From NCBI GenBank assembly GCA_964539785.1, contig CAZIJQ010000001.1, positions 118 through 64,117 of the forward strand: DNA of 64,000 nucleotides, read 5' to 3'. The notes beneath the pieces were generated by a model. The model saw nothing but the letters and a program-made list of their open reading frames with translations. It was not told the DNA's origin and ran no database searches. The position numbers and the translations under genes are program-made. This DNA is from an uncultured bacterium. GTDB lineage: Bacteria; Fidelibacterota; Marinisomatia; Marinisomatales; TCS56. Shown one piece after another: positions 1-64,000 of the stretch (its first letter is position 1; every line of letters begins with the position of its first letter).

Positions 1-1
1 C

Positions 2-649
2 TGCAATATTAATAATGAACAAAACCCCGTCGCGTTGCATGAAAGCGATCAAAAGAATATATCTTTTATAATAACTGCTAATAATGAAATTTTGATAATT
101 CCCCATTCGAACGAAATGCAGGAGGATATAATTCAAGCCTTTTATATATTGCAAACTGAGTCGATTGCGGGAATTAATCTACCATCTGAACCAATAAGTG
201 GAAAGATTAATCAGATGGTAGACCGCTTGATTGTGAAAGACAGTAATTCAGGGCAAGAATACATCTTTTGCATCACAGATGAGCCAGGACGTAAAGAAAA
301 CCAAATTTCGGTGATAGGGTACGGATTATCAAAACATGAAGGAGAGTTTCCGACCCAATTGATATTCAATATAATTGACGATTCAGTCTATGAAACAATC
401 TATAGATACAATTGCCAACTTCTAAACAAGGAACCTCAATTTGACGAGTTGAACAAACCGGACCCACAGCCCATATTTGACTGCGGAAGTTCTAGTTGCA
501 GTGTATCTTGGATGGTTGGGTATGTATCATATAGCTGCTCCGTTTCTTGTCGGGACGGGTATCGTGCCGTGTGCAAGGCGGATGTTGGCTGCCATTGTGA
601 GGCTTGTGGATCTGCGGGAACTGCAGAGGACGGTGGATCCTCAAACTAA
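2..649 (+). CDS. hypothetical protein with a Cys-rich C-terminal tail; the frame is open to the left window edge and may be partial
   Basis: ORF track 35..649 starts at TTG. The same frame has no stop back to nt 2. There are 8 Cys in the last ~50 aa. No family recognised. Confidence 0.45.
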   Translation, partial: CNINNEQNPVALHESDQKNISFIITANNEILIIPHSNEMQEDIIQAFYILQTESIAGINLPSEPISGKINQMVDRLIVKDSNSGQEYIFCITDEPGRKENQISVIGYGLSKHEGEFPTQLIFNIIDDSVYETIYRYNCQLLNKEPQFDELNKPDPQPIFDCGSSSCSVSWMVGYVSYSCSVSCRDGYRAVCKADVGCHCEACGSAGTAEDGGSSN

Positions 650-670
650 AAAAAAATATAAATAGTATAC

Positions 671-708
671 AAAAAGAAAAGGGTTTTTGGACAAGCCCTT
701 TTCTTTTT
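671..708. terminator. bidirectional intrinsic terminator between convergent genes
   Basis: 9-bp stem AGAAAAGGG (675-683) / CCCTTTTCT (696-704), flanked by an A-run upstream and a T-run downstream. Confidence 0.7.
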
Positions 709-719
709 GTTAAATATAC

Positions 720-3422
720 TTATTTGTTTTTCAGCGTCGCATGCGCGGCGGCCAGACGGGCAATTGGTACCCGGAACGGCGAACAACTGACGTAATTCAA
801 ACCATTCTTATGACAGAAATCGATACTGGCCGGATCGCCACCGTGCTCACCGCAAATACCAATCTTCAGATCGTTGCGTACCTTGCGGCCTTTTTCCACG
901 GCGATCTCGACCAACTGTCCCACACCGGTAATATCCAGGCTCTGGAATGGATCGTGGGCCATAATTTTATTGTCAAGATACATTGGCAGGAAGCCGCCAA
1001 TATCATCGCGAGAGAAACCATAGGTGGTCTGAGTCAGATCATTGGTACCAAAACTGAAGAACTCGGCTTTGGCGGCAATCTGGTCGGCAGTCAAACAAGC
1101 CCGGGGCAGTTCGATCATCGTACCTACCAGGTACTTGAATTTGATGCCGGTTTCTTCCATCACCTGTGCGGCGACAGTTCTTACAATTGCTTCCTGGTTG
1201 TCATACTCGGTATATGTCCCCACCAGCGGAATCATTACTTCCGGCCGTACATCCACCCCGGATTTGGTGAGTTCGGCGGTGGCCTCAAAAACGGCGCGGG
1301 CCTGCATCTCAGTGATTTCCGGGTAAGCTACCCCCAGACGACATCCGCGATGCCCCAGCATTGGGTTTAACTCGTGCAAGGAGGCGATGCGGGTGTTGAT
1401 TGTTTCCACTGGAATATTCACTGCTGCCGATAATTCTTTAACCTGCTTGTCATCCAGTGTGATGAATTCATGTAGTGGCGGGTCCAGTAGACGGATTGTT
1501 ACCGGCAGGCCTGCCATGGCTTTCAGAATGCCTTTGAAATCTTCGCGTTGGAAGGGCAATAATTCATTGACTGCGGCACGGCGTTGTTCCACGTTTTCCG
1601 CCAGGATCATTTTGCGCATGGCCATGATTCGTTTGGGATCAAAGAACATGTGCTCAGTTCGGCAAAGGCCGATACCTTCAGCGCCAAAGGCGCGAGCCTG
1701 GGTCGAGTCGGAAGGACTATCGGCGTTAGTGCGGATGCCTAATTGACGGGTTTCGTCGGCCCATTCCATCAGCTCGGTGTACCACTTATTGGATTGAGGA
1801 TCGGCTGGTTGCTCGGAAATCTGATCCAGGTAAACCACACCCTTTGTGCCGTTCATGGAAATCCAGTCGCCTTCTTTGATCGTCTGACCATTAACAGCTA
1901 TTGTTTTGTCGCGCCAACTGATATTCAGAGCGCTGCAGCCGACGATACAACATTTACCCCAACCGCGCGCTACCAGGGCAGCGTGGGAAGTCATACCGCC
2001 TTTGGCGGTTAATATTGCCATGGCGGCATGCATGCCGTGGACATCCTCCGGGGAAGTCTCATTACGAACCAGAATCACCTGCTTGCCTTTTTTAGCCCAA
2101 ACTTCGGCGTCGTCGGCGGTGAATACCACCTGACCGCTGGTGCCACCGGGTCCGGCTGGCAGGCCTTTAGCCAGTATGGACGCCAGTCTTTCAGATTCCG
2201 GGTCCAGCATGGGGTGTAATAATTCGTCCAATTGGGCAGGTGCAACGCGCAATATAGCCTCTTCCTTGGAGATCAGGTTTTCATGAAACATTTCCACTGC
2301 CATCCGTATAGCGGACATGCCGTTGCGCTTTCCGTCGCGGGTCTGAAGCATCCACAATTTATCACTCTGGATTGTGAATTCGATGTCCTGCATATTGCGA
2401 TAATGTTGTTCCAGTTTGGTGCGGATGCCATCCAGCTGGGCATACAACTCTGGTTTAAATTTTTCCAACGAAACATGATCGCCACTCTCGTCAGTACGGG
2501 TGGCTTCATTCAGGGGATTAGGGGTACGTGTTCCCGCTACCACATCCTCACCCTGCGCATTTTGCAGCCACTCACCATAGAAAAGATTTTCGCCGGTTGC
2601 GGGGTTACGGGTGAAGGCCACGCCAGTGGCGCTTTCGTCACCGAGGTTGCCAAAAACCATTACTTGCACGTTAACTGCCGTACCCCAGTCACCGGGGATA
2701 CCTTCGATCCGGCGATAGTTAATGGCACGCTTACCCATCCAGCTCTGGAAAACGGCTTTTATGCCACCCCATAATTGATCCCAGGGATCATCAGGGAAGT
2801 CTTGACCAAGGACAGTTTTAATTTTGTCTTTGAATTGTTCGGATAGTGTTTTCCAATCGTCGCCAGTCAAATCAACATCAGATTTGTAGCCGTTGGCTGC
2901 TTTGTAATTGTCCATCAATTCTTCTAACTGGTGACGGATACCTTCGCCATCGGCTGGTTCGACACCGGCGGCTTTTTCCATAACCACGTCGGAGTACATC
3001 ATAATAAGGCGCCGATAGGCGTCGTATACAAATTGCGAATTCCCGGTTTTTTCAATCAGGCCGGGGATGGTTTTGCTGGTGAGCCCCACATTTAGTACCG
3101 TTTCCATCATACCGGGCATGGATACCCGGGCACCGGAACGAACCGAAAGCAGTAGCGGATCATTGACATCGCCAAATTTCTTGCCCATAATAATTTCGAT
3201 TTTTTTGGTTACTTCTTTTACCTGCGCATCTACTTCGGCAGGTAGCTGTCGGGCATTTTCATAATAAGCATTACAAACTTCAGTGGTAATTGTAAATCCC
3301 GGTGGAACAGGTATTCCCAGAGCGGTCATTTCTGCCAGGTTGGCACCCTTGCCCCCCAGGAGGTTTTTCATATCAGCACGGCCATCAGCCTGTCCATCAC
3401 CAAAATAATATACGTATTTCAT
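720..3422 (-). CDS. ppdK: pyruvate, phosphate dikinase
   Basis: 900 aa. N-terminus MKYVYYFGDG..LLGGKGANLAEM, central phosphohistidine region GGMTSHAALVARGWGK, C-terminal PEP-utilising domain GICGEHGGDP. Confidence 0.95.
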   Translation of the reverse strand: MKYVYYFGDGQADGRADMKNLLGGKGANLAEMTALGIPVPPGFTITTEVCNAYYENARQLPAEVDAQVKEVTKKIEIIMGKKFGDVNDPLLLSVRSGARVSMPGMMETVLNVGLTSKTIPGLIEKTGNSQFVYDAYRRLIMMYSDVVMEKAAGVEPADGEGIRHQLEELMDNYKAANGYKSDVDLTGDDWKTLSEQFKDKIKTVLGQDFPDDPWDQLWGGIKAVFQSWMGKRAINYRRIEGIPGDWGTAVNVQVMVFGNLGDESATGVAFTRNPATGENLFYGEWLQNAQGEDVVAGTRTPNPLNEATRTDESGDHVSLEKFKPELYAQLDGIRTKLEQHYRNMQDIEFTIQSDKLWMLQTRDGKRNGMSAIRMAVEMFHENLISKEEAILRVAPAQLDELLHPMLDPESERLASILAKGLPAGPGGTSGQVVFTADDAEVWAKKGKQVILVRNETSPEDVHGMHAAMAILTAKGGMTSHAALVARGWGKCCIVGCSALNISWRDKTIAVNGQTIKEGDWISMNGTKGVVYLDQISEQPADPQSNKWYTELMEWADETRQLGIRTNADSPSDSTQARAFGAEGIGLCRTEHMFFDPKRIMAMRKMILAENVEQRRAAVNELLPFQREDFKGILKAMAGLPVTIRLLDPPLHEFITLDDKQVKELSAAVNIPVETINTRIASLHELNPMLGHRGCRLGVAYPEITEMQARAVFEATAELTKSGVDVRPEVMIPLVGTYTEYDNQEAIVRTVAAQVMEETGIKFKYLVGTMIELPRACLTADQIAAKAEFFSFGTNDLTQTTYGFSRDDIGGFLPMYLDNKIMAHDPFQSLDITGVGQLVEIAVEKGRKVRNDLKIGICGEHGGDPASIDFCHKNGLNYVSCSPFRVPIARLAAAHATLKNK

Positions 3423-3561
3423 AGTCTCATAACTCCTGTGTATTGGAAAAATATAGCAGTAAAATTACAGCTTACCACAGTCAGATAGCAAGGCATCCTC
3501 AACCTGTTTCCGAATCAAATTATTCATAAAATAAGCGCTTTTGATTGCGTAATTTTCGTGT

Positions 3562-5013
3562 ATGAATCGTGATTCCCGAAATATTCTAATCATCCTAATT
3601 ATACTTACGGTTTTTAAAGGATTGTTCTCTGCTCCACTATACTTATTAGACGATGAAGCATATTACTGGGTGTGGAGTAAAAATTTATCATTATCGTATT
3701 TCGACCACCCCCCCATGATTGCTTTACTAATCAGATTGTCAACGGTTTTATTCGGTGAATCGGCTTTTGGCATTAGAGCCTTGGGAGCAATACTGACCAG
3801 TATCAGCATCTGGTTTGGGCTTGATTTGATCTACCGGATTTACCAGGATAAAAAAGTTCTTTGGCACGGCCTGGCCCTGTATTCACTGGCAATACCATTT
3901 TTTGCCGCCGGAACTATAATGACGCCCGATACACCAATGATGTTTTTTATAACGCTGGCGCTATGGGCTTCTTATCGGGCAGTATTTGAATTCAAAAATA
4001 GATACTGGTGGATCAGTGGACTTGCGTTTGGCCTGGCGCTTTTATCAAAATATACTGCTATCCTTTGGCTCGGAAGTGTTTTTTTAGTATTAGTTATTGA
4101 TCCGCGCCTGCGCCGGCATCTCCGACAGTCAGCGCCATGGTTGGCCGGGTTACTTGCCATTGCCATATTTCTTCCCGTATTGTACTGGAATGCTACCCAC
4201 GGCTGGGTTTCATTTAAATTCCAATTGGCCCACGGCCTGCAATCCAAAAATCCCCGGCCCCTTTTTTATCTGGGGGAATTTTTTGGTGGACAGGCCGGAT
4301 TAATAACCCCTGGAATATTTTTGACACTGTTGGTGCTGTGGGGTAAAATGACAGCACATTGGAGTAAATTATTATCACAAGAACGATTTTTACTGATCAC
4401 GGGATTTTTACCATTCCTGTTTTTTTTGTATGCCGGCTCCCGTTCCCACGTAGAAGCAAACTGGCCGGCCCTGGCATATTTCAGCGGCCTGATTCTGGTT
4501 GCTGTCTGGCACGCACGGTCTAGCGGTTGGAAAAAATGGGTAAGAGGAATTAATTATGGATTGCTGGCATTGTTAATGACAATAGTGATAATTCAACCGC
4601 ATTTTAAAATGCTGCCGCTAACAGGGAAAAACGATCCCACAAATCGCTATTATGGTTGGCCTGGTGTCTTGGATCGGATTGAGAAAATCTGGCAGGAAAA
4701 CCCCAGCGCGCTACCGGTTGGCAATAAGTATCAATTACAAAGCCAACTAGCCTATCGCCTTGGCACAATCAGAATACCGGCACTCAATATACAGGATCGA
4801 CCGAATCATTTTGATTATTTTGACGAGAGTATCTTGGCCGGGCGAGATTTATTAATTATCAGCGGTGAGAAAAATCCCCGCCCACAAAAATTTGAACAGG
4901 ATTTCGAATCGGTTGTACACCTTGAATCCATCTCTGGCTACCGCGATGATGAGCGTGTACGTAATGTTCAAGTATATCTTGGTAAAAACTTTGATCGTAA
5001 CAGATTTGATTAA
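3562..5013 (+). CDS. ArnT-like glycosyltransferase family 39 membrane protein
   Basis: Polytopic membrane protein. N-terminal DDEAYYWVWSKNLSLSYFDHPPMIALLIRL is typical of the PMT_2/ArnT family. Confidence 0.75.
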   Translation: MNRDSRNILIILIILTVFKGLFSAPLYLLDDEAYYWVWSKNLSLSYFDHPPMIALLIRLSTVLFGESAFGIRALGAILTSISIWFGLDLIYRIYQDKKVLWHGLALYSLAIPFFAAGTIMTPDTPMMFFITLALWASYRAVFEFKNRYWWISGLAFGLALLSKYTAILWLGSVFLVLVIDPRLRRHLRQSAPWLAGLLAIAIFLPVLYWNATHGWVSFKFQLAHGLQSKNPRPLFYLGEFFGGQAGLITPGIFLTLLVLWGKMTAHWSKLLSQERFLLITGFLPFLFFLYAGSRSHVEANWPALAYFSGLILVAVWHARSSGWKKWVRGINYGLLALLMTIVIIQPHFKMLPLTGKNDPTNRYYGWPGVLDRIEKIWQENPSALPVGNKYQLQSQLAYRLGTIRIPALNIQDRPNHFDYFDESILAGRDLLIISGEKNPRPQKFEQDFESVVHLESISGYRDDERVRNVQVYLGKNFDRNRFD

Positions 5014-5085
5014 ATCCTGCTTACCGACCAACTTGGATAATTTTTGTATATTTGCTGTCGGTTAGCACCCAATAATAACAGAAAA

Positions 5086-8000
5086 ATGAATCGGTCATCT
5101 CAAATAAATTGTTTCAAAATGATATTTTATATCCTGGGAACCTTTTTGTTATTAACAACAACCGGGTTTGGCCACGACAATGAATACAATTATTGGGTCG
5201 ATGACATGTTTGACGGGGTACCAGGAAATCAATTAATCCCTGAGCTTAATGATGCTTATGGTGTTGCGTTTCGCGATATTAACGGTGATAAACTTCCCGA
5301 TATATATGTAACCAGATTTCGTGAATTGAATCGCTTGTTAATCAACCGGGGAGAAGACACACCATTTGAAGACCACACTATCCAGACTGGTTTAGGTGGT
5401 AATCTGGCTTCCATGGGCCAGAGAAACCTTGAACTGGGTGCCTCGATTGTGGATTTTAATGATGATGGCAATAGCGACGCAATTATAGCTGGTTGGGGGA
5501 CCGCAACACAACTGTTTGAGGCCAATCAGTATATGCAATTTACTGAGATAACTAATGTTTCCGGAATTGAATTACCGATTAGCGGTAACTGCGCCGTTTG
5601 GTCAGATATAGACCTTGATGGTGATTTGGATTTGTTTATCACCGATGAGCATGGCCCAAACCATTTATACGTTCAGGCCGAGCCGGGGCGATTTATGGAT
5701 CGAGCGCTGGAGTTTGGTGTAGATGCCGAACAGATCAGTCAGGGGGCAACCTTTGGCGATTTGGATGGTGATGGCTATCCGGATTTATATGTCTGCAACT
5801 GGTTTGCACCGGATTTGCTGTATCGTAATATTGAGGGAATTGTATTTCAGCGGGTCAAACTACCGCTACCCCATTTAACGGAGCCTCTCAGGAGTAACGG
5901 AGTGTGGTTTGGCGACATTGATAATGACGCCGATCTCGACATTTTGGTTACGGATCGCCAGCGTACCAGCCGATTATATCGCAACGATAATTTGCCAGTT
6001 AATGATGGGTTGGCATTTACGGATATTACCGCTGATTTTGGTTTGCTAAACTCATATCCGGCCTATTCCGGCTTAATGGTTGATTTTAACAACGATGGCT
6101 GGCGCGATATTTATTTTGCTAACATCGGACCCAATCAATTATTTCTTAACCAGCGCGGGAAAGGCTTTATCCTTGTTCATCAGCAGAGTATTTCCACAAA
6201 ATCTTATCTGCAGCACTACAGTACCGGTGCAGCGGTAGCCGATTTTGATAACGATGGTGATTTGGATTTGTTTGTTTCAAACAAAGACACCGCCTCAGCC
6301 TTCTATGTTAATCCGTTGGTAGCCGGCAGGTTTTTAAGAATAAAAGTGGTCGGCGGTCAAAGCAATCGTGAGGGAATTGGAACCAAAATCAGGTTATTTC
6401 GCCAACCGGAAGGAGGGGGAGCGCCGACCCTGGAAAGTTATCAGGAAATTTCCGGCGGCAGCGGGTATTTATCTATTGGTGAGCGAGTTGTGCATTTTGG
6501 AGTGGAATCCCAGGAAAAATACCGGGTGGAAGTTGCTTTTCCATCTGGCAAGGAAAAATTTTATAATAACCTGATTCCCAACCAGCAAATTATTGTCCGG
6601 GAAAACAATGTGCTTCTTATGTTAGTTTACCAGACATCTAATTTCTTGGCAATGCTTTTAGCGCAGCCGGAGTTTCTTGGTAATATGCTGTTGTTTATCT
6701 TATTGTCAGGAGTCTTGGTTTTATATATTTATATATTCTTACGGCGCTATCGCGGGACAGCACAAAGAACAATCTGGTTGACGATGGCAATAATTTTAAT
6801 TTTGTTTATTGGCTTGGTTTTCATTCCCGAATATGGATTAAGGTCGGTTTTATGGGGTCAATTGGTGGTTTTAATGGTAATAATTGGTACTGTCACCGGA
6901 TTTTCAGAGCGAATCAGACAATTATCAGAAAAACGCTATGGCTATCGTTCAATATTGAAACAATTTTCTGAAAGATTGATTAATATTCGTAATAATGAAG
7001 AGCTATATCAACAGTTGACAGATGTGATATTTAAATCAATTCCTTTAGAATTCTGCGCGATTTATGAAATTAACAAAGACCAGGCGAACCAGGTTTGTAA
7101 TGTTGGCCGTTCGCCGATTTCCAGCTTTACACTATCAAACGAATTGTTAAAAACGCTTGAAAATAATCCAACCATCACAAACATGAATATCGTCGATAAT
7201 AAGACACTTTATGAGAGCATATCCGGATGCTTGCTGATTTCAGTAAGATATTCAACCGGATTATTGGCTTTGATTGTTCTGGGAAATAGAAAAGACAGAA
7301 TAAGTTTTAAGGACGATGACAGTGATGTATTTACAGTGTTAGGAAGTCAAGCAGCCCTGGCAATTGAGAACAATCGCTATATTGATGAGACCAGGGTCCT
7401 GGCAGAACAGGTAAGTGCTGCACGGGTTCGAGAACATTATATAAATGAACTGGAGGAAAAGAATCGGTCATTGGAAAAATTATACCGCGACCTTCAAGAC
7501 ACTCAGGCTCAATTGATTCAAAGCGAAAAAATGTCGGGATTAGGTCAACTTGTGGCTGGTGTCGCCCATGAGCTAAATAATCCCATCGGCTATATTTATG
7601 CCAACATGCGTGAATTGCATAATTATATCGAAGATTTAAAAAACCCTGCGATTGACCAGCCTGGGTTGGTTGATTCCAACGAAATAGAACAGTTAATCAA
7701 TGAGAGTATTGAAGGCAGTCGCCGGGTAAAAGAAATTGTTGAAAATCTGCGTAATTTTTCACGACTGGATGAGGCTGAATTCAAATTAGCTGATATCCAC
7801 GAAGGGTTAGAATCCACCCTGATGTTGTTGAATAATGATTTGAAAAATCGAATTACTATACATAAAAATTATGGTGATTTCCCCCCCATCTATTGTCTAC
7901 CGGGTTATCTGAACCAGGTTTTTATGAATCTTCTATTAAATGCAGTGCAGGCGATTAGCGGTAAGGGTAACATAAGGATAGCAACCGAATTGAAAAGTGA

Positions 8001-8229
8001 ATTGGTAGTAATAAGCATCAAGGATGACGGTGCCGGAATTCCGGCTGACAAACTGGATCACATTTTTGATCCATTCTACACTTCTAAACCGGTAGGGGAA
8101 GGCACAGGGTTAGGGTTGAGTATCAGTTACGGGATAATTGAACGCCATAACGGGACAATTGTTGTTACCAGTAAAGTTGGCACCGGCAGCGAATTTGTCA
8201 TCAGTTTGCCAATAACAACAGAGCAATAG
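5086..8229 (+). CDS. sensor histidine kinase with an extracytoplasmic FG-GAP/VCBS propeller plus ASPIC/UnbV domain, TM segments, a GAF-like domain, HisKA and HATPase
   Basis: Seven DxDGDxxxD(L/I)(F/Y)V repeats. UnbV-like NREGIGTKIRLF..SGGSGYLS. H-box GVAHELNNPIGYI, N-box LLLNAVQA, G-boxes DDGAGI and GTGLGLS. ATG at 5086 precedes the signal/TM segment; the track TTG at 5044 is less likely. Confidence 0.85.
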   Translation: MNRSSQINCFKMIFYILGTFLLLTTTGFGHDNEYNYWVDDMFDGVPGNQLIPELNDAYGVAFRDINGDKLPDIYVTRFRELNRLLINRGEDTPFEDHTIQTGLGGNLASMGQRNLELGASIVDFNDDGNSDAIIAGWGTATQLFEANQYMQFTEITNVSGIELPISGNCAVWSDIDLDGDLDLFITDEHGPNHLYVQAEPGRFMDRALEFGVDAEQISQGATFGDLDGDGYPDLYVCNWFAPDLLYRNIEGIVFQRVKLPLPHLTEPLRSNGVWFGDIDNDADLDILVTDRQRTSRLYRNDNLPVNDGLAFTDITADFGLLNSYPAYSGLMVDFNNDGWRDIYFANIGPNQLFLNQRGKGFILVHQQSISTKSYLQHYSTGAAVADFDNDGDLDLFVSNKDTASAFYVNPLVAGRFLRIKVVGGQSNREGIGTKIRLFRQPEGGGAPTLESYQEISGGSGYLSIGERVVHFGVESQEKYRVEVAFPSGKEKFYNNLIPNQQIIVRENNVLLMLVYQTSNFLAMLLAQPEFLGNMLLFILLSGVLVLYIYIFLRRYRGTAQRTIWLTMAIILILFIGLVFIPEYGLRSVLWGQLVVLMVIIGTVTGFSERIRQLSEKRYGYRSILKQFSERLINIRNNEELYQQLTDVIFKSIPLEFCAIYEINKDQANQVCNVGRSPISSFTLSNELLKTLENNPTITNMNIVDNKTLYESISGCLLISVRYSTGLLALIVLGNRKDRISFKDDDSDVFTVLGSQAALAIENNRYIDETRVLAEQVSAARVREHYINELEEKNRSLEKLYRDLQDTQAQLIQSEKMSGLGQLVAGVAHELNNPIGYIYANMRELHNYIEDLKNPAIDQPGLVDSNEIEQLINESIEGSRRVKEIVENLRNFSRLDEAEFKLADIHEGLESTLMLLNNDLKNRITIHKNYGDFPPIYCLPGYLNQVFMNLLLNAVQAISGKGNIRIATELKSELVVISIKDDGAGIPADKLDHIFDPFYTSKPVGEGTGLGLSISYGIIERHNGTIVVTSKVGTGSEFVISLPITTEQ

Positions 8230-8232
8230 TCA

Positions 8233-9666
8233 ATGAATCACAAAAAATTGCCCAAATTATTAATTGTGGATGATGAGCAACCAGTACTGAATGCCCTCAG
8301 GCGATCTCTACGTAATAAATTTGATGTATTTTTATCGCTCAGCGGATTTGCCGCCTTGGAAATATTGCGCGAGCAGGAAGTAGCTGTTATTCTAGCTGAT
8401 CAACGGATGCCAGGAATGACTGGCGTCGATTTTTTTGTAAAAGCAAGCCGAATACAACCCGACGCTGTCCGTGTTATGCTGACTGGCTACAGTGATGTTG
8501 AGGCCATTATCCAGGCGGTTAATGAAGCAACTATTTTTCATTATTTACAGAAGCCTTGGGAACCAGAGGTGTTGATAATGATACTGGCGCGTGCTGCTGA
8601 AAAGTATGAATTAATCCAGGAAAATCGCCGCCTCAACCGGGAGTTGGAATTTTCCAACCAACAACTCAGCACAGAAAATAAACTTTTGCGAACCGAAGTG
8701 GAAAATTCACATTCATTTGGCAATATCATTGGCGATAGTCCGGCCATGCAAAAGGTTTTTGCTCTGGTTGAAAAAGTAATTCCAACTGATACTACTGTCA
8801 TGATAACAGGAGCAACGGGCACAGGAAAAGAACTGGTAGCCCAGGCGATTCATTATAACGGTCCCCGGAGTTCAAAAATGTTTGCACCGCAAAATTGTGC
8901 AGCTCTACCCGATACATTGTTAGAGAGTATTTTATTTGGTCACGTAAAGGGTGCCTTTACCGATGCCGTGAAGGACCAGAAAGGCTTATTCGAGTTGGCC
9001 AATGGTGGAACCGTTTTTCTCGATGAAATTGCTGATACATCACCTGCTTTTCAGCAGCGCTTGTTACGCGTGTTACAGGAAGGCGAAATTACGCCCGTAG
9101 GCTCGCAGCAGACAAATAAAGTAGATGTTAGAATTATTTCAGCCACCAACCGTGATCTCGAACGGGAGATTGCCCGAGGAAACTTTCGCCAGGATCTGTT
9201 CTATCGGTTGAATGTATTTCCAATTACATTGCCATCCCTGGCCCAAAGATTGGAAGACATTCCCCTGTTGGTTCGCCATTTCGTACAGAAATATTCCCGG
9301 AAAATGGGCAAACAGATTGCCGGTATCAGCCCTGACTGCGAAATCGAGTTGATGGGACGCAAATATTCCGGGAATATTCGCCAACTGGAAAATATCATTG
9401 AACGCACCATCGTGATGGCTCAGGACGGCGATATTATCACAAAGGATCTGTTGGTTTTGGAGGATCAATCAGAAATTGGAGGTGGGGGAAATTATCCCAA
9501 ACCAGATCAACCAGCCATGATTCTTCGTGAGGCCGTTGACTCACTTGAGCGCCAATATATTATTACTGCTCTTGACCGAAATGGTGGAAATCTTTCCCGG
9601 ACAGCCCGCGAATTGGGGGTAACCAGGGCCGGACTATATAAAAAAATCGCGCGACTAAAAATATAA
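8233..9666 (+). CDS. sigma-54-dependent response regulator (NtrC family: REC, AAA+, Fis-type HTH)
   Basis: REC domain LLIVDDE..DQRMPGMTG. Walker A GATGTGKE. GAFTDA motif. C-terminal HTH RTARELGVTRAGLYKKI. Starts 4 nt after the kinase stop. Confidence 0.9.
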   Translation: MNHKKLPKLLIVDDEQPVLNALRRSLRNKFDVFLSLSGFAALEILREQEVAVILADQRMPGMTGVDFFVKASRIQPDAVRVMLTGYSDVEAIIQAVNEATIFHYLQKPWEPEVLIMILARAAEKYELIQENRRLNRELEFSNQQLSTENKLLRTEVENSHSFGNIIGDSPAMQKVFALVEKVIPTDTTVMITGATGTGKELVAQAIHYNGPRSSKMFAPQNCAALPDTLLESILFGHVKGAFTDAVKDQKGLFELANGGTVFLDEIADTSPAFQQRLLRVLQEGEITPVGSQQTNKVDVRIISATNRDLEREIARGNFRQDLFYRLNVFPITLPSLAQRLEDIPLLVRHFVQKYSRKMGKQIAGISPDCEIELMGRKYSGNIRQLENIIERTIVMAQDGDIITKDLLVLEDQSEIGGGGNYPKPDQPAMILREAVDSLERQYIITALDRNGGNLSRTARELGVTRAGLYKKIARLKI

Positions 9667-9795
9667 TACGAACACTTAGTTTACAATATGGGTGTATACT
9701 ATATATCCACAACCTTTTGTTTTCAGTTATTGTGTTTTCTATGTAAGCCATTTAAGTAGTTGATATATAAAGATTTCTTACAGAAATAGATCGTG

Positions 9796-9811
9796 TGGTG
9801 CGATATTTGTG
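9796..9811 (+). promoter_or_regulatory. weak candidate sigma-54 (-24/-12) promoter
   Basis: TGGTGC-N5-TTGT versus consensus TGGCAC-N5-TTGC. Lies ~30 nt upstream of the ATG at 9841 and directly downstream of an NtrC-type activator gene. Confidence 0.3.
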
Positions 9812-9840
9812 TAATATTGGTATGAAAATATGAGTGAATC

Positions 9841-10866
9841 ATGAAAAATCTATTTAAAATAACAATAATAAGTTTATCGGCAATTCTTTTGCAGAGTTGT
9901 TATACCCAATTTGCAGCAACTCAGGTCATGCAAGTAGAAACGCATCCCAATAATTACACTTACAAAGAAACCAGAATCAGTCAGCCCACTGATTTGGATT
10001 CTGCAAATATCAGCACAACTGACAGTATTGTAATTGTTAAAGAATATTATTATTGGGCCTATGAGCCGTTTATCGAAATGGACCCTTATTATGATTTAAC
10101 GATTAATTATTATCCCCGACCATATCGCTGGAACCGATATTATTACGATCCATTCTGGAGTTATAATTATTACGACTGGTGTTACTACGAACCTTACCCC
10201 TGGGATTACCGCTGGAATTATCATTATTATGGTTATAATTATAGCCACTGGAATAACCGACGCTACCACAACTACTATAATAATTGGAATTGGTACGCCA
10301 ATGATGGCGACCCCCCGCGTAAAAAACGTGATTGGGACCGGCGGGGTACTAATCGGGACAATGCCCCGATTGTCCGCAACGGTTCACCGGAATATGTCGT
10401 GTCCGGAATTACGCCAGCAACGAATCAGACTGCCACAGTGTATTCCGGTCAAAATAATTCCAGAAATGTAAAGCGTAGCGTAAAATTGGAACAAAAAGAT
10501 ATAACCAATCCTGCGCGTGAAGTAGTACGAGATTCGGGAAAACAAAAAACAGGTCATGAGAAAAAGAGTAAAAAACCACAGTCAATTTCTAATAATGAAT
10601 TAATCCAGTTGATTGCTACAAAGATTTCAAAAACCGATAAATCAAACAATGGTAAATCGATTACACGAGATCGAAATACAAAGCATAAAGCTGAGAAATC
10701 AAATCAGTCAAAAAGTAATAATAGAAGCTCAAAATCATCAAAATCCGGTTCTGTTTCCAGCAATCGTAAATCATCTAGCAGCAAGGCCTCTAAATCCTCA
10801 AAATCAAACAGTAATCGTTCACGTAGTTCAAATAAAAAATCGAAATCCAGTAGTCGTTCACGATGA
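9841..10866 (+). CDS. probable lipoprotein with an extreme Tyr/Trp/Asn-rich core and a Ser/Lys-rich basic tail
   Basis: Signal peptide with Cys (..SAILLQSC). 28 Tyr and 9 Trp in an 89-aa stretch by my count. C-terminal KSS/SNR low-complexity region. Confidence 0.6.
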   Translation: MKNLFKITIISLSAILLQSCYTQFAATQVMQVETHPNNYTYKETRISQPTDLDSANISTTDSIVIVKEYYYWAYEPFIEMDPYYDLTINYYPRPYRWNRYYYDPFWSYNYYDWCYYEPYPWDYRWNYHYYGYNYSHWNNRRYHNYYNNWNWYANDGDPPRKKRDWDRRGTNRDNAPIVRNGSPEYVVSGITPATNQTATVYSGQNNSRNVKRSVKLEQKDITNPAREVVRDSGKQKTGHEKKSKKPQSISNNELIQLIATKISKTDKSNNGKSITRDRNTKHKAEKSNQSKSNNRSSKSSKSGSVSSNRKSSSSKASKSSKSNSNRSRSSNKKSKSSSRSR

Positions 10867-10895
10867 AAGGTTGTATTAATCAAGCAGGTGAAATC

Positions 10896-12269
10896 ATGAA
10901 AAAAAGCATATTGATAGCAGTACTAATCATTCTGATGGCCTATAATACAGTTCAGGCCCAGGAAGCTTATGACGCCATCCATTTGCTTGATCGCGAGTGG
11001 GGGATTGGTACACGAGCTCTGGCGATGGGAGGAGCGTATACGGCGCTGGCTGATGATTATTCGGCAATATACTGGAATCCCGCTGGATTGGGATATATCA
11101 CCGATAGCCAAATATCGATCGAGATATCGCAACTTGGTATGAATAATAAGGCTACTTATCTTGGCAGCTTGAACCAGGACAATCAATCGTTCACGAATCT
11201 GAAATCATTGGGATTTGCCTACCCAATTCCTACTATACGCGGCAGCGCAGTTATTGCCGTGGGGTTCAACAGGATATCAGATTATTCCAGCAATTTGTTA
11301 TTTACCGGCTACAGCACCCAGACCAACAACTTGAGTTTTGAAATAACAACTGACGATGAAACCGCTGAATACCTGTTTGATACAAGTGTTCAGCGAATGG
11401 AACAGGTTGATAATAGCGGCGGATTAAACCAATGGAGTCTTGGTGGCGCATTTGCTGTTTCCCCGAATTTACTCCTTGGCGCAACTTTTTCCGTCATTGG
11501 CGGTGGCGAAAATTATATTCAGCAATTCCAACAGGAAGATGTAAACAATCTGTACAATCAATATCCTGCTGACTTTGACAGCTACACGGTTAATCGATAT
11601 CTTGAAACGGAAGTTAGCGGTATTGATTTGACATTCGGTGCCAATCTACAATTAGCCCGTTGGATTCGAATCGGCGGATTAATATCCCTGCCATCGCGAC
11701 TTACGGTTAGTGAAACCCATTCTTATGACGATAAACTTGTCTTTGATGATAATTTTGTTGATGAAACCGAGGATGCCGGCAGTTGGGAATACGTAGTTGT
11801 AAAGCCATTTGATTTTAACGGTGGTGCTGTTTTCACGACACGCTATCTAACACTAACTGCATCTGCTCGCTATAAGGATTGGTCGCAGGTTGAATTTGAT
11901 GTTACTCCAAGTCAAATGGATGAAGTCGATCACCGTGAATACCTGCTTGAAAATGGAAATCTGAAACGTGAATATGCCGCCACCACCGAATATCATCTTG
12001 GTGGTGAATTGCGTCTTCCTTTGATAAATACGTTATTGCGTGGAGGTTATGCTTACTACCCGGATCCACTTATTTCGGCTGGCACAGATCGAGACCGATT
12101 AATTTATAGTACCGGTGTCAGTTTTGAAATAGACCAGAATATTAGCTTTGATATAACTTATTTACAGGGTAATTGGAATCATTACAGTTATAGCGATTTA
12201 ACACCGGCTGGGACTTTGGAAGAAATAACGATTCAACAGTTGATGGTTGGGTTGTCTTCAAGATTTTAA
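10896..12269 (+). CDS. outer-membrane beta-barrel protein (FadL/PorV-like)
   Basis: Signal peptide MKKSILIAVLIILMAYNTVQAQ. N-terminal GTRALAMGGAYTALADDYSAIYWNPAGLG motif is typical of this barrel class. C-terminal aromatic ..LSSRF. ATG at 10896 preferred over the track start at 10863. Confidence 0.55.
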   Translation: MKKSILIAVLIILMAYNTVQAQEAYDAIHLLDREWGIGTRALAMGGAYTALADDYSAIYWNPAGLGYITDSQISIEISQLGMNNKATYLGSLNQDNQSFTNLKSLGFAYPIPTIRGSAVIAVGFNRISDYSSNLLFTGYSTQTNNLSFEITTDDETAEYLFDTSVQRMEQVDNSGGLNQWSLGGAFAVSPNLLLGATFSVIGGGENYIQQFQQEDVNNLYNQYPADFDSYTVNRYLETEVSGIDLTFGANLQLARWIRIGGLISLPSRLTVSETHSYDDKLVFDDNFVDETEDAGSWEYVVVKPFDFNGGAVFTTRYLTLTASARYKDWSQVEFDVTPSQMDEVDHREYLLENGNLKREYAATTEYHLGGELRLPLINTLLRGGYAYYPDPLISAGTDRDRLIYSTGVSFEIDQNISFDITYLQGNWNHYSYSDLTPAGTLEEITIQQLMVGLSSRF

Positions 12270-12345
12270 ATTCTCCCTGATATAATATTAATTATACTGA
12301 TTTACTCATTTATTGAATGGTAGCAGGATTGTTACATTTCCGGCC

Positions 12346-13647
12346 ATGAATCTTGTCGAACAGATCTATTCTGAAATCTTGTCAAATCGGCGAAAGGATC
12401 AGGAGCGTCTGGTCGGAATTGAGGTAGAGTGCCTGATTTATGATCATGAGATGAGACGAATTCCGGTAAATCCCGGGAGCAAATATTCGGCAACCGATTT
12501 GTTATCGTCTTTAAGTACCTGGCAAAGTGATAACCGGAAATGTATTCATTATTCCATCGAGCCCGGCGGCCAGGTTGAGTATGCCTCTCCGCCGATTAAA
12601 TCGCTGCACCAGGCTCATGAGCAATATTTGGAACATCTGGGGCAACTATTAAATATCTGCCAGCAGGAAAACATGATTCCGCTAGATTATGCCCTGGATC
12701 CCCTTTATGCCTCATCCGAAATTGAATTGATTGCCACTGAAAAATATCAATTGATGAATAATTTATTCGCCAGGACCGGTAAACATGGCCCCTGGATGAT
12801 GCGAAACACCGCCAGCGTCCAGGTTAATATTGATGTTACTTCTCAGCGGGATGCCGAGGAAATGGCTTTTATTGCTGATTGTCTCCAACCGTTGGTGGCA
12901 ATTCTGTTTGCTCACGCGCCGTTCAAGCTTGGCGAACCAGCCGGTCAGAATAATTTGAGATACCATATCTGGCATGACACCGATCCGGATCGCTGCGGAA
13001 ATCTTATAGATCACGGCATTACCAGCAATTCCGGTCTTCTTGAAAAATACATTAATTGGATTTTGAAGGTCCCAGTCATTTTCGCACAAGCAGGTCGGGA
13101 TACCATTAAATATGACGGAACTATGGGAAGTTGGTTGGAATCCCGCGCAAATGATGGAATAAGTTCACCGGCAGATATTCAACTGATGCTGCATCAGATT
13201 TTTTCCCATGTCAGATTCAAAAACGTTCTTGAGGTTCGAGGGGCAGACCGACCCCTTTGCAATCATGAATTTGCCCCGGCCGCCTTTTGGCTGGGGGTTC
13301 TCAGTAGTGGTGATATTCGTCGAAGAATGTTGGCGTTGGTCTCATCCTGGTCGATCGAAACACGGAAGCAATTAAATCAACTGGCCGGTAGTGTTGATGT
13401 TAAACAAAAGGCGCCGGATGGACGAATTGTTGAGGATTGGATTGGGGAAGTTTGCGATTTGGCGCGCACCGGATTGTTGGAAAGAGCACGGGTCCAAAGT
13501 ATCGCGCCGGAAACAAAGTTTCTGGATGATTATCTGAAAATATTTTTTGATCTGGGCCCACCATCGCTTTTCCTGCAGAATAAATATAGAAATTGTAATT
13601 TAGATTTAAAGGAATATTTAAAGACCTGTGCAATCGAAAGTGAATAA
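12346..13647 (+). CDS. glutamate--cysteine ligase family protein (GCS2, plant/proteobacterial type)
   Basis: Motifs GIEVE, EPGGQVEYASPP and MMRNTASVQVNID resemble GCS2 gamma-glutamylcysteine ligases. ATG at 12346 preferred over TTG at 12313. Confidence 0.7.
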   Translation: MNLVEQIYSEILSNRRKDQERLVGIEVECLIYDHEMRRIPVNPGSKYSATDLLSSLSTWQSDNRKCIHYSIEPGGQVEYASPPIKSLHQAHEQYLEHLGQLLNICQQENMIPLDYALDPLYASSEIELIATEKYQLMNNLFARTGKHGPWMMRNTASVQVNIDVTSQRDAEEMAFIADCLQPLVAILFAHAPFKLGEPAGQNNLRYHIWHDTDPDRCGNLIDHGITSNSGLLEKYINWILKVPVIFAQAGRDTIKYDGTMGSWLESRANDGISSPADIQLMLHQIFSHVRFKNVLEVRGADRPLCNHEFAPAAFWLGVLSSGDIRRRMLALVSSWSIETRKQLNQLAGSVDVKQKAPDGRIVEDWIGEVCDLARTGLLERARVQSIAPETKFLDDYLKIFFDLGPPSLFLQNKYRNCNLDLKEYLKTCAIESE

Positions 13648-14371
13648 ACCGCTGATCGGAATTAATCCTTATTATTTCTATTATAATGATGATTGGTGGA
13701 TGGCTACAAAACAGGATTACCTTACTGCCGTCTGGAGTAGTGGCGGTTTACCAATGACTGTGCACCACCAGCCGAAAGGCGAAACAGTGGAAGAAATTGT
13801 CCATCGAATCGACGGCTTGGTAATGGTCGGCGGACCGGATTTTCCCAGCAACATGTATGCTGGTCGTAATCCGGAACTGCTGAGCGAAATCATTCATCCG
13901 GCACGGGAGGTTTTCGACCGGGCAATGTTCTGGGAAGCCCGGCAGCAGGGGAAGCCAATTCTGGCAATCTGTGCCGGAATGCAGCATATTAATATTATAT
14001 ATGGTGGTTCCCTGTATGAAGATTTACCGTCTCAGAAGGAAAATTTGAATAACCATGGGGAATTCGGTGGTGACTTCGGTACCCATATTGTCGATCTTGA
14101 CATTAATAGTTGTCTGTATGATATAATGGGAGAAAAAACACCGACCGTTCGTTGTACCCACCATCAGGGAATTAGGCAGCTGGGAGAGAACTTAAATGCC
14201 GTGGCCTGGAGTGAGGATGGCTTAATCGAGGCCATCGAAGACAAGGACGAACCGCGAGCGTTTATCGCTATCCAATGGCACCCGGAATTATACCAGGAAG
14301 ATCGCGCCAACCGCCAGATTTTCGAGCGGCTCATAGAAGAAGCGGTTGGCCGATCTACAATGAATGGTTAA
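13628..14371 (+). CDS. gamma-glutamyl hydrolase / class I glutamine amidotransferase (peptidase C26, PuuD-like)
   Basis: Nucleophile elbow ILAICAGMQ, HHQGI and QWHPE motifs. Overlaps the upstream gene end by 20 nt. Confidence 0.75.
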   Translation: MQSKVNKPLIGINPYYFYYNDDWWMATKQDYLTAVWSSGGLPMTVHHQPKGETVEEIVHRIDGLVMVGGPDFPSNMYAGRNPELLSEIIHPAREVFDRAMFWEARQQGKPILAICAGMQHINIIYGGSLYEDLPSQKENLNNHGEFGGDFGTHIVDLDINSCLYDIMGEKTPTVRCTHHQGIRQLGENLNAVAWSEDGLIEAIEDKDEPRAFIAIQWHPELYQEDRANRQIFERLIEEAVGRSTMNG

Positions 14372-14414
14372 TTTAAATTTGGCGTTTAGCTGAGCACGCT
14401 TTACTAAATTATTT

Positions 14415-14448
14415 ACGGCCAGATATCCTGGAGTGCCCGGCCGTTTTT
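14415..14448 (+). terminator. candidate intrinsic terminator
   Basis: ACGGCC (14415-14420) pairs with GGCCGT (14438-14443), followed by TTTTTCTGTTTTT. Confidence 0.45.
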
Positions 14449-14465
14449 CTGTTTTTCCGGTTAAA

Positions 14466-15815
14466 TTATGAGATATCGGGCAAAACCTGCAGATTTTTCT
14501 TGATCTCCTGATCACTTGGTTCAAAGTCGGTCAGATCTCCTCCCAGATAATTGTCATAGGCTGCCATATCAAAATGACCGTGGCCGCTGAGATTAAAAAT
14601 AATCGTTTTGGAAACACCTTCAGCATCTGCTTTTTTCACTTCCGCGATCGTGGCAGCGATAGCATGGGAAGATTCCGGAGCCGGTATTATTCCCTCGGAG
14701 CGGGCAAACTGGATTGCCGCCCTGAAACTATCCTTCTGAGTATAGGACCGGGGAGTGATGAATCCCTGTTGGACCAGGGCGCTGATTTGAGGAGCCATTC
14801 CGTGGTAACGCAGTCCACCGGCATGAATTTTAGCAGGCATAAATGTGTGTCCCAGCGAGCTCATGGCCAGTAAAGGTGTCAATTGTGCCGTATCACCAAA
14901 ATCATAACCGAATTTACCGCGTGTCAAAGTTGGACAGGCCGTCGGCTCGGCAGCAATAAATTCGATTTCTTTGCCAGCAAATTTGTCCGGCAGGAAGGGA
15001 AATGCCAAGCCGGCAAAATTGCTACCACCACCGACGCAGCCCACAAGCACATCTGGCTTAATGCCTTCTTTTTCAAGCTGGATTTTAACCTCCTCGCCAA
15101 TAATGGTCTGGTGTAGCAAGACATGGTTAAGGACCGACCCCAGGGAATACTTGGTTTTTTCATCACCAGCTGCCACTTCCACGGCTTCGCTGATTGCAAT
15201 TCCCAGGCTGCCGGGTGTATTGGGATCGCGCGCCAGGATATCTCGTCCAACCTGGGTCGTGTCACTGGGACTGGGCAGAATTCTACCACCCCAGGTTTCG
15301 ATCATCGATTTCCGGAATGGTTTATTATCATAACTGACCCGAACCATGTATACCAGGCATTTTAGATCGAAATAATTACAGGCCAGACTCAGAGCGCTGC
15401 CCCATTGACCAGCTCCTGTTTCGGTCGATAACGTTTTGGTGCCTTCCAAGGCATTGTAATAAGCCTGGGGCACAGCTGTGTTGGGTTTATGGCTACCAGC
15501 GGGGCTGACAGACTCATTCTTAAAAAAGATTTTTGATTTTGTGCCCAGTAATTGTTCAAAATTATTAGCCCGCACTAATGGCGTTGGTCGCCAGACACTT
15601 AAGATATCCAGGACCGGGTCAGGGATGGGTATGTAGCGTTCGGTGCTGACCTCCTGCATGATCAACTCCATTGGAAAAAGCGGCGCCAGGTCATCCGGTC
15701 CGATTGGTTCATGCGTACCGGGGTGCAATGGTGGTAATACCGATGTAGGGATATCGGCAGTAATATTGTACCAGCTACGTGGCATTTCCTGCTCATTCAG
15801 CAGTATTTTCTTCAT
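14466..15815 (-). CDS. trpB: TrpB-like PLP-dependent enzyme (tryptophan synthase beta, TrpB2 type)
   Basis: 449 aa. The N-terminal extension [23 protein letters not shown] is typical of TrpB2. PLP lysine context [17 protein letters not shown] loop. AAGGAG Shine-Dalgarno upstream. Confidence 0.85.
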
Positions 15816-15857
15816 TATCTTACTCCTTTTGGATGTTAGTGTTTCGGTGTGTTAAGC

Positions 15858-16691
15858 TTATTCATCAAATACAAAAGTGGGCTCACGATAGAAGCGAATG
15901 GATTTGGCTCTTTTACGTCCCAGTATATTATTATTGAGCCAGATATTTTTTTCCGACAGGGTATTGTCGTCTACCAGGATATCAATTGGCATATTAAAGT
16001 GGAGCGCTCTTTTTGGTAGTTGTATCCTGGTGATACCGCTGGGCATTGTTTCACTAGAAAGCGCTATTTGTACCAATTCGGATTTTTCTATTACAGCGAA
16101 ACTGAACAATGCCGAAAAATCCCGGTAATTCTTAATCAAATCATCTAAGCGATAATAACTTACACGGTCCATTCTTCCTTGGTGGAGATAAAGCCTGGTA
16201 AGGTTGTGTAATAGGGAAATATTCTTTGGCAGAGTGGCTAATCGGGGGATGGCCAGCACCGCGCCATTTTTAAAGATAACCTCTACCAGATTTGCATTAT
16301 TATTGTTTAAGGAGACCTGCTCCCGGTAGGCAACACTCAGTGTATCAAGACATTGCCGTAATTGATCGCGGATTGATCCTTCGATGGCATGTGACCAGGC
16401 AGAAACGGTAAGCAGCGGGTCATCCAGGTTGATCATTTGGACGCAGATATGCTTTATGCCCATCTGGATCAGGGCATTGGTACGATTAGCCCCATCCAGC
16501 AGTATATACTCTCCAGCAGGTGTTTTTCCAACGATGGGAGGATTTTTCAGGAAACCGTCCTCGGTAATCTTAGTGATCAATTTTTCACTAATATTCCGGT
16601 CAGGCTGCTCATGAAATATTATGGATTCGCTGGTAACTATTTTCAGTTCTGGTAGTTGCCCGATATGTAGATTATTGGTTTTCATATTCAT
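15858..16691 (-). CDS. ParB/Srx-fold domain protein (candidate free serine kinase, SerK-like; function hypothetical)
   Basis: N-terminal ParB-like segment HEQPD..L...I...G.LKNPPIV......YILLDGANRTNAL. Start moved to ATG 16691 because the track GTG at 16715 lies inside a terminator hairpin. Lies 42 nt upstream of trpB2 on the same strand. Confidence 0.5.
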   Translation of the reverse strand: MNMKTNNLHIGQLPELKIVTSESIIFHEQPDRNISEKLITKITEDGFLKNPPIVGKTPAGEYILLDGANRTNALIQMGIKHICVQMINLDDPLLTVSAWSHAIEGSIRDQLRQCLDTLSVAYREQVSLNNNNANLVEVIFKNGAVLAIPRLATLPKNISLLHNLTRLYLHQGRMDRVSYYRLDDLIKNYRDFSALFSFAVIEKSELVQIALSSETMPSGITRIQLPKRALHFNMPIDILVDDNTLSEKNIWLNNNILGRKRAKSIRFYREPTFVFDE

Positions 16692-16698
16692 CTTTGTT

Positions 16699-16727
16699 AA
16701 AAAAAAGACCCGCACGAGGCGGGTCTT
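16699..16727 (-). terminator. intrinsic terminator in the 5' leader of the ParB-like/trpB2 operon (attenuator)
   Basis: Minus-strand RNA AAGACCCGC-CUCGU-GCGGGUCUU followed by UUUUUU. Ends 8 nt before the ATG at 16691. Confidence 0.7.
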
Positions 16728-16759
16728 CGGAAAATTTTTGATGTGGTGTAATTAACTAA

Positions 16760-16852
16760 CTATCGACAGACGGCCTCATGGGAATGCATTGGAATCTGCC
16801 ACCAATTAGCCTGGGAGCTGGAAAACACAGTTGTAATGATTACTTTATTCAT
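16760..16852 (-). CDS. candidate leader peptide with tandem Trp codons (MNKVIITTVFSSSQANWWQIPMHSHEAVCR)
   Basis: ATG 16852 to TAG 16760, hand-translated. UGG UGG at 16804-16799. The 3' end of the ORF is complementary to the terminator 5' arm. No clear Shine-Dalgarno. Confidence 0.45.
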   Translation of the reverse strand: MNKVIITTVFSSSQANWWQIPMHSHEAVCR

Positions 16853-17168
16853 CGGTCAAACTTAACGGGACGCTATTCAAATGTGCAAAGCATAAATGGT
16901 AATTATATTATTATCGTTAAATAATTGCGATCGGAGAGATTTTTCACCTCAAAGCTGGTCGTGAATTATAGTCGGGATTCAGTATCCATAAAAGTTGTTT
17001 GCCTCCGTAAATAATAGACCTGAAACTGCGAGGCCAGAGGGTGTGGTTTTATTCTCTGGTGCTAAATACAATCCATTTTATTTCGTTTTTAGTGACTTTT
17101 TCGCTGTTTATCGAGCGGGTGGTCGTTAATTTTTATTCACATTTTAGTATGTTAAAAAGGAGTTTAGA

Positions 17169-17957
17169 ATGACATCGTTGCACACCGAACTCTATCCGGA
17201 TGCCGTATCACGGCACGGAAAAACCAGCGAAGCCCACCGTATTGCCCGAAAAGCCCTCCGTGATGAATTGATCAGTGGACTCACTGGTGCAATACTGGCG
17301 GCTTTTATCTGGTTTCACTTGCTGTTTGAAAGCTCGATTCTGTTTGGCAGGGCTGCCTATGATAAACTGGCACTGCTGCTGGAGCACCCGCTGCCCATAG
17401 CCCATGTGGCGGTAATCGGGATTGGAGTAGTATTTTTTATTCATTTTATTTGGGCATCACGCAAAATTCCCGGCAAACTGCAGGAACGTAAAAAAATGAT
17501 GGAATTGGGGATAAGCATTAAAAAAGCCAATAATCGTTGGCAGCAGGACACCAAATCGGATATTCGATTGCGCAAGCATTTTGAGACATCACTGTGGATC
17601 TGGCAGGTCCGCACTGGAATGATAGTTCTGGCGGCAGGTGCTTTTCATCTGGTACTGGTTGCCTGGAATATTTTCACCGACATGGGAATCGAAGGACAGA
17701 CGCCGGGCATTTCGGCCGAGATCGCCGTTTCCCGCGTCGAAAGCGGTCTGTGGATCCTCTATCTGGTCTTGATGATAGCCGTTGTTGTGCATATGTCTGT
17801 CGGTGTTTACCGGTTGCTGGTCAAATGGTTTGCCGATACCTGGTTTATACGAAAATACGCCAGAATTATTTTCTACTTCTTGCTATGGTTCTTCATTATT
17901 GTTGGCGCCGCCACCACACTTGGATTGGCCGGTCCCTGGGAAGGAGTGCTGTCATGA
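17169..17957 (+). CDS. sdhC: succinate dehydrogenase/fumarate reductase cytochrome b subunit (5-TM, Wolinella/Bacillus b558 type)
   Basis: 262-aa polytopic protein directly upstream of the flavoprotein subunit, with an ATGA overlap. AAGGAG Shine-Dalgarno. Gene order is C-A-B. Confidence 0.75.
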   Translation: MTSLHTELYPDAVSRHGKTSEAHRIARKALRDELISGLTGAILAAFIWFHLLFESSILFGRAAYDKLALLLEHPLPIAHVAVIGIGVVFFIHFIWASRKIPGKLQERKKMMELGISIKKANNRWQQDTKSDIRLRKHFETSLWIWQVRTGMIVLAAGAFHLVLVAWNIFTDMGIEGQTPGISAEIAVSRVESGLWILYLVLMIAVVVHMSVGVYRLLVKWFADTWFIRKYARIIFYFLLWFFIIVGAATTLGLAGPWEGVLS

Positions 17958-19897
17958 GAATTATTAACAGCGATGTACTGGTAATTGGTGCTGGACTGGC
18001 TGGCGAACGGACGGCAATTGCCTGTGCCAAACGTGGCCTGGATGTAACAATATTATCACTGGTTCCGCCCCGCCGCAGCCATTCCTCGGCCGCTCAGGGC
18101 GGTATGCAGGCTTCTCTGGCTAATACTACAATGGGTAAGGGCGACAACCCTACTATTCATTGGCTCGATACGGTTAAGGGTTCAGATTGGGGCTGTGACC
18201 AGGAAGTTGCCCGCATTTTCGCCGATAACGCCCCCATCGCCATGCGCGAGATGGCTCATTTCGGCGTACCCTGGAATCGAGTAAAAGGCGGTAAACAGCA
18301 AGTATTTATTAAGGGTAAAAAAGCCGAGATCGAAGAAGATTTTGCTAACGAAGGGTTAATCACCTCTCGAGCGTTCGGCGGTACTGCTAAATGGCGGACT
18401 TGCTACACAGCCGATGGTACCGGACACACGGTACTGTACACCATGGATAATATGGTTCTGCAGCTCGGTATTTCAGTCCATGATCGGATGGAAGCGATTC
18501 GACTGATCCAAAAGGATAACCGTTGTGTGGGCGCCATTGTGCGCTCCCTGCGGGACGGTGAAATTCTGGCCTACATGGCCAAAGCTACCGTGATTGCTAC
18601 CGGTGGTTACGGCCGCATCTATGGTGAATCCACCAATGCCGTTATCAACGAAGGTACCGGTTCCTGGCTGGCTCTCCAGACCGGCGTGGTTCCCTTGGGC
18701 AACATGGAGGCGGTTCAAGTCCATCCAACCGGTATTGTGCCCACCGACATTCTGGTAACCGAAGGTTGCCGCGGTGACGGTGGTTTATTGTTGGATGTGG
18801 ATGAATACCGTTTCATGCCCGACTACGAACCGGAAAAAATGGAACTCGCTTCCCGGGACGTGGTGTCGCGCCGGATGAAAGAGCACATGTTAAAAGGCAA
18901 AGGCGTTCAGTCCGATTATGGGGAACATCTGTGGTTGGACCTGCGCCATCTTGGTGAACACCATCTCACAACCAAACTCCGGGAAGTCTATGATATCTGT
19001 ATGTATTTCATCGGCGTAAATCCAATTACCGAATTGGTGCCGGTGCGGCCGACCCAGCACTATTCCATGGGTGGTATCCGTGTCAATAAGGATGGGCATG
19101 CCTACAACATGGAAGGACTGTTCGCCCTTGGCGAAGTAGCCTGCTGGGATATGCATGGTTTCAACCGTTTAGGTGGAAATTCACTGGCTGAGACGGTAGT
19201 TGCCGGTATGGTGGTTGGAAAACAGGTCGCTGCCTATGCTAAAAAAGCAGAATTGAATGTTGAAGTTACATTGGCAGAAGAAGCCGCCGCCCTAGAACGG
19301 AAAAAAATGGATCGATTAATGAACGGTGAAGGCGAAGAGAATGTTTACCAACTGCGGGATGAAATTGGACGCATTCTGACCAAATATGTTCACATATTCC
19401 GTACCGGCGAAGGTCTCCAAACTGCCGTAAATGAATTAAAGGTAATAGTGGATCGCACGAAAAATGTAAAAGTGCGCACATCAGCACCGGGAATGAATCC
19501 GGAATTATCGATTGCCCTGCGGATCGAAGGTATGGCCAAGCAGGCCTACGTGATTGCCAAAGGTGCCCTGGACCGGACCGAATCCCGCGGTGCCCATTCC
19601 CGCGAAGATTACCCGGCCCGCGATGATAAAAACTGGCTGAACCGTACTCTGGTACGCTGGGTGGAAGGCGAGGCTGATCCGGTTTTCGATTATGAACCGG
19701 TGGGCTTACTTGACCTGCCTCCTGGCGACCGTGGCTATGGTGGCGGTCAGATGATCGATATGGACATAACGGTGGATGAATATAACAAACAGGTTGATCC
19801 GGGACAGATCACCAATGGGCGTTTGCAACCGGCTGAACCGACAGGAAAGAAATTACCGAAAGAGGCCTGGCGGGCCGAATTGAAAGGAAAGGAGTAG
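17954..19897 (+). CDS. sdhA: succinate dehydrogenase/fumarate reductase flavoprotein subunit
   Basis: N-terminal FAD fold DVLVIGAGLAGERTAI, SHSSAAQGG (covalent FAD His), HPTG, RGAHSREDYP. True start is ATG 17954 after a GGAAGGAG Shine-Dalgarno. The track start at 17594 is an out-of-context extension overlapping sdhC. Confidence 0.95.
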   Translation: MRIINSDVLVIGAGLAGERTAIACAKRGLDVTILSLVPPRRSHSSAAQGGMQASLANTTMGKGDNPTIHWLDTVKGSDWGCDQEVARIFADNAPIAMREMAHFGVPWNRVKGGKQQVFIKGKKAEIEEDFANEGLITSRAFGGTAKWRTCYTADGTGHTVLYTMDNMVLQLGISVHDRMEAIRLIQKDNRCVGAIVRSLRDGEILAYMAKATVIATGGYGRIYGESTNAVINEGTGSWLALQTGVVPLGNMEAVQVHPTGIVPTDILVTEGCRGDGGLLLDVDEYRFMPDYEPEKMELASRDVVSRRMKEHMLKGKGVQSDYGEHLWLDLRHLGEHHLTTKLREVYDICMYFIGVNPITELVPVRPTQHYSMGGIRVNKDGHAYNMEGLFALGEVACWDMHGFNRLGGNSLAETVVAGMVVGKQVAAYAKKAELNVEVTLAEEAAALERKKMDRLMNGEGEENVYQLRDEIGRILTKYVHIFRTGEGLQTAVNELKVIVDRTKNVKVRTSAPGMNPELSIALRIEGMAKQAYVIAKGALDRTESRGAHSREDYPARDDKNWLNRTLVRWVEGEADPVFDYEPVGLLDLPPGDRGYGGGQMIDMDITVDEYNKQVDPGQITNGRLQPAEPTGKKLPKEAWRAELKGKE

Positions 19898-19900
19898 GCA

Positions 19901-20626
19901 ATGGGACGGACATTAACTTTCAAAATCTTCCGGTATAATCCTACCAAATTGAATGATAAACCCCACATGGAAGCTTATTGGTTGGAAGAAATTCCGCGCT
20001 TGAATGTATTTACCGCATTGAATATGATCCGCGAGCAACAGGCTCCCGACCTGATGTTTGATTTCGTCTGCCGGGCTGGTATTTGCGGTTCCTGCGCCAT
20101 GGTGATCAACGGCCGACCGACTCTGGCTTGCCGCACACTGACTGCCGATCTACCAGAAACGATTGAACTGTTCCCATTGCCGTTTTTCAAGCTGTTGGGC
20201 GATCTTTCGGTCGATACTGGTGTCTGGTTCCGTGAAATGGGGGAGCGACTGGAATCCTGGGTGCATAACCATAAGGAATTTGATCCGCAGGCAATTGAAG
20301 AGCGGATGGACAATGAAACAGCGATAAAAATCTATAACTCGGAACGCTGTATCGAATGTGGTTGCTGCATCGCTGGTTGTGCCACTGCTCAGGTTTATCC
20401 CGATTTCATCGGTGCCGCCGGACTGAACCGGATCGGTCGCTTCCTGTTTGACCCCAGGGATGAACGGGGCGACCAAGAATGGTTTGAATTGGTATCTACC
20501 GATGAGGGAATTTTCGGTTGTATCGGTATGATGGCCTGTGATGATGTGTGTCCCAAAGATCTGCCCTTACTGGAGGTTTTTGCTTACATTCGCCGTAAGG
20601 TCAGCGGGATTGCCATTAAAAAATAG
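19901..20626 (+). CDS. sdhB: succinate dehydrogenase/fumarate reductase iron-sulfur subunit
   Basis: Cys clusters CRAGICGSCAM..C, CIECGCCIAGC and CIGMMACDDVCPK. Confidence 0.95.
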   Translation: MGRTLTFKIFRYNPTKLNDKPHMEAYWLEEIPRLNVFTALNMIREQQAPDLMFDFVCRAGICGSCAMVINGRPTLACRTLTADLPETIELFPLPFFKLLGDLSVDTGVWFREMGERLESWVHNHKEFDPQAIEERMDNETAIKIYNSERCIECGCCIAGCATAQVYPDFIGAAGLNRIGRFLFDPRDERGDQEWFELVSTDEGIFGCIGMMACDDVCPKDLPLLEVFAYIRRKVSGIAIKK

Positions 20627-20647
20627 ATTGTCGATTAATATGTTATT

Positions 20648-20679
20648 AAAAAGGCCATTCGTTTTGAGTGGCCTTTTTT
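20648..20679. terminator. bidirectional intrinsic terminator
   Basis: AAAAAGGCCA (20648-57) pairs with TGGCCTTTTT (20669-78) around an 11-nt loop. Lies between convergent sdhB and tonB. Confidence 0.75.
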
Positions 20680-20720
20680 AATTTAGTTTAAAGAGTATTA
20701 TTACGTAATTAAGACTACAA

Positions 20721-21365
20721 TTAGTTTCTTAACTTAAAGTTTACCGGGATTGAAATCCAGACACCAACTGCGCGATCGCGCTGTTTGGCGGGTTTGAATC
20801 TGGTTTTTCGGATAGCTTCCATAGCCGCTTCATCGAGACCAGTATTAGGGATTCCCTTCAGGATTACGGTCTGGGTCACCCGACCGGCTTTATCAATAAA
20901 AGCCTGTACAATTACAGTTCCTTCGATGCCTGCTTCCTGGGCAATCGGGGGGTATTCCACATTGCGTTGAATTGCAGAGTAACCACCAATCGGGACTGGA
21001 GGATCATCATATGGAATGAATTTAACCTGAGGACCATCCGGTGGAGGAGGTGGAGCGTCCCAGGCTTCGAAATCATCAAATTCGAAATCTTCCATTACGA
21101 CATCTTCAGCAATGTCCTCGCTTTCTGAGGCGACCGGTACTGATGGGCGGGCTGGTGGTGGTGGTCGATCGATTTGTTGGGTTTGCTGAATTTCCTCGAT
21201 TTCAACTTCTCGGGCAATATCTTGTTTCAGCATTTGTTTATGAATGAAGCGGGGGAAAACCAGAAACCCCAGGGTGATTACCAGTACGCCGACTAAAGTT
21301 GTAACTCGAATAATTAGCGGATATTTGTATTTTAAGGAAGCTGAAGTATCGTCACGTAATATCAC
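20721..21365 (-). CDS. tonB: TonB family energy transducer
   Basis: N-terminal TM anchor, Pro-rich spacer (PPPPARPSVPV, PPPPPDGP), C-terminal TonB domain YPPIAQEAGIEGTVIV..F.PAK. Confidence 0.85.
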   Translation of the reverse strand: MILRDDTSASLKYKYPLIIRVTTLVGVLVITLGFLVFPRFIHKQMLKQDIAREVEIEEIQQTQQIDRPPPPARPSVPVASESEDIAEDVVMEDFEFDDFEAWDAPPPPPDGPQVKFIPYDDPPVPIGGYSAIQRNVEYPPIAQEAGIEGTVIVQAFIDKAGRVTQTVILKGIPNTGLDEAAMEAIRKTRFKPAKQRDRAVGVWISIPVNFKLRN

Positions 21366-21367
21366 GA

Positions 21368-21778
21368 TTAATCACCGGCCATTAATGTTGAGTAGTTCAA
21401 ACGAAGAGCATCCGCTTTACGCAATTCATTTTGCACTGCTACAATTTGCCCCATGCGAGCTTCTTTGTCGGCTTTAAGGGAAATGGTCAATTCAGCATCA
21501 TTTTTACGTTTTTCATAAATAGTCCAGCGGACATCTTCGACTTGGTGGATTTTATCCTGAATGGAAATAAAACCATCTTTGGAAATCCAGATGTTGCTGG
21601 TATGAATTTTGGACTTCAACTGAGCAATTCGTTGGGCGGTGGGAAGATTTATCCTGAGGCCGTCTTCAGTACGTAAAACAGTAGTTACCATAAAGAAGAT
21701 CAACAACATGAAAATTATATCCGGCATGGACGCAGTTGATATCTCACTAGATACTTCGGTTTTTTTCTTGAATTTCAT
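21368..21778 (-). CDS. exbD: ExbD/TolR family biopolymer transport protein
   Basis: MPDIIFMLLIFFMVTT TM motif; 136 aa. Confidence 0.85.
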   Translation of the reverse strand: MKFKKKTEVSSEISTASMPDIIFMLLIFFMVTTVLRTEDGLRINLPTAQRIAQLKSKIHTSNIWISKDGFISIQDKIHQVEDVRWTIYEKRKNDAELTISLKADKEARMGQIVAVQNELRKADALRLNYSTLMAGD

Positions 21779-22170
21779 TAGCCGGTCTCCGCGATAGAGA
21801 TTTTCGCATCTGCCATTTTCAGCTGATCAATAACCTGTATATAGTCATCGTAGCGGGTCTTAGCATGTGATTTCACGGATACGATGAGATTTTCATTTTG
21901 GGCCATTTTTTCTTTAACAAAACGACTGATATTCTTCACTTCTATTGGTTCATCTCCCAGTAAAACATTACCGGAAGAATTTATCAGGCAATTGAGGATG
22001 TTTTTTTGGTGCATCTCAAAAACCTCACCCTCGGCAGGTAAAATAATACCAAGCCCCTTATCCATATCAATAGTTGTTGTAACCAGAAAGAAAATTAGCA
22101 GTAGGAAGGCGATATCGGCCATTGAAGAGGTCTGAATTGCTGCCCCTTTAAATCTGCGTTTTTTCATCAT
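21778..22170 (-). CDS. exbD: ExbD/TolR family biopolymer transport protein
   Basis: SSMADIAFLLLIFFLVTT motif; 130 aa. Confidence 0.85.
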   Translation of the reverse strand: MMKKRRFKGAAIQTSSMADIAFLLLIFFLVTTTIDMDKGLGIILPAEGEVFEMHQKNILNCLINSSGNVLLGDEPIEVKNISRFVKEKMAQNENLIVSVKSHAKTRYDDYIQVIDQLKMADAKISIAETG

Positions 22171-22175
22171 CAGAT

Positions 22176-22796
22176 TTACTGCTTATTTTGCTGTTCCAGT
22201 TCAACCAAACGATCAACTAATAGGACCGAATTTTCTTCCATGTCAAGGACCAGTTTATCAATTCGCGAGACAAAGAAACTTTGGAAGAATGAGATTGTGA
22301 TAGCTACTATCAGACCAAAAGCCGTAGTTAATAGTGCCATGGAAATACCGTCAGCAACTACAGCCGGTGAGATATTGTTCATTTTTTTAATATCATCAAA
22401 GGCCTTGATCATTCCAACAACCGTCCCAGTGAATCCAAGCATCGGCGCAACGGTGATCGAAACATTCAACCAGATCATATTCCGTTCAAGAAAAGCCATT
22501 TCCAGCGATCCGGCATTCTGGATAGCTTTTTCAACATCAGCAATTCCGCGACTAGCACGGGAAAGACCGGCATGAAATATTTCCGCTACCGGACCTCGGG
22601 TATTGTTACATAATTTAAGTGCTTGATCCACGCCGCCGGTATCTAAAGTCTCATTGATCTCTTTCAGAAATTTTTTCGAATTGATCGACGACATTGTAAG
22701 CGTATACAGCCTTTCGAATGAAAAGGCCAGTCCGAAGATGAAGAAGCCAAGAATTGGCCACATAAACAAGCCACCTTGCAAGAAGTAGTTTACCAT
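22176..22796 (-). CDS. exbB: MotA/TolQ/ExbB proton channel protein
   Basis: Three TM segments. Conserved APMLGFTGTVVGMI and MALLTTAFGL segments. Confidence 0.9.
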   Translation of the reverse strand: MVNYFLQGGLFMWPILGFFIFGLAFSFERLYTLTMSSINSKKFLKEINETLDTGGVDQALKLCNNTRGPVAEIFHAGLSRASRGIADVEKAIQNAGSLEMAFLERNMIWLNVSITVAPMLGFTGTVVGMIKAFDDIKKMNNISPAVVADGISMALLTTAFGLIVAITISFFQSFFVSRIDKLVLDMEENSVLLVDRLVELEQQNKQ

Positions 22797-22881
22797 TTAA
22801 TCCTCCGTATGGTTAAAAATCCAAGAAGAAAGTTATGACCAAAAGAAAAGACTTGTCAATAATCCTTGTCGACGTAATCAA

Positions 22882-24504
22882 TTAATTTGGACTGGAATTA
22901 TTAATGAAAGTTGCAGCTTCATCAAAATGCTCCAAAGCGCTCATTACCTGGTTGTCAAACATGCGACGAATACCCGATTCTTCATCATGGCCCCAATTGA
23001 CACCGGCAATTTCTGCTTTCAGCATATTTTTCAAGTAATCCTTGTCTTCCTCGACGGCTAGAGAATCAAATGAAATCTGCTCGGTTTTCAGATACGACAC
23101 AAACGATTCGAATTGTTGGTCAGAAAGCACCCAATCAATTTGGAAAGAATGATAATCAGATAGATCGTTTTTATGCTCACTAAGAAATTTGGCGCCCCAG
23201 TTAAACAGGGGACGTTTGGCATTATTTAGCAGTAAACGGTTCGCCTTATTCAATTCCAAATGCCAGGGAATATACAAGTCTGGCGTAATACCGCCGCCGC
23301 CATAAACAACCCGGTTAGCACGGGTATAGTATTTTGGGCGGTCAGCCAGAGCTGAGTCAGATTGAGATTCCCGATTTTCATCCATCAGGTCGCTGTAGTA
23401 ATCACGGATATTGCCATCTTCATAAGGTCGTTGAATCAACCGTCCACTTGGTGTATAGTATTGGGCAATTGTCACACGCAGGGCTGCGCCGTTATTGAGC
23501 GACAACTGTCTTTGAACTAATCCTTTGCCAAAACTGGTCTCGCCAACCACCAAACCACGGTCGAGATCTTGAATTGCCCCGGCAACTATTTCACTGGCGC
23601 TAGCGGAACCGCGATTAATCAATACAATCAGAGGAAAATCATCTCGCCCTTTCTTGGGATCAGCTAAAAAAACCTGCTCCATATCGCGGCGTTTGCCAGA
23701 CGTATAAACTAAGGTGTCATGTTGGGTGATAAATAGATTGGCTACTTCGGCAGCCTGTTCAAGATAACCACCACCATTATTTCGCAGATCCAGAATTAGA
23801 CGTTCCAGACCCTCATCGTCCAGTTTGTCCAGTGCCTTGCGCAGTTCGTCAATCGTTGTTGCCGAAAACCGGGTAAGTAGAATATAACCGGTGCTGTCAT
23901 CCAGCATAGTAGCGGCACGAATACTATAAATAGGAATATCGTCGCGAATTATTGTTACATCAAAGGGATCTTTCAACCCTAACCGGCTTACGGTAATGTC
24001 AACCCGGCTGCCTTTAGGCCCCCGCAATTTTTTAAACACTTCTTCCCGGGTGATGAGATAGGCATCTTCGCCATTGATGGCGATTATTTGATCACCGGAT
24101 TGAAGCCCCACAGCTTCTGAGGGACTCCCGGCAACGGGTGAAATCACTGTTATATATCCATTTAAAATGTCGAACTCTATTCCGATTCCCTGGAATTTTC
24201 CCTGGAAAAGTTCGGCGATTTCCTCTTGTTGTTTGGCCGGGATATAAACAGAATGAGGATCCAGTTCACCCATCAAACCCTGGAAAGCCCCATCCCATAA
24301 TTTTTCCCATTCAACCGGTTCAAAATATAATTTATCAACTATGCTGATAATCTGGTTTAGCACAGCCATATTGGTTTTGATTGTCTGGTAGATAGATTGA
24401 TCGCGCGAATAAAGATAGCGCGTTACAGGTAACAAACCGACAATAAAGGCAATTATTAACAGTGCAATGAGTAGCTTAGATAGTTTTTTGGACATGTGTT
24501 TCAC
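22882..24504 (-). CDS. ctpA: S41 family carboxy-terminal processing peptidase
   Basis: PDZ segment GIGIEF..VISPVAGSPSEAVGLQSGDQIIAING, catalytic region LINRGSASASEIVAGAIQD..GETSFGKGLVQ. Confidence 0.9.
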   Translation of the reverse strand: MKHMSKKLSKLLIALLIIAFIVGLLPVTRYLYSRDQSIYQTIKTNMAVLNQIISIVDKLYFEPVEWEKLWDGAFQGLMGELDPHSVYIPAKQQEEIAELFQGKFQGIGIEFDILNGYITVISPVAGSPSEAVGLQSGDQIIAINGEDAYLITREEVFKKLRGPKGSRVDITVSRLGLKDPFDVTIIRDDIPIYSIRAATMLDDSTGYILLTRFSATTIDELRKALDKLDDEGLERLILDLRNNGGGYLEQAAEVANLFITQHDTLVYTSGKRRDMEQVFLADPKKGRDDFPLIVLINRGSASASEIVAGAIQDLDRGLVVGETSFGKGLVQRQLSLNNGAALRVTIAQYYTPSGRLIQRPYEDGNIRDYYSDLMDENRESQSDSALADRPKYYTRANRVVYGGGGITPDLYIPWHLELNKANRLLLNNAKRPLFNWGAKFLSEHKNDLSDYHSFQIDWVLSDQQFESFVSYLKTEQISFDSLAVEEDKDYLKNMLKAEIAGVNWGHDEESGIRRMFDNQVMSALEHFDEAATFINNSSPN

Positions 24505-24551
24505 AGTTTAATTATACTTTTTTTAAGCTGAATAAGTTCAGGGAATTTATG

Positions 24552-25286
24552 TCAGATGCCAAAATATAGCATCGAACGAATGGCAATTCCCTGGAAGATT
24601 GATTCAGGAGAATTACTGATTGGTTCATGACCATTTAGAATCCACCGTCCGGCATTTACCGTACCTTTATTGAAACCGACACCGATTCGCAGCCCAACAC
24701 GGTTCATTATTTGCCACTTGAACATCAAATAAGGCTGGAGGTTGAAAAACATACCTGAAAAACTGGTGGAATGAGCAACGGTGATTACGGATCCATGAAC
24801 AACGGCAAATTGATCGTCCCAGTTTGGAGATCCGGGACTCTGACTCAATAACAGGTTTGCTTTACCCATACCCATCATGATGCCGGTAGAAATTTCAAAA
24901 TCACGGAAAAGAGGAATAGCGTATTCTATGGTGGCTGCCCCCATCATGATTGACAAGGTAGCTTCAATTGATTTATTAGTAGCATTCGTTGTATCCAATG
25001 AACTGATTTTCGACAGACCCAGACCGGCGTAGCCACCCAGTTTCCAATGGCCGGCCAGCTTGGCAAATCCTTCCCCGCCATGGATTATAAAAGGGGTGCG
25101 GAACAATGATTGGTCGAGGTTCAGATCGGTCAGATTATCCAGCGCGCCAATGGCTGAATAATCGAGATTTAGAAAAATCGGACTATAGCCGATACCGCTG
25201 CCAGAGAAATCCTCCACGGGATATAAGTTATCCTGACTGTATCCAAGAGAAATTAACAGCAAAGGAATTATTAGTGTCTTTTTCAT
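24552..25286 (-). CDS. hypothetical outer-membrane beta-barrel protein
   Basis: Signal peptide MKKTLIIPLLLISLGYSQ. Alternating Gly/aromatic-rich strands. No family recognised. Confidence 0.4.
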   Translation of the reverse strand: MKKTLIIPLLLISLGYSQDNLYPVEDFSGSGIGYSPIFLNLDYSAIGALDNLTDLNLDQSLFRTPFIIHGGEGFAKLAGHWKLGGYAGLGLSKISSLDTTNATNKSIEATLSIMMGAATIEYAIPLFRDFEISTGIMMGMGKANLLLSQSPGSPNWDDQFAVVHGSVITVAHSTSFSGMFFNLQPYLMFKWQIMNRVGLRIGVGFNKGTVNAGRWILNGHEPISNSPESIFQGIAIRSMLYFGI

Positions 25287-25506
25287 GTTACCCTTCCGTG
25301 ATTATTGGGCTGATTACATTGACAATTTATTCTTACTTCATGGAAATTGAAACCGTAAAAATGATGATTCTTAAAATGTCCGTTAGGGAATATTTTGTCA
25401 TGGGTCTTTTCCTTGTATTATTCAAGAACACTATCCTATATTTACTTAGCTTAAGAGGTAAAGGGAGATCGATACTACAAACGTAATAACAATAATCGAT
25501 AATACT

Positions 25507-28359
25507 ATGCGTAAGGCCCACAGTTTTATGTTAAATAAAAAAGTTGCCAATTATCATCGATTGTTGGCATTTATATTGGTAGCAACCTTGGGTGCAATTA
25601 CACCCAACAATCCGGAACAAACAAAACTGGTTCTGTATACTGATGGTACCTATGATCTAGATCAGGACGGACTGAGTGAATTACTGCTAGTTGTACGTCA
25701 GTCTGATGGTGGTACTATTCTGGAATATGTCGAAATAGACAAGGCCCAAAATCACCAAACAATCTGGAAATTTATTCCTGATGCTGACCGGATAGGATTA
25801 TTTACCGATGTTAAGATTGTTAACATTGATCAAGACGGCCCGCCGGAACTAGTCGGAATTTTGCAGACATCCTATAATGGCAGCAATTTTAATGAGCCCT
25901 GGCTGTATGTATTTCAATGGCTTGGCGACACGTTTTCATCAGTACCGATTGTTTTAGCTGATGACCGGCTCAGCGAACAATTCATCAGACCTGGCAATTT
26001 GAGTTTTTTAAGCCGGGAAACACCGGCCGGTTCTGGCCTGGCAATATCATTTGGCAGCCCCCTGCGGGAAATATTGATTCTGGACATTGATTATCACCAG
26101 CAGCCCTGGAAATTTTCCGGGCAATATCATTTACAGCCGGAATTATTCAAAAATGGTTATGGCCGGGTTTATACAGCAGCTTTTAATCATGAAGGCCGTG
26201 AGCTATTGGCCGTGTTCAGTCCGGAAGGAAGCCTGCTAAAAACGGTTATCTACGATCTGGAGCCGGAACCGCATGAAATATTGTCTGATGTTCTGACTAT
26301 CAATGGCGCCCGGTTTATCAGAGCCGCTGAAATAATGACTACCGATTTCAATGGTGATGGTGATAATGAATTATTAATACCATTCGATAACGGTGATCTG
26401 GCAATTGTTTCTATCGTTGATGGAGAGCTACAGCTTAAAATTTCTGATTTGAATGGGCACGACCTGTTTATTTTACCCGAGCCGGCGACCGAAAATGATA
26501 TTAATAATATGGTTATGGCGCGAATAGAAAATGGATTATTCAGTACATTGCGCACTGAGCCAGTGCGAATTGCTTCCGTGTCTAAAGAGGAAGTGGAAGA
26601 TTATCTTGATCCCGATTTTCAGTTGGATGTGGAAATCACAGACACAATTATGCTTGGAGATCAGTTTTTCCAAACTGTCATAACCGATACAGCCTCGGAG
26701 TTTTACAGTTTACAATGGTTAATACCGCCCCCTGAAGGTGTGGAGTTTGACCCGGTAGCTGGTACAATCACCTGGTTTCCCACCATTTTGCAGATTGGCT
26801 CACACCAGTTCAAATACAAAACAGAACAAAGAATTGGTGAAAAAATTCTGATTGTGGAAGACGCCTCCGGACTCCGACATCAGATTGTACCAGTCCTGAC
26901 TGATGTAATTACTGATTTTGGTGTTCTTGTGAAAGATTCAATCGTTATCGTCGCTGAAACCTTTACTAGATCAGGTGCACAGCCATCATCGGTCATGGAA
27001 TTGTATAGTGTGGCGGCTTTAATTCCAGATGACAAAATTGATAATCGATTTATTTTTGAGGGTGTACCGCCATTCGGTCTCACTACTGCCGAATTCACAC
27101 AGATCGGTGCCGGAAAAAGTCTGATGCACAGCATTACCGCCGATGTAACCAATATTATTGAAGATAAAAAAATAAGTTTTTCTTATTCATCGCCGGTTTC
27201 GACAGTTATGCCAACCGCCACATTCAAGGTTATTCATGATTTGGATAATAATTTGATGACCCTGTTGATCTCACCCGCCATTGATGGCGTCAGGCAATCG
27301 CTTAATCCCGAGGATCTTGCACCGGAATTATACCAGTTTCCGGAATATTTCTTCTCAGGGCTTCCCGAGAACATGACCAGGGAATTATTGGGCCAGAAGT
27401 TGCAATTCTCCATTTCGGAAGATACGCTCACCCAGAACACTCAATTGTCCTTTGTGGGTATTACCAGTCCCGCTAATCCGGCACACCTGCTGACACTTTA
27501 TTTCAATCAAGGAACACTGGAAGCAATCCGCGGGGAAGTTAAAATACAGCCCACTGGCAGCAAGAAAATAATTACCGAATTTGACTTTTCAGGCGAATTC
27601 AATCCGGTTCGTATTTCCACTCAGCTTAGATTTCCACGTATGCTGGCCCAGTCTGGCAAAACCGGTCTTTTCGATTCGGCAGATTCCAGCCTGGCCCCTA
27701 CCGGTACTGAATCAGAGCCGGTAGTAATTCCTGACTTCGGATTGGAGTTTGAACCTGGAAATTATGTTAAAATTTATGATGACGATAGTTATGATTTTTC
27801 AGCGGGGAATATTACTGTGGCGGCCTGGATCAAAACTACCGGACTGAATAAAGGCCAGGCAATTATATCCAAGGAAGATGAATTCCGTCTGGCATTTGAC
27901 CACAATGGTCAGCTTGAGTTTTGGACTGCCAACGATTCAGGAACAGGTAATATTATTGTGAGCCCCCTTCTTTTCCCCCAGGATAACTGGATTCATATTG
28001 CTGCAGCCCAGGATTCAATGGGAATGCGGTTATTTGAAAATGGCAACCTGATAGCCCAAAATTCTCTAACAGGTAAATTGATAGATAGTGATAATCCAGT
28101 GTATTTAGGTGGCTGGGATTTCTTTTCAGGATATCTCGACGAAATAATGATTTCTAGTAGTGGATATTATTCGGCGAATTTTATTCCGGTCCCAATGGTT
28201 GCTGATGTTGATTCCGCTTTGTCCGGCTTGTGGCATTTTAACACTGGCCAAGGTTATTCAGTAATTGATATGGTAAAAAACAATAATGGTGAAATATTTG
28301 GCGCCCAATGGGTTCCCGTGGATAAGGATGCAGTCGAACAACCAGAATCCGAAGAATAA
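25507..28359 (+). CDS. large secreted/anchored protein with an FG-GAP-like N-terminal region, a cadherin/He_PIG-like module and a C-terminal LamG (concanavalin A-like) domain
   Basis: N-terminal anchor. DLDQDGLSELLLV and DFNGDGDNELLIP repeats. LQWLIPPPEGVEFDPVAGTITWFP module. LamG-like ..ITVAAWIKT..NWIHIAAAQD..VYLGG..FSGYLDEIMIS. Confidence 0.6.
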   Translation: MRKAHSFMLNKKVANYHRLLAFILVATLGAITPNNPEQTKLVLYTDGTYDLDQDGLSELLLVVRQSDGGTILEYVEIDKAQNHQTIWKFIPDADRIGLFTDVKIVNIDQDGPPELVGILQTSYNGSNFNEPWLYVFQWLGDTFSSVPIVLADDRLSEQFIRPGNLSFLSRETPAGSGLAISFGSPLREILILDIDYHQQPWKFSGQYHLQPELFKNGYGRVYTAAFNHEGRELLAVFSPEGSLLKTVIYDLEPEPHEILSDVLTINGARFIRAAEIMTTDFNGDGDNELLIPFDNGDLAIVSIVDGELQLKISDLNGHDLFILPEPATENDINNMVMARIENGLFSTLRTEPVRIASVSKEEVEDYLDPDFQLDVEITDTIMLGDQFFQTVITDTASEFYSLQWLIPPPEGVEFDPVAGTITWFPTILQIGSHQFKYKTEQRIGEKILIVEDASGLRHQIVPVLTDVITDFGVLVKDSIVIVAETFTRSGAQPSSVMELYSVAALIPDDKIDNRFIFEGVPPFGLTTAEFTQIGAGKSLMHSITADVTNIIEDKKISFSYSSPVSTVMPTATFKVIHDLDNNLMTLLISPAIDGVRQSLNPEDLAPELYQFPEYFFSGLPENMTRELLGQKLQFSISEDTLTQNTQLSFVGITSPANPAHLLTLYFNQGTLEAIRGEVKIQPTGSKKIITEFDFSGEFNPVRISTQLRFPRMLAQSGKTGLFDSADSSLAPTGTESEPVVIPDFGLEFEPGNYVKIYDDDSYDFSAGNITVAAWIKTTGLNKGQAIISKEDEFRLAFDHNGQLEFWTANDSGTGNIIVSPLLFPQDNWIHIAAAQDSMGMRLFENGNLIAQNSLTGKLIDSDNPVYLGGWDFFSGYLDEIMISSSGYYSANFIPVPMVADVDSALSGLWHFNTGQGYSVIDMVKNNNGEIFGAQWVPVDKDAVEQPESEE

Positions 28360-28401
28360 TTTCAACCTGACATTTGATAATAATTCTGACGACCATCTAA
28401 T

Positions 28402-31400
28402 ATGAAGGGGAAATTATATAAGTATCTGTGGTTCCCGTTTATCTTACTGGGGTTTCTAATCGCAAATGAATCGGATAGCTGGAAAACCCATAAAATTGTT
28501 GAGCTAACTGGTGTTTACGATATCAATGCCAATGGTCGGGCGGAGTATTTTGCAGTATTGGAAAATGGTATTGCCTATGGATCGCCGCTTATAATCAGAC
28601 ATGTGGAAATCGGTGGGGATGGATATCAACAAACCTTATGGGAATTATCATTACCCGAAGATGTTTATGGTGATTATGTTGGTTTGAAACTGGCTGACCT
28701 GACTGGCGATAATATCCCTGAACTGGTCATATTAATGAATATTTCCGAACTGGATCAGGATGGGGTCCGCAAACCGATTCTATATGTTTTCCAATTTGAA
28801 GATGGCAGTTATGGAGAATATCCGGTCAGCTCACTTGATCTCTCGGACAGCTTAGGCTATCTGTTAAGTAATAATATCCAGTGTTTAGATCGTAATGGCG
28901 ATGACGATGATGAATTGGTGATTACACTGGGTAGCCCCCGGCGCAGCATCATCCTGATTGATCAAATGGAAAATGGCGAACTGGCAGTTATCAGCGAATT
29001 AGTACCCGAATCTTTGAATTCCGGTAGTGGCTTTATCTACACAGCCGTTATCGACCACGATCACAATGGCTATGATGACTTGATTGCTTTCAGCCCGGCC
29101 GGCGATATTTTAATTATCCAACCCTATTATAACAACAGCGGCAGCCTCGAGGCGGCTGAGCCGGTTCAGCAGAAAATAAGTGGTTTGCACGGTCTACTGC
29201 CGCGTTCAATCACGGTTTCCGATTGGGATGCCGATGGTTTCGCCGATATTATCCTGCCTTTCCAATCCGGGCATGTTGTTGCCATGACGATGACATCGGT
29301 CGGGGTTCCTGTGGCAGAATTACCCATCGCAGCCGGCCCACTCTCGGATATCCGGGTCGCTGATTTTAATCAGGACGATTATTGGGATTTATTGCTGGTA
29401 TCCGCTGAAATGAACATGTTGTCAATATTTTATGGAGATGCTACTCCCCAGCAGGAAGTAGTCGAATATTTTTCTCTGGCCGGTGACGATGGCTCCCAGG
29501 TGTTCCAAGTGCTGCCGGTTGTATCGGGTGGGCTTTATACCGGCATGGTAATCGCCGCCAGTTGGAACGGTCTGATTACGGACGTCTTCACCAGCGATCT
29601 GGGAACTAATCAGGCACCACTGCCAGTGGAAGAATCAGAGCCGGATACCACAGCAAGTTTTCTGGCTGATGATATACTTACTGTATTCCCGGTCATTGAA
29701 CCAGTCACGGAATCACCATTAATCGAAGAACTACCGAGTGTGATTCTACCGACTGGAAGAGACTTGCCGGTTGGAGTATTACCACGACATGTGCTCACCG
29801 CCAGTCAATCTTTTGTTTATACAATTCCCGAAAATGAAATGCGTTATTTCTATAGTTTCCGCTGGTTGAAACCACCACCAAAAGGAATGTTTTTTCATTA
29901 CGAAAGCCGATCAATAACCTGGATTCCCAGCCCGGAACAGTTGGGAGCCTATCAACTGGTATATCAGGTTGAGATGAAGATCGGCGAAAAAATAGCCTTT
30001 GACAGTCGGGAACCGGATTCACTCATGACCTATCAGGTCGTACCGGATTTGGACGGCTATGAAGAACGGCTATGGGTTTATGTTAACGACCCACCGCAAA
30101 TTATCTCTGAACCATCCGGGCTTGATTTCGTGGCCGATGAACTGTTTACTTACCAGCCTCAGGCTGTCGATGCCAACGCTGATGCCCGAATAACTTTTAC
30201 TCTGGAACAGAAACCAACCGGAATGACAATTGATCCGAATGGCTTGATCCATTGGCAGACAGATTCGACTCATGTTAAAGTTTATCCGGTAAGACTGGTC
30301 GCCTCTGATGGATTTGAGCGTTCGGTACAAGAATTTACCGTGCATCCCCGGGCCGGTGTATCAATTATTTCGTTGCCGGATTCAGTTGGTCAGGTAAATG
30401 AAGATTACCGCTATCAGATCGAAGTCTGGAAACCGGAAATTGACCTGGCCCTAAAATATTCCTTGCTGAATGGACCGGAAGGAATGACGATAGATTCTCA
30501 GGGAATTTTAAACTGGACACCCTCACCGGCTCAAATAGATTCTGCCAGGTTCACTTTTTTCGTCACTCACGGTGTTGCCCGGGATACGCAAAAAGCGGTC
30601 ATTTTTGTTAATCATCCGCCTATCATAGAGTCTGCCCCGACAGGTATAATTACCGTTCGTTTAGGGGAAACCTACGACGCCCAAATTATGGCCAGTGATC
30701 CTAACATTGGCGATCAATTACAGTATAGCGCTCTGCTATTACCCGAAGGAATGCGAATGGACCCCTACAACGGTCGATTGTTGTGGGAGCCAACCGAAGC
30801 TAATGTTGATTTTTCCCATTTGTTAGTTGCTGTCAGCGATGGCCGCGAAACCCGAATGGTGGAAGCAGAGTTTTTTGTTAATGCGCCCCTTACTATTATT
30901 TCACTGCCGCCCATGCAGGCCGAAGTCGGCCTACCTTATCAATATAAATTGAAAACAGCCGATTTGAATAAAGGCAATCTGCTGACTTTCGATAAATTGA
31001 CTATGGTGGATGATATTAGCAAAGTTCGTATTTACGGGGTGAAAATTGCCGATGATATTTATAAAGCCAACATCAGGCGCTATATTGGCGACTGGGATAA
31101 TGCCCCGGCCGTATATGCCGGCAGCACCGACGATCGCGAAGATAATTCCGTATCTCGTTTAAATCTTAAAAAATATGTGCATTCAATTTTTTATGAATCA
31201 GACCAATTGATTGTGATGCTGCAGACAATTGATCAGCGTACAGTCTCGATAAAAGATGTATTGTGGGAGTTTTTCCAGGGGAGCAAGGGGAAGCCACCGC
31301 GTGTATCGGTGCAGCGTATTCCGACAAATCGCTATTCCTTGCTTGAATTTCCGGATGGCATGGAAGTGGATGAATTAACCGGTACTATTAATTGGACACC

Positions 31401-32112
31401 AGCGCTGGAACAGATCGATGTACAGCGAACCCGAGTGCTGGTTTCCGATGGCTATTTGCGGGATGAACAGGTTTTTGATATTTATGTTAACCAGCCACCG
31501 CTAATTGTTTCCAAGCCCGGCGGGACAGCCCTGGTGAGTGAACTATTCAAATACCAGATTATAGCGGAAGATAAAAATAGTGATGCAGAATTGAAATATT
31601 CGCTGCTGAAAGCGCCGGCCGGGATGCAGATGAGTCGCGGTGGTCGGGTAGTCTGGAATCCAAAGCCTTCCCAGATTAACAACCACAAATTTACCGTGAA
31701 GGTTTCGGATGGTTATAAAGAGGATAGTCAGATTAACAGTGTTTACGTTAACATCAATCCCAGCGTTCTGTCCACGCCCAAGCCGGTGGCTTTGACCGGT
31801 TATGAATATCGCTATAAAATGATGGTTGAAGATCTCAATAAAGATCGAATTTCCTTCCGGCCGTTACGGCTACCGAAATACGCAAAATTTAATCCTAAAA
31901 CGGGCTTGCTGGTCTGGAAGCCCCGCAGTGGACAGAAAGGCCCCAACGATGTAATAATTATGGTTACTGATGAACGGGGAGCAGCCACGTCGCATGAATT
32001 TCAAATCCATGTTTTTGAGGACCCCAGTGATCGTCAATTCGTTAATACTGGCTGGCCGTTATTATTGACTTTCGTTGGGGTAATGTTCGCCTGGGGAGCC
32101 GCCCAGATTTAA
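28402..32112 (+). CDS. giant surface protein with an FG-GAP-like N-terminal region, about 7-8 He_PIG/dystroglycan-type cadherin-like repeats and a C-terminal TM anchor; paralogous to the upstream gene
   Basis: Repeats of the form Y.Y......D......(Y/F)SL...P.GM.(I/M)D...G...W.P...Q. C-terminal GWPLLLTFVGVMFAWGAAQI. Confidence 0.65.
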   Translation: MKGKLYKYLWFPFILLGFLIANESDSWKTHKIVELTGVYDINANGRAEYFAVLENGIAYGSPLIIRHVEIGGDGYQQTLWELSLPEDVYGDYVGLKLADLTGDNIPELVILMNISELDQDGVRKPILYVFQFEDGSYGEYPVSSLDLSDSLGYLLSNNIQCLDRNGDDDDELVITLGSPRRSIILIDQMENGELAVISELVPESLNSGSGFIYTAVIDHDHNGYDDLIAFSPAGDILIIQPYYNNSGSLEAAEPVQQKISGLHGLLPRSITVSDWDADGFADIILPFQSGHVVAMTMTSVGVPVAELPIAAGPLSDIRVADFNQDDYWDLLLVSAEMNMLSIFYGDATPQQEVVEYFSLAGDDGSQVFQVLPVVSGGLYTGMVIAASWNGLITDVFTSDLGTNQAPLPVEESEPDTTASFLADDILTVFPVIEPVTESPLIEELPSVILPTGRDLPVGVLPRHVLTASQSFVYTIPENEMRYFYSFRWLKPPPKGMFFHYESRSITWIPSPEQLGAYQLVYQVEMKIGEKIAFDSREPDSLMTYQVVPDLDGYEERLWVYVNDPPQIISEPSGLDFVADELFTYQPQAVDANADARITFTLEQKPTGMTIDPNGLIHWQTDSTHVKVYPVRLVASDGFERSVQEFTVHPRAGVSIISLPDSVGQVNEDYRYQIEVWKPEIDLALKYSLLNGPEGMTIDSQGILNWTPSPAQIDSARFTFFVTHGVARDTQKAVIFVNHPPIIESAPTGIITVRLGETYDAQIMASDPNIGDQLQYSALLLPEGMRMDPYNGRLLWEPTEANVDFSHLLVAVSDGRETRMVEAEFFVNAPLTIISLPPMQAEVGLPYQYKLKTADLNKGNLLTFDKLTMVDDISKVRIYGVKIADDIYKANIRRYIGDWDNAPAVYAGSTDDREDNSVSRLNLKKYVHSIFYESDQLIVMLQTIDQRTVSIKDVLWEFFQGSKGKPPRVSVQRIPTNRYSLLEFPDGMEVDELTGTINWTPALEQIDVQRTRVLVSDGYLRDEQVFDIYVNQPPLIVSKPGGTALVSELFKYQIIAEDKNSDAELKYSLLKAPAGMQMSRGGRVVWNPKPSQINNHKFTVKVSDGYKEDSQINSVYVNINPSVLSTPKPVALTGYEYRYKMMVEDLNKDRISFRPLRLPKYAKFNPKTGLLVWKPRSGQKGPNDVIIMVTDERGAATSHEFQIHVFEDPSDRQFVNTGWPLLLTFVGVMFAWGAAQI

Positions 32113-32115
32113 TAA

Positions 32116-33195
32116 TTAAACTTTAGATTTTAAAATAGTGCGCAATAATGCCTGTTCACCACCGGGGCTAGGCTTGAAATCGATACCGATAGCGTAAACA
32201 GGCAGCTTGGCGGTCTTGGGCAATCCGGCCAGTTTCAGCAAGTCTTTCTCCGTGGTTAAAATATATTTTGCTCCGCTGTCTCGCATTTTTATTTGCATTT
32301 TTTCTATATCAGCTCTATTGTATTCGTGGTGATCCCGATACACAAGATGGTCACAAACTGTTAATCCGCTTTGATCGAGTAATCGGGTAAAACTGGTGGG
32401 GTCGCCGATCCCGGAAACAGCCAGGAGTATTTCATTCCGGGCATTGTCGAACGGTAGAGGATTGGTAAAACCAATTAATTTAGATTTGATCGCGATTTTA
32501 CTATTGAAATTAGGTGCGGATAATTTATTAACCCTGCTTTTCAATATTGATGGTGGTGTGCCCAGGTTGGTTTTTGTCCAAAAAATAAGATCGGCTCGTC
32601 GCAGGTGGAACCAGGGCTCTCTAAGGCGTCCAAAAGGAGCCAGTTTATTCTCATTTACTGAATCTTGAGCATTGAGCAGGACTATATCCACATCCCGTTC
32701 TAACTTACGGTGTTGAAAACCATCATCGAGAATGATTATATCCGGTGAGAAATTTTGTATTAAATATACTCCACCGCGGTAGCGGTTTTCATCGACGACT
32801 ATGGGCACTCCAGGTAATTGTTGCGCCATTAAGAATGGTTCGTCGCCAACATTTTGCCAGGTTTGATTTAATTCGGAGCCATTGGTAACTAAAACCGTAC
32901 CGGTTGTTTTCCGGTGGTACCCACGGCTCAGTACCGCAATCTTTTTACCCTGCTTTTGTAGTAGTCGTGCAAGATAGATAACAGCCGGTGTTTTTCCAGT
33001 ACCACCCATTGAAATATTACCAACGCTGACGACTGTGCGGGGTAATTTATGAGATATAAAAAAACCAACCGAATAAAATAGATTGCGCCAGAAGATGGTT
33101 CCCCAATACAATAATGCCAGTGGAAATAATAAATAACGCAGGTAGGTGCTGTTGAAAAGCCTAGTGCCCGGTTCTCTCATCGACTTGTTTCTCAA
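32116..33195 (-). CDS. lpxK: tetraacyldisaccharide 4'-kinase
   Basis: P-loop VVSVGNISMGGTGKTP and DDGFQH motif. Confidence 0.9.
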   Translation of the reverse strand: MRNKSMREPGTRLFNSTYLRYLLFPLALLYWGTIFWRNLFYSVGFFISHKLPRTVVSVGNISMGGTGKTPAVIYLARLLQKQGKKIAVLSRGYHRKTTGTVLVTNGSELNQTWQNVGDEPFLMAQQLPGVPIVVDENRYRGGVYLIQNFSPDIIILDDGFQHRKLERDVDIVLLNAQDSVNENKLAPFGRLREPWFHLRRADLIFWTKTNLGTPPSILKSRVNKLSAPNFNSKIAIKSKLIGFTNPLPFDNARNEILLAVSGIGDPTSFTRLLDQSGLTVCDHLVYRDHHEYNRADIEKMQIKMRDSGAKYILTTEKDLLKLAGLPKTAKLPVYAIGIDFKPSPGGEQALLRTILKSKV

Positions 33196-33835
33196 GTTTA
33201 TTTAATTCGGTCGTCAGGAGGTCCGCGCGGGCTGTGTAATCCATATCATCAGTAAAATTTAACGGGGGACCAAATATTATTTCAGTCCGGGCAAAAGCCT
33301 TGGCAACAACAAAAGTGTCCCAGTTAGTGAAACCACGAAATTTTGTCGAATGACAGGCGACCGGAACGATGATAGCTCCGGTAGCTTGTGCTGCTCGGAT
33401 AACACCTGGTTTGCATTGCTTGGCAGGACCCTTGGGTCCGTCTGGCGTTATATAAACCAGGGTGGCCGGTGATTTCAATTTTCTCAGCATATCAAGATAT
33501 GCTTCACGTCCCCGCTCGGTACTGGATCCCCGGACAAACCGCCAGCCTATTTTTTTTCCAATGCGCGAGATAAGCTCGGCATCCTTGTGGGTTCCGGCCA
33601 GTCCGTAAAATTCGTTACCTGCCAGGTACATAAATGGTCCCAACAATCGTCCATGCCAGATTGCCAAGATCACTGATTGACCTTTGTTCAAGGCATCCTG
33701 ATAATAGTGGGAACCCTGACCTTTGAAATGATTGGTGAAGTATACCCAGCGAATTGCCCAGCCGCCGATTACGACGGTCAACCAAAATTCGATCTTTTTT
33801 ATTAATTTGGATTTCTTAGCCATCCGGTTGCCCAA
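33161..33835 (-). CDS. DUF374-type lysophospholipid acyltransferase family protein
   Basis: AIWHGRLL..H.DAELISR..GW..VRGSS..G.., TPDGPKGP motif. This is the typical position beside lpxK. Confidence 0.7.
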   Translation of the reverse strand: MGNRMAKKSKLIKKIEFWLTVVIGGWAIRWVYFTNHFKGQGSHYYQDALNKGQSVILAIWHGRLLGPFMYLAGNEFYGLAGTHKDAELISRIGKKIGWRFVRGSSTERGREAYLDMLRKLKSPATLVYITPDGPKGPAKQCKPGVIRAAQATGAIIVPVACHSTKFRGFTNWDTFVVAKAFARTEIIFGPPLNFTDDMDYTARADLLTTELNKLEKQVDERTGH

Positions 33836-34952
33836 TTATGATTTGCGCTGCTCTTGCGTAAGCGCCCGGAGCACCCAGTAGCTGGCGGATTTTCTGGTAT
33901 TCATCCTGCATTTTTTTCCGTTCACCCGAATTGATTAAGAGCGGCGTTGCCGCTTGAATCAGGTTTTTTTCCGTCAGATCAGTTTGTAATAATTCCGGCA
34001 CCACCTTTTTACCGGCGATCAGATTTGCCATTGCAACATAAGGCAAGTCCACGATTAACCGGGCCAAGAAAAACGTCATGGTCGATAACCGGTAAGCTAC
34101 GATTGCCGGTATATTAAAAACAGCCGCTTCCAGAGTTGCCGTTCCGGATGCGACCAGAACAAGCTGTCCATATTGTAATGCCAGGCGCGGATTATCTTCT
34201 TCAACCAATAGGTTTGGTGGTAGTGGGTCCAGCCGGATATTAGGAGCTTTTCCAACAATCAAACGCAGGTTGGGATTTTGTTGGGCTAGTTTTTGCGCGG
34301 CCGCTAAAAATACCGGCCAGTGACGGTCAACTTCCTGCTGCCGGCTGCCAGGGAAAAGTACTAATAGCTGATCTTGGGAATTCAGGGAATGCTTGCGGTA
34401 AAATTCAGATTTTGAAATCCCCGGTAATTCAATTTCACTGAAAGGATGTCCGACAAATTGAACTGCCACAGCTCGTTGGCGATACCAATGTTCTTCAAAG
34501 GGGAAAATGCTCAGTGAATGTTGTACATATTTCTGCAGGATTTTCACCCGCTTTTCTTTCCAGGCCCAGGCCTGCGGTAAAATAAAATAGGAGACGGGGA
34601 TTTTTAAATGCGCAATTTTTTTAGCCAGCCGCAAATTAAAACCAGGATAATCAATCAGGATGATGCAGTCAGGGTGGATTCTGGTTATTGCCGTAATAGT
34701 ATCTTTCATGACTTGCTTGAAATACGACAGATGCTTGATCACCTCGGTGAAGCCCATTACAGCTAAATTGTCAATATGTTCGGATATTTCCATTCCGGCC
34801 GCTGACATCTGGTTCCCACCATGCCCGTAAAACCGGGCTTCGGAAACCTCGGTTTTTATCGCCTTGATCAGTCGTGCACCATGATGGTCGCCCGATTCTT
34901 CACCAGCGATCATATAAAATACAGTGGCAGGTTTAGTGGTTTTTCCGCCCAT
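33816..34952 (-). CDS. lpxB: lipid-A-disaccharide synthase
   Basis: N-terminal MIAGEESGDHHGARLIKAIK, ..IDYPGFNL.., SGTATLEAA. Confidence 0.9.
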   Translation of the reverse strand: MGGKTTKPATVFYMIAGEESGDHHGARLIKAIKTEVSEARFYGHGGNQMSAAGMEISEHIDNLAVMGFTEVIKHLSYFKQVMKDTITAITRIHPDCIILIDYPGFNLRLAKKIAHLKIPVSYFILPQAWAWKEKRVKILQKYVQHSLSIFPFEEHWYRQRAVAVQFVGHPFSEIELPGISKSEFYRKHSLNSQDQLLVLFPGSRQQEVDRHWPVFLAAAQKLAQQNPNLRLIVGKAPNIRLDPLPPNLLVEEDNPRLALQYGQLVLVASGTATLEAAVFNIPAIVAYRLSTMTFFLARLIVDLPYVAMANLIAGKKVVPELLQTDLTEKNLIQAATPLLINSGERKKMQDEYQKIRQLLGAPGAYARAAQIIIGQPDG

Positions 34953-34985
34953 TATTCAGGCAAGTTTAAGTTTGGTTTTTACGAT

Positions 34986-35561
34986 TTAAAAGAAAATTGA
35001 CCGCAGCAGGATAATTATCAAAATCAGGGCAATATTTTGCAGGGTACGCTTTTCTACTTTAAAAGTTTTCGAAATTGAAGCCGGAACACGGTTATCGTCA
35101 TTTTCCCAAGCCGACAGGCGGGGCAGCAAGCGAGGCACAAACGTACAGTAAACCCGGTATTCTTCACCAAACAAATCCCGCAGAGTCTCTTCTTCCAGGG
35201 ACACGATCAGTGAATATTGAATTACAAAGAAAGCCCAGGTTAGAATCATCATTGATATGACGGAAGGGGCACCGGTAAACAGAACCACTCCGGTATAGAT
35301 GACCATATTCCCTACATAAAGGGGATTTCTTACGTAGGCAAATGGGCCGGAAGCGCATAGTTTTTTAGCACCGACTTTAGTTGTTCTGGTGGCACCACCA
35401 GCAAAACGATTAGCATAAATACGGATAGATTCGCCAATTAAAATGATAACCAACCCCAGCAGAATTCCAAAAAAAGTTGGTTGGGCAAAATAGATCAGAA
35501 TAAAAACCAGCGGAATCGGGGTATAGCTGCGATTTTTAAAGAAAAACTGTCTGATGTCCAT
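34986..35561 (-). CDS. ICMT/Ste14-like membrane methyltransferase (candidate lipid A phosphate methyltransferase, LmtA-like)
   Basis: Polytopic. GPFAYVRNPLYVGNMVIYTG motif of the isoprenylcysteine carboxyl methyltransferase family. Embedded in the lpx operon. Confidence 0.6.
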   Translation of the reverse strand: MDIRQFFFKNRSYTPIPLVFILIYFAQPTFFGILLGLVIILIGESIRIYANRFAGGATRTTKVGAKKLCASGPFAYVRNPLYVGNMVIYTGVVLFTGAPSVISMMILTWAFFVIQYSLIVSLEEETLRDLFGEEYRVYCTFVPRLLPRLSAWENDDNRVPASISKTFKVEKRTLQNIALILIIILLRSIFF

Positions 35562-36547
35562 TATAGCAAATCCTCAATAATCATTTGATGAATTTTAGTT
35601 GCCACAGCCAGTGCATCACGGCCCGCTACACCATCCACAATTGGTTTTTCTACACCATTGATTGCTGCTAAAAAATTTGTTAGTTCCATTTGCAGTGCGT
35701 CTGTTTTATTAATAGCGGGTTTTTCGTATACAATCTGACGATGAACCCCATTCTGATTAAGCGGAGCACTCAGAATTGCCGCTGGATTTTTAATTTTATC
35801 ATCAAGAATCCGGTAGACTTCAGTCATCCCCAGTGATAAATCAATTGTAGCATACATATCCTGTTGAAAGACCTTGATTTTTCTCACCTGGTCTTTAGCA
35901 ATGCGGCTGGCCGTAAAATTGGCAACCGTACCATTTTGAAATCTGATGCGGGCGTTAGCAATATCGACGGATTTGGTCATGATGGAAACACCGCTGGCAC
36001 GGATATTTTTTACCGGCGAATCTACCAGCGATAAAATGATATCAATATCATGGATCATCAAGTCGAGCACAACCGGGACATCAGTGCCGCGGGTGGTAAA
36101 GGGAGCCAAACGCTGGACTTCAATAAATTTAGGCTGCAGATTGAAGTTCTTTAACGGTAGCAGTGCTGGATTCAGGCGTTCAATGTGCCCTACTTGCAGC
36201 AATGAGTTGGTTTGTTCGCTCAGTTTAATTAACCGGTCAGCTTCAGCCACTGTTTTAGTAATTGGTTTTTCGATAAAAACATGCTTGCCAGCCCTGAGAC
36301 ATTGTTCTGCAATATCAGTATGAGTTATAGTGGGGGTAACAATTGCAACCGCCGCTACTGAATCCAGCAATTGTTCCAGTGATTTGAAAACGTTGGTATT
36401 ATACTTTTTCGCGATTTCCTGGGCTCGGTCCTGATCTATGTCGAAGATTCCGATCAGATTAGCTGCCGGTAATTGTGAAAAATGTTTGACATGATATTGG
36501 CCCAGATGACCAACACCAATAATCCCGACCATGATTTTATTAGTCAT
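35561..36547 (-). CDS. Gfo/Idh/MocA family oxidoreductase (GnnA-like candidate)
   Basis: Rossmann N-terminus MVGIIGVGHLGQYH, EKP motif (VFIEKPI). First gene of the lpx operon. Confidence 0.75.
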   Translation of the reverse strand: MTNKIMVGIIGVGHLGQYHVKHFSQLPAANLIGIFDIDQDRAQEIAKKYNTNVFKSLEQLLDSVAAVAIVTPTITHTDIAEQCLRAGKHVFIEKPITKTVAEADRLIKLSEQTNSLLQVGHIERLNPALLPLKNFNLQPKFIEVQRLAPFTTRGTDVPVVLDLMIHDIDIILSLVDSPVKNIRASGVSIMTKSVDIANARIRFQNGTVANFTASRIAKDQVRKIKVFQQDMYATIDLSLGMTEVYRILDDKIKNPAAILSAPLNQNGVHRQIVYEKPAINKTDALQMELTNFLAAINGVEKPIVDGVAGRDALAVATKIHQMIIEDLL

Positions 36548-36828
36548 AGAATTTTATTTTCCCTTTGGATTGCATCAACCGTGTGGATGTCCTCAAAAGT
36601 TAACCGTAAGCAATGATTTGGGGGAATGATTATCTGTTCTATCTTTTGGTATAGACTTGTACAGGTGTAATTCCTGAAAGGGAACCGGTATCTACCGGGT
36701 TAATTTAAAAAGGCTTGCTTTTAGGCTTGATTAAATTCAATTTCCCGGGAATACTTTAGTTTACCATAACTACATTCCGGCATATTATTTGACGGTTTTT
36801 TTAATTCCTGCAAAGGGGAGTTTGGAAA

Positions 36829-37458
36829 ATGGATAGTGACTTGAAATCAGGTCTGGGATATATTATTCCGGTTGGCGCCATAATTGGGTTCGTGCTGGCG
36901 CTGATAACGGAAAATTTCAATCTGGCCATGATTATGGCTGTAACCGGCATTCTGGGCTGGTTTATCTACCTGCTGATAATGGAGATCAAACCACCCCGAC
37001 CGTTCGGTAATATTGTTGTATTTTTTGGAGTGCTGCTTTCCCTGGCAGTTTTTCTGGCGACTGGTCTTGAGCAGGATATATTTGGTGGTTATATCCTACG
37101 GTCGCAGGGGTTGATTTATGCAGTTATTGTATTGTTTTTTTCCATCTTGACCGGCGTACTGTTCAGGTCCATGAGCCAGAAGCAGGATAAGACCATTGAA
37201 TCACAGTTAAGTCAGTCAGACCGGGACCTGGTGGAAAAAGCCATTAGCCAGGAAACCGGGGCAGAAACCGAACCACGAATAATTGTTGTTAAGCAGGAAG
37301 CGCCGTCCCCGGATGAGGAATTGGAACCGGAATACGATTATGGTGAATATGACCCCTATGCTTATTCTTATCCACCGGAATATTATGAAGACGAAGATGA
37401 AGAAGATGAGGATGAAGAAGACGAAGATGAATACGAGGACGAGGAAGACGAACAGTAG
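36829..37458 (+). CDS. hypothetical membrane protein with a polyacidic C-terminal tail
   Basis: Four predicted TM helices, then ..YEDEDEEDEDEEDEDEYEDEEDEQ. Confidence 0.5.
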   Translation: MDSDLKSGLGYIIPVGAIIGFVLALITENFNLAMIMAVTGILGWFIYLLIMEIKPPRPFGNIVVFFGVLLSLAVFLATGLEQDIFGGYILRSQGLIYAVIVLFFSILTGVLFRSMSQKQDKTIESQLSQSDRDLVEKAISQETGAETEPRIIVVKQEAPSPDEELEPEYDYGEYDPYAYSYPPEYYEDEDEEDEDEEDEDEYEDEEDEQ

Positions 37459-37624
37459 TATTTAGTCAGAAATCACTTTTTGTTATTTTTTCTGGTCACG
37501 CTGCCCTGCGGTGTAGCCGCAAAAGCCCCCCCCTCTTTATTGATATTTAACCACCGCTAATTAATGGTATTAAACAGTGCTTCTTTTCCGCCGTAAACCC
37601 GATGTCTATCGGGACGCAGGCGGA

Positions 37625-38179
37625 TTAAAACGGATCCAGGGCCGGATCGTCGCCATAATCCCAGACCAGCTTGGGAAACAGGCCGACCTGTAGATTTTCA
37701 GCAAAATAGATTACCTTTTCCTCAACCTTTAACACCGCGTCAGCCCAGGCCATATAAACCGGACGAGTAATCAATTTTTTTATATCCAATTGATAAGAAA
37801 CGAGTTTGTGATATGGTCTCACCTGGCCTTTGAATTTTACTCTGCCACAACCTAAGGCGCGACCTCGGCCTTCGCCGCCAGCCCAGGACAGGAAAAATCC
37901 CAGTAACTGCCAGAGTCCGTCCAGACCCAGACAACCGGGCATGACCGGGTCGTTCTTAAAATGACATTTGAAAAACCAGTTGTTGGGATCTATATCTAAT
38001 TCAGCCAGGATTTCACCTTTCCCGAATTTCCCGCCTTCCTTAGAAATATTTAATATGCGATCGATCATCAGCATGGGATGAAGCGGCAATTTCCCGGCAA
38101 AATTTTTCGATAAAGTACCTTCGCCAGCGGCCTTGATATCGTCTTTATTGAATGAAGTTCTTAAATTGAATTTGGTCAT
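37625..38179 (-). CDS. fabA: 3-hydroxydecanoyl-ACP dehydratase/isomerase
   Basis: FabA-type active-site region FFKCHFKNDPVMPGCLGLDGLWQLLGFFL; 184 aa. Confidence 0.85.
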   Translation of the reverse strand: MTKFNLRTSFNKDDIKAAGEGTLSKNFAGKLPLHPMLMIDRILNISKEGGKFGKGEILAELDIDPNNWFFKCHFKNDPVMPGCLGLDGLWQLLGFFLSWAGGEGRGRALGCGRVKFKGQVRPYHKLVSYQLDIKKLITRPVYMAWADAVLKVEEKVIYFAENLQVGLFPKLVWDYGDDPALDPF

Positions 38180-38248
38180 AACCTATATCGATTTCCTTAA
38201 CTAATCCCCCGATTAAGATATTAATCCTGTTATACGAGCTAATCTGTT

Positions 38249-40006
38249 TTAACAGGAAGTTGTTTGTTCAATAGCCAGAATCTGTTCATGCAGATCAAGA
38301 ATTGCGAAACTGTCATTCATTATCGAACGATAATTGCTTTCGATCCGCAAATTTGATTCTTCAACCCAGACCCGGGCAGAATTGACTTTATCAGCGCTGG
38401 CACTCGCCGCAGCGAGGAACAGGGTAGAAATATATATATCGATTCCCATATCTACAATACGTTTGGCGATTAAATCGGTTAACTCGGCCTCTTTCCGCTC
38501 TTTAATATGTTCGATAGCTTTATTCATTTGGAGAATTGCTGCTTGCACCTGTTGTACCAGATCGCTCAGTTCAGCGGGAAACTCCCGCTCACTGAATTTT
38601 TCAAACAGCGGGTTAAGCGTTCCCGAGAGTAACCCACCGATAGCGCCTACGACCTGTAATTGGGACGTGCCCTCGTAGATACTGGTGATCCGGGCATCGC
38701 GGTAATAGCGCTCCATATCGTAATCTTTCATAAATCCGCTGCCACCGAGAACTTGGATACCATCGTAAGCTGTACTGTTGCATATTTCCGACAAGAAGTA
38801 TTTCGCGAAGGGCGTCAGCACCCCCGCCAGCCGCTCATTAAATTTGGCCTGCTGCCGGAGTTGCGGATCGACAGCAGCACCAGTCTGTTTGGCTGCTTCG
38901 ATCTGGCGTTGAGCCAGTTTAAACAAGTCAACTACTTTGGCGGTTTCATAAACCAGCAAACGCCCACCTTCAAGATTAACCTTCATTTTAACCAGCATTT
39001 CATAAACGGCAGGAAAAGTGATAATCGGTTTGTTGAATTGAATCCGTTTTTCGGCATATTCCCGCGCCATGCGATACACCGCTTCGGCAATACCCAGAGC
39101 CTGCGCCGCAACACCCAGGCGGGCTCCGTTCATGAGCGACATGATATATTTAATCAACCCGAACTTCCGTCTTCCGATCAGGTAGGCCGGCGTATAATCG
39201 AAAGTCATTTCGCAGGTAGGGGACCCATGAATACCAAGTTTTTCTTCGATGCGCCGAATACGGATGGTTTCATCCTTATGGCATACGAATAACGATAACC
39301 CGCGGGCGTCGCTGGTTCCTTCTTCGGAACGGGCCTGGACCAGCAGGACGTCACCATTGCCGTTGGTAATGAAACGCTTGACGCCATAGAGTTGCCAGAT
39401 TCCGCTATCGTTGCCATCCTCCGGTGGTATGGCTTTCAGACGGACTGCCTGCAGATCGGAGCCAGCGTCGGGTTCGGTCAGAACCATCGCTCCTGTCCCG
39501 TCTCCCGAGGCCAGAATCGGCACAAATTCTGCTTTTTGCTCTGCACTGCCGAATTCCACAATGGTTTCGGCTATATCCTGTAAGCCGACCAGGTTCATTA
39601 ACCCGGCATCAGCCCTCGAAACCATTTCCAATACCGCTGCTTTCACGACCTGAGGCATATTCAAGCCGCCAAATTCCCGTGGCAGGGATATTCCCATCAA
39701 CTGGGCTTGTTTGAAGTCATGCAAATTTTCCTGTACCAGGGGATGATAGGTCACCTCGCCATTGGCACATACATTACCTTCTTTATCGATTTGTTGAGCC
39801 CGCGGGGCAATGTTGGTAGCACAGATTTCACCGGCCAGATCACAAACACGCAGGTAGTTATCAGTGGCATCGTCGCTATCGGTTGGAGCAAAATCATATT
39901 CATCGGATTCGGAATAATCTATTTCCAGAAGATCGGCCAGGGCCGGTAGATCTAATCGTTCCAGGTTAAATTTGATGTCGGGGTTGTCGGAATAGAAATT
40001 TGCCAC
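38249..40006 (-). CDS. acyl-CoA dehydrogenase (long form with a C-terminal extension)
   Basis: LTEPDAGSD, FITNG, YEGTSQLQ motifs; 585 aa. Confidence 0.85.
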   Translation of the reverse strand: MANFYSDNPDIKFNLERLDLPALADLLEIDYSESDEYDFAPTDSDDATDNYLRVCDLAGEICATNIAPRAQQIDKEGNVCANGEVTYHPLVQENLHDFKQAQLMGISLPREFGGLNMPQVVKAAVLEMVSRADAGLMNLVGLQDIAETIVEFGSAEQKAEFVPILASGDGTGAMVLTEPDAGSDLQAVRLKAIPPEDGNDSGIWQLYGVKRFITNGNGDVLLVQARSEEGTSDARGLSLFVCHKDETIRIRRIEEKLGIHGSPTCEMTFDYTPAYLIGRRKFGLIKYIMSLMNGARLGVAAQALGIAEAVYRMAREYAEKRIQFNKPIITFPAVYEMLVKMKVNLEGGRLLVYETAKVVDLFKLAQRQIEAAKQTGAAVDPQLRQQAKFNERLAGVLTPFAKYFLSEICNSTAYDGIQVLGGSGFMKDYDMERYYRDARITSIYEGTSQLQVVGAIGGLLSGTLNPLFEKFSEREFPAELSDLVQQVQAAILQMNKAIEHIKERKEAELTDLIAKRIVDMGIDIYISTLFLAAASASADKVNSARVWVEESNLRIESNYRSIMNDSFAILDLHEQILAIEQTTSC

Positions 40007-40011
40007 GCTGT

Positions 40012-41040
40012 TTACTCCTTGGCCTTGTAAGACTTAATCATCATCGGTATTACCTGGTTCAGATCGCCGACGATTCCATAGTGGGCAATGTTAAAAATGG
40101 GTGCATCGGGATCGGTATTGATGGCGATAATTTTACCTGATTGATCCATTCCGGCTTGGTGTTGGACGCAGCCGGAAATACCGCAGGCGATATATAGCTT
40201 GGGCCGTACAGTGGTACCGGTTTGCCCCACTTGATGTTCAGCATCAATGTAGCCGTTATCCACTGCCGCCCGCGAGGCCCCCACCATTCCGCCCAGGGTT
40301 TCGGCCAGTTCATGAACGAGTTGAAATTGCTTTTTACCGCCAACTCCGGCACCACCGGCCACGATGATATCGGCACCGTTCAAATTGATCCGCCGCCGCC
40401 CTACGAGCCGGTCGATGAATTGATTGTGAAAATCGGATTCGCTTAGTTCTGATGGTAAATCGATTATTTGTCCCTGATGCTTGGGATTGGCCGTACCGAG
40501 CTTCATTACCCCTTCCCGCACCGTTGCCATCTGGGGCCGGTGATCGGGCGAAATAATGGTGGCGATGATATTACCGCCGAAGGCCGGCCTGATCTGAAAT
40601 AAAATGTTTTTATATAATTTCTTTTTTGCCTTGTCTTCGTGATCCTGGATTTGCAGGTCAGTACAATCGGCCGTTAAGCCGGTTTTCAAGGAACTGGCAA
40701 CCCGGGGAGCGAGATCCCGGCCGATGGGGGTAGCACCAAATAATACGATTTGAGGTTCAATCCGCCGGATCAGTTGGGCAGTCAATTTTGTGTAAGGCAG
40801 GGTCTCATAAAATTTCAGCCGGGAATCAGTAATTCTATAAAGCTGATCACAGCCATAAGAAAACGGTGAGTCGCTATCTTTATTTTCGCCATCACTAATC
40901 ATTATAGCGCTGACTTCAACACCCAGTTCGTCAGCTAAATCCCGGGCTTTGCTGATTAATTCCAGGCTTACAGTGGCTATTTTGTTGTGATCTAGCTCGA
41001 CATAAACCAGTATTCCGTTAGTTGTTATCTTGTTATCCAA
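40012..41040 (-). CDS. etfA: electron transfer flavoprotein subunit alpha (FixB-like)
   Basis: FAD-binding C-terminus ..IVAGGAGVG..VGASRAAVD.GY....QVGQTG..V.P.LYIACGISG..QH. TTG at 41040 is preferred because an AGGAG Shine-Dalgarno lies 8 nt upstream. The track start is 41055. Confidence 0.85.
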   Translation of the reverse strand: MDNKITTNGILVYVELDHNKIATVSLELISKARDLADELGVEVSAIMISDGENKDSDSPFSYGCDQLYRITDSRLKFYETLPYTKLTAQLIRRIEPQIVLFGATPIGRDLAPRVASSLKTGLTADCTDLQIQDHEDKAKKKLYKNILFQIRPAFGGNIIATIISPDHRPQMATVREGVMKLGTANPKHQGQIIDLPSELSESDFHNQFIDRLVGRRRINLNGADIIVAGGAGVGGKKQFQLVHELAETLGGMVGASRAAVDNGYIDAEHQVGQTGTTVRPKLYIACGISGCVQHQAGMDQSGKIIAINTDPDAPIFNIAHYGIVGDLNQVIPMMIKSYKAKE

Positions 41041-41923
41041 AGGTGCGCTCCTCAATTAATTCGGCCATTAATTGCTTGATGCCCATTTCGGTTGGATCAA
41101 TCTGACGGGTATCGGTGGCAGCGAAGACAACACTCTGCACTTTTTTTACTTTGGTGGGTGAGCCGCGCAGACCGATGTCGGCAGGGTCGGCATCCAGATC
41201 GGCGGCAGACCAGGTCTCGATCAGCAAACCGCGATTGGCGAGGCGTTCGCATTCGGCCACGATTGCCGGTAAGTCGCCCTTGCCTTTTTCAGCTTCGACT
41301 TCCAGCCGTGTCCGGGCACGCTTGAAACGCATCATCAGTTTTGCCCCATAGCTGCGGGGTTGATTGGCAGAAGCGGGAACAGTGATCAACAGAGGGAGTC
41401 CAGTTTCGATTTTTTCAGTGATTCGCCCCAAATTCCGCGACAACAGCACTCGATCATTGCGTATTTCATGAATTTTATGCACATAGGTAATCTGGTTTAC
41501 TCCGATCTTATCCGCAACCTGGGGACCGATCTGGGCTGTGTCACCATCGATGGCCTGTCGACCACACAAGATCAGATCATAATCTCCGATCTTTTTGATA
41601 GCCTGTGCCAGGGTATACGAGGTGGCCAAAGTATCGGCGCCGGCAAAGGCCCGGTCGGTAACCAGAATACAGAGGTCGGCTCCACGGAAGAGGGTCTCAC
41701 GCAGGATATTCGCGGCCCGGGGCGGACCCATGGTAATGACGGTAACAGTCCCGTTATAGCGATCTTTGATATCTAATGCCAGTTCGAGGGCATTCAGGTC
41801 TTCCGGATTGAAAATGGCCGGTAAGGCCGCCCGGTTTACCGTGCCATCGTCTTTCATTGCTTTGGCAGTGATATTTTTAGTATCGGGAACTTGTTTTACT
41901 AAAACAATTAAATTTATGCTCAT
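41033..41923 (-). CDS. etfB: electron transfer flavoprotein subunit beta (FixA-like)
   Basis: N-terminal LVLVKQVPDT, ..NPEDLNALE.., LILCGRQAIDGDT. Confidence 0.85.
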   Translation of the reverse strand: MSINLIVLVKQVPDTKNITAKAMKDDGTVNRAALPAIFNPEDLNALELALDIKDRYNGTVTVITMGPPRAANILRETLFRGADLCILVTDRAFAGADTLATSYTLAQAIKKIGDYDLILCGRQAIDGDTAQIGPQVADKIGVNQITYVHKIHEIRNDRVLLSRNLGRITEKIETGLPLLITVPASANQPRSYGAKLMMRFKRARTRLEVEAEKGKGDLPAIVAECERLANRGLLIETWSAADLDADPADIGLRGSPTKVKKVQSVVFAATDTRQIDPTEMGIKQLMAELIEERTFG

Positions 41924-41980
41924 GGTTTGGACGCAAAGCTATTCAAGGGTTAGAATGATTTCAATTGGTTTTTAAAAAAA

Positions 41981-42010
41981 CGAATTTTCCGGGATATCCC
42001 AGAAAATTCG
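41981..42010. promoter_or_regulatory. 30-bp near-perfect palindrome; candidate operator in a divergent promoter region
   Basis: CGAATTTTCCGGGATATCCCAGAAAATTCG is self-complementary at 28 of 30 positions. Lies ~58 nt upstream of the etfB start. Confidence 0.45.
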
Positions 42011-42098
42011 CAAACAGATGACGTAGAATATAGGGCGGGATAATATTTATTTTGAGAATATATTTGGAAGCGGAAATCTTATAATTGGGAGAGCTTCA

Positions 42099-42941
42099 AT
42101 GGGTATGATTGAGTTTTTACAACAGTTTGATTTTGACTGGCTGATTCTTTCGATGAAAGCCATAACGATTTTAGGTAACGAGGAGTTTTATCTGCTGGTA
42201 TTGCCAGTTTTAATCTGGTGCTGGCGAAAGAACAGCGTATTACCTCTGGTAATTCTGCTGTTACTGAATTTTTGGATAAATTATGAATTCAAAGAATTTT
42301 TTCATTTAGCCCGCCCTGAGGGAGTGAATCTAATCAGCGCGGTGCACTACAGATTTCCCAGCGGACACGCTCAGGGAGCCATGGTTCTATGGGGGTATCT
42401 GGCGTGGCTGCTGAACCGGCTAAATGGAAAACAGGTTTACGGCTGGTTTGGTTTAATTATCGTTTTTATTGGCCTATCGCGAATCTATCTGGGGGTGCAT
42501 TTTCCCAGTGATGTAATTGGGGGCTGGAGTATTGGATTTGTAATCTTGTTTATTGGGATCCGGGTAGTGAAAATAGTTGAAGCCAGAAAATTGAAATTCC
42601 CGACAATACCAACGGCAATATTAATTGGGTTTGTGGGGCTAATGCTGGCGTTGTTGCGTCCGTCGGAAATTTCGGTCAGGGCAGGGGGAATGCTGGCGGG
42701 GCTGGTCGGGGGAATGTTGATTGAACTGGAATATCTGAAGAGTTCTTTGGCTGCCCGCTGGTGGCAACAAGCACTTAAAATAATTATTGGAGTTGCCGGA
42801 GTACTAATCCTTAAAATTGGAATAAAAATGATTTTACCGGAAATGCTGTGGGCGGATTGGTTGCGCTATGGCATAATCGGACTGTGGATGGGGTTAGGAG
42901 CCCCACTGGTTTTTGCTGGATTGCGGCTTAGAAAAAATTAA
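42099..42941 (+). CDS. PAP2 family membrane phosphatase
   Basis: Acid phosphatase motifs KEFFHLARP, PSGHA, SRIYLGVHFPSDVIGG. Confidence 0.8.
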   Translation: MGMIEFLQQFDFDWLILSMKAITILGNEEFYLLVLPVLIWCWRKNSVLPLVILLLLNFWINYEFKEFFHLARPEGVNLISAVHYRFPSGHAQGAMVLWGYLAWLLNRLNGKQVYGWFGLIIVFIGLSRIYLGVHFPSDVIGGWSIGFVILFIGIRVVKIVEARKLKFPTIPTAILIGFVGLMLALLRPSEISVRAGGMLAGLVGGMLIELEYLKSSLAARWWQQALKIIIGVAGVLILKIGIKMILPEMLWADWLRYGIIGLWMGLGAPLVFAGLRLRKN

Positions 42942-43330
42942 GAATCGATATTTGTGTTATCGGCCAGGGCGAGACGCTTTTTGATCAATTTGACTAATTC
43001 GTGATTTTCTTTGGTTGGAATGAGCTTAAAACAGGTCTCCGCCTCGGCCAGGGCATAATCAAACCAGCCTTTTTTGGTATAGACCAACGCGAGACTATAG
43101 TGGGCTTTTGCAAGGGCCGTAAATTCGTTTCTGGTTAATTCAATGGATGATGTTGGCAGCAATCGAATAACTTCACGATATTCTAAAACAGCTTCGTCTA
43201 TTAAGCCTTTTTGAAAATACCAGTTTCCCAGCTTCAAATGCCTTTGGGGATCATCTTTACAGCCCACAAAAAGCAGCACCGCTGCGAAAAGTACAATGAA
43301 ATAGTTAGATTTTCTTATCATCAGATTCAT
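42938..43330 (-). CDS. TPR-like lipoprotein
   Basis: Lipobox LLFVGC. TPR-like helices (LGNWYFQKGLIDEAVLEYREVI, AKAHYSLALVYTKKGWFDYA). ATG at 43330 preferred over the track TTG at 43372. Confidence 0.55.
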   Translation of the reverse strand: MNLMIRKSNYFIVLFAAVLLFVGCKDDPQRHLKLGNWYFQKGLIDEAVLEYREVIRLLPTSSIELTRNEFTALAKAHYSLALVYTKKGWFDYALAEAETCFKLIPTKENHELVKLIKKRLALADNTNIDS

Positions 43331-43372
43331 GAAATGCAGGTTTAATTTCCAAGCAACCCGGCCTAAATGCAA

Positions 43373-43410
43373 GGAATAATTAATATTCGAGAATATTTAA
43401 AAATTATTCC
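43373..43410. repeat. AT-rich nested palindrome/hairpin
   Basis: GGAATAATT-AATATTC-GA-GAATATT-TAAA-AATTATTCC, between the MFS gene stop and the TPR gene start. Confidence 0.4.
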
Positions 43411-43468
43411 CGGTGAAAATTGATTTGAAAATGAGTAAATCATTACCAGAATATGACAAAGGATTATC

Positions 43469-44584
43469 TCAATTCACATGTTTTGGATCACGCACTAAAA
43501 ATAGCATTGCTATAATACTGATACTAATAAAGATTCCGATTCCAGTGAGAATACTGGGAATTTCAACAAAATGGAGCAGACTTCCGGCGATCATTATGGC
43601 AATAAATGTAAAGGGAGCCAGAGAAGTGTCAATCAATGCCATATACGTTTTACTGTCGCCATTACCGGCAAAACTGTACACTAAGCTCAATGAAGACGGG
43701 AAAAAAGACCCCTGCCCGGCGCCGAGAAACAGGAAAATGACATAGACCCACCACATATTCTGGGCGAACAGCGCTACGATCAAAGCAGTTAAATGCAGGA
43801 GGAGCGAGATTGTCAGAGCCTTTTTATGTCCGTAACGATCACCGATTCTACCGCCAAAATAACTGGCGAGTCCGAAAGCTACGGTAGTTAGAGCGGTAAA
43901 TATCCCGGCTTCACTTACATCGTAGTCGAACAGATCTTTGGCATAGATCGCATATAGGCTCATGGCCGGAAAATTAGCCGTGAAAAATATTCGGCTGAAG
44001 ATGTAACGGCGGAAATTTTTCTGTTTCTTGATAATTGAGAGAGTTTGTTTCAAGAATTGTCGGACTGTTTTATGGGGCTGTAGCTCAGTGGGCTCGGCTA
44101 CTTTATAGAAAAAGAAAACGATTGTACCAATAACCAAGGACGCAAATGTAATCAGAAATCCCCAACCGAAATTGCTCGGGAAGATTGAACCGGCGAGTAA
44201 CTGACGCGATAGCAAACCCCCGATAAACCCACCCAGACTATTAAAAGCAAACGATATCCCAAAGAAGGTTCCCCGGCTTTCCGCCAGAGAGACGTGTTTG
44301 AGGAAATCAGCCCAGATCGGAATAATCATGCCGATTGCAAGGCCGTAAAGAATGAAACAGATGTAATAGAACACCCAGGCGGAAGGCCCAGTTGGAGCCA
44401 GAAAGGCAAAAGTGAATCCGGCAATGAAAATCGGTGGCCAGACTAAAGTGTGAACACCGATAGCAGCCATCTTGATGTTGCGGATATTCCGTCCCATAAT
44501 TGCACTTACTAATTGTGGGACTGCAATCAATATGCTAAATAGTCCAGCCACGGAAATTATTACGCCATTTGGGGCTCCCAGCAT
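43469..44584 (-). CDS. MFS transporter; the coding frame continues about 45 codons upstream without a canonical start
   Basis: Multiple TM helices. The upstream in-frame stretch ..NKRNLALNCVHEASWGFGIAFHNAYAVIPLFLS looks like MFS TM1. Confidence 0.7.
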   Translation of the reverse strand: MLGAPNGVIISVAGLFSILIAVPQLVSAIMGRNIRNIKMAAIGVHTLVWPPIFIAGFTFAFLAPTGPSAWVFYYICFILYGLAIGMIIPIWADFLKHVSLAESRGTFFGISFAFNSLGGFIGGLLSRQLLAGSIFPSNFGWGFLITFASLVIGTIVFFFYKVAEPTELQPHKTVRQFLKQTLSIIKKQKNFRRYIFSRIFFTANFPAMSLYAIYAKDLFDYDVSEAGIFTALTTVAFGLASYFGGRIGDRYGHKKALTISLLLHLTALIVALFAQNMWWVYVIFLFLGAGQGSFFPSSLSLVYSFAGNGDSKTYMALIDTSLAPFTFIAIMIAGSLLHFVEIPSILTGIGIFISISIIAMLFLVRDPKHVN

Positions 44585-44720
44585 GCTAAGAAAAAGCGGA
44601 ATAACCGCATAGGCATTGTGAAAGGCAATGCCGAATCCCCAGGATGCTTCGTGAACGCAATTCAGCGCCAGGTTGCGCTTGTTGTTAGATGTCAGAAAAT
44701 CAGGAATGTTAATTATCCGT

Positions 44721-45635
44721 TTATTTGCGTTTCAGTCGCGATATTTTAATGATTGCCACTAGCAGCACAACCGCACTGGTAAATTGAACGGCAGTCAGGG
44801 TACTGTCGTTAATCAGATAATCAAAAATTATTGCCGAGGCGGGAAAGCACAGTTCGCAAATTGTGGCAATTGAGGCGCGAATTCGCTTTAAACCGAAATA
44901 GTACAAGAAGATGGCACCCGACCCGGTCGTAAAAGCGATTATCAGGAATATGATCCAGTTGGTTGGCGTGACAGCGCTGAAGTGATTCAAATTGCCGGAT
45001 AGAGTTAAGAATACCAGCATTATAATACTGGTAATTCCAAAGCGGTAAAATGTTGCCGTTGTAAAATTATAGGTAATTAAAATTTTACGCCCAAGAACTG
45101 TAGCGCTGCCGAAAGAAGCGGCTGCAATTATAGCCCAGACGGCCGCTTGTGCTGTGTTTGCTCCAGCTTGAAGGTTCGGCAGGGAGAAGCCAAAAGTGAG
45201 AAAATAACCGGCTATAATTGCTACGGCAGCCCAGACAACAAACCGATAACGAATTTTCTCCTTCAACAGAATTGCAGCCAGGAAAATAGCAAATACCGGT
45301 TGCAGCTTCTGAAGCAGCACCACAACGGTAAGATGCTGAAAATTGACCAGGAATAGAGCCTTGACTATTGCCAGAGTGCCCAGCGCCCCGCCAAAGAAGG
45401 CAACTAATCCAAAAATAATCCAATCACCGGGAGGAATCCTGGACAGATTGGCATATTCCCGGAAAAGAATCGGTTGCATCAGCACGAACGGTATCAGGTG
45501 CAACAGCAGCACAACAAAACCGGTATTTAAATTATATAACCGTGGTGTCAGCACAACGCCATCCAAACCCCATAAAACAGCCGCTATGCAGACAGCGCCG
45601 GCGCCAATTAGTTTTGTTTTTTCAGGAACAGCCAT
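44721..45635 (-). CDS. EamA/DMT family transporter
   Basis: 10-TM pattern with two EamA-like halves; 304 aa. Confidence 0.75.
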   Translation of the reverse strand: MAVPEKTKLIGAGAVCIAAVLWGLDGVVLTPRLYNLNTGFVVLLLHLIPFVLMQPILFREYANLSRIPPGDWIIFGLVAFFGGALGTLAIVKALFLVNFQHLTVVVLLQKLQPVFAIFLAAILLKEKIRYRFVVWAAVAIIAGYFLTFGFSLPNLQAGANTAQAAVWAIIAAASFGSATVLGRKILITYNFTTATFYRFGITSIIMLVFLTLSGNLNHFSAVTPTNWIIFLIIAFTTGSGAIFLYYFGLKRIRASIATICELCFPASAIIFDYLINDSTLTAVQFTSAVVLLVAIIKISRLKRK

Positions 45636-45752
45636 AATTTGAAAGCTTTCAGGTTAATTTTTCATTTAATTAAAGCGGAAAATTACAATCACCAGCCGCT
45701 ATAAAACAGAACCGGTGGGTTCATAAAGTCAATTTGTTATATATTTCTGACC

Positions 45753-47105
45753 ATGAACACAGCATTAAAGCGTACTCTGGGAATGTGGGATCTGGTTTTT
45801 ATGAATATTGTGGCCATAATCGGACTGCGCTGGCTATTGACTGCCGCCCGCACCGGTTACAGCAGTTTGATATTATGGACATTAGCCCTGTTAGTCTTTT
45901 TTATCCCGCAAGGGTACGCAATTTATAGTTTGTCTAAAAAGTTTCCCCAGGAAGGTGGTATTTATGTCTGGGCGCGGGAAATTTTTGGACCTCACCATGG
46001 ATTTATTGCCGGTTGGTGTTACTGGATCAACAATCTGATTTATTATCCGGCCTTGTTGATGTTTCTGGCTGGTAATGCCCTGTTTATTTTTGGCAGCAGC
46101 TACGTTCATTTGGCAGATAGTAAACTATACATAGCCTTGTTTTCGTTAATTATGTTGTGGTTGGTAATTATCATTAATATCCGTGGTATGTCACTGGGTA
46201 AGTGGATTCACAATTTTGGCGGTATCGGCGTGTGGATTCCAATTGGACTATTAATCGTTCTGGCTTTCGCCTACTTGCTCCGGGAGGGTCCGGCGGAGCC
46301 CTTCCGGATAGCTGATCTGCTGCCGGATTTGGGAAAAACAGCAACCTGGTCATTCTGGGCAACCATGTGTTTCGGATTTGCCGGACTGGAGCTGATGTCG
46401 CTGTTAGGCGACGAGATCAAGAATCCGCTGAAAAATATTCCACGGGCGATCGTGATTTCAGGGGTGGCGATTACAGCCGTTTACATCCTGGGCACATTCT
46501 CCTTGTTGGTTGCCATGCCAAAAGATGAAATTGGATTGTTGGCCGGTATAGTTCAGTCGATTGGAGCTCTGGGGCAGCATTTCAACCTGGCCTGGGTTGG
46601 TATCGTGGCCGCCCTGTTTATCACTTTATCTGGAGTAGGTGGTGTCAGCGCCTGGATTGCCGGGGTTGCCCGGGTACCTTTTGTAATCGGCCTGGATCGC
46701 TATCTACCATCAGCGCTGGGGAAATTACATCCCCGCTGGAAGACACCCCACATCTCATTACTGGTACAGGGTGGGCTGACAACATTGTTTATCATATTCA
46801 GCGTAGCCGGATCTACCATTGAAGAGGCCTATTTGATTTTGCTGGACGCGGAAATCGTACTCTATTTTATTCCTTACCTGTACATGTTTGCTGCTGCGTA
46901 CAAATTAAACCACGATGACTGGCGCGGAAGATTGTCGGGTATCTTAGGTTTTACAGCTACTGCACTGGCAATGATATTTGCGTTTATTCCACCGGAAGGT
47001 GTTAACGCGCTCATATTTGAGGCTAAGATGCTGGCGGTTACAATCGGCTTTGTGGGTGTGGGCTTATTTATATATTGGCGACGAAAGCCCTCTAACGTCA
47101 ATTGA
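45753..47105 (+). CDS. APC family amino acid permease
   Basis: 12-TM protein. N-terminal LKRTLGMWDLVFMNIVAIIG is typical of the APC superfamily. Confidence 0.8.
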   Translation: MNTALKRTLGMWDLVFMNIVAIIGLRWLLTAARTGYSSLILWTLALLVFFIPQGYAIYSLSKKFPQEGGIYVWAREIFGPHHGFIAGWCYWINNLIYYPALLMFLAGNALFIFGSSYVHLADSKLYIALFSLIMLWLVIIINIRGMSLGKWIHNFGGIGVWIPIGLLIVLAFAYLLREGPAEPFRIADLLPDLGKTATWSFWATMCFGFAGLELMSLLGDEIKNPLKNIPRAIVISGVAITAVYILGTFSLLVAMPKDEIGLLAGIVQSIGALGQHFNLAWVGIVAALFITLSGVGGVSAWIAGVARVPFVIGLDRYLPSALGKLHPRWKTPHISLLVQGGLTTLFIIFSVAGSTIEEAYLILLDAEIVLYFIPYLYMFAAAYKLNHDDWRGRLSGILGFTATALAMIFAFIPPEGVNALIFEAKMLAVTIGFVGVGLFIYWRRKPSNVN

Positions 47106-47117
47106 CAATCGAAGGAA

Positions 47118-47591
47118 TTAGTTACGCCGATTTTTTCGGGGTTTTCTCTTAGACTCGGTATCAGATTTATCCAGCAGCTTTTGCAATTTATCTTTATCGC
47201 CAGCATCCATATTCAGATTATCAAAATTGATATCTTCCACTTTAAAATCATCACCCAACTGTTTTTGCAATTCTTTCAACATGGCACTTTCATCTGATCC
47301 CATAAATTGTTGAAACATGTTAATCTGGGCCGGATCAATATTCCCCGTGGAAAGCTTGTTGAATGTACCAGCGGTTGGAAAAGCATCCTGAATTTTAGTG
47401 GCGAAATTGTCAGAGCCAGGGATCAGTTTGGCAATCGAATTATAAACCTGAGGTGCAAATCCCTGGAGATTTTTATAGATGGCCGAATTGTGTTTAGTTT
47501 CTTTTACAAATGATATACTGTCGGGGAGAAACATGAACAGCGGTAAAAAGGCGCTGATAACTAAAGCACCTTTTATGGAACCTAAAAGCAA
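47118..47591 (-). CDS. hypothetical protein with an N-terminal TM segment and a basic C-terminal tail
   Basis: ORF track only. TTG start. No family recognised. Confidence 0.35.
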   Translation of the reverse strand: MLLGSIKGALVISAFLPLFMFLPDSISFVKETKHNSAIYKNLQGFAPQVYNSIAKLIPGSDNFATKIQDAFPTAGTFNKLSTGNIDPAQINMFQQFMGSDESAMLKELQKQLGDDFKVEDINFDNLNMDAGDKDKLQKLLDKSDTESKRKPRKNRRN

Positions 47592-47720
47592 ACACCCCTA
47601 TTACGGCCAGGGCGGCAATATCAAAAACTGTTAGATTCATAGCAGGTCCATTGTTTTTATTAAATTACTATCGGGCGAGGAGACATTAAACGATTATTTT
47701 TTCAGCTGATTTTGGATTGA

Positions 47721-48908
47721 CTAAATTATTATTTGATTAATAAAGGCAGCAACGGCAATCACTCCGCATGCACCACGAATAAAGGTCCGACGTTTAAGAT
47801 AATTTTGTTTTTCAGACAGAATTTTTTCAATTTCATTCCAATTCATGTCCAAGGTTATCTCGTCGCCAGCCTGGACAAATACTTTTTTTGTCCCCGTTTC
47901 GATTGCTTTAATATCAAAAGCTAAGGTTTTTGCAGTAGAGCTAGACATCATAACGGAAATTATTCCCCAATTAGCGGCATTTTTCTGAACTTCCACCTCA
48001 TATAGACGATTTGTTTTCAGGCGATATTCAGGTGAATAGAAGCTGATTTCATGGGTGCCTGGAAACAATTGAATCGGCTCAGTCATGGGAGTTTTACTGG
48101 CCAGGCCTCCATTGATGTAGATTTCCAAGTTAGACTGATCGCAATTGATAGTCATTTGACCCAACACAGGACTATTATTTGTACCAGCTACAGGGACTAA
48201 ATTGGCTTCTACAATATTGGTTTCATTTTGATTTATCAAGATGGACTGTACCCAGTTACTGTATCCGGCCTGGGACACACGGACGCCCATTTTTTCCAAG
48301 GCGGTGTTTATTTTAAGGGGAGTATTACCGGAAAAAATTTCGTCAAGATATACTTTTGCTCCGGCCGGGTTACTGGTAACATACAGAACAGTTTCTTTTT
48401 CATTAGCTAAGCTGCCAGTAGTGACACGGGTGGTTAATTCCCTAATGAGCCGTGGAAGCTCTTCCAATTTGCCGACATAGTCAATCGATTCCAATACCTC
48501 GATTTCTCCTGTGGTAATATCGGTAATCTGTAAGTCGACGATGAACAGCTCACCGAGTTTACTGATACTGCCGGACAGGATTTTCTGAACGCCCAAGAGG
48601 CGTCCTACTTCAACGACGCATTCCGTGGTGGTACACCCGCTCTGCTGCAGACCCTGTTCTGACAGGATGTCATCCATCAGGTTGCGCTCGACCACGCGGA
48701 ACAGTTTGGATTTGATTAATTCCTTGCGCACCACATTGGCCAGGGTCTGGACTGCAGGGGCTTCGACACCGGCGGCTTCAAATTCAAGGACAGCGATAGT
48801 GAGGGCTGGTTGTTGTGCGGATGAAATTGATAATAGTAATAATGGCAACCACAGCAGCAGTCTTAATTTGGTTCCGAGGTGGTTTGTATTTGGTCGATTG
48901 TCAGACAT
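47721..48908 (-). CDS. PEGA domain-containing periplasmic/lipoprotein-like protein with a CsgG/LpoB-like N-terminal module
   Basis: Signal peptide. IAVLEFEAAG..LSEQGLQQSGC. PEGA-like VLYVTSNPAGAKVYLDEIFSGNTPLKI. Confidence 0.55.
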   Translation of the reverse strand: MSDNRPNTNHLGTKLRLLLWLPLLLLSISSAQQPALTIAVLEFEAAGVEAPAVQTLANVVRKELIKSKLFRVVERNLMDDILSEQGLQQSGCTTTECVVEVGRLLGVQKILSGSISKLGELFIVDLQITDITTGEIEVLESIDYVGKLEELPRLIRELTTRVTTGSLANEKETVLYVTSNPAGAKVYLDEIFSGNTPLKINTALEKMGVRVSQAGYSNWVQSILINQNETNIVEANLVPVAGTNNSPVLGQMTINCDQSNLEIYINGGLASKTPMTEPIQLFPGTHEISFYSPEYRLKTNRLYEVEVQKNAANWGIISVMMSSSTAKTLAFDIKAIETGTKKVFVQAGDEITLDMNWNEIEKILSEKQNYLKRRTFIRGACGVIAVAAFINQIII

Positions 48909-48961
48909 CTTTATACTAGTTTAAACGAGTATGTGCCAATTTTAGAGGCCATATTAGGGCT

Positions 48962-51900
48962 TTATTTCAACACCATTAGTTTTCGGGTTATCGTTTGATC
49001 ACCGGCTTGCAAACGATAAAAATATATTCCGCTGGCAACAGCGGTAGCAGCCCAGTTGACTTCCCAGACCCCCGGCCCCCGAATATCATCCGTTAAAACG
49101 GCCACTTCCCGGCCCATTACATCATAGATGGTCAATCGCACACCGGTTCGTCCCGGCAGCTCATAACGGATAGTCGTTACCGGATTGAAAGGATTGGGGT
49201 AGTTCTGGTGCAGGGTGAGCGATTGCGGTAACAGGCCCTGGCCTGCATCAATTTCTACAAATGCTGATTCTATGGCACCCATATCGGGATTATAGCTATA
49301 ATAATTTTCCGGCGGCAAATTTATGAGGGTGTCGAGGTACCAAGCATAGAAAGCTGTCCCGGCATCTATGCAGGGTGAAATGTCTTGTAGCTGATAATTG
49401 GAAGCGCCGGGATTGAAGAAATAGGGGTTCGCCATAATATTGCCATCTAATTCAATGACGCTGTTGTTATTGGATTGAATAGCACCTGCACCACCCATAA
49501 TATCATTATAAGCTAGAATCAAGACACTGGTTGGCAAAGTTTCTGAGAATCTGATTTCCTGGGGACCATCATGCCATAAAATAGAATTAACTACTGTCAG
49601 ATTTGATGAAACGACATAAATACCACCACCATTTTCCGTGGCTGAATTTTCACTGATGGTAACATTCTGCAAGCGCAGATCAGAATCGAGACAATAAATA
49701 CCACCACCCGCATTATTAGAATTACGAGCCCTGTTCTCGACAATCAGCGTGTTTGACAGGGTGGAGTTGGTGGACTGGAAGTATAACCCGCCCCCCATAC
49801 GACCCTGATTGCCCCGCAGTGTCAGATTGTTGATTGTTACATCCGAATATAATGCTGCCAGCCCACCACCGTAATTGGTCGCCTGACAATCAGTAATCGT
49901 GATATTAGATAATACCGGATTGGAGTAATTGCTGGAAATACCACCACCCTGCGAGGCCAACCCACCGGTGATGGTCAGGTTCTCGATGGTATTATCAACT
50001 GAAATATCGCATATCAGGGCTGATCCCTGTTGTTCCGGGTCTAAGATCACACCAGGTTCGGACTCACCTGTCAGGCTAATATAACTGTTAAGATGAATGG
50101 GGAATTGCTCACCGGTAGCAGAAGGGCTGTAATAACCATCGGCCAGGAAAATTTTATGCGGTGATTGATAGCCGGCCAGTAATTTGGCAATTGCAAACGA
50201 AATTGTCCGGAGTGGCTCATCCGGGGTGAGACCGCTGCTGGTATTAGCGCCCTGTGGGCTTACATAAAGATCAGCCTGGACCTGGTACACAATCGCGTTG
50301 AGAATATTAAAATTAAATTGATTGCTTGGGTAGGCGTGGTAATTAGCCGGCAGCAGGACGGTAAATGTATCAACAATTACCGCAATGGGAAAAAAGTTGG
50401 TGCTAGCCACATCATTGCCCAATGAGCCAGAAAGATTACTGTGAATATTGCAGCGGTTAGTATAATCCATAACCGGGTTGGCATAAAAGGCACAGTACAT
50501 TCCACCACCCTGATGGACAGCGTTGTTTTCGACAATGGATACATTTGCTAACTGCGGATTGGAAAAAGTAGTCATGAAAAGTCCGCCGCCATTACCACTG
50601 GCATAATTATCACGGATTGATATATTAGTAAGAACCGGGCTTGATTCGGTACAGTAAATACCACCGCCATCTACTGCCTGATTGCCAGTTATTGACAGAT
50701 TTGTGAATTCCGGGTCAGACTGGTTACAATAAATACCGCCGCCGTATTCAGCGGCACCGTTGATAATTGTACAATTGGATAATGAATTTCCCCGGCTCTG
50801 ATTAAATACAAATGAGCTCGTCTGATTTTCACCATCGATGATAACCCCACCAGTAGTTTCACCAGCTAGCCCGATATAATCGTCTAGTTCGATTGGGAAG
50901 TATTCGCCGGTAATAGCCCTGCTGTAAATCCCGTTGGCTAAGTGAATTATCTGAGGATTAGCACTATCTGCCAGCATAATGGACTGGGCAAACAAAATTG
51001 TTTTAAGCGGCTCAGCGGCAGATATTCCACTGTTAGCATTATTTCCATCGGGGCTGATATACAAATCGTCCTGTACTTGCTGTACTTTGCCGTTAAGAAT
51101 ATCAAAACTGAATAGATCGTGAGGTATAACATGGTAAAGTCCGGGATCTACAACGGTAAATGTATCCAAAATAACCGGGAAGATGGATGAATTGTCAACT
51201 GTGATATCGTTGCCAATCGGAAGAGAAGTATTAAAGTAAATACTCGAGCGGTTATTATTATTGAGGTAAAGGGAAGAGTTGTTGTTACAGCAGATACCAC
51301 CACCCCGGTTGCCGGCCGAATTATCGGACACGATTGTACCGGAAAGACCCGCATGGGAATAATCAGTACAATAAATACCACCACCATTATTAACGGCCGA
51401 ATTGCCATTAATAGTGGTATTAATAAAATGTGGCTGAGAAATGCTGACGATATAAACCCCACCGCCATCGTTTTGAGCGCTATTGTTTAATATCTCAAAC
51501 TGATCAAGGGTGGGGTCGGATTGAAAACAAAACAACCCACCGCCATTATTAGCCTGGTTATTGATTAGGCTGGTTCCGGTCATTTGAACCGCGGAATTGG
51601 CAATCAGCAACCCACCCCCGCCGTGACCGGCCTGATTATCAGCTATCATCAATTCCTGAGATTGAAATTGCGACCATGCGCAAAAAATTCCACCGCCCAT
51701 GTTTAAGGCATTGTTTAATACAACCGCTAAATCCGATAATGCTGGAGAAGAATGGAATAACATCATTCCCCCACCAACCGCAGCGTTGTTTCCGGATATT
51801 GATACATTCTCAATTATGGGATCCGAGAAACGGCAGGCAATACCCCCTCCCTGCGCCCCCACATTGCCAGTAATATTCAAATACGCTAGGCGGGGACTGG

Positions 51901-52330
51901 AAGCTGTATCACAGATTATGCCCCCGGCCGAGAATCCGGGATAGGCAATCTGACCGAGACCATTTGTGATGGTAAGACCAACCAGAGCAGCGGTTGTGTC
52001 TTCGCCACTGTTAAATGTGACTGTAGTACCATTGCTGTTCCCGTCAAGGATTGTCTGACTGATATAAGTGGTGTCGCCGGTAGTGAGAAAGAGGCTGCCC
52101 ACCACAATATTATTTCCATTAAAATTTAGATTTTCCTGATATACCCCGGGATGCATTAATATAGTATCTCCGGGAGTGGCGGCGTCAATCCAATTTTGAA
52201 TTAAGCTACCATCTGCCGGTATGTTGATTATGGCGGCCGGGAGCCGAAAAATGGATAACAGCAACAAGACAAAATAGAAATATTGTCTATTTGAGCAATA
52301 GAATCTTTCTGGTCTGAGTGAACTTTGCAT
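48962..52330 (-). CDS. right-handed parallel beta-helix repeat protein with a T9SS C-terminal sorting domain
   Basis: Dozens of GGG(I/L/M)(Y/F)C.. beta-helix rungs. An internal duplicated module. C-terminal NYPNPFNPVTTIRYELP..GIYFYRLQAGDQTITRKLMVLK. Confidence 0.8.
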   Translation of the reverse strand: MQSSLRPERFYCSNRQYFYFVLLLLSIFRLPAAIINIPADGSLIQNWIDAATPGDTILMHPGVYQENLNFNGNNIVVGSLFLTTGDTTYISQTILDGNSNGTTVTFNSGEDTTAALVGLTITNGLGQIAYPGFSAGGIICDTASSPRLAYLNITGNVGAQGGGIACRFSDPIIENVSISGNNAAVGGGMMLFHSSPALSDLAVVLNNALNMGGGIFCAWSQFQSQELMIADNQAGHGGGGLLIANSAVQMTGTSLINNQANNGGGLFCFQSDPTLDQFEILNNSAQNDGGGVYIVSISQPHFINTTINGNSAVNNGGGIYCTDYSHAGLSGTIVSDNSAGNRGGGICCNNNSSLYLNNNNRSSIYFNTSLPIGNDITVDNSSIFPVILDTFTVVDPGLYHVIPHDLFSFDILNGKVQQVQDDLYISPDGNNANSGISAAEPLKTILFAQSIMLADSANPQIIHLANGIYSRAITGEYFPIELDDYIGLAGETTGGVIIDGENQTSSFVFNQSRGNSLSNCTIINGAAEYGGGIYCNQSDPEFTNLSITGNQAVDGGGIYCTESSPVLTNISIRDNYASGNGGGLFMTTFSNPQLANVSIVENNAVHQGGGMYCAFYANPVMDYTNRCNIHSNLSGSLGNDVASTNFFPIAVIVDTFTVLLPANYHAYPSNQFNFNILNAIVYQVQADLYVSPQGANTSSGLTPDEPLRTISFAIAKLLAGYQSPHKIFLADGYYSPSATGEQFPIHLNSYISLTGESEPGVILDPEQQGSALICDISVDNTIENLTITGGLASQGGGISSNYSNPVLSNITITDCQATNYGGGLAALYSDVTINNLTLRGNQGRMGGGLYFQSTNSTLSNTLIVENRARNSNNAGGGIYCLDSDLRLQNVTISENSATENGGGIYVVSSNLTVVNSILWHDGPQEIRFSETLPTSVLILAYNDIMGGAGAIQSNNNSVIELDGNIMANPYFFNPGASNYQLQDISPCIDAGTAFYAWYLDTLINLPPENYYSYNPDMGAIESAFVEIDAGQGLLPQSLTLHQNYPNPFNPVTTIRYELPGRTGVRLTIYDVMGREVAVLTDDIRGPGVWEVNWAATAVASGIYFYRLQAGDQTITRKLMVLK

Positions 52331-52424
52331 GGCTTAATCGGACAAAATATATTCCACTTGATAGATGCGATGCATCCCATTTTATTTTATGTTGTCCGGC
52401 AGCAGCAGGCTGATTTAGTCTCCA
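52287..52424 (-). pseudogene. orphan remnant of a T9SS C-terminal sorting domain (last ~45 codons only)
   Basis: Hand translation gives WRLNQPAAAGQHKIKWDASHLSSGIYFVRLSHAKFTQTRKILLLK*. No start codon, and a TAA lies immediately upstream. Overlaps the 5' end of the beta-helix gene in another frame. Confidence 0.6.
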
Positions 52425-52529
52425 TTATTTAATTTATATTTATACACAGCTGATCCATCGCTAATAAAAAAATCAGAAGAAAAACACAAATTTTAACGGT
52501 TGTTCGTTGATTAATTGACGTTACAATGA

Positions 52530-53708
52530 TCACTTCAACACCACCAGTTTTCGGGTAATCGCTTGACCTCCGGTTTGCAGGCGATAAAAATAAATCCCGC
52601 TGGCGGTATTTGTAGCATCCCATTTCACTGATTTGAATCCAGCATCCTGAGTTTCTGATACCAGCGTGGTTATCTCCCTACCCAGCAGGTCAAAGATCGT
52701 AATCTGGACATCTGATCGCTGGGGTAGTTCATAGTTGATCGTGGTCGTTGGGTTGAATGGATTGGGGTGATTTTGATGTATCTGTACAGCGGTAGGCAGT
52801 GAAAATTCTGATTCCACATCAACAGCTGTATATTCAATAGCTAGTTCAAAATTGAAAACCCAATGGCGAATGTGCCAGCCAGCACTGCCAGAGGGACCCC
52901 CACAAACGCCATAGAATTTCAAACCCACCCAGGGATCGTTCAATCCCAACGAATCTGCATCGGCATACCAGAAAGCAGGTGAATCATCACCTGTTCCAGC
53001 ACCAGAGAAAAAAACCAGAATACCTATCCATGTACCTTGTACTACAATTGGTTCGGTGCCATAATCTGCAGTGGCGATCCAGTTATCAAGGATTTCGGTG
53101 TCATCAGCCGGATTATTACTAGGATTAAGCGTTGGGGCAATGAAACCATCGGGCCAGATCAGCCCCTGTAAAGGTAAAACCGTGTATCCAGGGCTATCTA
53201 CCGGCTCACCTAAGGGATCGACAGCATAATCAGCAACAGACGATACACCAATGGAACATTCAGGGGCTGTTCCTGGTGGAGTGTAAACGTATCCATCAAA
53301 GAACATAGCTCCTGATTCAGGTATCATATCGTAACCACCAATCCATCCCTGCCCATCAACTGTGGTCTGTGGATAGCGAATCGGATCTTCATTAGCATCA
53401 AGGCCATGAGGATAGGCCAATTCATAAAGCCCGACTGTCAGCTCCGGATCACCAGTACTCCATAGAGCTATCGGGACATTTACACCCTTGATAATACCGT
53501 CAGCAGGCATTTGGAATGCAACGATCATTGCATCACCAGGATTTTGAATGAAAGCCGAATTCCAAGTGTTTGAATGTGACAAGGTATCGGCCACATCACG
53601 ATGATTGAAGGCCTTTATTCTTGTAACCTGGTTACCTGACCGGATATCAGGATCGATTACCTGGGCTGACGAAAAGGATAATACCAGTAGTGTTATTAAC
53701 CGTTTCAC
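52530..53708 (-). CDS. secreted protein of unknown function with a T9SS C-terminal sorting domain
   Basis: Signal peptide. C-terminal NHPNPFNPTTTINYELPQRSDVQITIFDLLGRE..GIYFYRLQTGGQAITRKLVVLK. Paralogous to 55498..57877. Confidence 0.75.
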   Translation of the reverse strand: MKRLITLLVLSFSSAQVIDPDIRSGNQVTRIKAFNHRDVADTLSHSNTWNSAFIQNPGDAMIVAFQMPADGIIKGVNVPIALWSTGDPELTVGLYELAYPHGLDANEDPIRYPQTTVDGQGWIGGYDMIPESGAMFFDGYVYTPPGTAPECSIGVSSVADYAVDPLGEPVDSPGYTVLPLQGLIWPDGFIAPTLNPSNNPADDTEILDNWIATADYGTEPIVVQGTWIGILVFFSGAGTGDDSPAFWYADADSLGLNDPWVGLKFYGVCGGPSGSAGWHIRHWVFNFELAIEYTAVDVESEFSLPTAVQIHQNHPNPFNPTTTINYELPQRSDVQITIFDLLGREITTLVSETQDAGFKSVKWDATNTASGIYFYRLQTGGQAITRKLVVLK

Positions 53709-53716
53709 TTTCTATT

Positions 53717-53735
53717 AGGAAGTATTTCCGGTTAG
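53717..53735. repeat. terminal inverted repeat (left) of the IS-like element
   Basis: AGGAAGTATTTCCGGTTAG, with TATT immediately outside at 53713-53716. Confidence 0.55.
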
Positions 53736-53768
53736 TTTTTTTCAAGTTAAGGAAGCTAGTTTTCATTT

Positions 53769-54590
53769 CTAAAGTTCTGCTTCTTTCTGTTTAGATTTTA
53801 AGGCAGGATGGTACTGGTATACAAGCTTGCAATACTGGATAATGGTATTCTTGGATTTACCAGATATCCGTACCATCTCCATGAGATTAAAACCCTTTTC
53901 CCTCATCATCTTTACATTCTTGTACGTTCTCAAGTACCGTCCCACCGATTCAATGGTATGGTTGGTAAGACGTGCTATATCCGGATCTGGATAGCCTTGC
54001 TCATGCAGGTTCACGATCGGTGCCTTATGTGTAGGTCGGCTGCCCTGATCAAGGATAAGCCCTTTTGTTGGCAGGATGTCATCGTGCGTCTCATGATAAA
54101 CTTTAAGGTAACATCCAATGGCATGCAAGCTCCGGTTCATCAACACCGCCAGCTCAGCACCCGTGAGTAAACCACCCTGCTTATAGGCGCTCTTGACCAG
54201 CCGGGACATTGTGGCCACATCACGCTCCGTTTGTTTTTTGTAATTACCAATTTTCTTCCCTCTATGATAGTGAATTTGCATCCGACAATCAACATCTTCA
54301 GGCGTGACCAGGGGCAGGATCACTGTTTTAACTTGTTGGTCCTCAATCTTTGTACCATAACTGGGTTTTTTCTCTGTGGCAGCTGTGGTCTGCCACACGA
54401 TGCTACCACAGCCTACTTGGCTGGTGTCCGGGTAATATTCCTTGTGCAACGCAACGATGTCATCGGCCATCATCTGTATGACCTTGTGGCTGCCCACCAA
54501 CTTGTAGTTGTGCTCAATCAGGTGGATGACACTATTGCGGAAACTGCGCTTCGGGATGGACGCAAAGCGACTCTTATACTCTGCTTTCAT
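53769..54590 (-). CDS. multi-HTH protein, DUF1670-like (orfB of the element)
   Basis: 273 aa. C-terminal ~170 aa are paralogous to orfA (QGGLLTGAELAVLMNRS, PTKG..D.G..PTHK, ARLTNHTIESVGRYL, ISGKSKNTIIQY). The ATGA overlaps orfA. Confidence 0.6.
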   Translation of the reverse strand: MKAEYKSRFASIPKRSFRNSVIHLIEHNYKLVGSHKVIQMMADDIVALHKEYYPDTSQVGCGSIVWQTTAATEKKPSYGTKIEDQQVKTVILPLVTPEDVDCRMQIHYHRGKKIGNYKKQTERDVATMSRLVKSAYKQGGLLTGAELAVLMNRSLHAIGCYLKVYHETHDDILPTKGLILDQGSRPTHKAPIVNLHEQGYPDPDIARLTNHTIESVGRYLRTYKNVKMMREKGFNLMEMVRISGKSKNTIIQYCKLVYQYHPALKSKQKEAEL

Positions 54591-55399
54591 GGCTGCACCA
54601 ACTTCTTTTTTTTAGCTGGATACAGCACTTGTAACTGATCCATCAGTTCAATGTAGACCGTGGGCCAGTGATCCCCCAGCTTGTATTTATTGAACAGTAC
54701 CAGATACTCTTTGGTCAAACGCTCACTGCAGCCCAGCAAGTGGCTGATCTCAGATAATTTGAGCCCCTTGTTCAACATGATTAACAGTCTGCCAAAGGTA
54801 CTAACATAACGCTTGATAGCATGTGCGCTGTGGCGGGTCTTCTGCATGATCTCATGGTAGGTCATACCAGACAGGTATAAGTCAATGATATGGGTCTTGT
54901 GACTCACCCCCGGACCAATGTCCTGATCGTTTCCCCGGGTATGAATAGTGTTGCCATCACGCTGTAAAATCTGCATGTCCTTGCGTATCGTGCGGCTGGA
55001 TACCTGCAACATTCTCCCCAAATCCTCCTGGGTTAAAAGTCCTCCCTGAAGATATGCTTCCTCGGTCAATCGTAGGATCTTCAACTGCCGTAGGGCCTCA
55101 GAACCCTGATCCCGTAATACGTTCAGATCATCTACACCATTATCCAAGTTCAGCTCAACCTCCAATAAATCCTGTTCCTTCAAAGGCTTGCCATGCCGGG
55201 CTTTTTGAGAGGCACAAATGAATCGGATTAGGCCTACATTGGAGGGCGCTTCTCCAAACAAACAGCGCTGTGCTAAATCCAGAACTCCCTGGCTCTCTGC
55301 TGGGGATAACTCAAACTCTTTCCGCAAACTGTTGATGAACACCTGCTCGTGGGTCTTCTCCATACTACGGTCATAGGAACTCTTGTAAGTGTGATACAT
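54587..55399 (-). CDS. multi-HTH protein, DUF1670-like (orfA of the element)
   Basis: 270 aa. QGGLLTQEDLGRMLQVSSRTIRKD, HTRG..D.G..VSHK, MQKTRHSAHAIKRYV, LLGCSERLTKEYL. GGAGG Shine-Dalgarno 7 nt upstream. Confidence 0.6.
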   Translation of the reverse strand: MYHTYKSSYDRSMEKTHEQVFINSLRKEFELSPAESQGVLDLAQRCLFGEAPSNVGLIRFICASQKARHGKPLKEQDLLEVELNLDNGVDDLNVLRDQGSEALRQLKILRLTEEAYLQGGLLTQEDLGRMLQVSSRTIRKDMQILQRDGNTIHTRGNDQDIGPGVSHKTHIIDLYLSGMTYHEIMQKTRHSAHAIKRYVSTFGRLLIMLNKGLKLSEISHLLGCSERLTKEYLVLFNKYKLGDHWPTVYIELMDQLQVLYPAKKKKLVQP

Positions 55400-55480
55400 C
55401 GATACCTCCGGTCTAAAGTAAATTGGCTTCCGGTTGCCTAACTAAATTTAGACACCCGAAAGCCACTACTTTGGGTATAC

Positions 55481-55498
55481 CTACCGGAAGTACTTCCT
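55481..55498. repeat. terminal inverted repeat (right) of the IS-like element
   Basis: CTACCGGAAGTACTTCCT; its reverse complement is AGGAAGTACTTCCGGTAG. TATT lies immediately outside at 55499-55502. Confidence 0.55.
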
Positions 55499-57877
55499 TA
55501 TTTCAACAAAACCATCTTCCTGGTCTGGACGTATTCTCCCGCCCGTATCTGATAGAAATACATCCCGCTTGGAACGTTGGTTGCATCCCATTGGATGGAT
55601 TGGTGTCCTGCCTCCTGCGTCTCTGACACTAACGTGGTTACCTTCCTGCCAAGCAGATCGTAAATTGATAATCTGTACATCTGACCTTTGCGGCAGTTCA
55701 TAATTAATTGTAGTTGTTGGATTGAAGGGATTGGGGTAGTTGCCCTTGAGCACAAATTCCTGCAGCATTGCTCCTGTTCTATCATCCACACTTAATTCAG
55801 CACCGGCCCAGTCCAGAGCCAGGCGGAAGGGGCTGACATTGTAATTAAAATAATCCCAGGCACCGACCCAGTAGTCGGTTGTGGTACTTGTGCTGTAATC
55901 CCGGGCATACAAGCTCATGATATCGAAACCAAAATAGGCTGCCTTACTGGAGCCATAAGTACCGTAGATAGCAGTTGTGTAGAGTGTTGTTCCATCATCT
56001 GTCCCAGTAGTTGTATCGACCTCACCATCGTGACCTTCAAAGGCAATAATCGCACCGGTTCCGCCATCAATTCCGTCTAACAAGTTGGTATGTTGGGGGT
56101 CATATTCAGGATCATAATCCAGAACAGCATTGCTGTCTGCCAGGAAGGTCGCCATTGGTCCGCTGACATTATCACCGGCAATTGGGAATAACCTTGATAT
56201 ATCCCCACCATTAATATCCGGGTAATAATGAGCGATACCTATATCTTCAGCAAAGTCACCAGCCGGAATATCCATACTCTCGGACGGCCAGCCGTATCTG
56301 GCGCCCAGCCATTCATCACCCTCAACAACGTATATTTTATTACCGCTTGCAAACCAGGGCTGCAGAATTGTATCGGAATTGAACTCCGGAAATCCCTGGG
56401 ATGTTATTTCCAGTATCACATCATAATAATCTACAATTTCGTTAGTAATATTGCCCCAGCTTGCATCCCAGACATCCAACGCGTCGGTACCCCATTCATA
56501 GTACAGATACGGTACATACATAACATTCCCGTACAGTGGATCAGTATTGTTGAAGCACAGCCCGTGGCCGGCTATAGCCTGAAAAATGTAATAAGATGTG
56601 GTGGGCGATGTCATTGAATGTCCACCTACGTCTGTTGCTTTAACCCACCAGTAGACAGTCGTACCGGGTTCCTGTCCTGGTATTTCGCCACTCCAGGTGC
56701 CATCAAGGGAAGTGCCAGAAGTCAAAGATAAGGGAATTTCATTAACTTCTGCTGTTGTGGAATCGAGTTGAAATAAAACTGATACACTGTCTATACCTGC
56801 TGCACCACCGGAAGGATTGTTGTCAGCAATATCTACATCCACATGGCGGGGTTCAGTTGATGCTGTCGTAAGCAAACGTGTTATATCGCCGAACCGTGGA
56901 CGAGGACAACTAGGGAACAACACAGCCAGCTCAAAATTAAACACCCAGTGGCGGATATGCCAGCCGCCGCTGCCGGAGGTTCCTCCGCAACCGCCATAGA
57001 ATTTTAATGCTACTCAGGGATCATTAAATCCTAGAGGATCGGCATCCGCATACCAGAAAGCAGTGGGTTCATCATCACCACCGCCGGCTCCGGAAAAATA
57101 GACCAGCACGCCTACCCATGTGCCTGCTCCAACAACCGGCTCTGTGCCATACGCTGATGTGGCAATCCAATTATCCTGGACTTCATCTGAATTACCCGGG
57201 TTGTTGATCGGATCAAGGGTAGCGGCAGTGAACCCATCGGGCCAGATCAGGCCCTGCCATGGAATTCCAGGAGGTCCGGATGGAGAATCTACCTGACCGA
57301 GTGGATCGGCGGCGTAATTGGCAACCGGTGTCGCACCAGAGGAGCATACGGGTGCTGTTCCAGATGGAGTATAGACATTTCCATCAAATACCATCCCACC
57401 TGAATCCGGTATCATATCGTAACCGCCAATCCAGCCCTGTCCATCGACCGTGGTTTGTGGATAGGAAATATAGTTGCCAGCGCTATCAAGTCCGTAGGGA
57501 TAGGTCAATTCATACAGGGCTACCGTCAATTGCTGGTCGCCGGTACCCCATTCGTTAACGGGTACGTTTACGCCCTTGATGTAACCATCGACCGGCATCT
57601 GAAACGCCACAATCATGGCATCGCCAGGGGACTGAATGAAAGCTGAATTCCAGGTATCGGAATAGGACATGGTATCAGCTACATCACGCTGGTGATTGTT
57701 TACTCGAATCCGATTCACCCGTCCGCCGGGGCGGATATCAGGATCAATGATCTGGGTTTGGAAAAATGATTGTCCGGTGTTTTTTTCTAGAGTAGGTAGT
57801 ATATGCGTGGTTTCCTGCCCCTCCACTATCATGACAGAAAACAGAATAAGCCCAAAAATGTTAAGAACATAACCCAT
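55498..57877 (-). pseudogene. disrupted T9SS cargo gene, paralogous to 52530..53708 with an extra ~400-aa central region
   Basis: In-frame TGA at 57014-57016 where the paralogue has Trp (NDP*VALKFYG versus NDPWVGLKFYG). A 1-nt frameshift near 55660-55675 lies inside the sorting domain: frame 1 ends ..ELPQRSDVQI and frame 2 continues SIYDLLGRKV..GMYFYQIRAGEYVQTRKMVLLK*. Confidence 0.7.
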
Positions 57878-57969
57878 ATTTACACCAATGTTGTAGCCAG
57901 AATTGTTATAATGTACAATAAAACAACGGTAAAGAAAAGAAAATCAGGTCGAGCTGCGGAACGGAATAA

Positions 57970-58524
57970 TCAGGCCATACCGCCGAAACCGGCCAGGTGG
58001 GCGGTATCTATGCCAAACGAGCGCGCGGCGGCATTCCACATTTTGGCATCCGGTGTATCATAAATGAAATCCATTTCCACCGATTGCACCAGCCAGTCAC
58101 CGTTTTCGATTTCACGCTCCAGTTGATTTTTACCCCAGCCGGCGTGTCCCAACATCAACCGGAAACGGTTGGGACCCTTATTATTACGAATATCGCGAAT
58201 GATTATTTTACTGCTGGTAATGGACAATTGGTCGGAAACCGGCTGCGTGTCTTCCAGTTTGTATTCGGCCGAGTGCAGAACGATTCCGCGTTCCAGCATG
58301 ACCGGACCGCCAAAATACACTTTGGGAACCGCTACCAGGAATTCATTTTCTTCCGTTTCCGGAGCGAAGATTTCCTTCAGGTCGGCTTCACCCAGCGGCT
58401 TGTTGATCACCAGGCCCATGGCACCTTCTTTATCATGCTCGCAAAGATAGACTACCGAGCGTCCGAAATAGGGGTCGGTCAGTTGGGGCATGGATATGAG
58501 GATGTGATTTTTCAACGATGCCAT
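57970..58524 (-). CDS. yqgE: YqgE/AlgH family protein (UPF0301)
   Basis: LISMPQLTDPYFGRSVVYLCEHDKEGAMGLVINKP signature. Confidence 0.85.
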   Translation of the reverse strand: MASLKNHILISMPQLTDPYFGRSVVYLCEHDKEGAMGLVINKPLGEADLKEIFAPETEENEFLVAVPKVYFGGPVMLERGIVLHSAEYKLEDTQPVSDQLSITSSKIIIRDIRNNKGPNRFRLMLGHAGWGKNQLEREIENGDWLVQSVEMDFIYDTPDAKMWNAAARSFGIDTAHLAGFGGMA

Positions 58525-58735
58525 ACCGCAAATTATAGCCCTATTCCGTTATGTCCAATGATTGATATGATTCACCAACAATTTTATTGAGCCGGAAAAC
58601 CGTATAAAAGGCGTACAAAACAGTAAATATTTATTTAAATCCCCGTGTTGCACTGGTAAATTCTGGGATGATCTGGCCACAATCACGCCGCCGTTGCCAC
58701 CAATTTGCCTACCCGAAAATCAGGAAATCTCAAGA

Positions 58736-61567
58736 ATGACCAAACCAGCCGACCGCATAATTATCAAGGGGGCGCGTCAGCATAATCTGAAAAATATTGA
58801 TGTAGAAATACTCCGCGATAAACTGGTGGTTATTACCGGTCTATCCGGCTCGGGAAAATCTTCACTGGCATTTGATACCATCTACGCCGAAGGCCAACGG
58901 CGCTACGTAGAATCGTTGTCATCTTATGCCCGCCAGTTTCTGGGGTTGATGGAAAAGCCGGATATGGATTATATCGAAGGCCTGTCACCGGCAATTTCCA
59001 TTGAGCAAAAAGCCACCATGCGTAACCCTCGTTCGACCGTGGGAACAGTAACGGAAATCTATGATTATTTAAGACTACTCTATGCCCATATCGGTAAGCC
59101 CCATTGCTGGGTCTGTGGTAAGCCGATTCAAAAGCAGACCGTACAGCAAATCGTCGATACGGTGGCAGAATTTGAGCTGGAAAAACGAATCTATGTCCTG
59201 GCGCCGGTGGTGCGCAGTCGCAAAGGTGCCTATAAAGGTGTATTTGAGGAAATCAAACGGGAAGGCTTTTTACGGGTCAGGGTGGATGGCAAAATTCGTA
59301 CTCTGGATCAACCGATTGAGCTTGAAAAGAATAAAAAGCACGATATCGAAGTGGTTGTCGATCGCCTGGTACTGGCCGATGATTTTAAAGAGCGCCTCAC
59401 CGAGTCGGTGGAACTGGCACTGAAGATTGGTTCGGGGCTGGTGATAATTCATGAATTGCCCAAAACCGATCACATGTTCAGTGAAAACTACGCCTGCCTG
59501 GATCATCCGGAAGCCTCTCTGCCGGAAATGGAACCGCGCCTGTTTTCGTTTAACACCCCCCAGGGTGCCTGTCCCAAATGCAGCGGACTTGGATTTCACA
59601 TGGAAATTGACCCTGACCTGGTGGTGCCCGATCGTGGTAAATCGCTTATTCAGGGCGCCGTGGTACCCCTTGGTGAACAGCCCCGCGGTAATTGGTACGG
59701 CAGCATACTTAAAAGCCTGGCGCAACATTATAAATTCAAATTCACTACTCCCTGGTTCAAGCTTGATTCGGCTGTGCGCGAAATGCTGTTGTTCGGTACC
59801 GGTTCAAAAAAAATGAAAATGCATTATTCCTCTGATCGCTGGACCGGGGTCTATGAAGGTGGCTGGGAAGGCGCAATTCCCAATCTTAAACGGCGTTACA
59901 AACAAACTTCCTCCAGCGGAATTCGGGAATGGATCGAGCAGTTTATGCGGATGCAGCCCTGCCAGGATTGCGAAGGCACTCGCCTGAAGCCCGAAAGCCG
60001 GGCGGTGACGATTGCCGATCATAATCTGGGACAGATATCCCGGCTGTCGATCAGGGATATCAGGCATTTTTTCGAGGGATTGCAGCTGGGTAAAAATGAA
60101 GCGATCATAGCCCAGCAGATTCTGAAAGAAGTCAGTGAGCGCCTAAGTTTTCTGGTGGATGTGGGTTTGGATTACCTGACACTCGATCGCACAGCCACAA
60201 CTTTGTCCGGCGGTGAGTCCCAGCGGATTCGCCTCGCTACCCAGATCGGCTCCCAATTGATGGGCGTGCTCTATATTCTTGATGAACCATCAATCGGTCT
60301 GCATTCGCGTGACAACCAGCGCCTGTTGAATACTTTGATGAAATTAAGAGATATCGGGAACTCAATTTTAGTGGTTGAGCACGACCGGGAAACAATCAAA
60401 TCGGCGGACCAGGTCATTGACCTGGGGCCCGGAGCAGGCGAACGGGGCGGCGAGATTGTATTTAGTGGTACGCCACAGGAATTACTGGCTGATGGCAATT
60501 CCATTACCGGTCAGTATTTATCCGGTAAAAAGGTTATTCCGGTTCCGGGTGAGCGTCGACCGGGATTTGGAAAACAGCTGATTCTGAAAGGCTGCCGTGG
60601 CAACAATCTCAAAAATATTAATGTTGAATTTCCCATGGGAAAATTCATAGTTGTTACTGGTGTATCCGGGAGCGGTAAGAGTACATTGGTCAATGAAACC
60701 TTGTATCCGATTCTGGCCCGTGATCTTCATAAAGCCCGGAAATATCCCTTGAAATATGATACAATAGATGGTTTGCAATATCTTGACAAAGTGGTGGATA
60801 TCGATCAGCGACCAATCGGTCGCACGCCCCGCTCAAACCCGGCCACCTATACCGGTGTATTTACTTTTATTCGGGATTTGTTTGCCCAGCTACCGGAATC
60901 CAAAATTCGCGGCTATAAACCGGGACGTTTTTCCTTCAATGTGAAAGGCGGAAGATGCAATTCTTGTGACGGTGACGGAATAATAAAAATCGAAATGAAT
61001 TTCCTTCCCGATGTGTACGTAACCTGCGAAGTTTGTCATGGCGCCCGCTACAATCGGGAAACCCTGGAAATCACCTATCGGGATAAAAATATTGCCGACG
61101 TTTTGAATATGTCAGTGGAAGAAGCACGAGTGTTTTTCCAGAATATTCCGCCGGTAAAAAAGAAAATGGATACCTTATACGAGGTTGGGTTAGGCTATAT
61201 CCGGCTGGGCCAGCAGGCAACGACCCTTTCCGGCGGCGAAGCCCAGCGCGTTAAACTGGCCACGGAATTATCCCGCCAGACACGCGACAGATCGCTGTAT
61301 ATCCTCGATGAACCGACTACCGGTTTGCATTTCGAAGATGTAAATATGCTTTTGGCAGTATTGCAGCGTCTGGTGGATAAGGGCCATACCGTTATTGTGA
61401 TCGAGCATAACATGGAAGTGATTAAATGCGCTGACTGGGTAATCGATTTAGGTCCCGAAGGCGGGGACAAGGGTGGTAATGTTGTCTTTGGCGGTACTCC
61501 GGAGAATCTGGTCCGGCAGAATAATTCATACACTGCCCCGTTTTTAAAACAGGTTCTGGAAACTTGA
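58736..61567 (+). CDS. uvrA: excinuclease ABC subunit A
   Basis: [16 protein letters not shown], two ABC modules ([39 protein letters not shown]), zinc modules (CxxC). ATG at 58736 preferred over the track TTG at 58694. Confidence 0.95.
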
Positions 61568-61571
61568 AAAA

Positions 61572-63446
61572 CTAAGCGCTGCTATTAACGCGATTACGAC
61601 CTTCGGATTTTGCCTTATACAATCGTGAATCGGCAATTTCCAATATATCCTGGGTAGCCTGATCCTCATCAGGAACGGCAACTGCAACGCCGACCGAAAT
61701 AGTCACGAATTTACTGGCAGTTGAATGGCCATGGGGAACAGCCATCTTTTCAATGCTGCTGCGGATTTTTTCAGCGATTTTAACTGCGCCAGTTAGTTCC
61801 GTATCCGGCAGAATGACACAGAATTCCTCACCACCGTACCGGGCTACCAGGTCAGCCGGACGATTTACGCATTTTTTCATGGTTGAAGCCACGGATTGCA
61901 GACATTCATCACCAGCGAGATGTCCGTAATTATCATTATATTTCTTAAAATAATCGATATCACACATAATAACAGCCAGACTTTCTTTGCTACGCTTCAT
62001 TCTCTGAAATTCAATTTTCAGTGAATTATCAAGGCGTCGCCGGTTAGCGATGCCCGTGAGTCCGTCGATCCTTGTTAGCGCTTTTAAACGCTTGTTGGCT
62101 TTCTGTAATTCAACTGTGCGGGCGGTAACAGTCCCTTCGAGATTATCTTTGTTGCGGCGTAGTTCCCGCTCCTGATTCTCGATGGTTTGGAGGGTGTTGA
62201 AAAAACGGTAGGACAGGAGAAAGGCCTGGGCAATCATAAAAATTAAAAAGCCATAGGTGGTTGTATAACCGGTAAAAATAATCTCAGCCGAAACAAGTAA
62301 ATCGTTAATGAAAGACGCAAAAAGAATAACAGTGGCAAACAGAAAAATACGGGAACCAACCCGCTTGTGGAGCACCGATTGAATACTGGTATATAAATAA
62401 ATTATACTGGCAATTATGCTGATCGGAAAAAACATAATCAGGGTACGGGTGAATATCCAGGGTGGAGTTAAAATTACCACTGCGGCAAATAGCAGGCAGA
62501 CCACCAGAATGATTCTGGCCAGGCGCCGTGGAAAATCGTCCGGGAACAAAGACTGTTGGAATTTCATGAATAAAGGAATTCCAAGATATACGGTCAGGTA
62601 TTCCAGTCGAATTAAAGCCCACCAGGGGAAATTGGGGAAAAAATGGTGGATTGGGATATCTCCGGTCAACAGCGCCCGGATGCCGATGGTCAGGGCAAAT
62701 AGACCGAAATAGAATGGTGTTCGGGTATAATCCCGCAAAGAATACATACCCATGTGATATAGTCCGATTATTATCAGGCTGCCGATTATCAACAGATTTA
62801 CAACCAGGTTGAAATCGTTATCCTGCCGAATATTTCGTTCGGACCCCACAGTTGCCATGGTCCAAAATCCACCCTGTTTGTGGTAAAAATTGGAAACCTG
62901 GATAATGATGTCAACCTGTGGTCTATCAACGGTAAAATCTAAAATCATTGGATAATATTCAGGTTGCATGGCAACCCTGGAATCAGCCGGGTAACCGGCT
63001 TGGCCAATTTCAACGCCGTTAATAAATATTCTGGCAGCAGTACTGAATGACTTCACTCGCAGAGCCAGATTTTTATTCACATCGTTAGCGTTTAAAATCA
63101 GTTGTGCGTGATAAGTACCGATACCAAATCCGCCAATTGGTTCGCCATCATACATATAATTGTCCCAGGGTCCGGGAACTGCTATTAGGCCGTCAGGTTG
63201 ATTGGCGAGCGTTAAAATGGAGTCAGGATTGATAAACTTATTATAATAAAAATTCCACTCCCCACGCAGCTTATAGCTGTCATGTTCAACCAGCGACCAA
63301 TTAGCTAAATCTACTTTACCGCCAATGAGCCCGGGCGGGGATGCAATTGTTGAGAAATCATCGCTGAAGGTAATGGTAAACATACCGACCAACAGAAATA
63401 TTTTGAGCAGCAGGGCAGGTTTGTGATTGATGGGCATTATGATCAT
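61572..63446 (-). CDS. 7TM-DISM receptor diguanylate cyclase (GGDEF)
   Basis: Extracytoplasmic 7TMR-DISMED2-like domain, 7 TM helices, coiled coil, then a GGDEF domain with RYGGEEF and DxLTG..NRR. Confidence 0.85.
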   Translation of the reverse strand: MIIMPINHKPALLLKIFLLVGMFTITFSDDFSTIASPPGLIGGKVDLANWSLVEHDSYKLRGEWNFYYNKFINPDSILTLANQPDGLIAVPGPWDNYMYDGEPIGGFGIGTYHAQLILNANDVNKNLALRVKSFSTAARIFINGVEIGQAGYPADSRVAMQPEYYPMILDFTVDRPQVDIIIQVSNFYHKQGGFWTMATVGSERNIRQDNDFNLVVNLLIIGSLIIIGLYHMGMYSLRDYTRTPFYFGLFALTIGIRALLTGDIPIHHFFPNFPWWALIRLEYLTVYLGIPLFMKFQQSLFPDDFPRRLARIILVVCLLFAAVVILTPPWIFTRTLIMFFPISIIASIIYLYTSIQSVLHKRVGSRIFLFATVILFASFINDLLVSAEIIFTGYTTTYGFLIFMIAQAFLLSYRFFNTLQTIENQERELRRNKDNLEGTVTARTVELQKANKRLKALTRIDGLTGIANRRRLDNSLKIEFQRMKRSKESLAVIMCDIDYFKKYNDNYGHLAGDECLQSVASTMKKCVNRPADLVARYGGEEFCVILPDTELTGAVKIAEKIRSSIEKMAVPHGHSTASKFVTISVGVAVAVPDEDQATQDILEIADSRLYKAKSEGRNRVNSSA

Positions 63447-63756
63447 GATAAAGTTGCAGTGATATTTATATTAAAATCAAAGAGTTTTATTGAAAGCAAT
63501 CCAACCGGATTAGGTAGTATCCCGTTAATTGAAAAATTTTAGAATTGCCTTCAGTAAATCTGGAATGATGGTGATTAATGATATTAATTTCCGGGGCTTT
63601 TAAACATTTGCCGAACACTATGAAAAATTATTACATCGAACCCCCGCAGTGCCGCCTTCTAGAATATGTTGTATAATTTGGCAAACTTATTGAATTGCCT
63701 GTTTTAGGCCTGGGGATTAACTATTTCAATCTCGCCATAATCTTAAGGAGAACGCC

Positions 63757-64000
63757 ATGACGACCCTTTCCACACAACGCCAAGCCTTTAAATACTGGGA
63801 AATCATTAAGGATCTTTCTGATCAATGTATTGATATTATGCTCAATCTGAGCCAGAGCGGTCATCCCGGAGGATCTCGGTCTAAAGTGCATGTAATGCTG
63901 GTAACCATGCTTTCCGGTGTTATGCAGTGGGATGTACGTAATCCCGGAAAGCGTTTTGGCGATAAATTTGTGCTCAGTGCCGGACACACCAATCCCATGG
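63757..64000 (+). CDS. tkt: transketolase, N-terminal part; runs off the window and is absent from the ORF track
   Basis: AAGGAG Shine-Dalgarno at 63745-50 and ATG at 63757. Translation is MTTLSTQRQAFKYWEIIKDLSDQCIDIMLNLSQSGHPGGSRSK..FVLSAGHTNPM (SGHPGGS and SAGH motifs). Confidence 0.8.
   Translation, partial: MTTLSTQRQAFKYWEIIKDLSDQCIDIMLNLSQSGHPGGSRSKVHVMLVTMLSGVMQWDVRNPGKRFGDKFVLSAGHTNPM

Follow-up and report, generated by a model that had tools for sequence, protein, structure and literature searches.

A probable tryptophan-sensing leader-peptide attenuator upstream of a serine-kinase-like/trpB2 operon in a Marinimicrobia bacterium

The stretch of DNA analysed here, 64,000 nucleotides from an uncultured Marinimicrobia (Marinisomatota) bacterium and called the window below, carries a tandem-Trp leader ORF, an intrinsic terminator and an antiterminator that competes with it. 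Very probably these elements make up a leader-peptide attenuator of the classical kind, ribosome-mediated and responsive to charged tRNA-Trp, which controls the serine-kinase-like/trpB2 operon downstream. Trp attenuation had been proposed for this place in a preliminary description, and all of its computable predictions hold, namely conservation, alternative folds, compensatory changes and the presence of TrpB2. The mechanism itself is textbook; new for attenuation are the Marinimicrobia lineage and the serine-kinase/trpB2 gene pair. Coordinates of all features are collected in Table 1.

Table 1. Elements of the leader and of the operon, in window coordinates
Feature	Position	Strand	Details
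-35-like hexamer TTGCAC	16883..16888	minus	read directly; TTGCAn at the same place in 7/8 Marinimicrobia leaders
-10-like hexamer TAAGTT	16859..16864	minus	18-nt spacer from TTGCAC; putative promoter
Leader peptide ORF	16760..16852	minus	ATG 16852 to TAG 16760; 30 codons + stop; MNKVIITTVFSSSQANWWQIPMHSHEAVCR
Tandem Trp codons UGG UGG (regulatory codons)	16799..16804	minus	read from sequence
1:2 hairpin (anti-antiterminator)	16754..16811	minus	minimum-energy and centroid fold; -19.2 kcal/mol alone
Antiterminator 5' strand (segment 2)	16764..16780	minus	CAUGAGGC-C-GUCU-G-UCG; ends 1 nt before the UAG stop
Antiterminator 3' strand (segment 3)	16713..16729	minus	CGAAGAC-CC-GCCUCGUG
Intrinsic terminator	16699..16728	minus	stem 16728-16719 with 16713-16704, loop CUCGU, U8 16706-16699; -16.5 kcal/mol
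First structural gene, ParB/Srx-fold, SbnI/SerK-type free serine kinase homologue	15858..16691	minus	277 aa
Second structural gene, TrpB2 (TrpB-like PLP enzyme)	14466..15815	minus	449 aa

The 30-codon leader ORF with its adjacent UGG UGG codons had been noticed before, and both are present at the coordinates then given. Its UAG stop (16762-16760) lies 68 nt 5' of the first ATG of the ParB-like gene. The regulatory Trp run is two codons long in the window and three to four in most relatives (WW to WWWW). TGGTGG by itself is common, with 42 occurrences per strand of the 64-kb window, and the significance of the leader therefore rests on the combination of features and on conservation in relatives. 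A short ATG ORF with at least two adjacent Trp codons, a strong hairpin and T6 is found only once on both strands of the window. Chance origin of the arrangement is unlikely.

An intrinsic terminator separates the leader ORF from the operon; it lies 31 nt past the leader stop, and its U tract ends 8 nt 5' of ATG 16691 of the first structural gene. It was part of the preliminary description and is confirmed here as a hairpin, GAAGACCCGC-CUCGU-GCGGGUCUUU, which spans 16728-16704 and has 10 pairs, six of them G-C, with a tract of eight uridines. The antiterminator takes up the 5' arm of this terminator and excludes it: segment 3 starts 1 nt upstream of the arm, runs through all of it and through the loop, and takes in one base, the first, of the 3' arm. 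The pairing described earlier, 16777-16768 with 16726-16716, exists but is only the core of a longer helix, which has 15 bp (16780-16764 with 16729-16713) and not 9. The energy of this duplex is -20.1 kcal/mol versus -7.1 kcal/mol in dinucleotide shuffles (z = -6.1, 0/200 shuffles). A further hairpin, absent from the earlier account, pairs segment 1 with segment 2 in the window RNA free of ribosomes. Its 5' arm (16811-16794) contains the Trp codons, and in its 3' arm (16780-16754) lie segment 2 and the stop codon. The naked RNA folds into the 1:2 and 3:4 helices together (-35.7 kcal/mol), and the region 16812-16699 has a folding z of -3.7.

The two structures exchange when the RNA covered by a stalled ribosome is masked, in line with the switch proposed in the preliminary description. 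With the RNA masked 5' of 16788, 16785 or 16782, the antiterminator becomes the fold of lowest energy through the U tract, at -20.2 to -20.5 kcal/mol versus -16.5 kcal/mol for the terminator. With a ribosome placed at the stop codon, the terminator forms. If only a 28-nt footprint is masked, the terminator stays in the equilibrium fold of the window and of the relatives L002 and L006, and the antiterminator arises in L001 and L007; the equilibrium outcome thus depends on the assumption made about the 5' part of the leader. As the terminator is kept when this part is left free, read-through would then need kinetics or trailing ribosomes. The ribosome footprint extends about 12-15 nt to either side. 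The last Trp base and the start of segment 2 are 19 nt apart, and in this geometry a ribosome at the Trp codons frees segment 2 and a ribosome at the stop codon covers it.

Regarding the start of the leader, the preliminary description had seen its weak point in the lack of a Shine-Dalgarno sequence and of a promoter. No Shine-Dalgarno is found before the leader ORF, and a Shine-Dalgarno-like motif is likewise missing at about 70% of the crude gene starts of the 64-kb window. A conserved promoter-like element, placed for a near-leaderless start, largely answers the objection. Our consensus promoter scan gave none for the leader, TTGCAC matching 3/6 positions under a rule of 4/6. The -10 region also reads TAAGTTTG (16864-16857), which is the Bacteroidota-style TAnnTTTG. 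The element and its spacing are conserved across the eight leaders aligned (spacer 17-18 nt, ATG 6-10 nt downstream). From this conservation we infer that TTGCAC-N18-TAAGTT acts as the leader promoter. In the window the ATG starts 6 nt past the TAAGTT hexamer, and the transcription start is therefore predicted at or next to the AUG. The leader mRNA is probably leaderless or near-leaderless, which would explain the absent Shine-Dalgarno.

The attenuator is expected to work as follows. Transcription would start at or within a few nucleotides of the leader AUG, and translation of the leader would need no Shine-Dalgarno. When Trp-tRNA is plentiful, the ribosome would pass UGG UGG, reach the UAG stop and cover segment 2; alternatively, it would be released and the 1:2 hairpin would re-form. 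In either case segment 3 would pair with segment 4, and a transcript of about 154 nt ending in U8 would be terminated. When Trp-tRNA is scarce, the ribosome would stall on 16804-16799 and mask segment 1, leaving segment 2 free. Segment 2 could then pair with the 5' arm and loop of the terminator (16729-16713), terminator formation would be blocked and RNA polymerase would enter the operon.

The arrangement is conserved among relatives. By exact-protein look-ups we gathered 12 other distinct leaders of the Marinimicrobia lineage (L001, L002, L006, L007, L097, L098, L100, L102, L103, L105, L106 and L108); a metagenome scan gave only nine distant loci (31-38% identity) that are of no use for the clade of the window. 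The downstream proteins of the 12 relatives are 48-93% (ParB-like) and 67-99% (TrpB2) identical to those of the window. All 12 keep an ORF of 29-31 codons, a W run of two to four and the terminator, as the preliminary description would predict, and no case of a hairpin without the ORF was met among them. Where measured, the terminator lies 29-34 nt past the leader stop. The W run begins at codon 17-18 in the nine leaders extracted, and by direct count L103-L108 fit too. The residues before the W run drift, and the peptide is conserved only in the W run and in the stretch that encodes segment 2. Neomarinimicrobiota with trpB2 alone still carry the element, which indicates that it follows trpB2 and not the ParB-like gene.

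Direct reading of L007 shows a compensatory change in the antiterminator, GAGGC:GCCUC of the window being GGGGC:GCCCC there, and in its terminator a G-C pair is replaced by A-U. Conservation of the structures is uneven. The 1:2 hairpin is inconsistent among relatives and is absent in L007. The antiterminator is weak in some loci (z = -1.5 in L006, -1.1 in L102 and +0.1 in L035), and in L108 one antiterminator pair is lost, uncompensated, through a U-to-A substitution in the loop of the terminator. A MAFFT alignment of eight Marinimicrobia leaders (A3) was inconsistent in the terminator loop and in segment 2. For this reason covariation statistics were not built on it, and duplex z-scores of single sequences and direct reading were used.

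Statistics on covariation describe a wider family and not the small clade of the window itself. Of 47 ParB-like/trpB2 loci in phyla other than Marinimicrobia, at least 25 are preceded by an ORF with a W run and a terminator. Such an element was found in one of 31 loci in which no trpB2 was detected downstream, a locus whose sequence breaks off ahead of trpB2 (25/47 vs 1/31, Fisher p = 1.6e-6). Gemmatimonadota, a Zixibacteria locus, Ignavibacteria, 'Cytophagia', Eisenibacteria and Acidimicrobiia are represented. Over 32 loci the antiterminator duplex has a mean z of -3.1. In the alignment of the wider set (A4) the 2:3 helix is 87.9% paired, as compared to 36-62% when slid; it has five pairs with compensatory changes, and its covariation score was reached by 0/500 shuffles. 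The terminator likewise has five compensatory pairs. The covariation of the antiterminator that the preliminary description had asked for is seen in the wider family by statistics, with the L007 change read directly beside it. RNAalifold on A4 recovers the terminator but misses the 1:2 helix, as the register of this helix shifts between sequences.

Of the two genes under presumed control, the second was correctly named in the preliminary description: it encodes TrpB2, with scores above both curated cut-offs (704 bits against NF009057, cut-off 366; 625 bits against TIGR01415, cut-off 519). The gene regulated thus belongs to the metabolism of the amino acid whose codons form the run. It is separated from the first gene by 42 nt, in which there is an AAGGAG Shine-Dalgarno-like site but no terminator. 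The earlier label "ParB-like" for the first gene is right about the ParB/Srx fold, but the profile match identifies a homologue of the SbnI/SerK-type serine kinases. A search of Pfam with this protein gave no match, and its identification needed a profile against PDB together with NCBIfam. Profile A1 matches SbnI (5uje, E = 1.6e-23, residues 17-257) and SerK (5x0b, E = 1.4e-6), and the alignment to SbnI spans the entire window protein. Its scores fall far short of the NCBIfam equivalog cut-offs (SbnI 66.8 vs 350 bits, SerK 34.5 vs 380), and it belongs to a distinct subfamily. Two residues, Glu in the HE motif and Asp in DGxxR, are kept in the window protein and invariant in A1; they correspond to E20 and D58, the catalytic residues of SbnI. 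The conserved start of the protein may be the second ATG (16685), and L002 has AAG at the first.

According to a 2014 study, as cited in PMC11917138, the TrpB2 family prefers O-phosphoserine and binds indole tightly; the window protein, placed in the family by its scores, may share this preference. Since TrpB2 enzymes use O-phosphoserine, the operon is probably a module leading from serine through O-phosphoserine to tryptophan, in which the kinase homologue would make O-phospho-L-serine and TrpB2 would condense it with indole. The window pair resembles SbnI-SbnA of staphyloferrin B biosynthesis and archaeal SerK, where a ParB/Srx-fold free serine kinase provides O-phospho-L-serine to a fold-type-II PLP enzyme whose gene is adjacent. 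The partner enzyme differs, being TrpB2 in the window and SbnA or a cysteine synthase in those systems. The part of the literature that we covered contains no link between TrpB2 and a serine kinase and no account of a Trp attenuator of TrpB2.

Other explanations of the same elements have to be considered. The terminator/antiterminator switch could serve another sensor, such as a TRAP-like protein, uncharged tRNA in the manner of a T-box or a small-molecule riboswitch, with the ORF being incidental. The missing Shine-Dalgarno speaks for this, as does the fact that leader translation is a prediction, although the lack of a Shine-Dalgarno is shared with most crude gene starts of the window. An Rfam scan of 14000-20000 gave no T-box or other riboswitch family even at E <= 1, and direct reading finds only three (G/U)AG triplets in the 3' part of the leader. 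A TRAP site consists of roughly 11 repeats. TRAP-type sensing was therefore rejected for too few triplets and T-box-type sensing for the lack of an Rfam match. Moreover, the start, the length of 29-31 codons, the W run at codon 17-18 and the stop beside segment 2 are kept in frame across very divergent leaders, which is what a translated sensor predicts. We consider a different sensor very unlikely.

It is highly improbable that promoter, ORF and terminator make up an independent small gene whose product is either a small protein or an sRNA, about 154 nt long, that the hairpin would simply terminate, with Trp codons and alternative pairing having no role for the operon. A promoter-like element with a strong terminator about 154 nt on would indeed yield a discrete short RNA. 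In some bacteria terminated trp leader RNAs act in trans (rnTrpL of Sinorhizobium and E. coli), so that the leader RNA could have such a role in addition to attenuation. However, the ParB-like gene shows no evident promoter of its own after the terminator, and it begins 8-14 nt past the U tract. The peptide is not conserved outside the W run and the segment-2 stretch, the element precedes trpB2 in differing gene arrangements and phyla, and the antiterminator complementarity is far above chance and covaries. A leader ORF that mainly boosts or couples downstream translation by re-initiation, and does not control transcription, is scarcely credible here: such a role has been proposed for leader genes close to structural genes, with a peak at 10-14 nt (PMC4833913), but 68 nt and a strong terminator separate the leader stop from the first ATG, and the Trp run and the alternative helices would be left without explanation.

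The attenuator that we favour resembles trpL of E. coli and other enterobacteria in its short ORF, tandem UGG in segment 1, stop beside segment 2, mutually exclusive 1:2, 2:3 and 3:4 helices and G+C-rich terminator with U8. Similarity to the Rfam model RF00513 (Trp_leader) is weak but reproducible (25.5-27.9 bits): the window scores 25.5 bits (E = 0.064) and four relatives 26.1-27.9 bits, each match falling exactly on the leader. All these scores are below the gathering threshold of 41 bits, and the window leader is therefore not a member of RF00513. It differs from trpL in having 30 codons as compared to 14, in being probably (near-)leaderless and without Shine-Dalgarno, in controlling the serine-kinase-like/trpB2 pair and not trpEDCBA, and in its host, which belongs to the FCB group and not to the proteobacteria. 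Megablast of the region against E. coli genomes gave no match, so it is not an enterobacterial sequence. Classical trp attenuators have also been predicted in Actinobacteria, for trp operons of Corynebacterium and Streptomyces and for trpS (PMC1262725). Their leader peptides, too, have two or three UGG codons in a row, their G+C-rich terminators carry poly-U, and, as in alignment A4, conserved complementary triples are common to antiterminator and terminator; phyla, sequences and regulated genes are different. Note that 'trpB2' in PMC1262725 is the second trpB copy in the trpB2A operon of C. diphtheriae and not the kinase-paired TrpB2 family.

To our knowledge, experimental tests of leader-peptide attenuation are limited to a few cultured groups. 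The comparisons made here support its presence in uncultured Marinimicrobia and in several other phyla of the FCB group. We are modestly inclined to regard these elements as an undescribed and widespread set of Trp attenuators that controls TrpB2, usually together with an SbnI/SerK-like kinase, in Marinimicrobia, Gemmatimonadota, Zixibacteria, Ignavibacteria, other FCB-group lineages and an Acidimicrobiia locus. The role of TrpB2 would then be starvation-induced synthesis of tryptophan from indole and the O-phosphoserine that the kinase makes from serine, and in Marinimicrobia the sensor peptide would be read from a leaderless or near-leaderless mRNA. If this is true, such a start of the sensor peptide would be unusual for an attenuator. 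The cellular role of TrpB2 has so far been unclear, and the attenuated genes are the more useful part of the finding. A Trp-sensing attenuator before trpB2 suggests that the cell deploys TrpB2 when tryptophan is scarce. The neighbouring conserved SbnI/SerK-type kinase would supply O-phosphoserine, giving a complete and testable two-enzyme route.

The preliminary description placed Trp attenuation in front of the trpB2 operon, and this is supported by the RNA folds, by the leaders found in the same lineage and by covariation in a 21-sequence leader alignment (A4). We consider it very likely that the leader is a transcription attenuator that senses Trp codons. The leader ORF with its UGG UGG pair is present as originally read (see table). 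The terminator, expected about 30 nt after the stop, begins 31 nt past the leader stop codon and has a tract of eight U (16706-16699), which ends 8 nt short of the ParB-like ATG at 16691. Both strands of the whole window were scanned for a short ATG ORF with at least two adjacent Trp codons followed by a strong hairpin and T6, and the leader locus was the one site found. TGGTGG by itself is frequent in the window (42 per strand) and therefore a single leader sequence is suggestive, not decisive. At the Trp run the window reads UGG UGG CAG, as compared to UGG UGG UGG in L108 and L001, its closest relatives (TrpB2 98-99% identical); two substitutions have cost the window leader its third Trp codon. 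This loss might reduce the sensitivity of the switch in the window strain.

Features of the window and leader peptides of related loci (L numbers)
Feature	Position	Strand	Remarks
-35-like hexamer	16888-16883	minus	TTGCAC; 18 nt before TAAGTT
-10-like hexamer	16864-16859	minus	TAAGTT; leader ATG 6 nt further on
Leader ORF	ATG 16852 to TAG 16762-16760	minus	30 codons, MNKVIITTVFSSSQANWWQIPMHSHEAVCR; read from sequence
Tandem Trp codons of the leader ORF	16804-16799	minus	UGG UGG; read from sequence
Antiterminator, 15 bp	16780-16764 x 16729-16713	minus	CAUGAGGC-C-GUCU-G-UCG x CGAAGAC-CC-GCCUCGUG
Terminator hairpin	16728-16704	minus	GAAGACCCGC-CUCGU-GCGGGUCUUU; 10 pairs, 6 G-C
ParB-like gene (first)	16691-15858	minus	profile match to SbnI and SerK
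TrpB2 gene (second)	15815-14466	minus	NF009057 704 bits, TIGR01415 625 bits, above both cut-offs
L001 leader peptide			MNKVIITTESYSYQANWWWLPTNSHEAVCR
L108 leader peptide			MNKVIITTEIYSSQANWWWLPTNSHEAVCR
L002 leader peptide			MNKVIISIAISNTSSNWWWLPAQFHEAVCR
L006 leader peptide			MNKDVIFVRNSSCPLSSWWWPQAYTHEAVCE
L007 leader peptide			MISVINKTSESLNSTNWWWRNYPSMGLGTRR
L097 leader peptide			L007 peptide with one residue changed
L098 leader peptide			MNDLSFIRPALQATANWWWWQFNLRAVTC
L100 leader peptide			MKSLSIIKTVLQNTQNWWWWQIYVGAVTC
L102 leader peptide			MSDLSIIKTVPQNTQNWWWWQINVGAVTC
L106 leader peptide			MSNLGIIKTAWQNTQNWWWWQINVGAVTC
L103 leader peptide			MSHNCGTSKTKNFTNGWWKGLITGAVTTV
L105 leader peptide			MIRFTYKSNFAVKTNTSWWWALSLKWVDTIE

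Folding of 16812-16699 gives one structure as both minimum-energy and centroid fold (-35.7 kcal/mol, z = -3.7; 0 of 200 shuffles equally good): the terminator plus a long hairpin, 16811-16754. The 5' arm of this hairpin carries the Trp codons, and its 3' arm the final codons of the leader ORF together with the stop. It corresponds to element 1:2 in the classical attenuation model. The proposed pairing of 16777-16768 with 16726-16716 exists and lies inside the longer antiterminator (2:3 helix), which runs through the entire 5' arm and the loop of the terminator into the first base of its 3' arm. Energy of the duplex is -20.1 kcal/mol, whereas dinucleotide shuffles of its upstream strand give -7.1 (z = -6.1; 0 of 200). 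With the RNA under the stalled ribosome removed, so that the free part starts at 16788, 16785 or 16782, the antiterminator is the fold of lowest energy for the transcript up to the end of the U tract (-20.2 to -20.5 kcal/mol, against -16.5 for the terminator alone). A ribosome modelled at the stop codon leads to the terminator, as had been predicted, and the free, stalled and stop-codon states therefore match what the model requires. The claim that a Trp-stalled ribosome favours the antiterminator holds when the covered RNA is removed, but not when only a 28-nt footprint is masked: the free 5' half of the leader ORF is able to pair with segment 2 (16780-16764), and the equilibrium fold retains the terminator. 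The read-through decision would then be kinetic. In E. coli trpL the attenuation decision is generally accepted to be kinetic.

The ParB-like protein shares 83% identity with one from a 'Candidatus Marinimicrobia / Neomarinimicrobiota' MAG, and look-ups of contigs encoding homologues recovered 12 further distinct leaders. The search for conserved WW leaders in relatives was thus successful: every lineage leader has an ORF of 29-31 codons with a W run, starting at codon 17 or 18 in nine leaders (L103, L105, L106 and L108 fit too, counted by eye), and the terminator lies 29-34 nt past the stop where measured. Ahead of the W run the peptide shows no conservation in the lineage; the conserved C-terminal residues overlap RNA segment 2. 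L098-L107 lack a ParB-like gene before trpB2 and the leader stands immediately upstream of trpB2, therefore the element follows trpB2. Direct reading of the window against L007 reveals compensatory changes in the antiterminator (GAGGC:GCCUC to GGGGC:GCCCC) and in the terminator (G16725-C16707 to A-U). Against the model, a loop change in L006 loses one antiterminator pair (z = -1.5), L108 has an uncompensated U-to-A change in the loop and L007 has no 1:2 hairpin.

One genome per species was scanned, which gave 80 loci encoding relatives of the ParB-like protein. trpB2 follows directly in 47 usable loci, which come from Marinimicrobia, Ignavibacteria, Zixibacteria, Gemmatimonadota, Calditrichota, 'Cytophagia', Chlorobi, Eisenibacteria, Acidimicrobiia and Comamonadaceae. 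An automated test (in-frame run of at least two W, stop within 9-60 nt, hairpin plus T5 within 15-60 nt) was passed by 25 of the 47 linked loci as compared to 1 of 31 without trpB2 detected downstream (Fisher p = 1.6e-6), a contrast confounded by taxonomy, the unlinked loci being mostly from Chloroflexota, Acidobacteriota and Betaproteobacteria. The contig of the single unlinked locus that passed, L044, ends before trpB2 could appear; by eye, the element is also recognised in three other linked loci (L013, L031, L038). Leaders of the Gemmatimonadota type read UGGUGGUGG(UGG)-CGCUCG...CGAGCAGCGGGAGG...CUUCCCGCUGCAG-loop-CUGCAGCGG-U7, and their segments 2 and 4 are near copies, each complementary to segment 3. 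The covarying stems that had been looked for are found in A4, where the 2:3 helix is 87.9% paired as compared to 36-62% with a slid partner. Compensatory changes occur in 5 of its 11 pairs, one position showing C-G, U-A and U-G, and 0 of 500 shuffles reach its covariation score; the terminator also has five compensatory pairs. Over 32 loci the mean z of the antiterminator duplex is -3.1.

In L009/L011 and L027/L034, which belong to Ignavibacteria and Zixibacteria, the same gene pair occurs without a W-run leader. L009 and L011 (both ~2250-2500) share ...CAATAAT..CCCGCCGATAA...CGTCCGTATTTA...GGCCCGCCG...AAATAACCGAGGAAT upstream, and L027 (~1000-1235) and L034 (~200-420) share GGGGCTGA.T.TTCCGATACCTA; these stretches may be a different regulatory RNA. 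L049 and L056 (Betaproteobacteria, Comamonadaceae-type) have no Trp-run attenuator and share a small ORF (MRLSYTEYWMPSRPS...) ~20-110 nt upstream, ending 21 nt before the ParB-like gene.

Regarding the start of the leader, the preliminary description saw neither a clear promoter nor a Shine-Dalgarno sequence. The latter is indeed missing, but a promoter-like arrangement is common to 8 of the 8 Marinimicrobia-lineage leaders examined (window 16857-16889, minus strand; L001, L002, L006, L007, L098, L100, L102). The -35-like hexamer is TTGCAn (TTGTTT in L007), the spacer 17-18 nt and the -10-like hexamer TAAGTT, TAAATT or TAAATA, with the leader ATG 6-10 nt further on. The -10 region of the window, L001 and L002 also reads TAAGTTTG, a match to the Bacteroidota TAnnTTTG motif. 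Judged by this conservation and the usual distance from -10 to start, transcription is predicted to begin with the AUG or a few nt away from it, giving a leaderless or almost leaderless mRNA for which a Shine-Dalgarno sequence would not be required. Such a motif precedes 14 of 47 crude gene starts in the window, so its lack is not unusual in this genome; the ParB-like gene start has none either.

The family matched by the second gene is named 'TrpB-like PLP enzyme', i.e. TrpB2. The ParB-like protein has no match in Pfam, and a profile of 30 homologues matches Staphylococcus SbnI (5uje, full length, E = 1.6e-23) and archaeal SerK (5x0b, E = 1.4e-6). Its NCBIfam scores are well under the equivalog cut-offs, which indicates a separate subfamily. 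Two residues are invariant, Glu in the HE motif and Asp in the DGxxR motif; they align with SbnI E20 and D58, which we take to be catalytic. L002 has AAG at the first ATG, which makes ATG 16685 a candidate for the conserved start. The genes are 42 nt apart, with an AAGGAG site and no terminator between them. Free serine is phosphorylated by SbnI and SerK (PMC12704722; PMC5120207), and O-phospho-L-serine is reported as a TrpB2 substrate and indole as tightly bound (Busch et al. 2014, Hettwer & Sterner 2002, as cited in PMC11917138). Therefore the operon probably encodes conversion of serine to O-phosphoserine and, with indole, to tryptophan; this predicted route would fit induction under Trp shortage. 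The pair (window 14466-16691, minus strand; L001-L062) is conserved in about 47 loci of at least 10 lineages. Given the reported use of O-phosphoserine by TrpB2, the pair looks like a dedicated two-enzyme module.

Convergent on the trpB2 end are GCS2-family glutamate-cysteine ligase-like and peptidase C26/GATase genes (12313-14371, plus strand). L004 and L006 have both genes at this place as well, which makes it a conserved neighbourhood in the lineage. Divergent succinate dehydrogenase/fumarate reductase genes (cytochrome b-like, flavoprotein and Fe-S subunits) occupy 17169-20626 (plus strand). For a 767-aa ORF, the listed start GTG 17594 gives an overlap of 364 nt with the first of them, and the true start is therefore probably further downstream; in L002 the flavoprotein and membrane subunit genes overlap by just 4 nt. 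A weak Rfam 'Termite-leu' match just past trpB2 in L102 (3885-3946, plus strand; 25.7 bits, threshold 51) is probably due to chance.

None of the T-box or riboswitch models in Rfam match the leader. It is not a member of RF00513 (25.5 bits, threshold 41), whose sub-threshold matches fall exactly on the leader in four relatives (26.1-27.9 bits). In the searchable, incomplete part of the literature we found no description of the SbnI/SerK-like/trpB2 module, no paper on an attenuator before this pair and none linking TrpB2 with a serine kinase. The proposed mechanism is like that of enterobacterial trpL and of the predicted trp attenuators of Actinobacteria (PMC1262725), and the probable attenuator of the window carries it into uncultured FCB-group lineages. 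A Trp attenuator before trpB2 is a regulatory hint at the purpose of TrpB2, and the gene pair indicates a conserved kinase partner of this enzyme.
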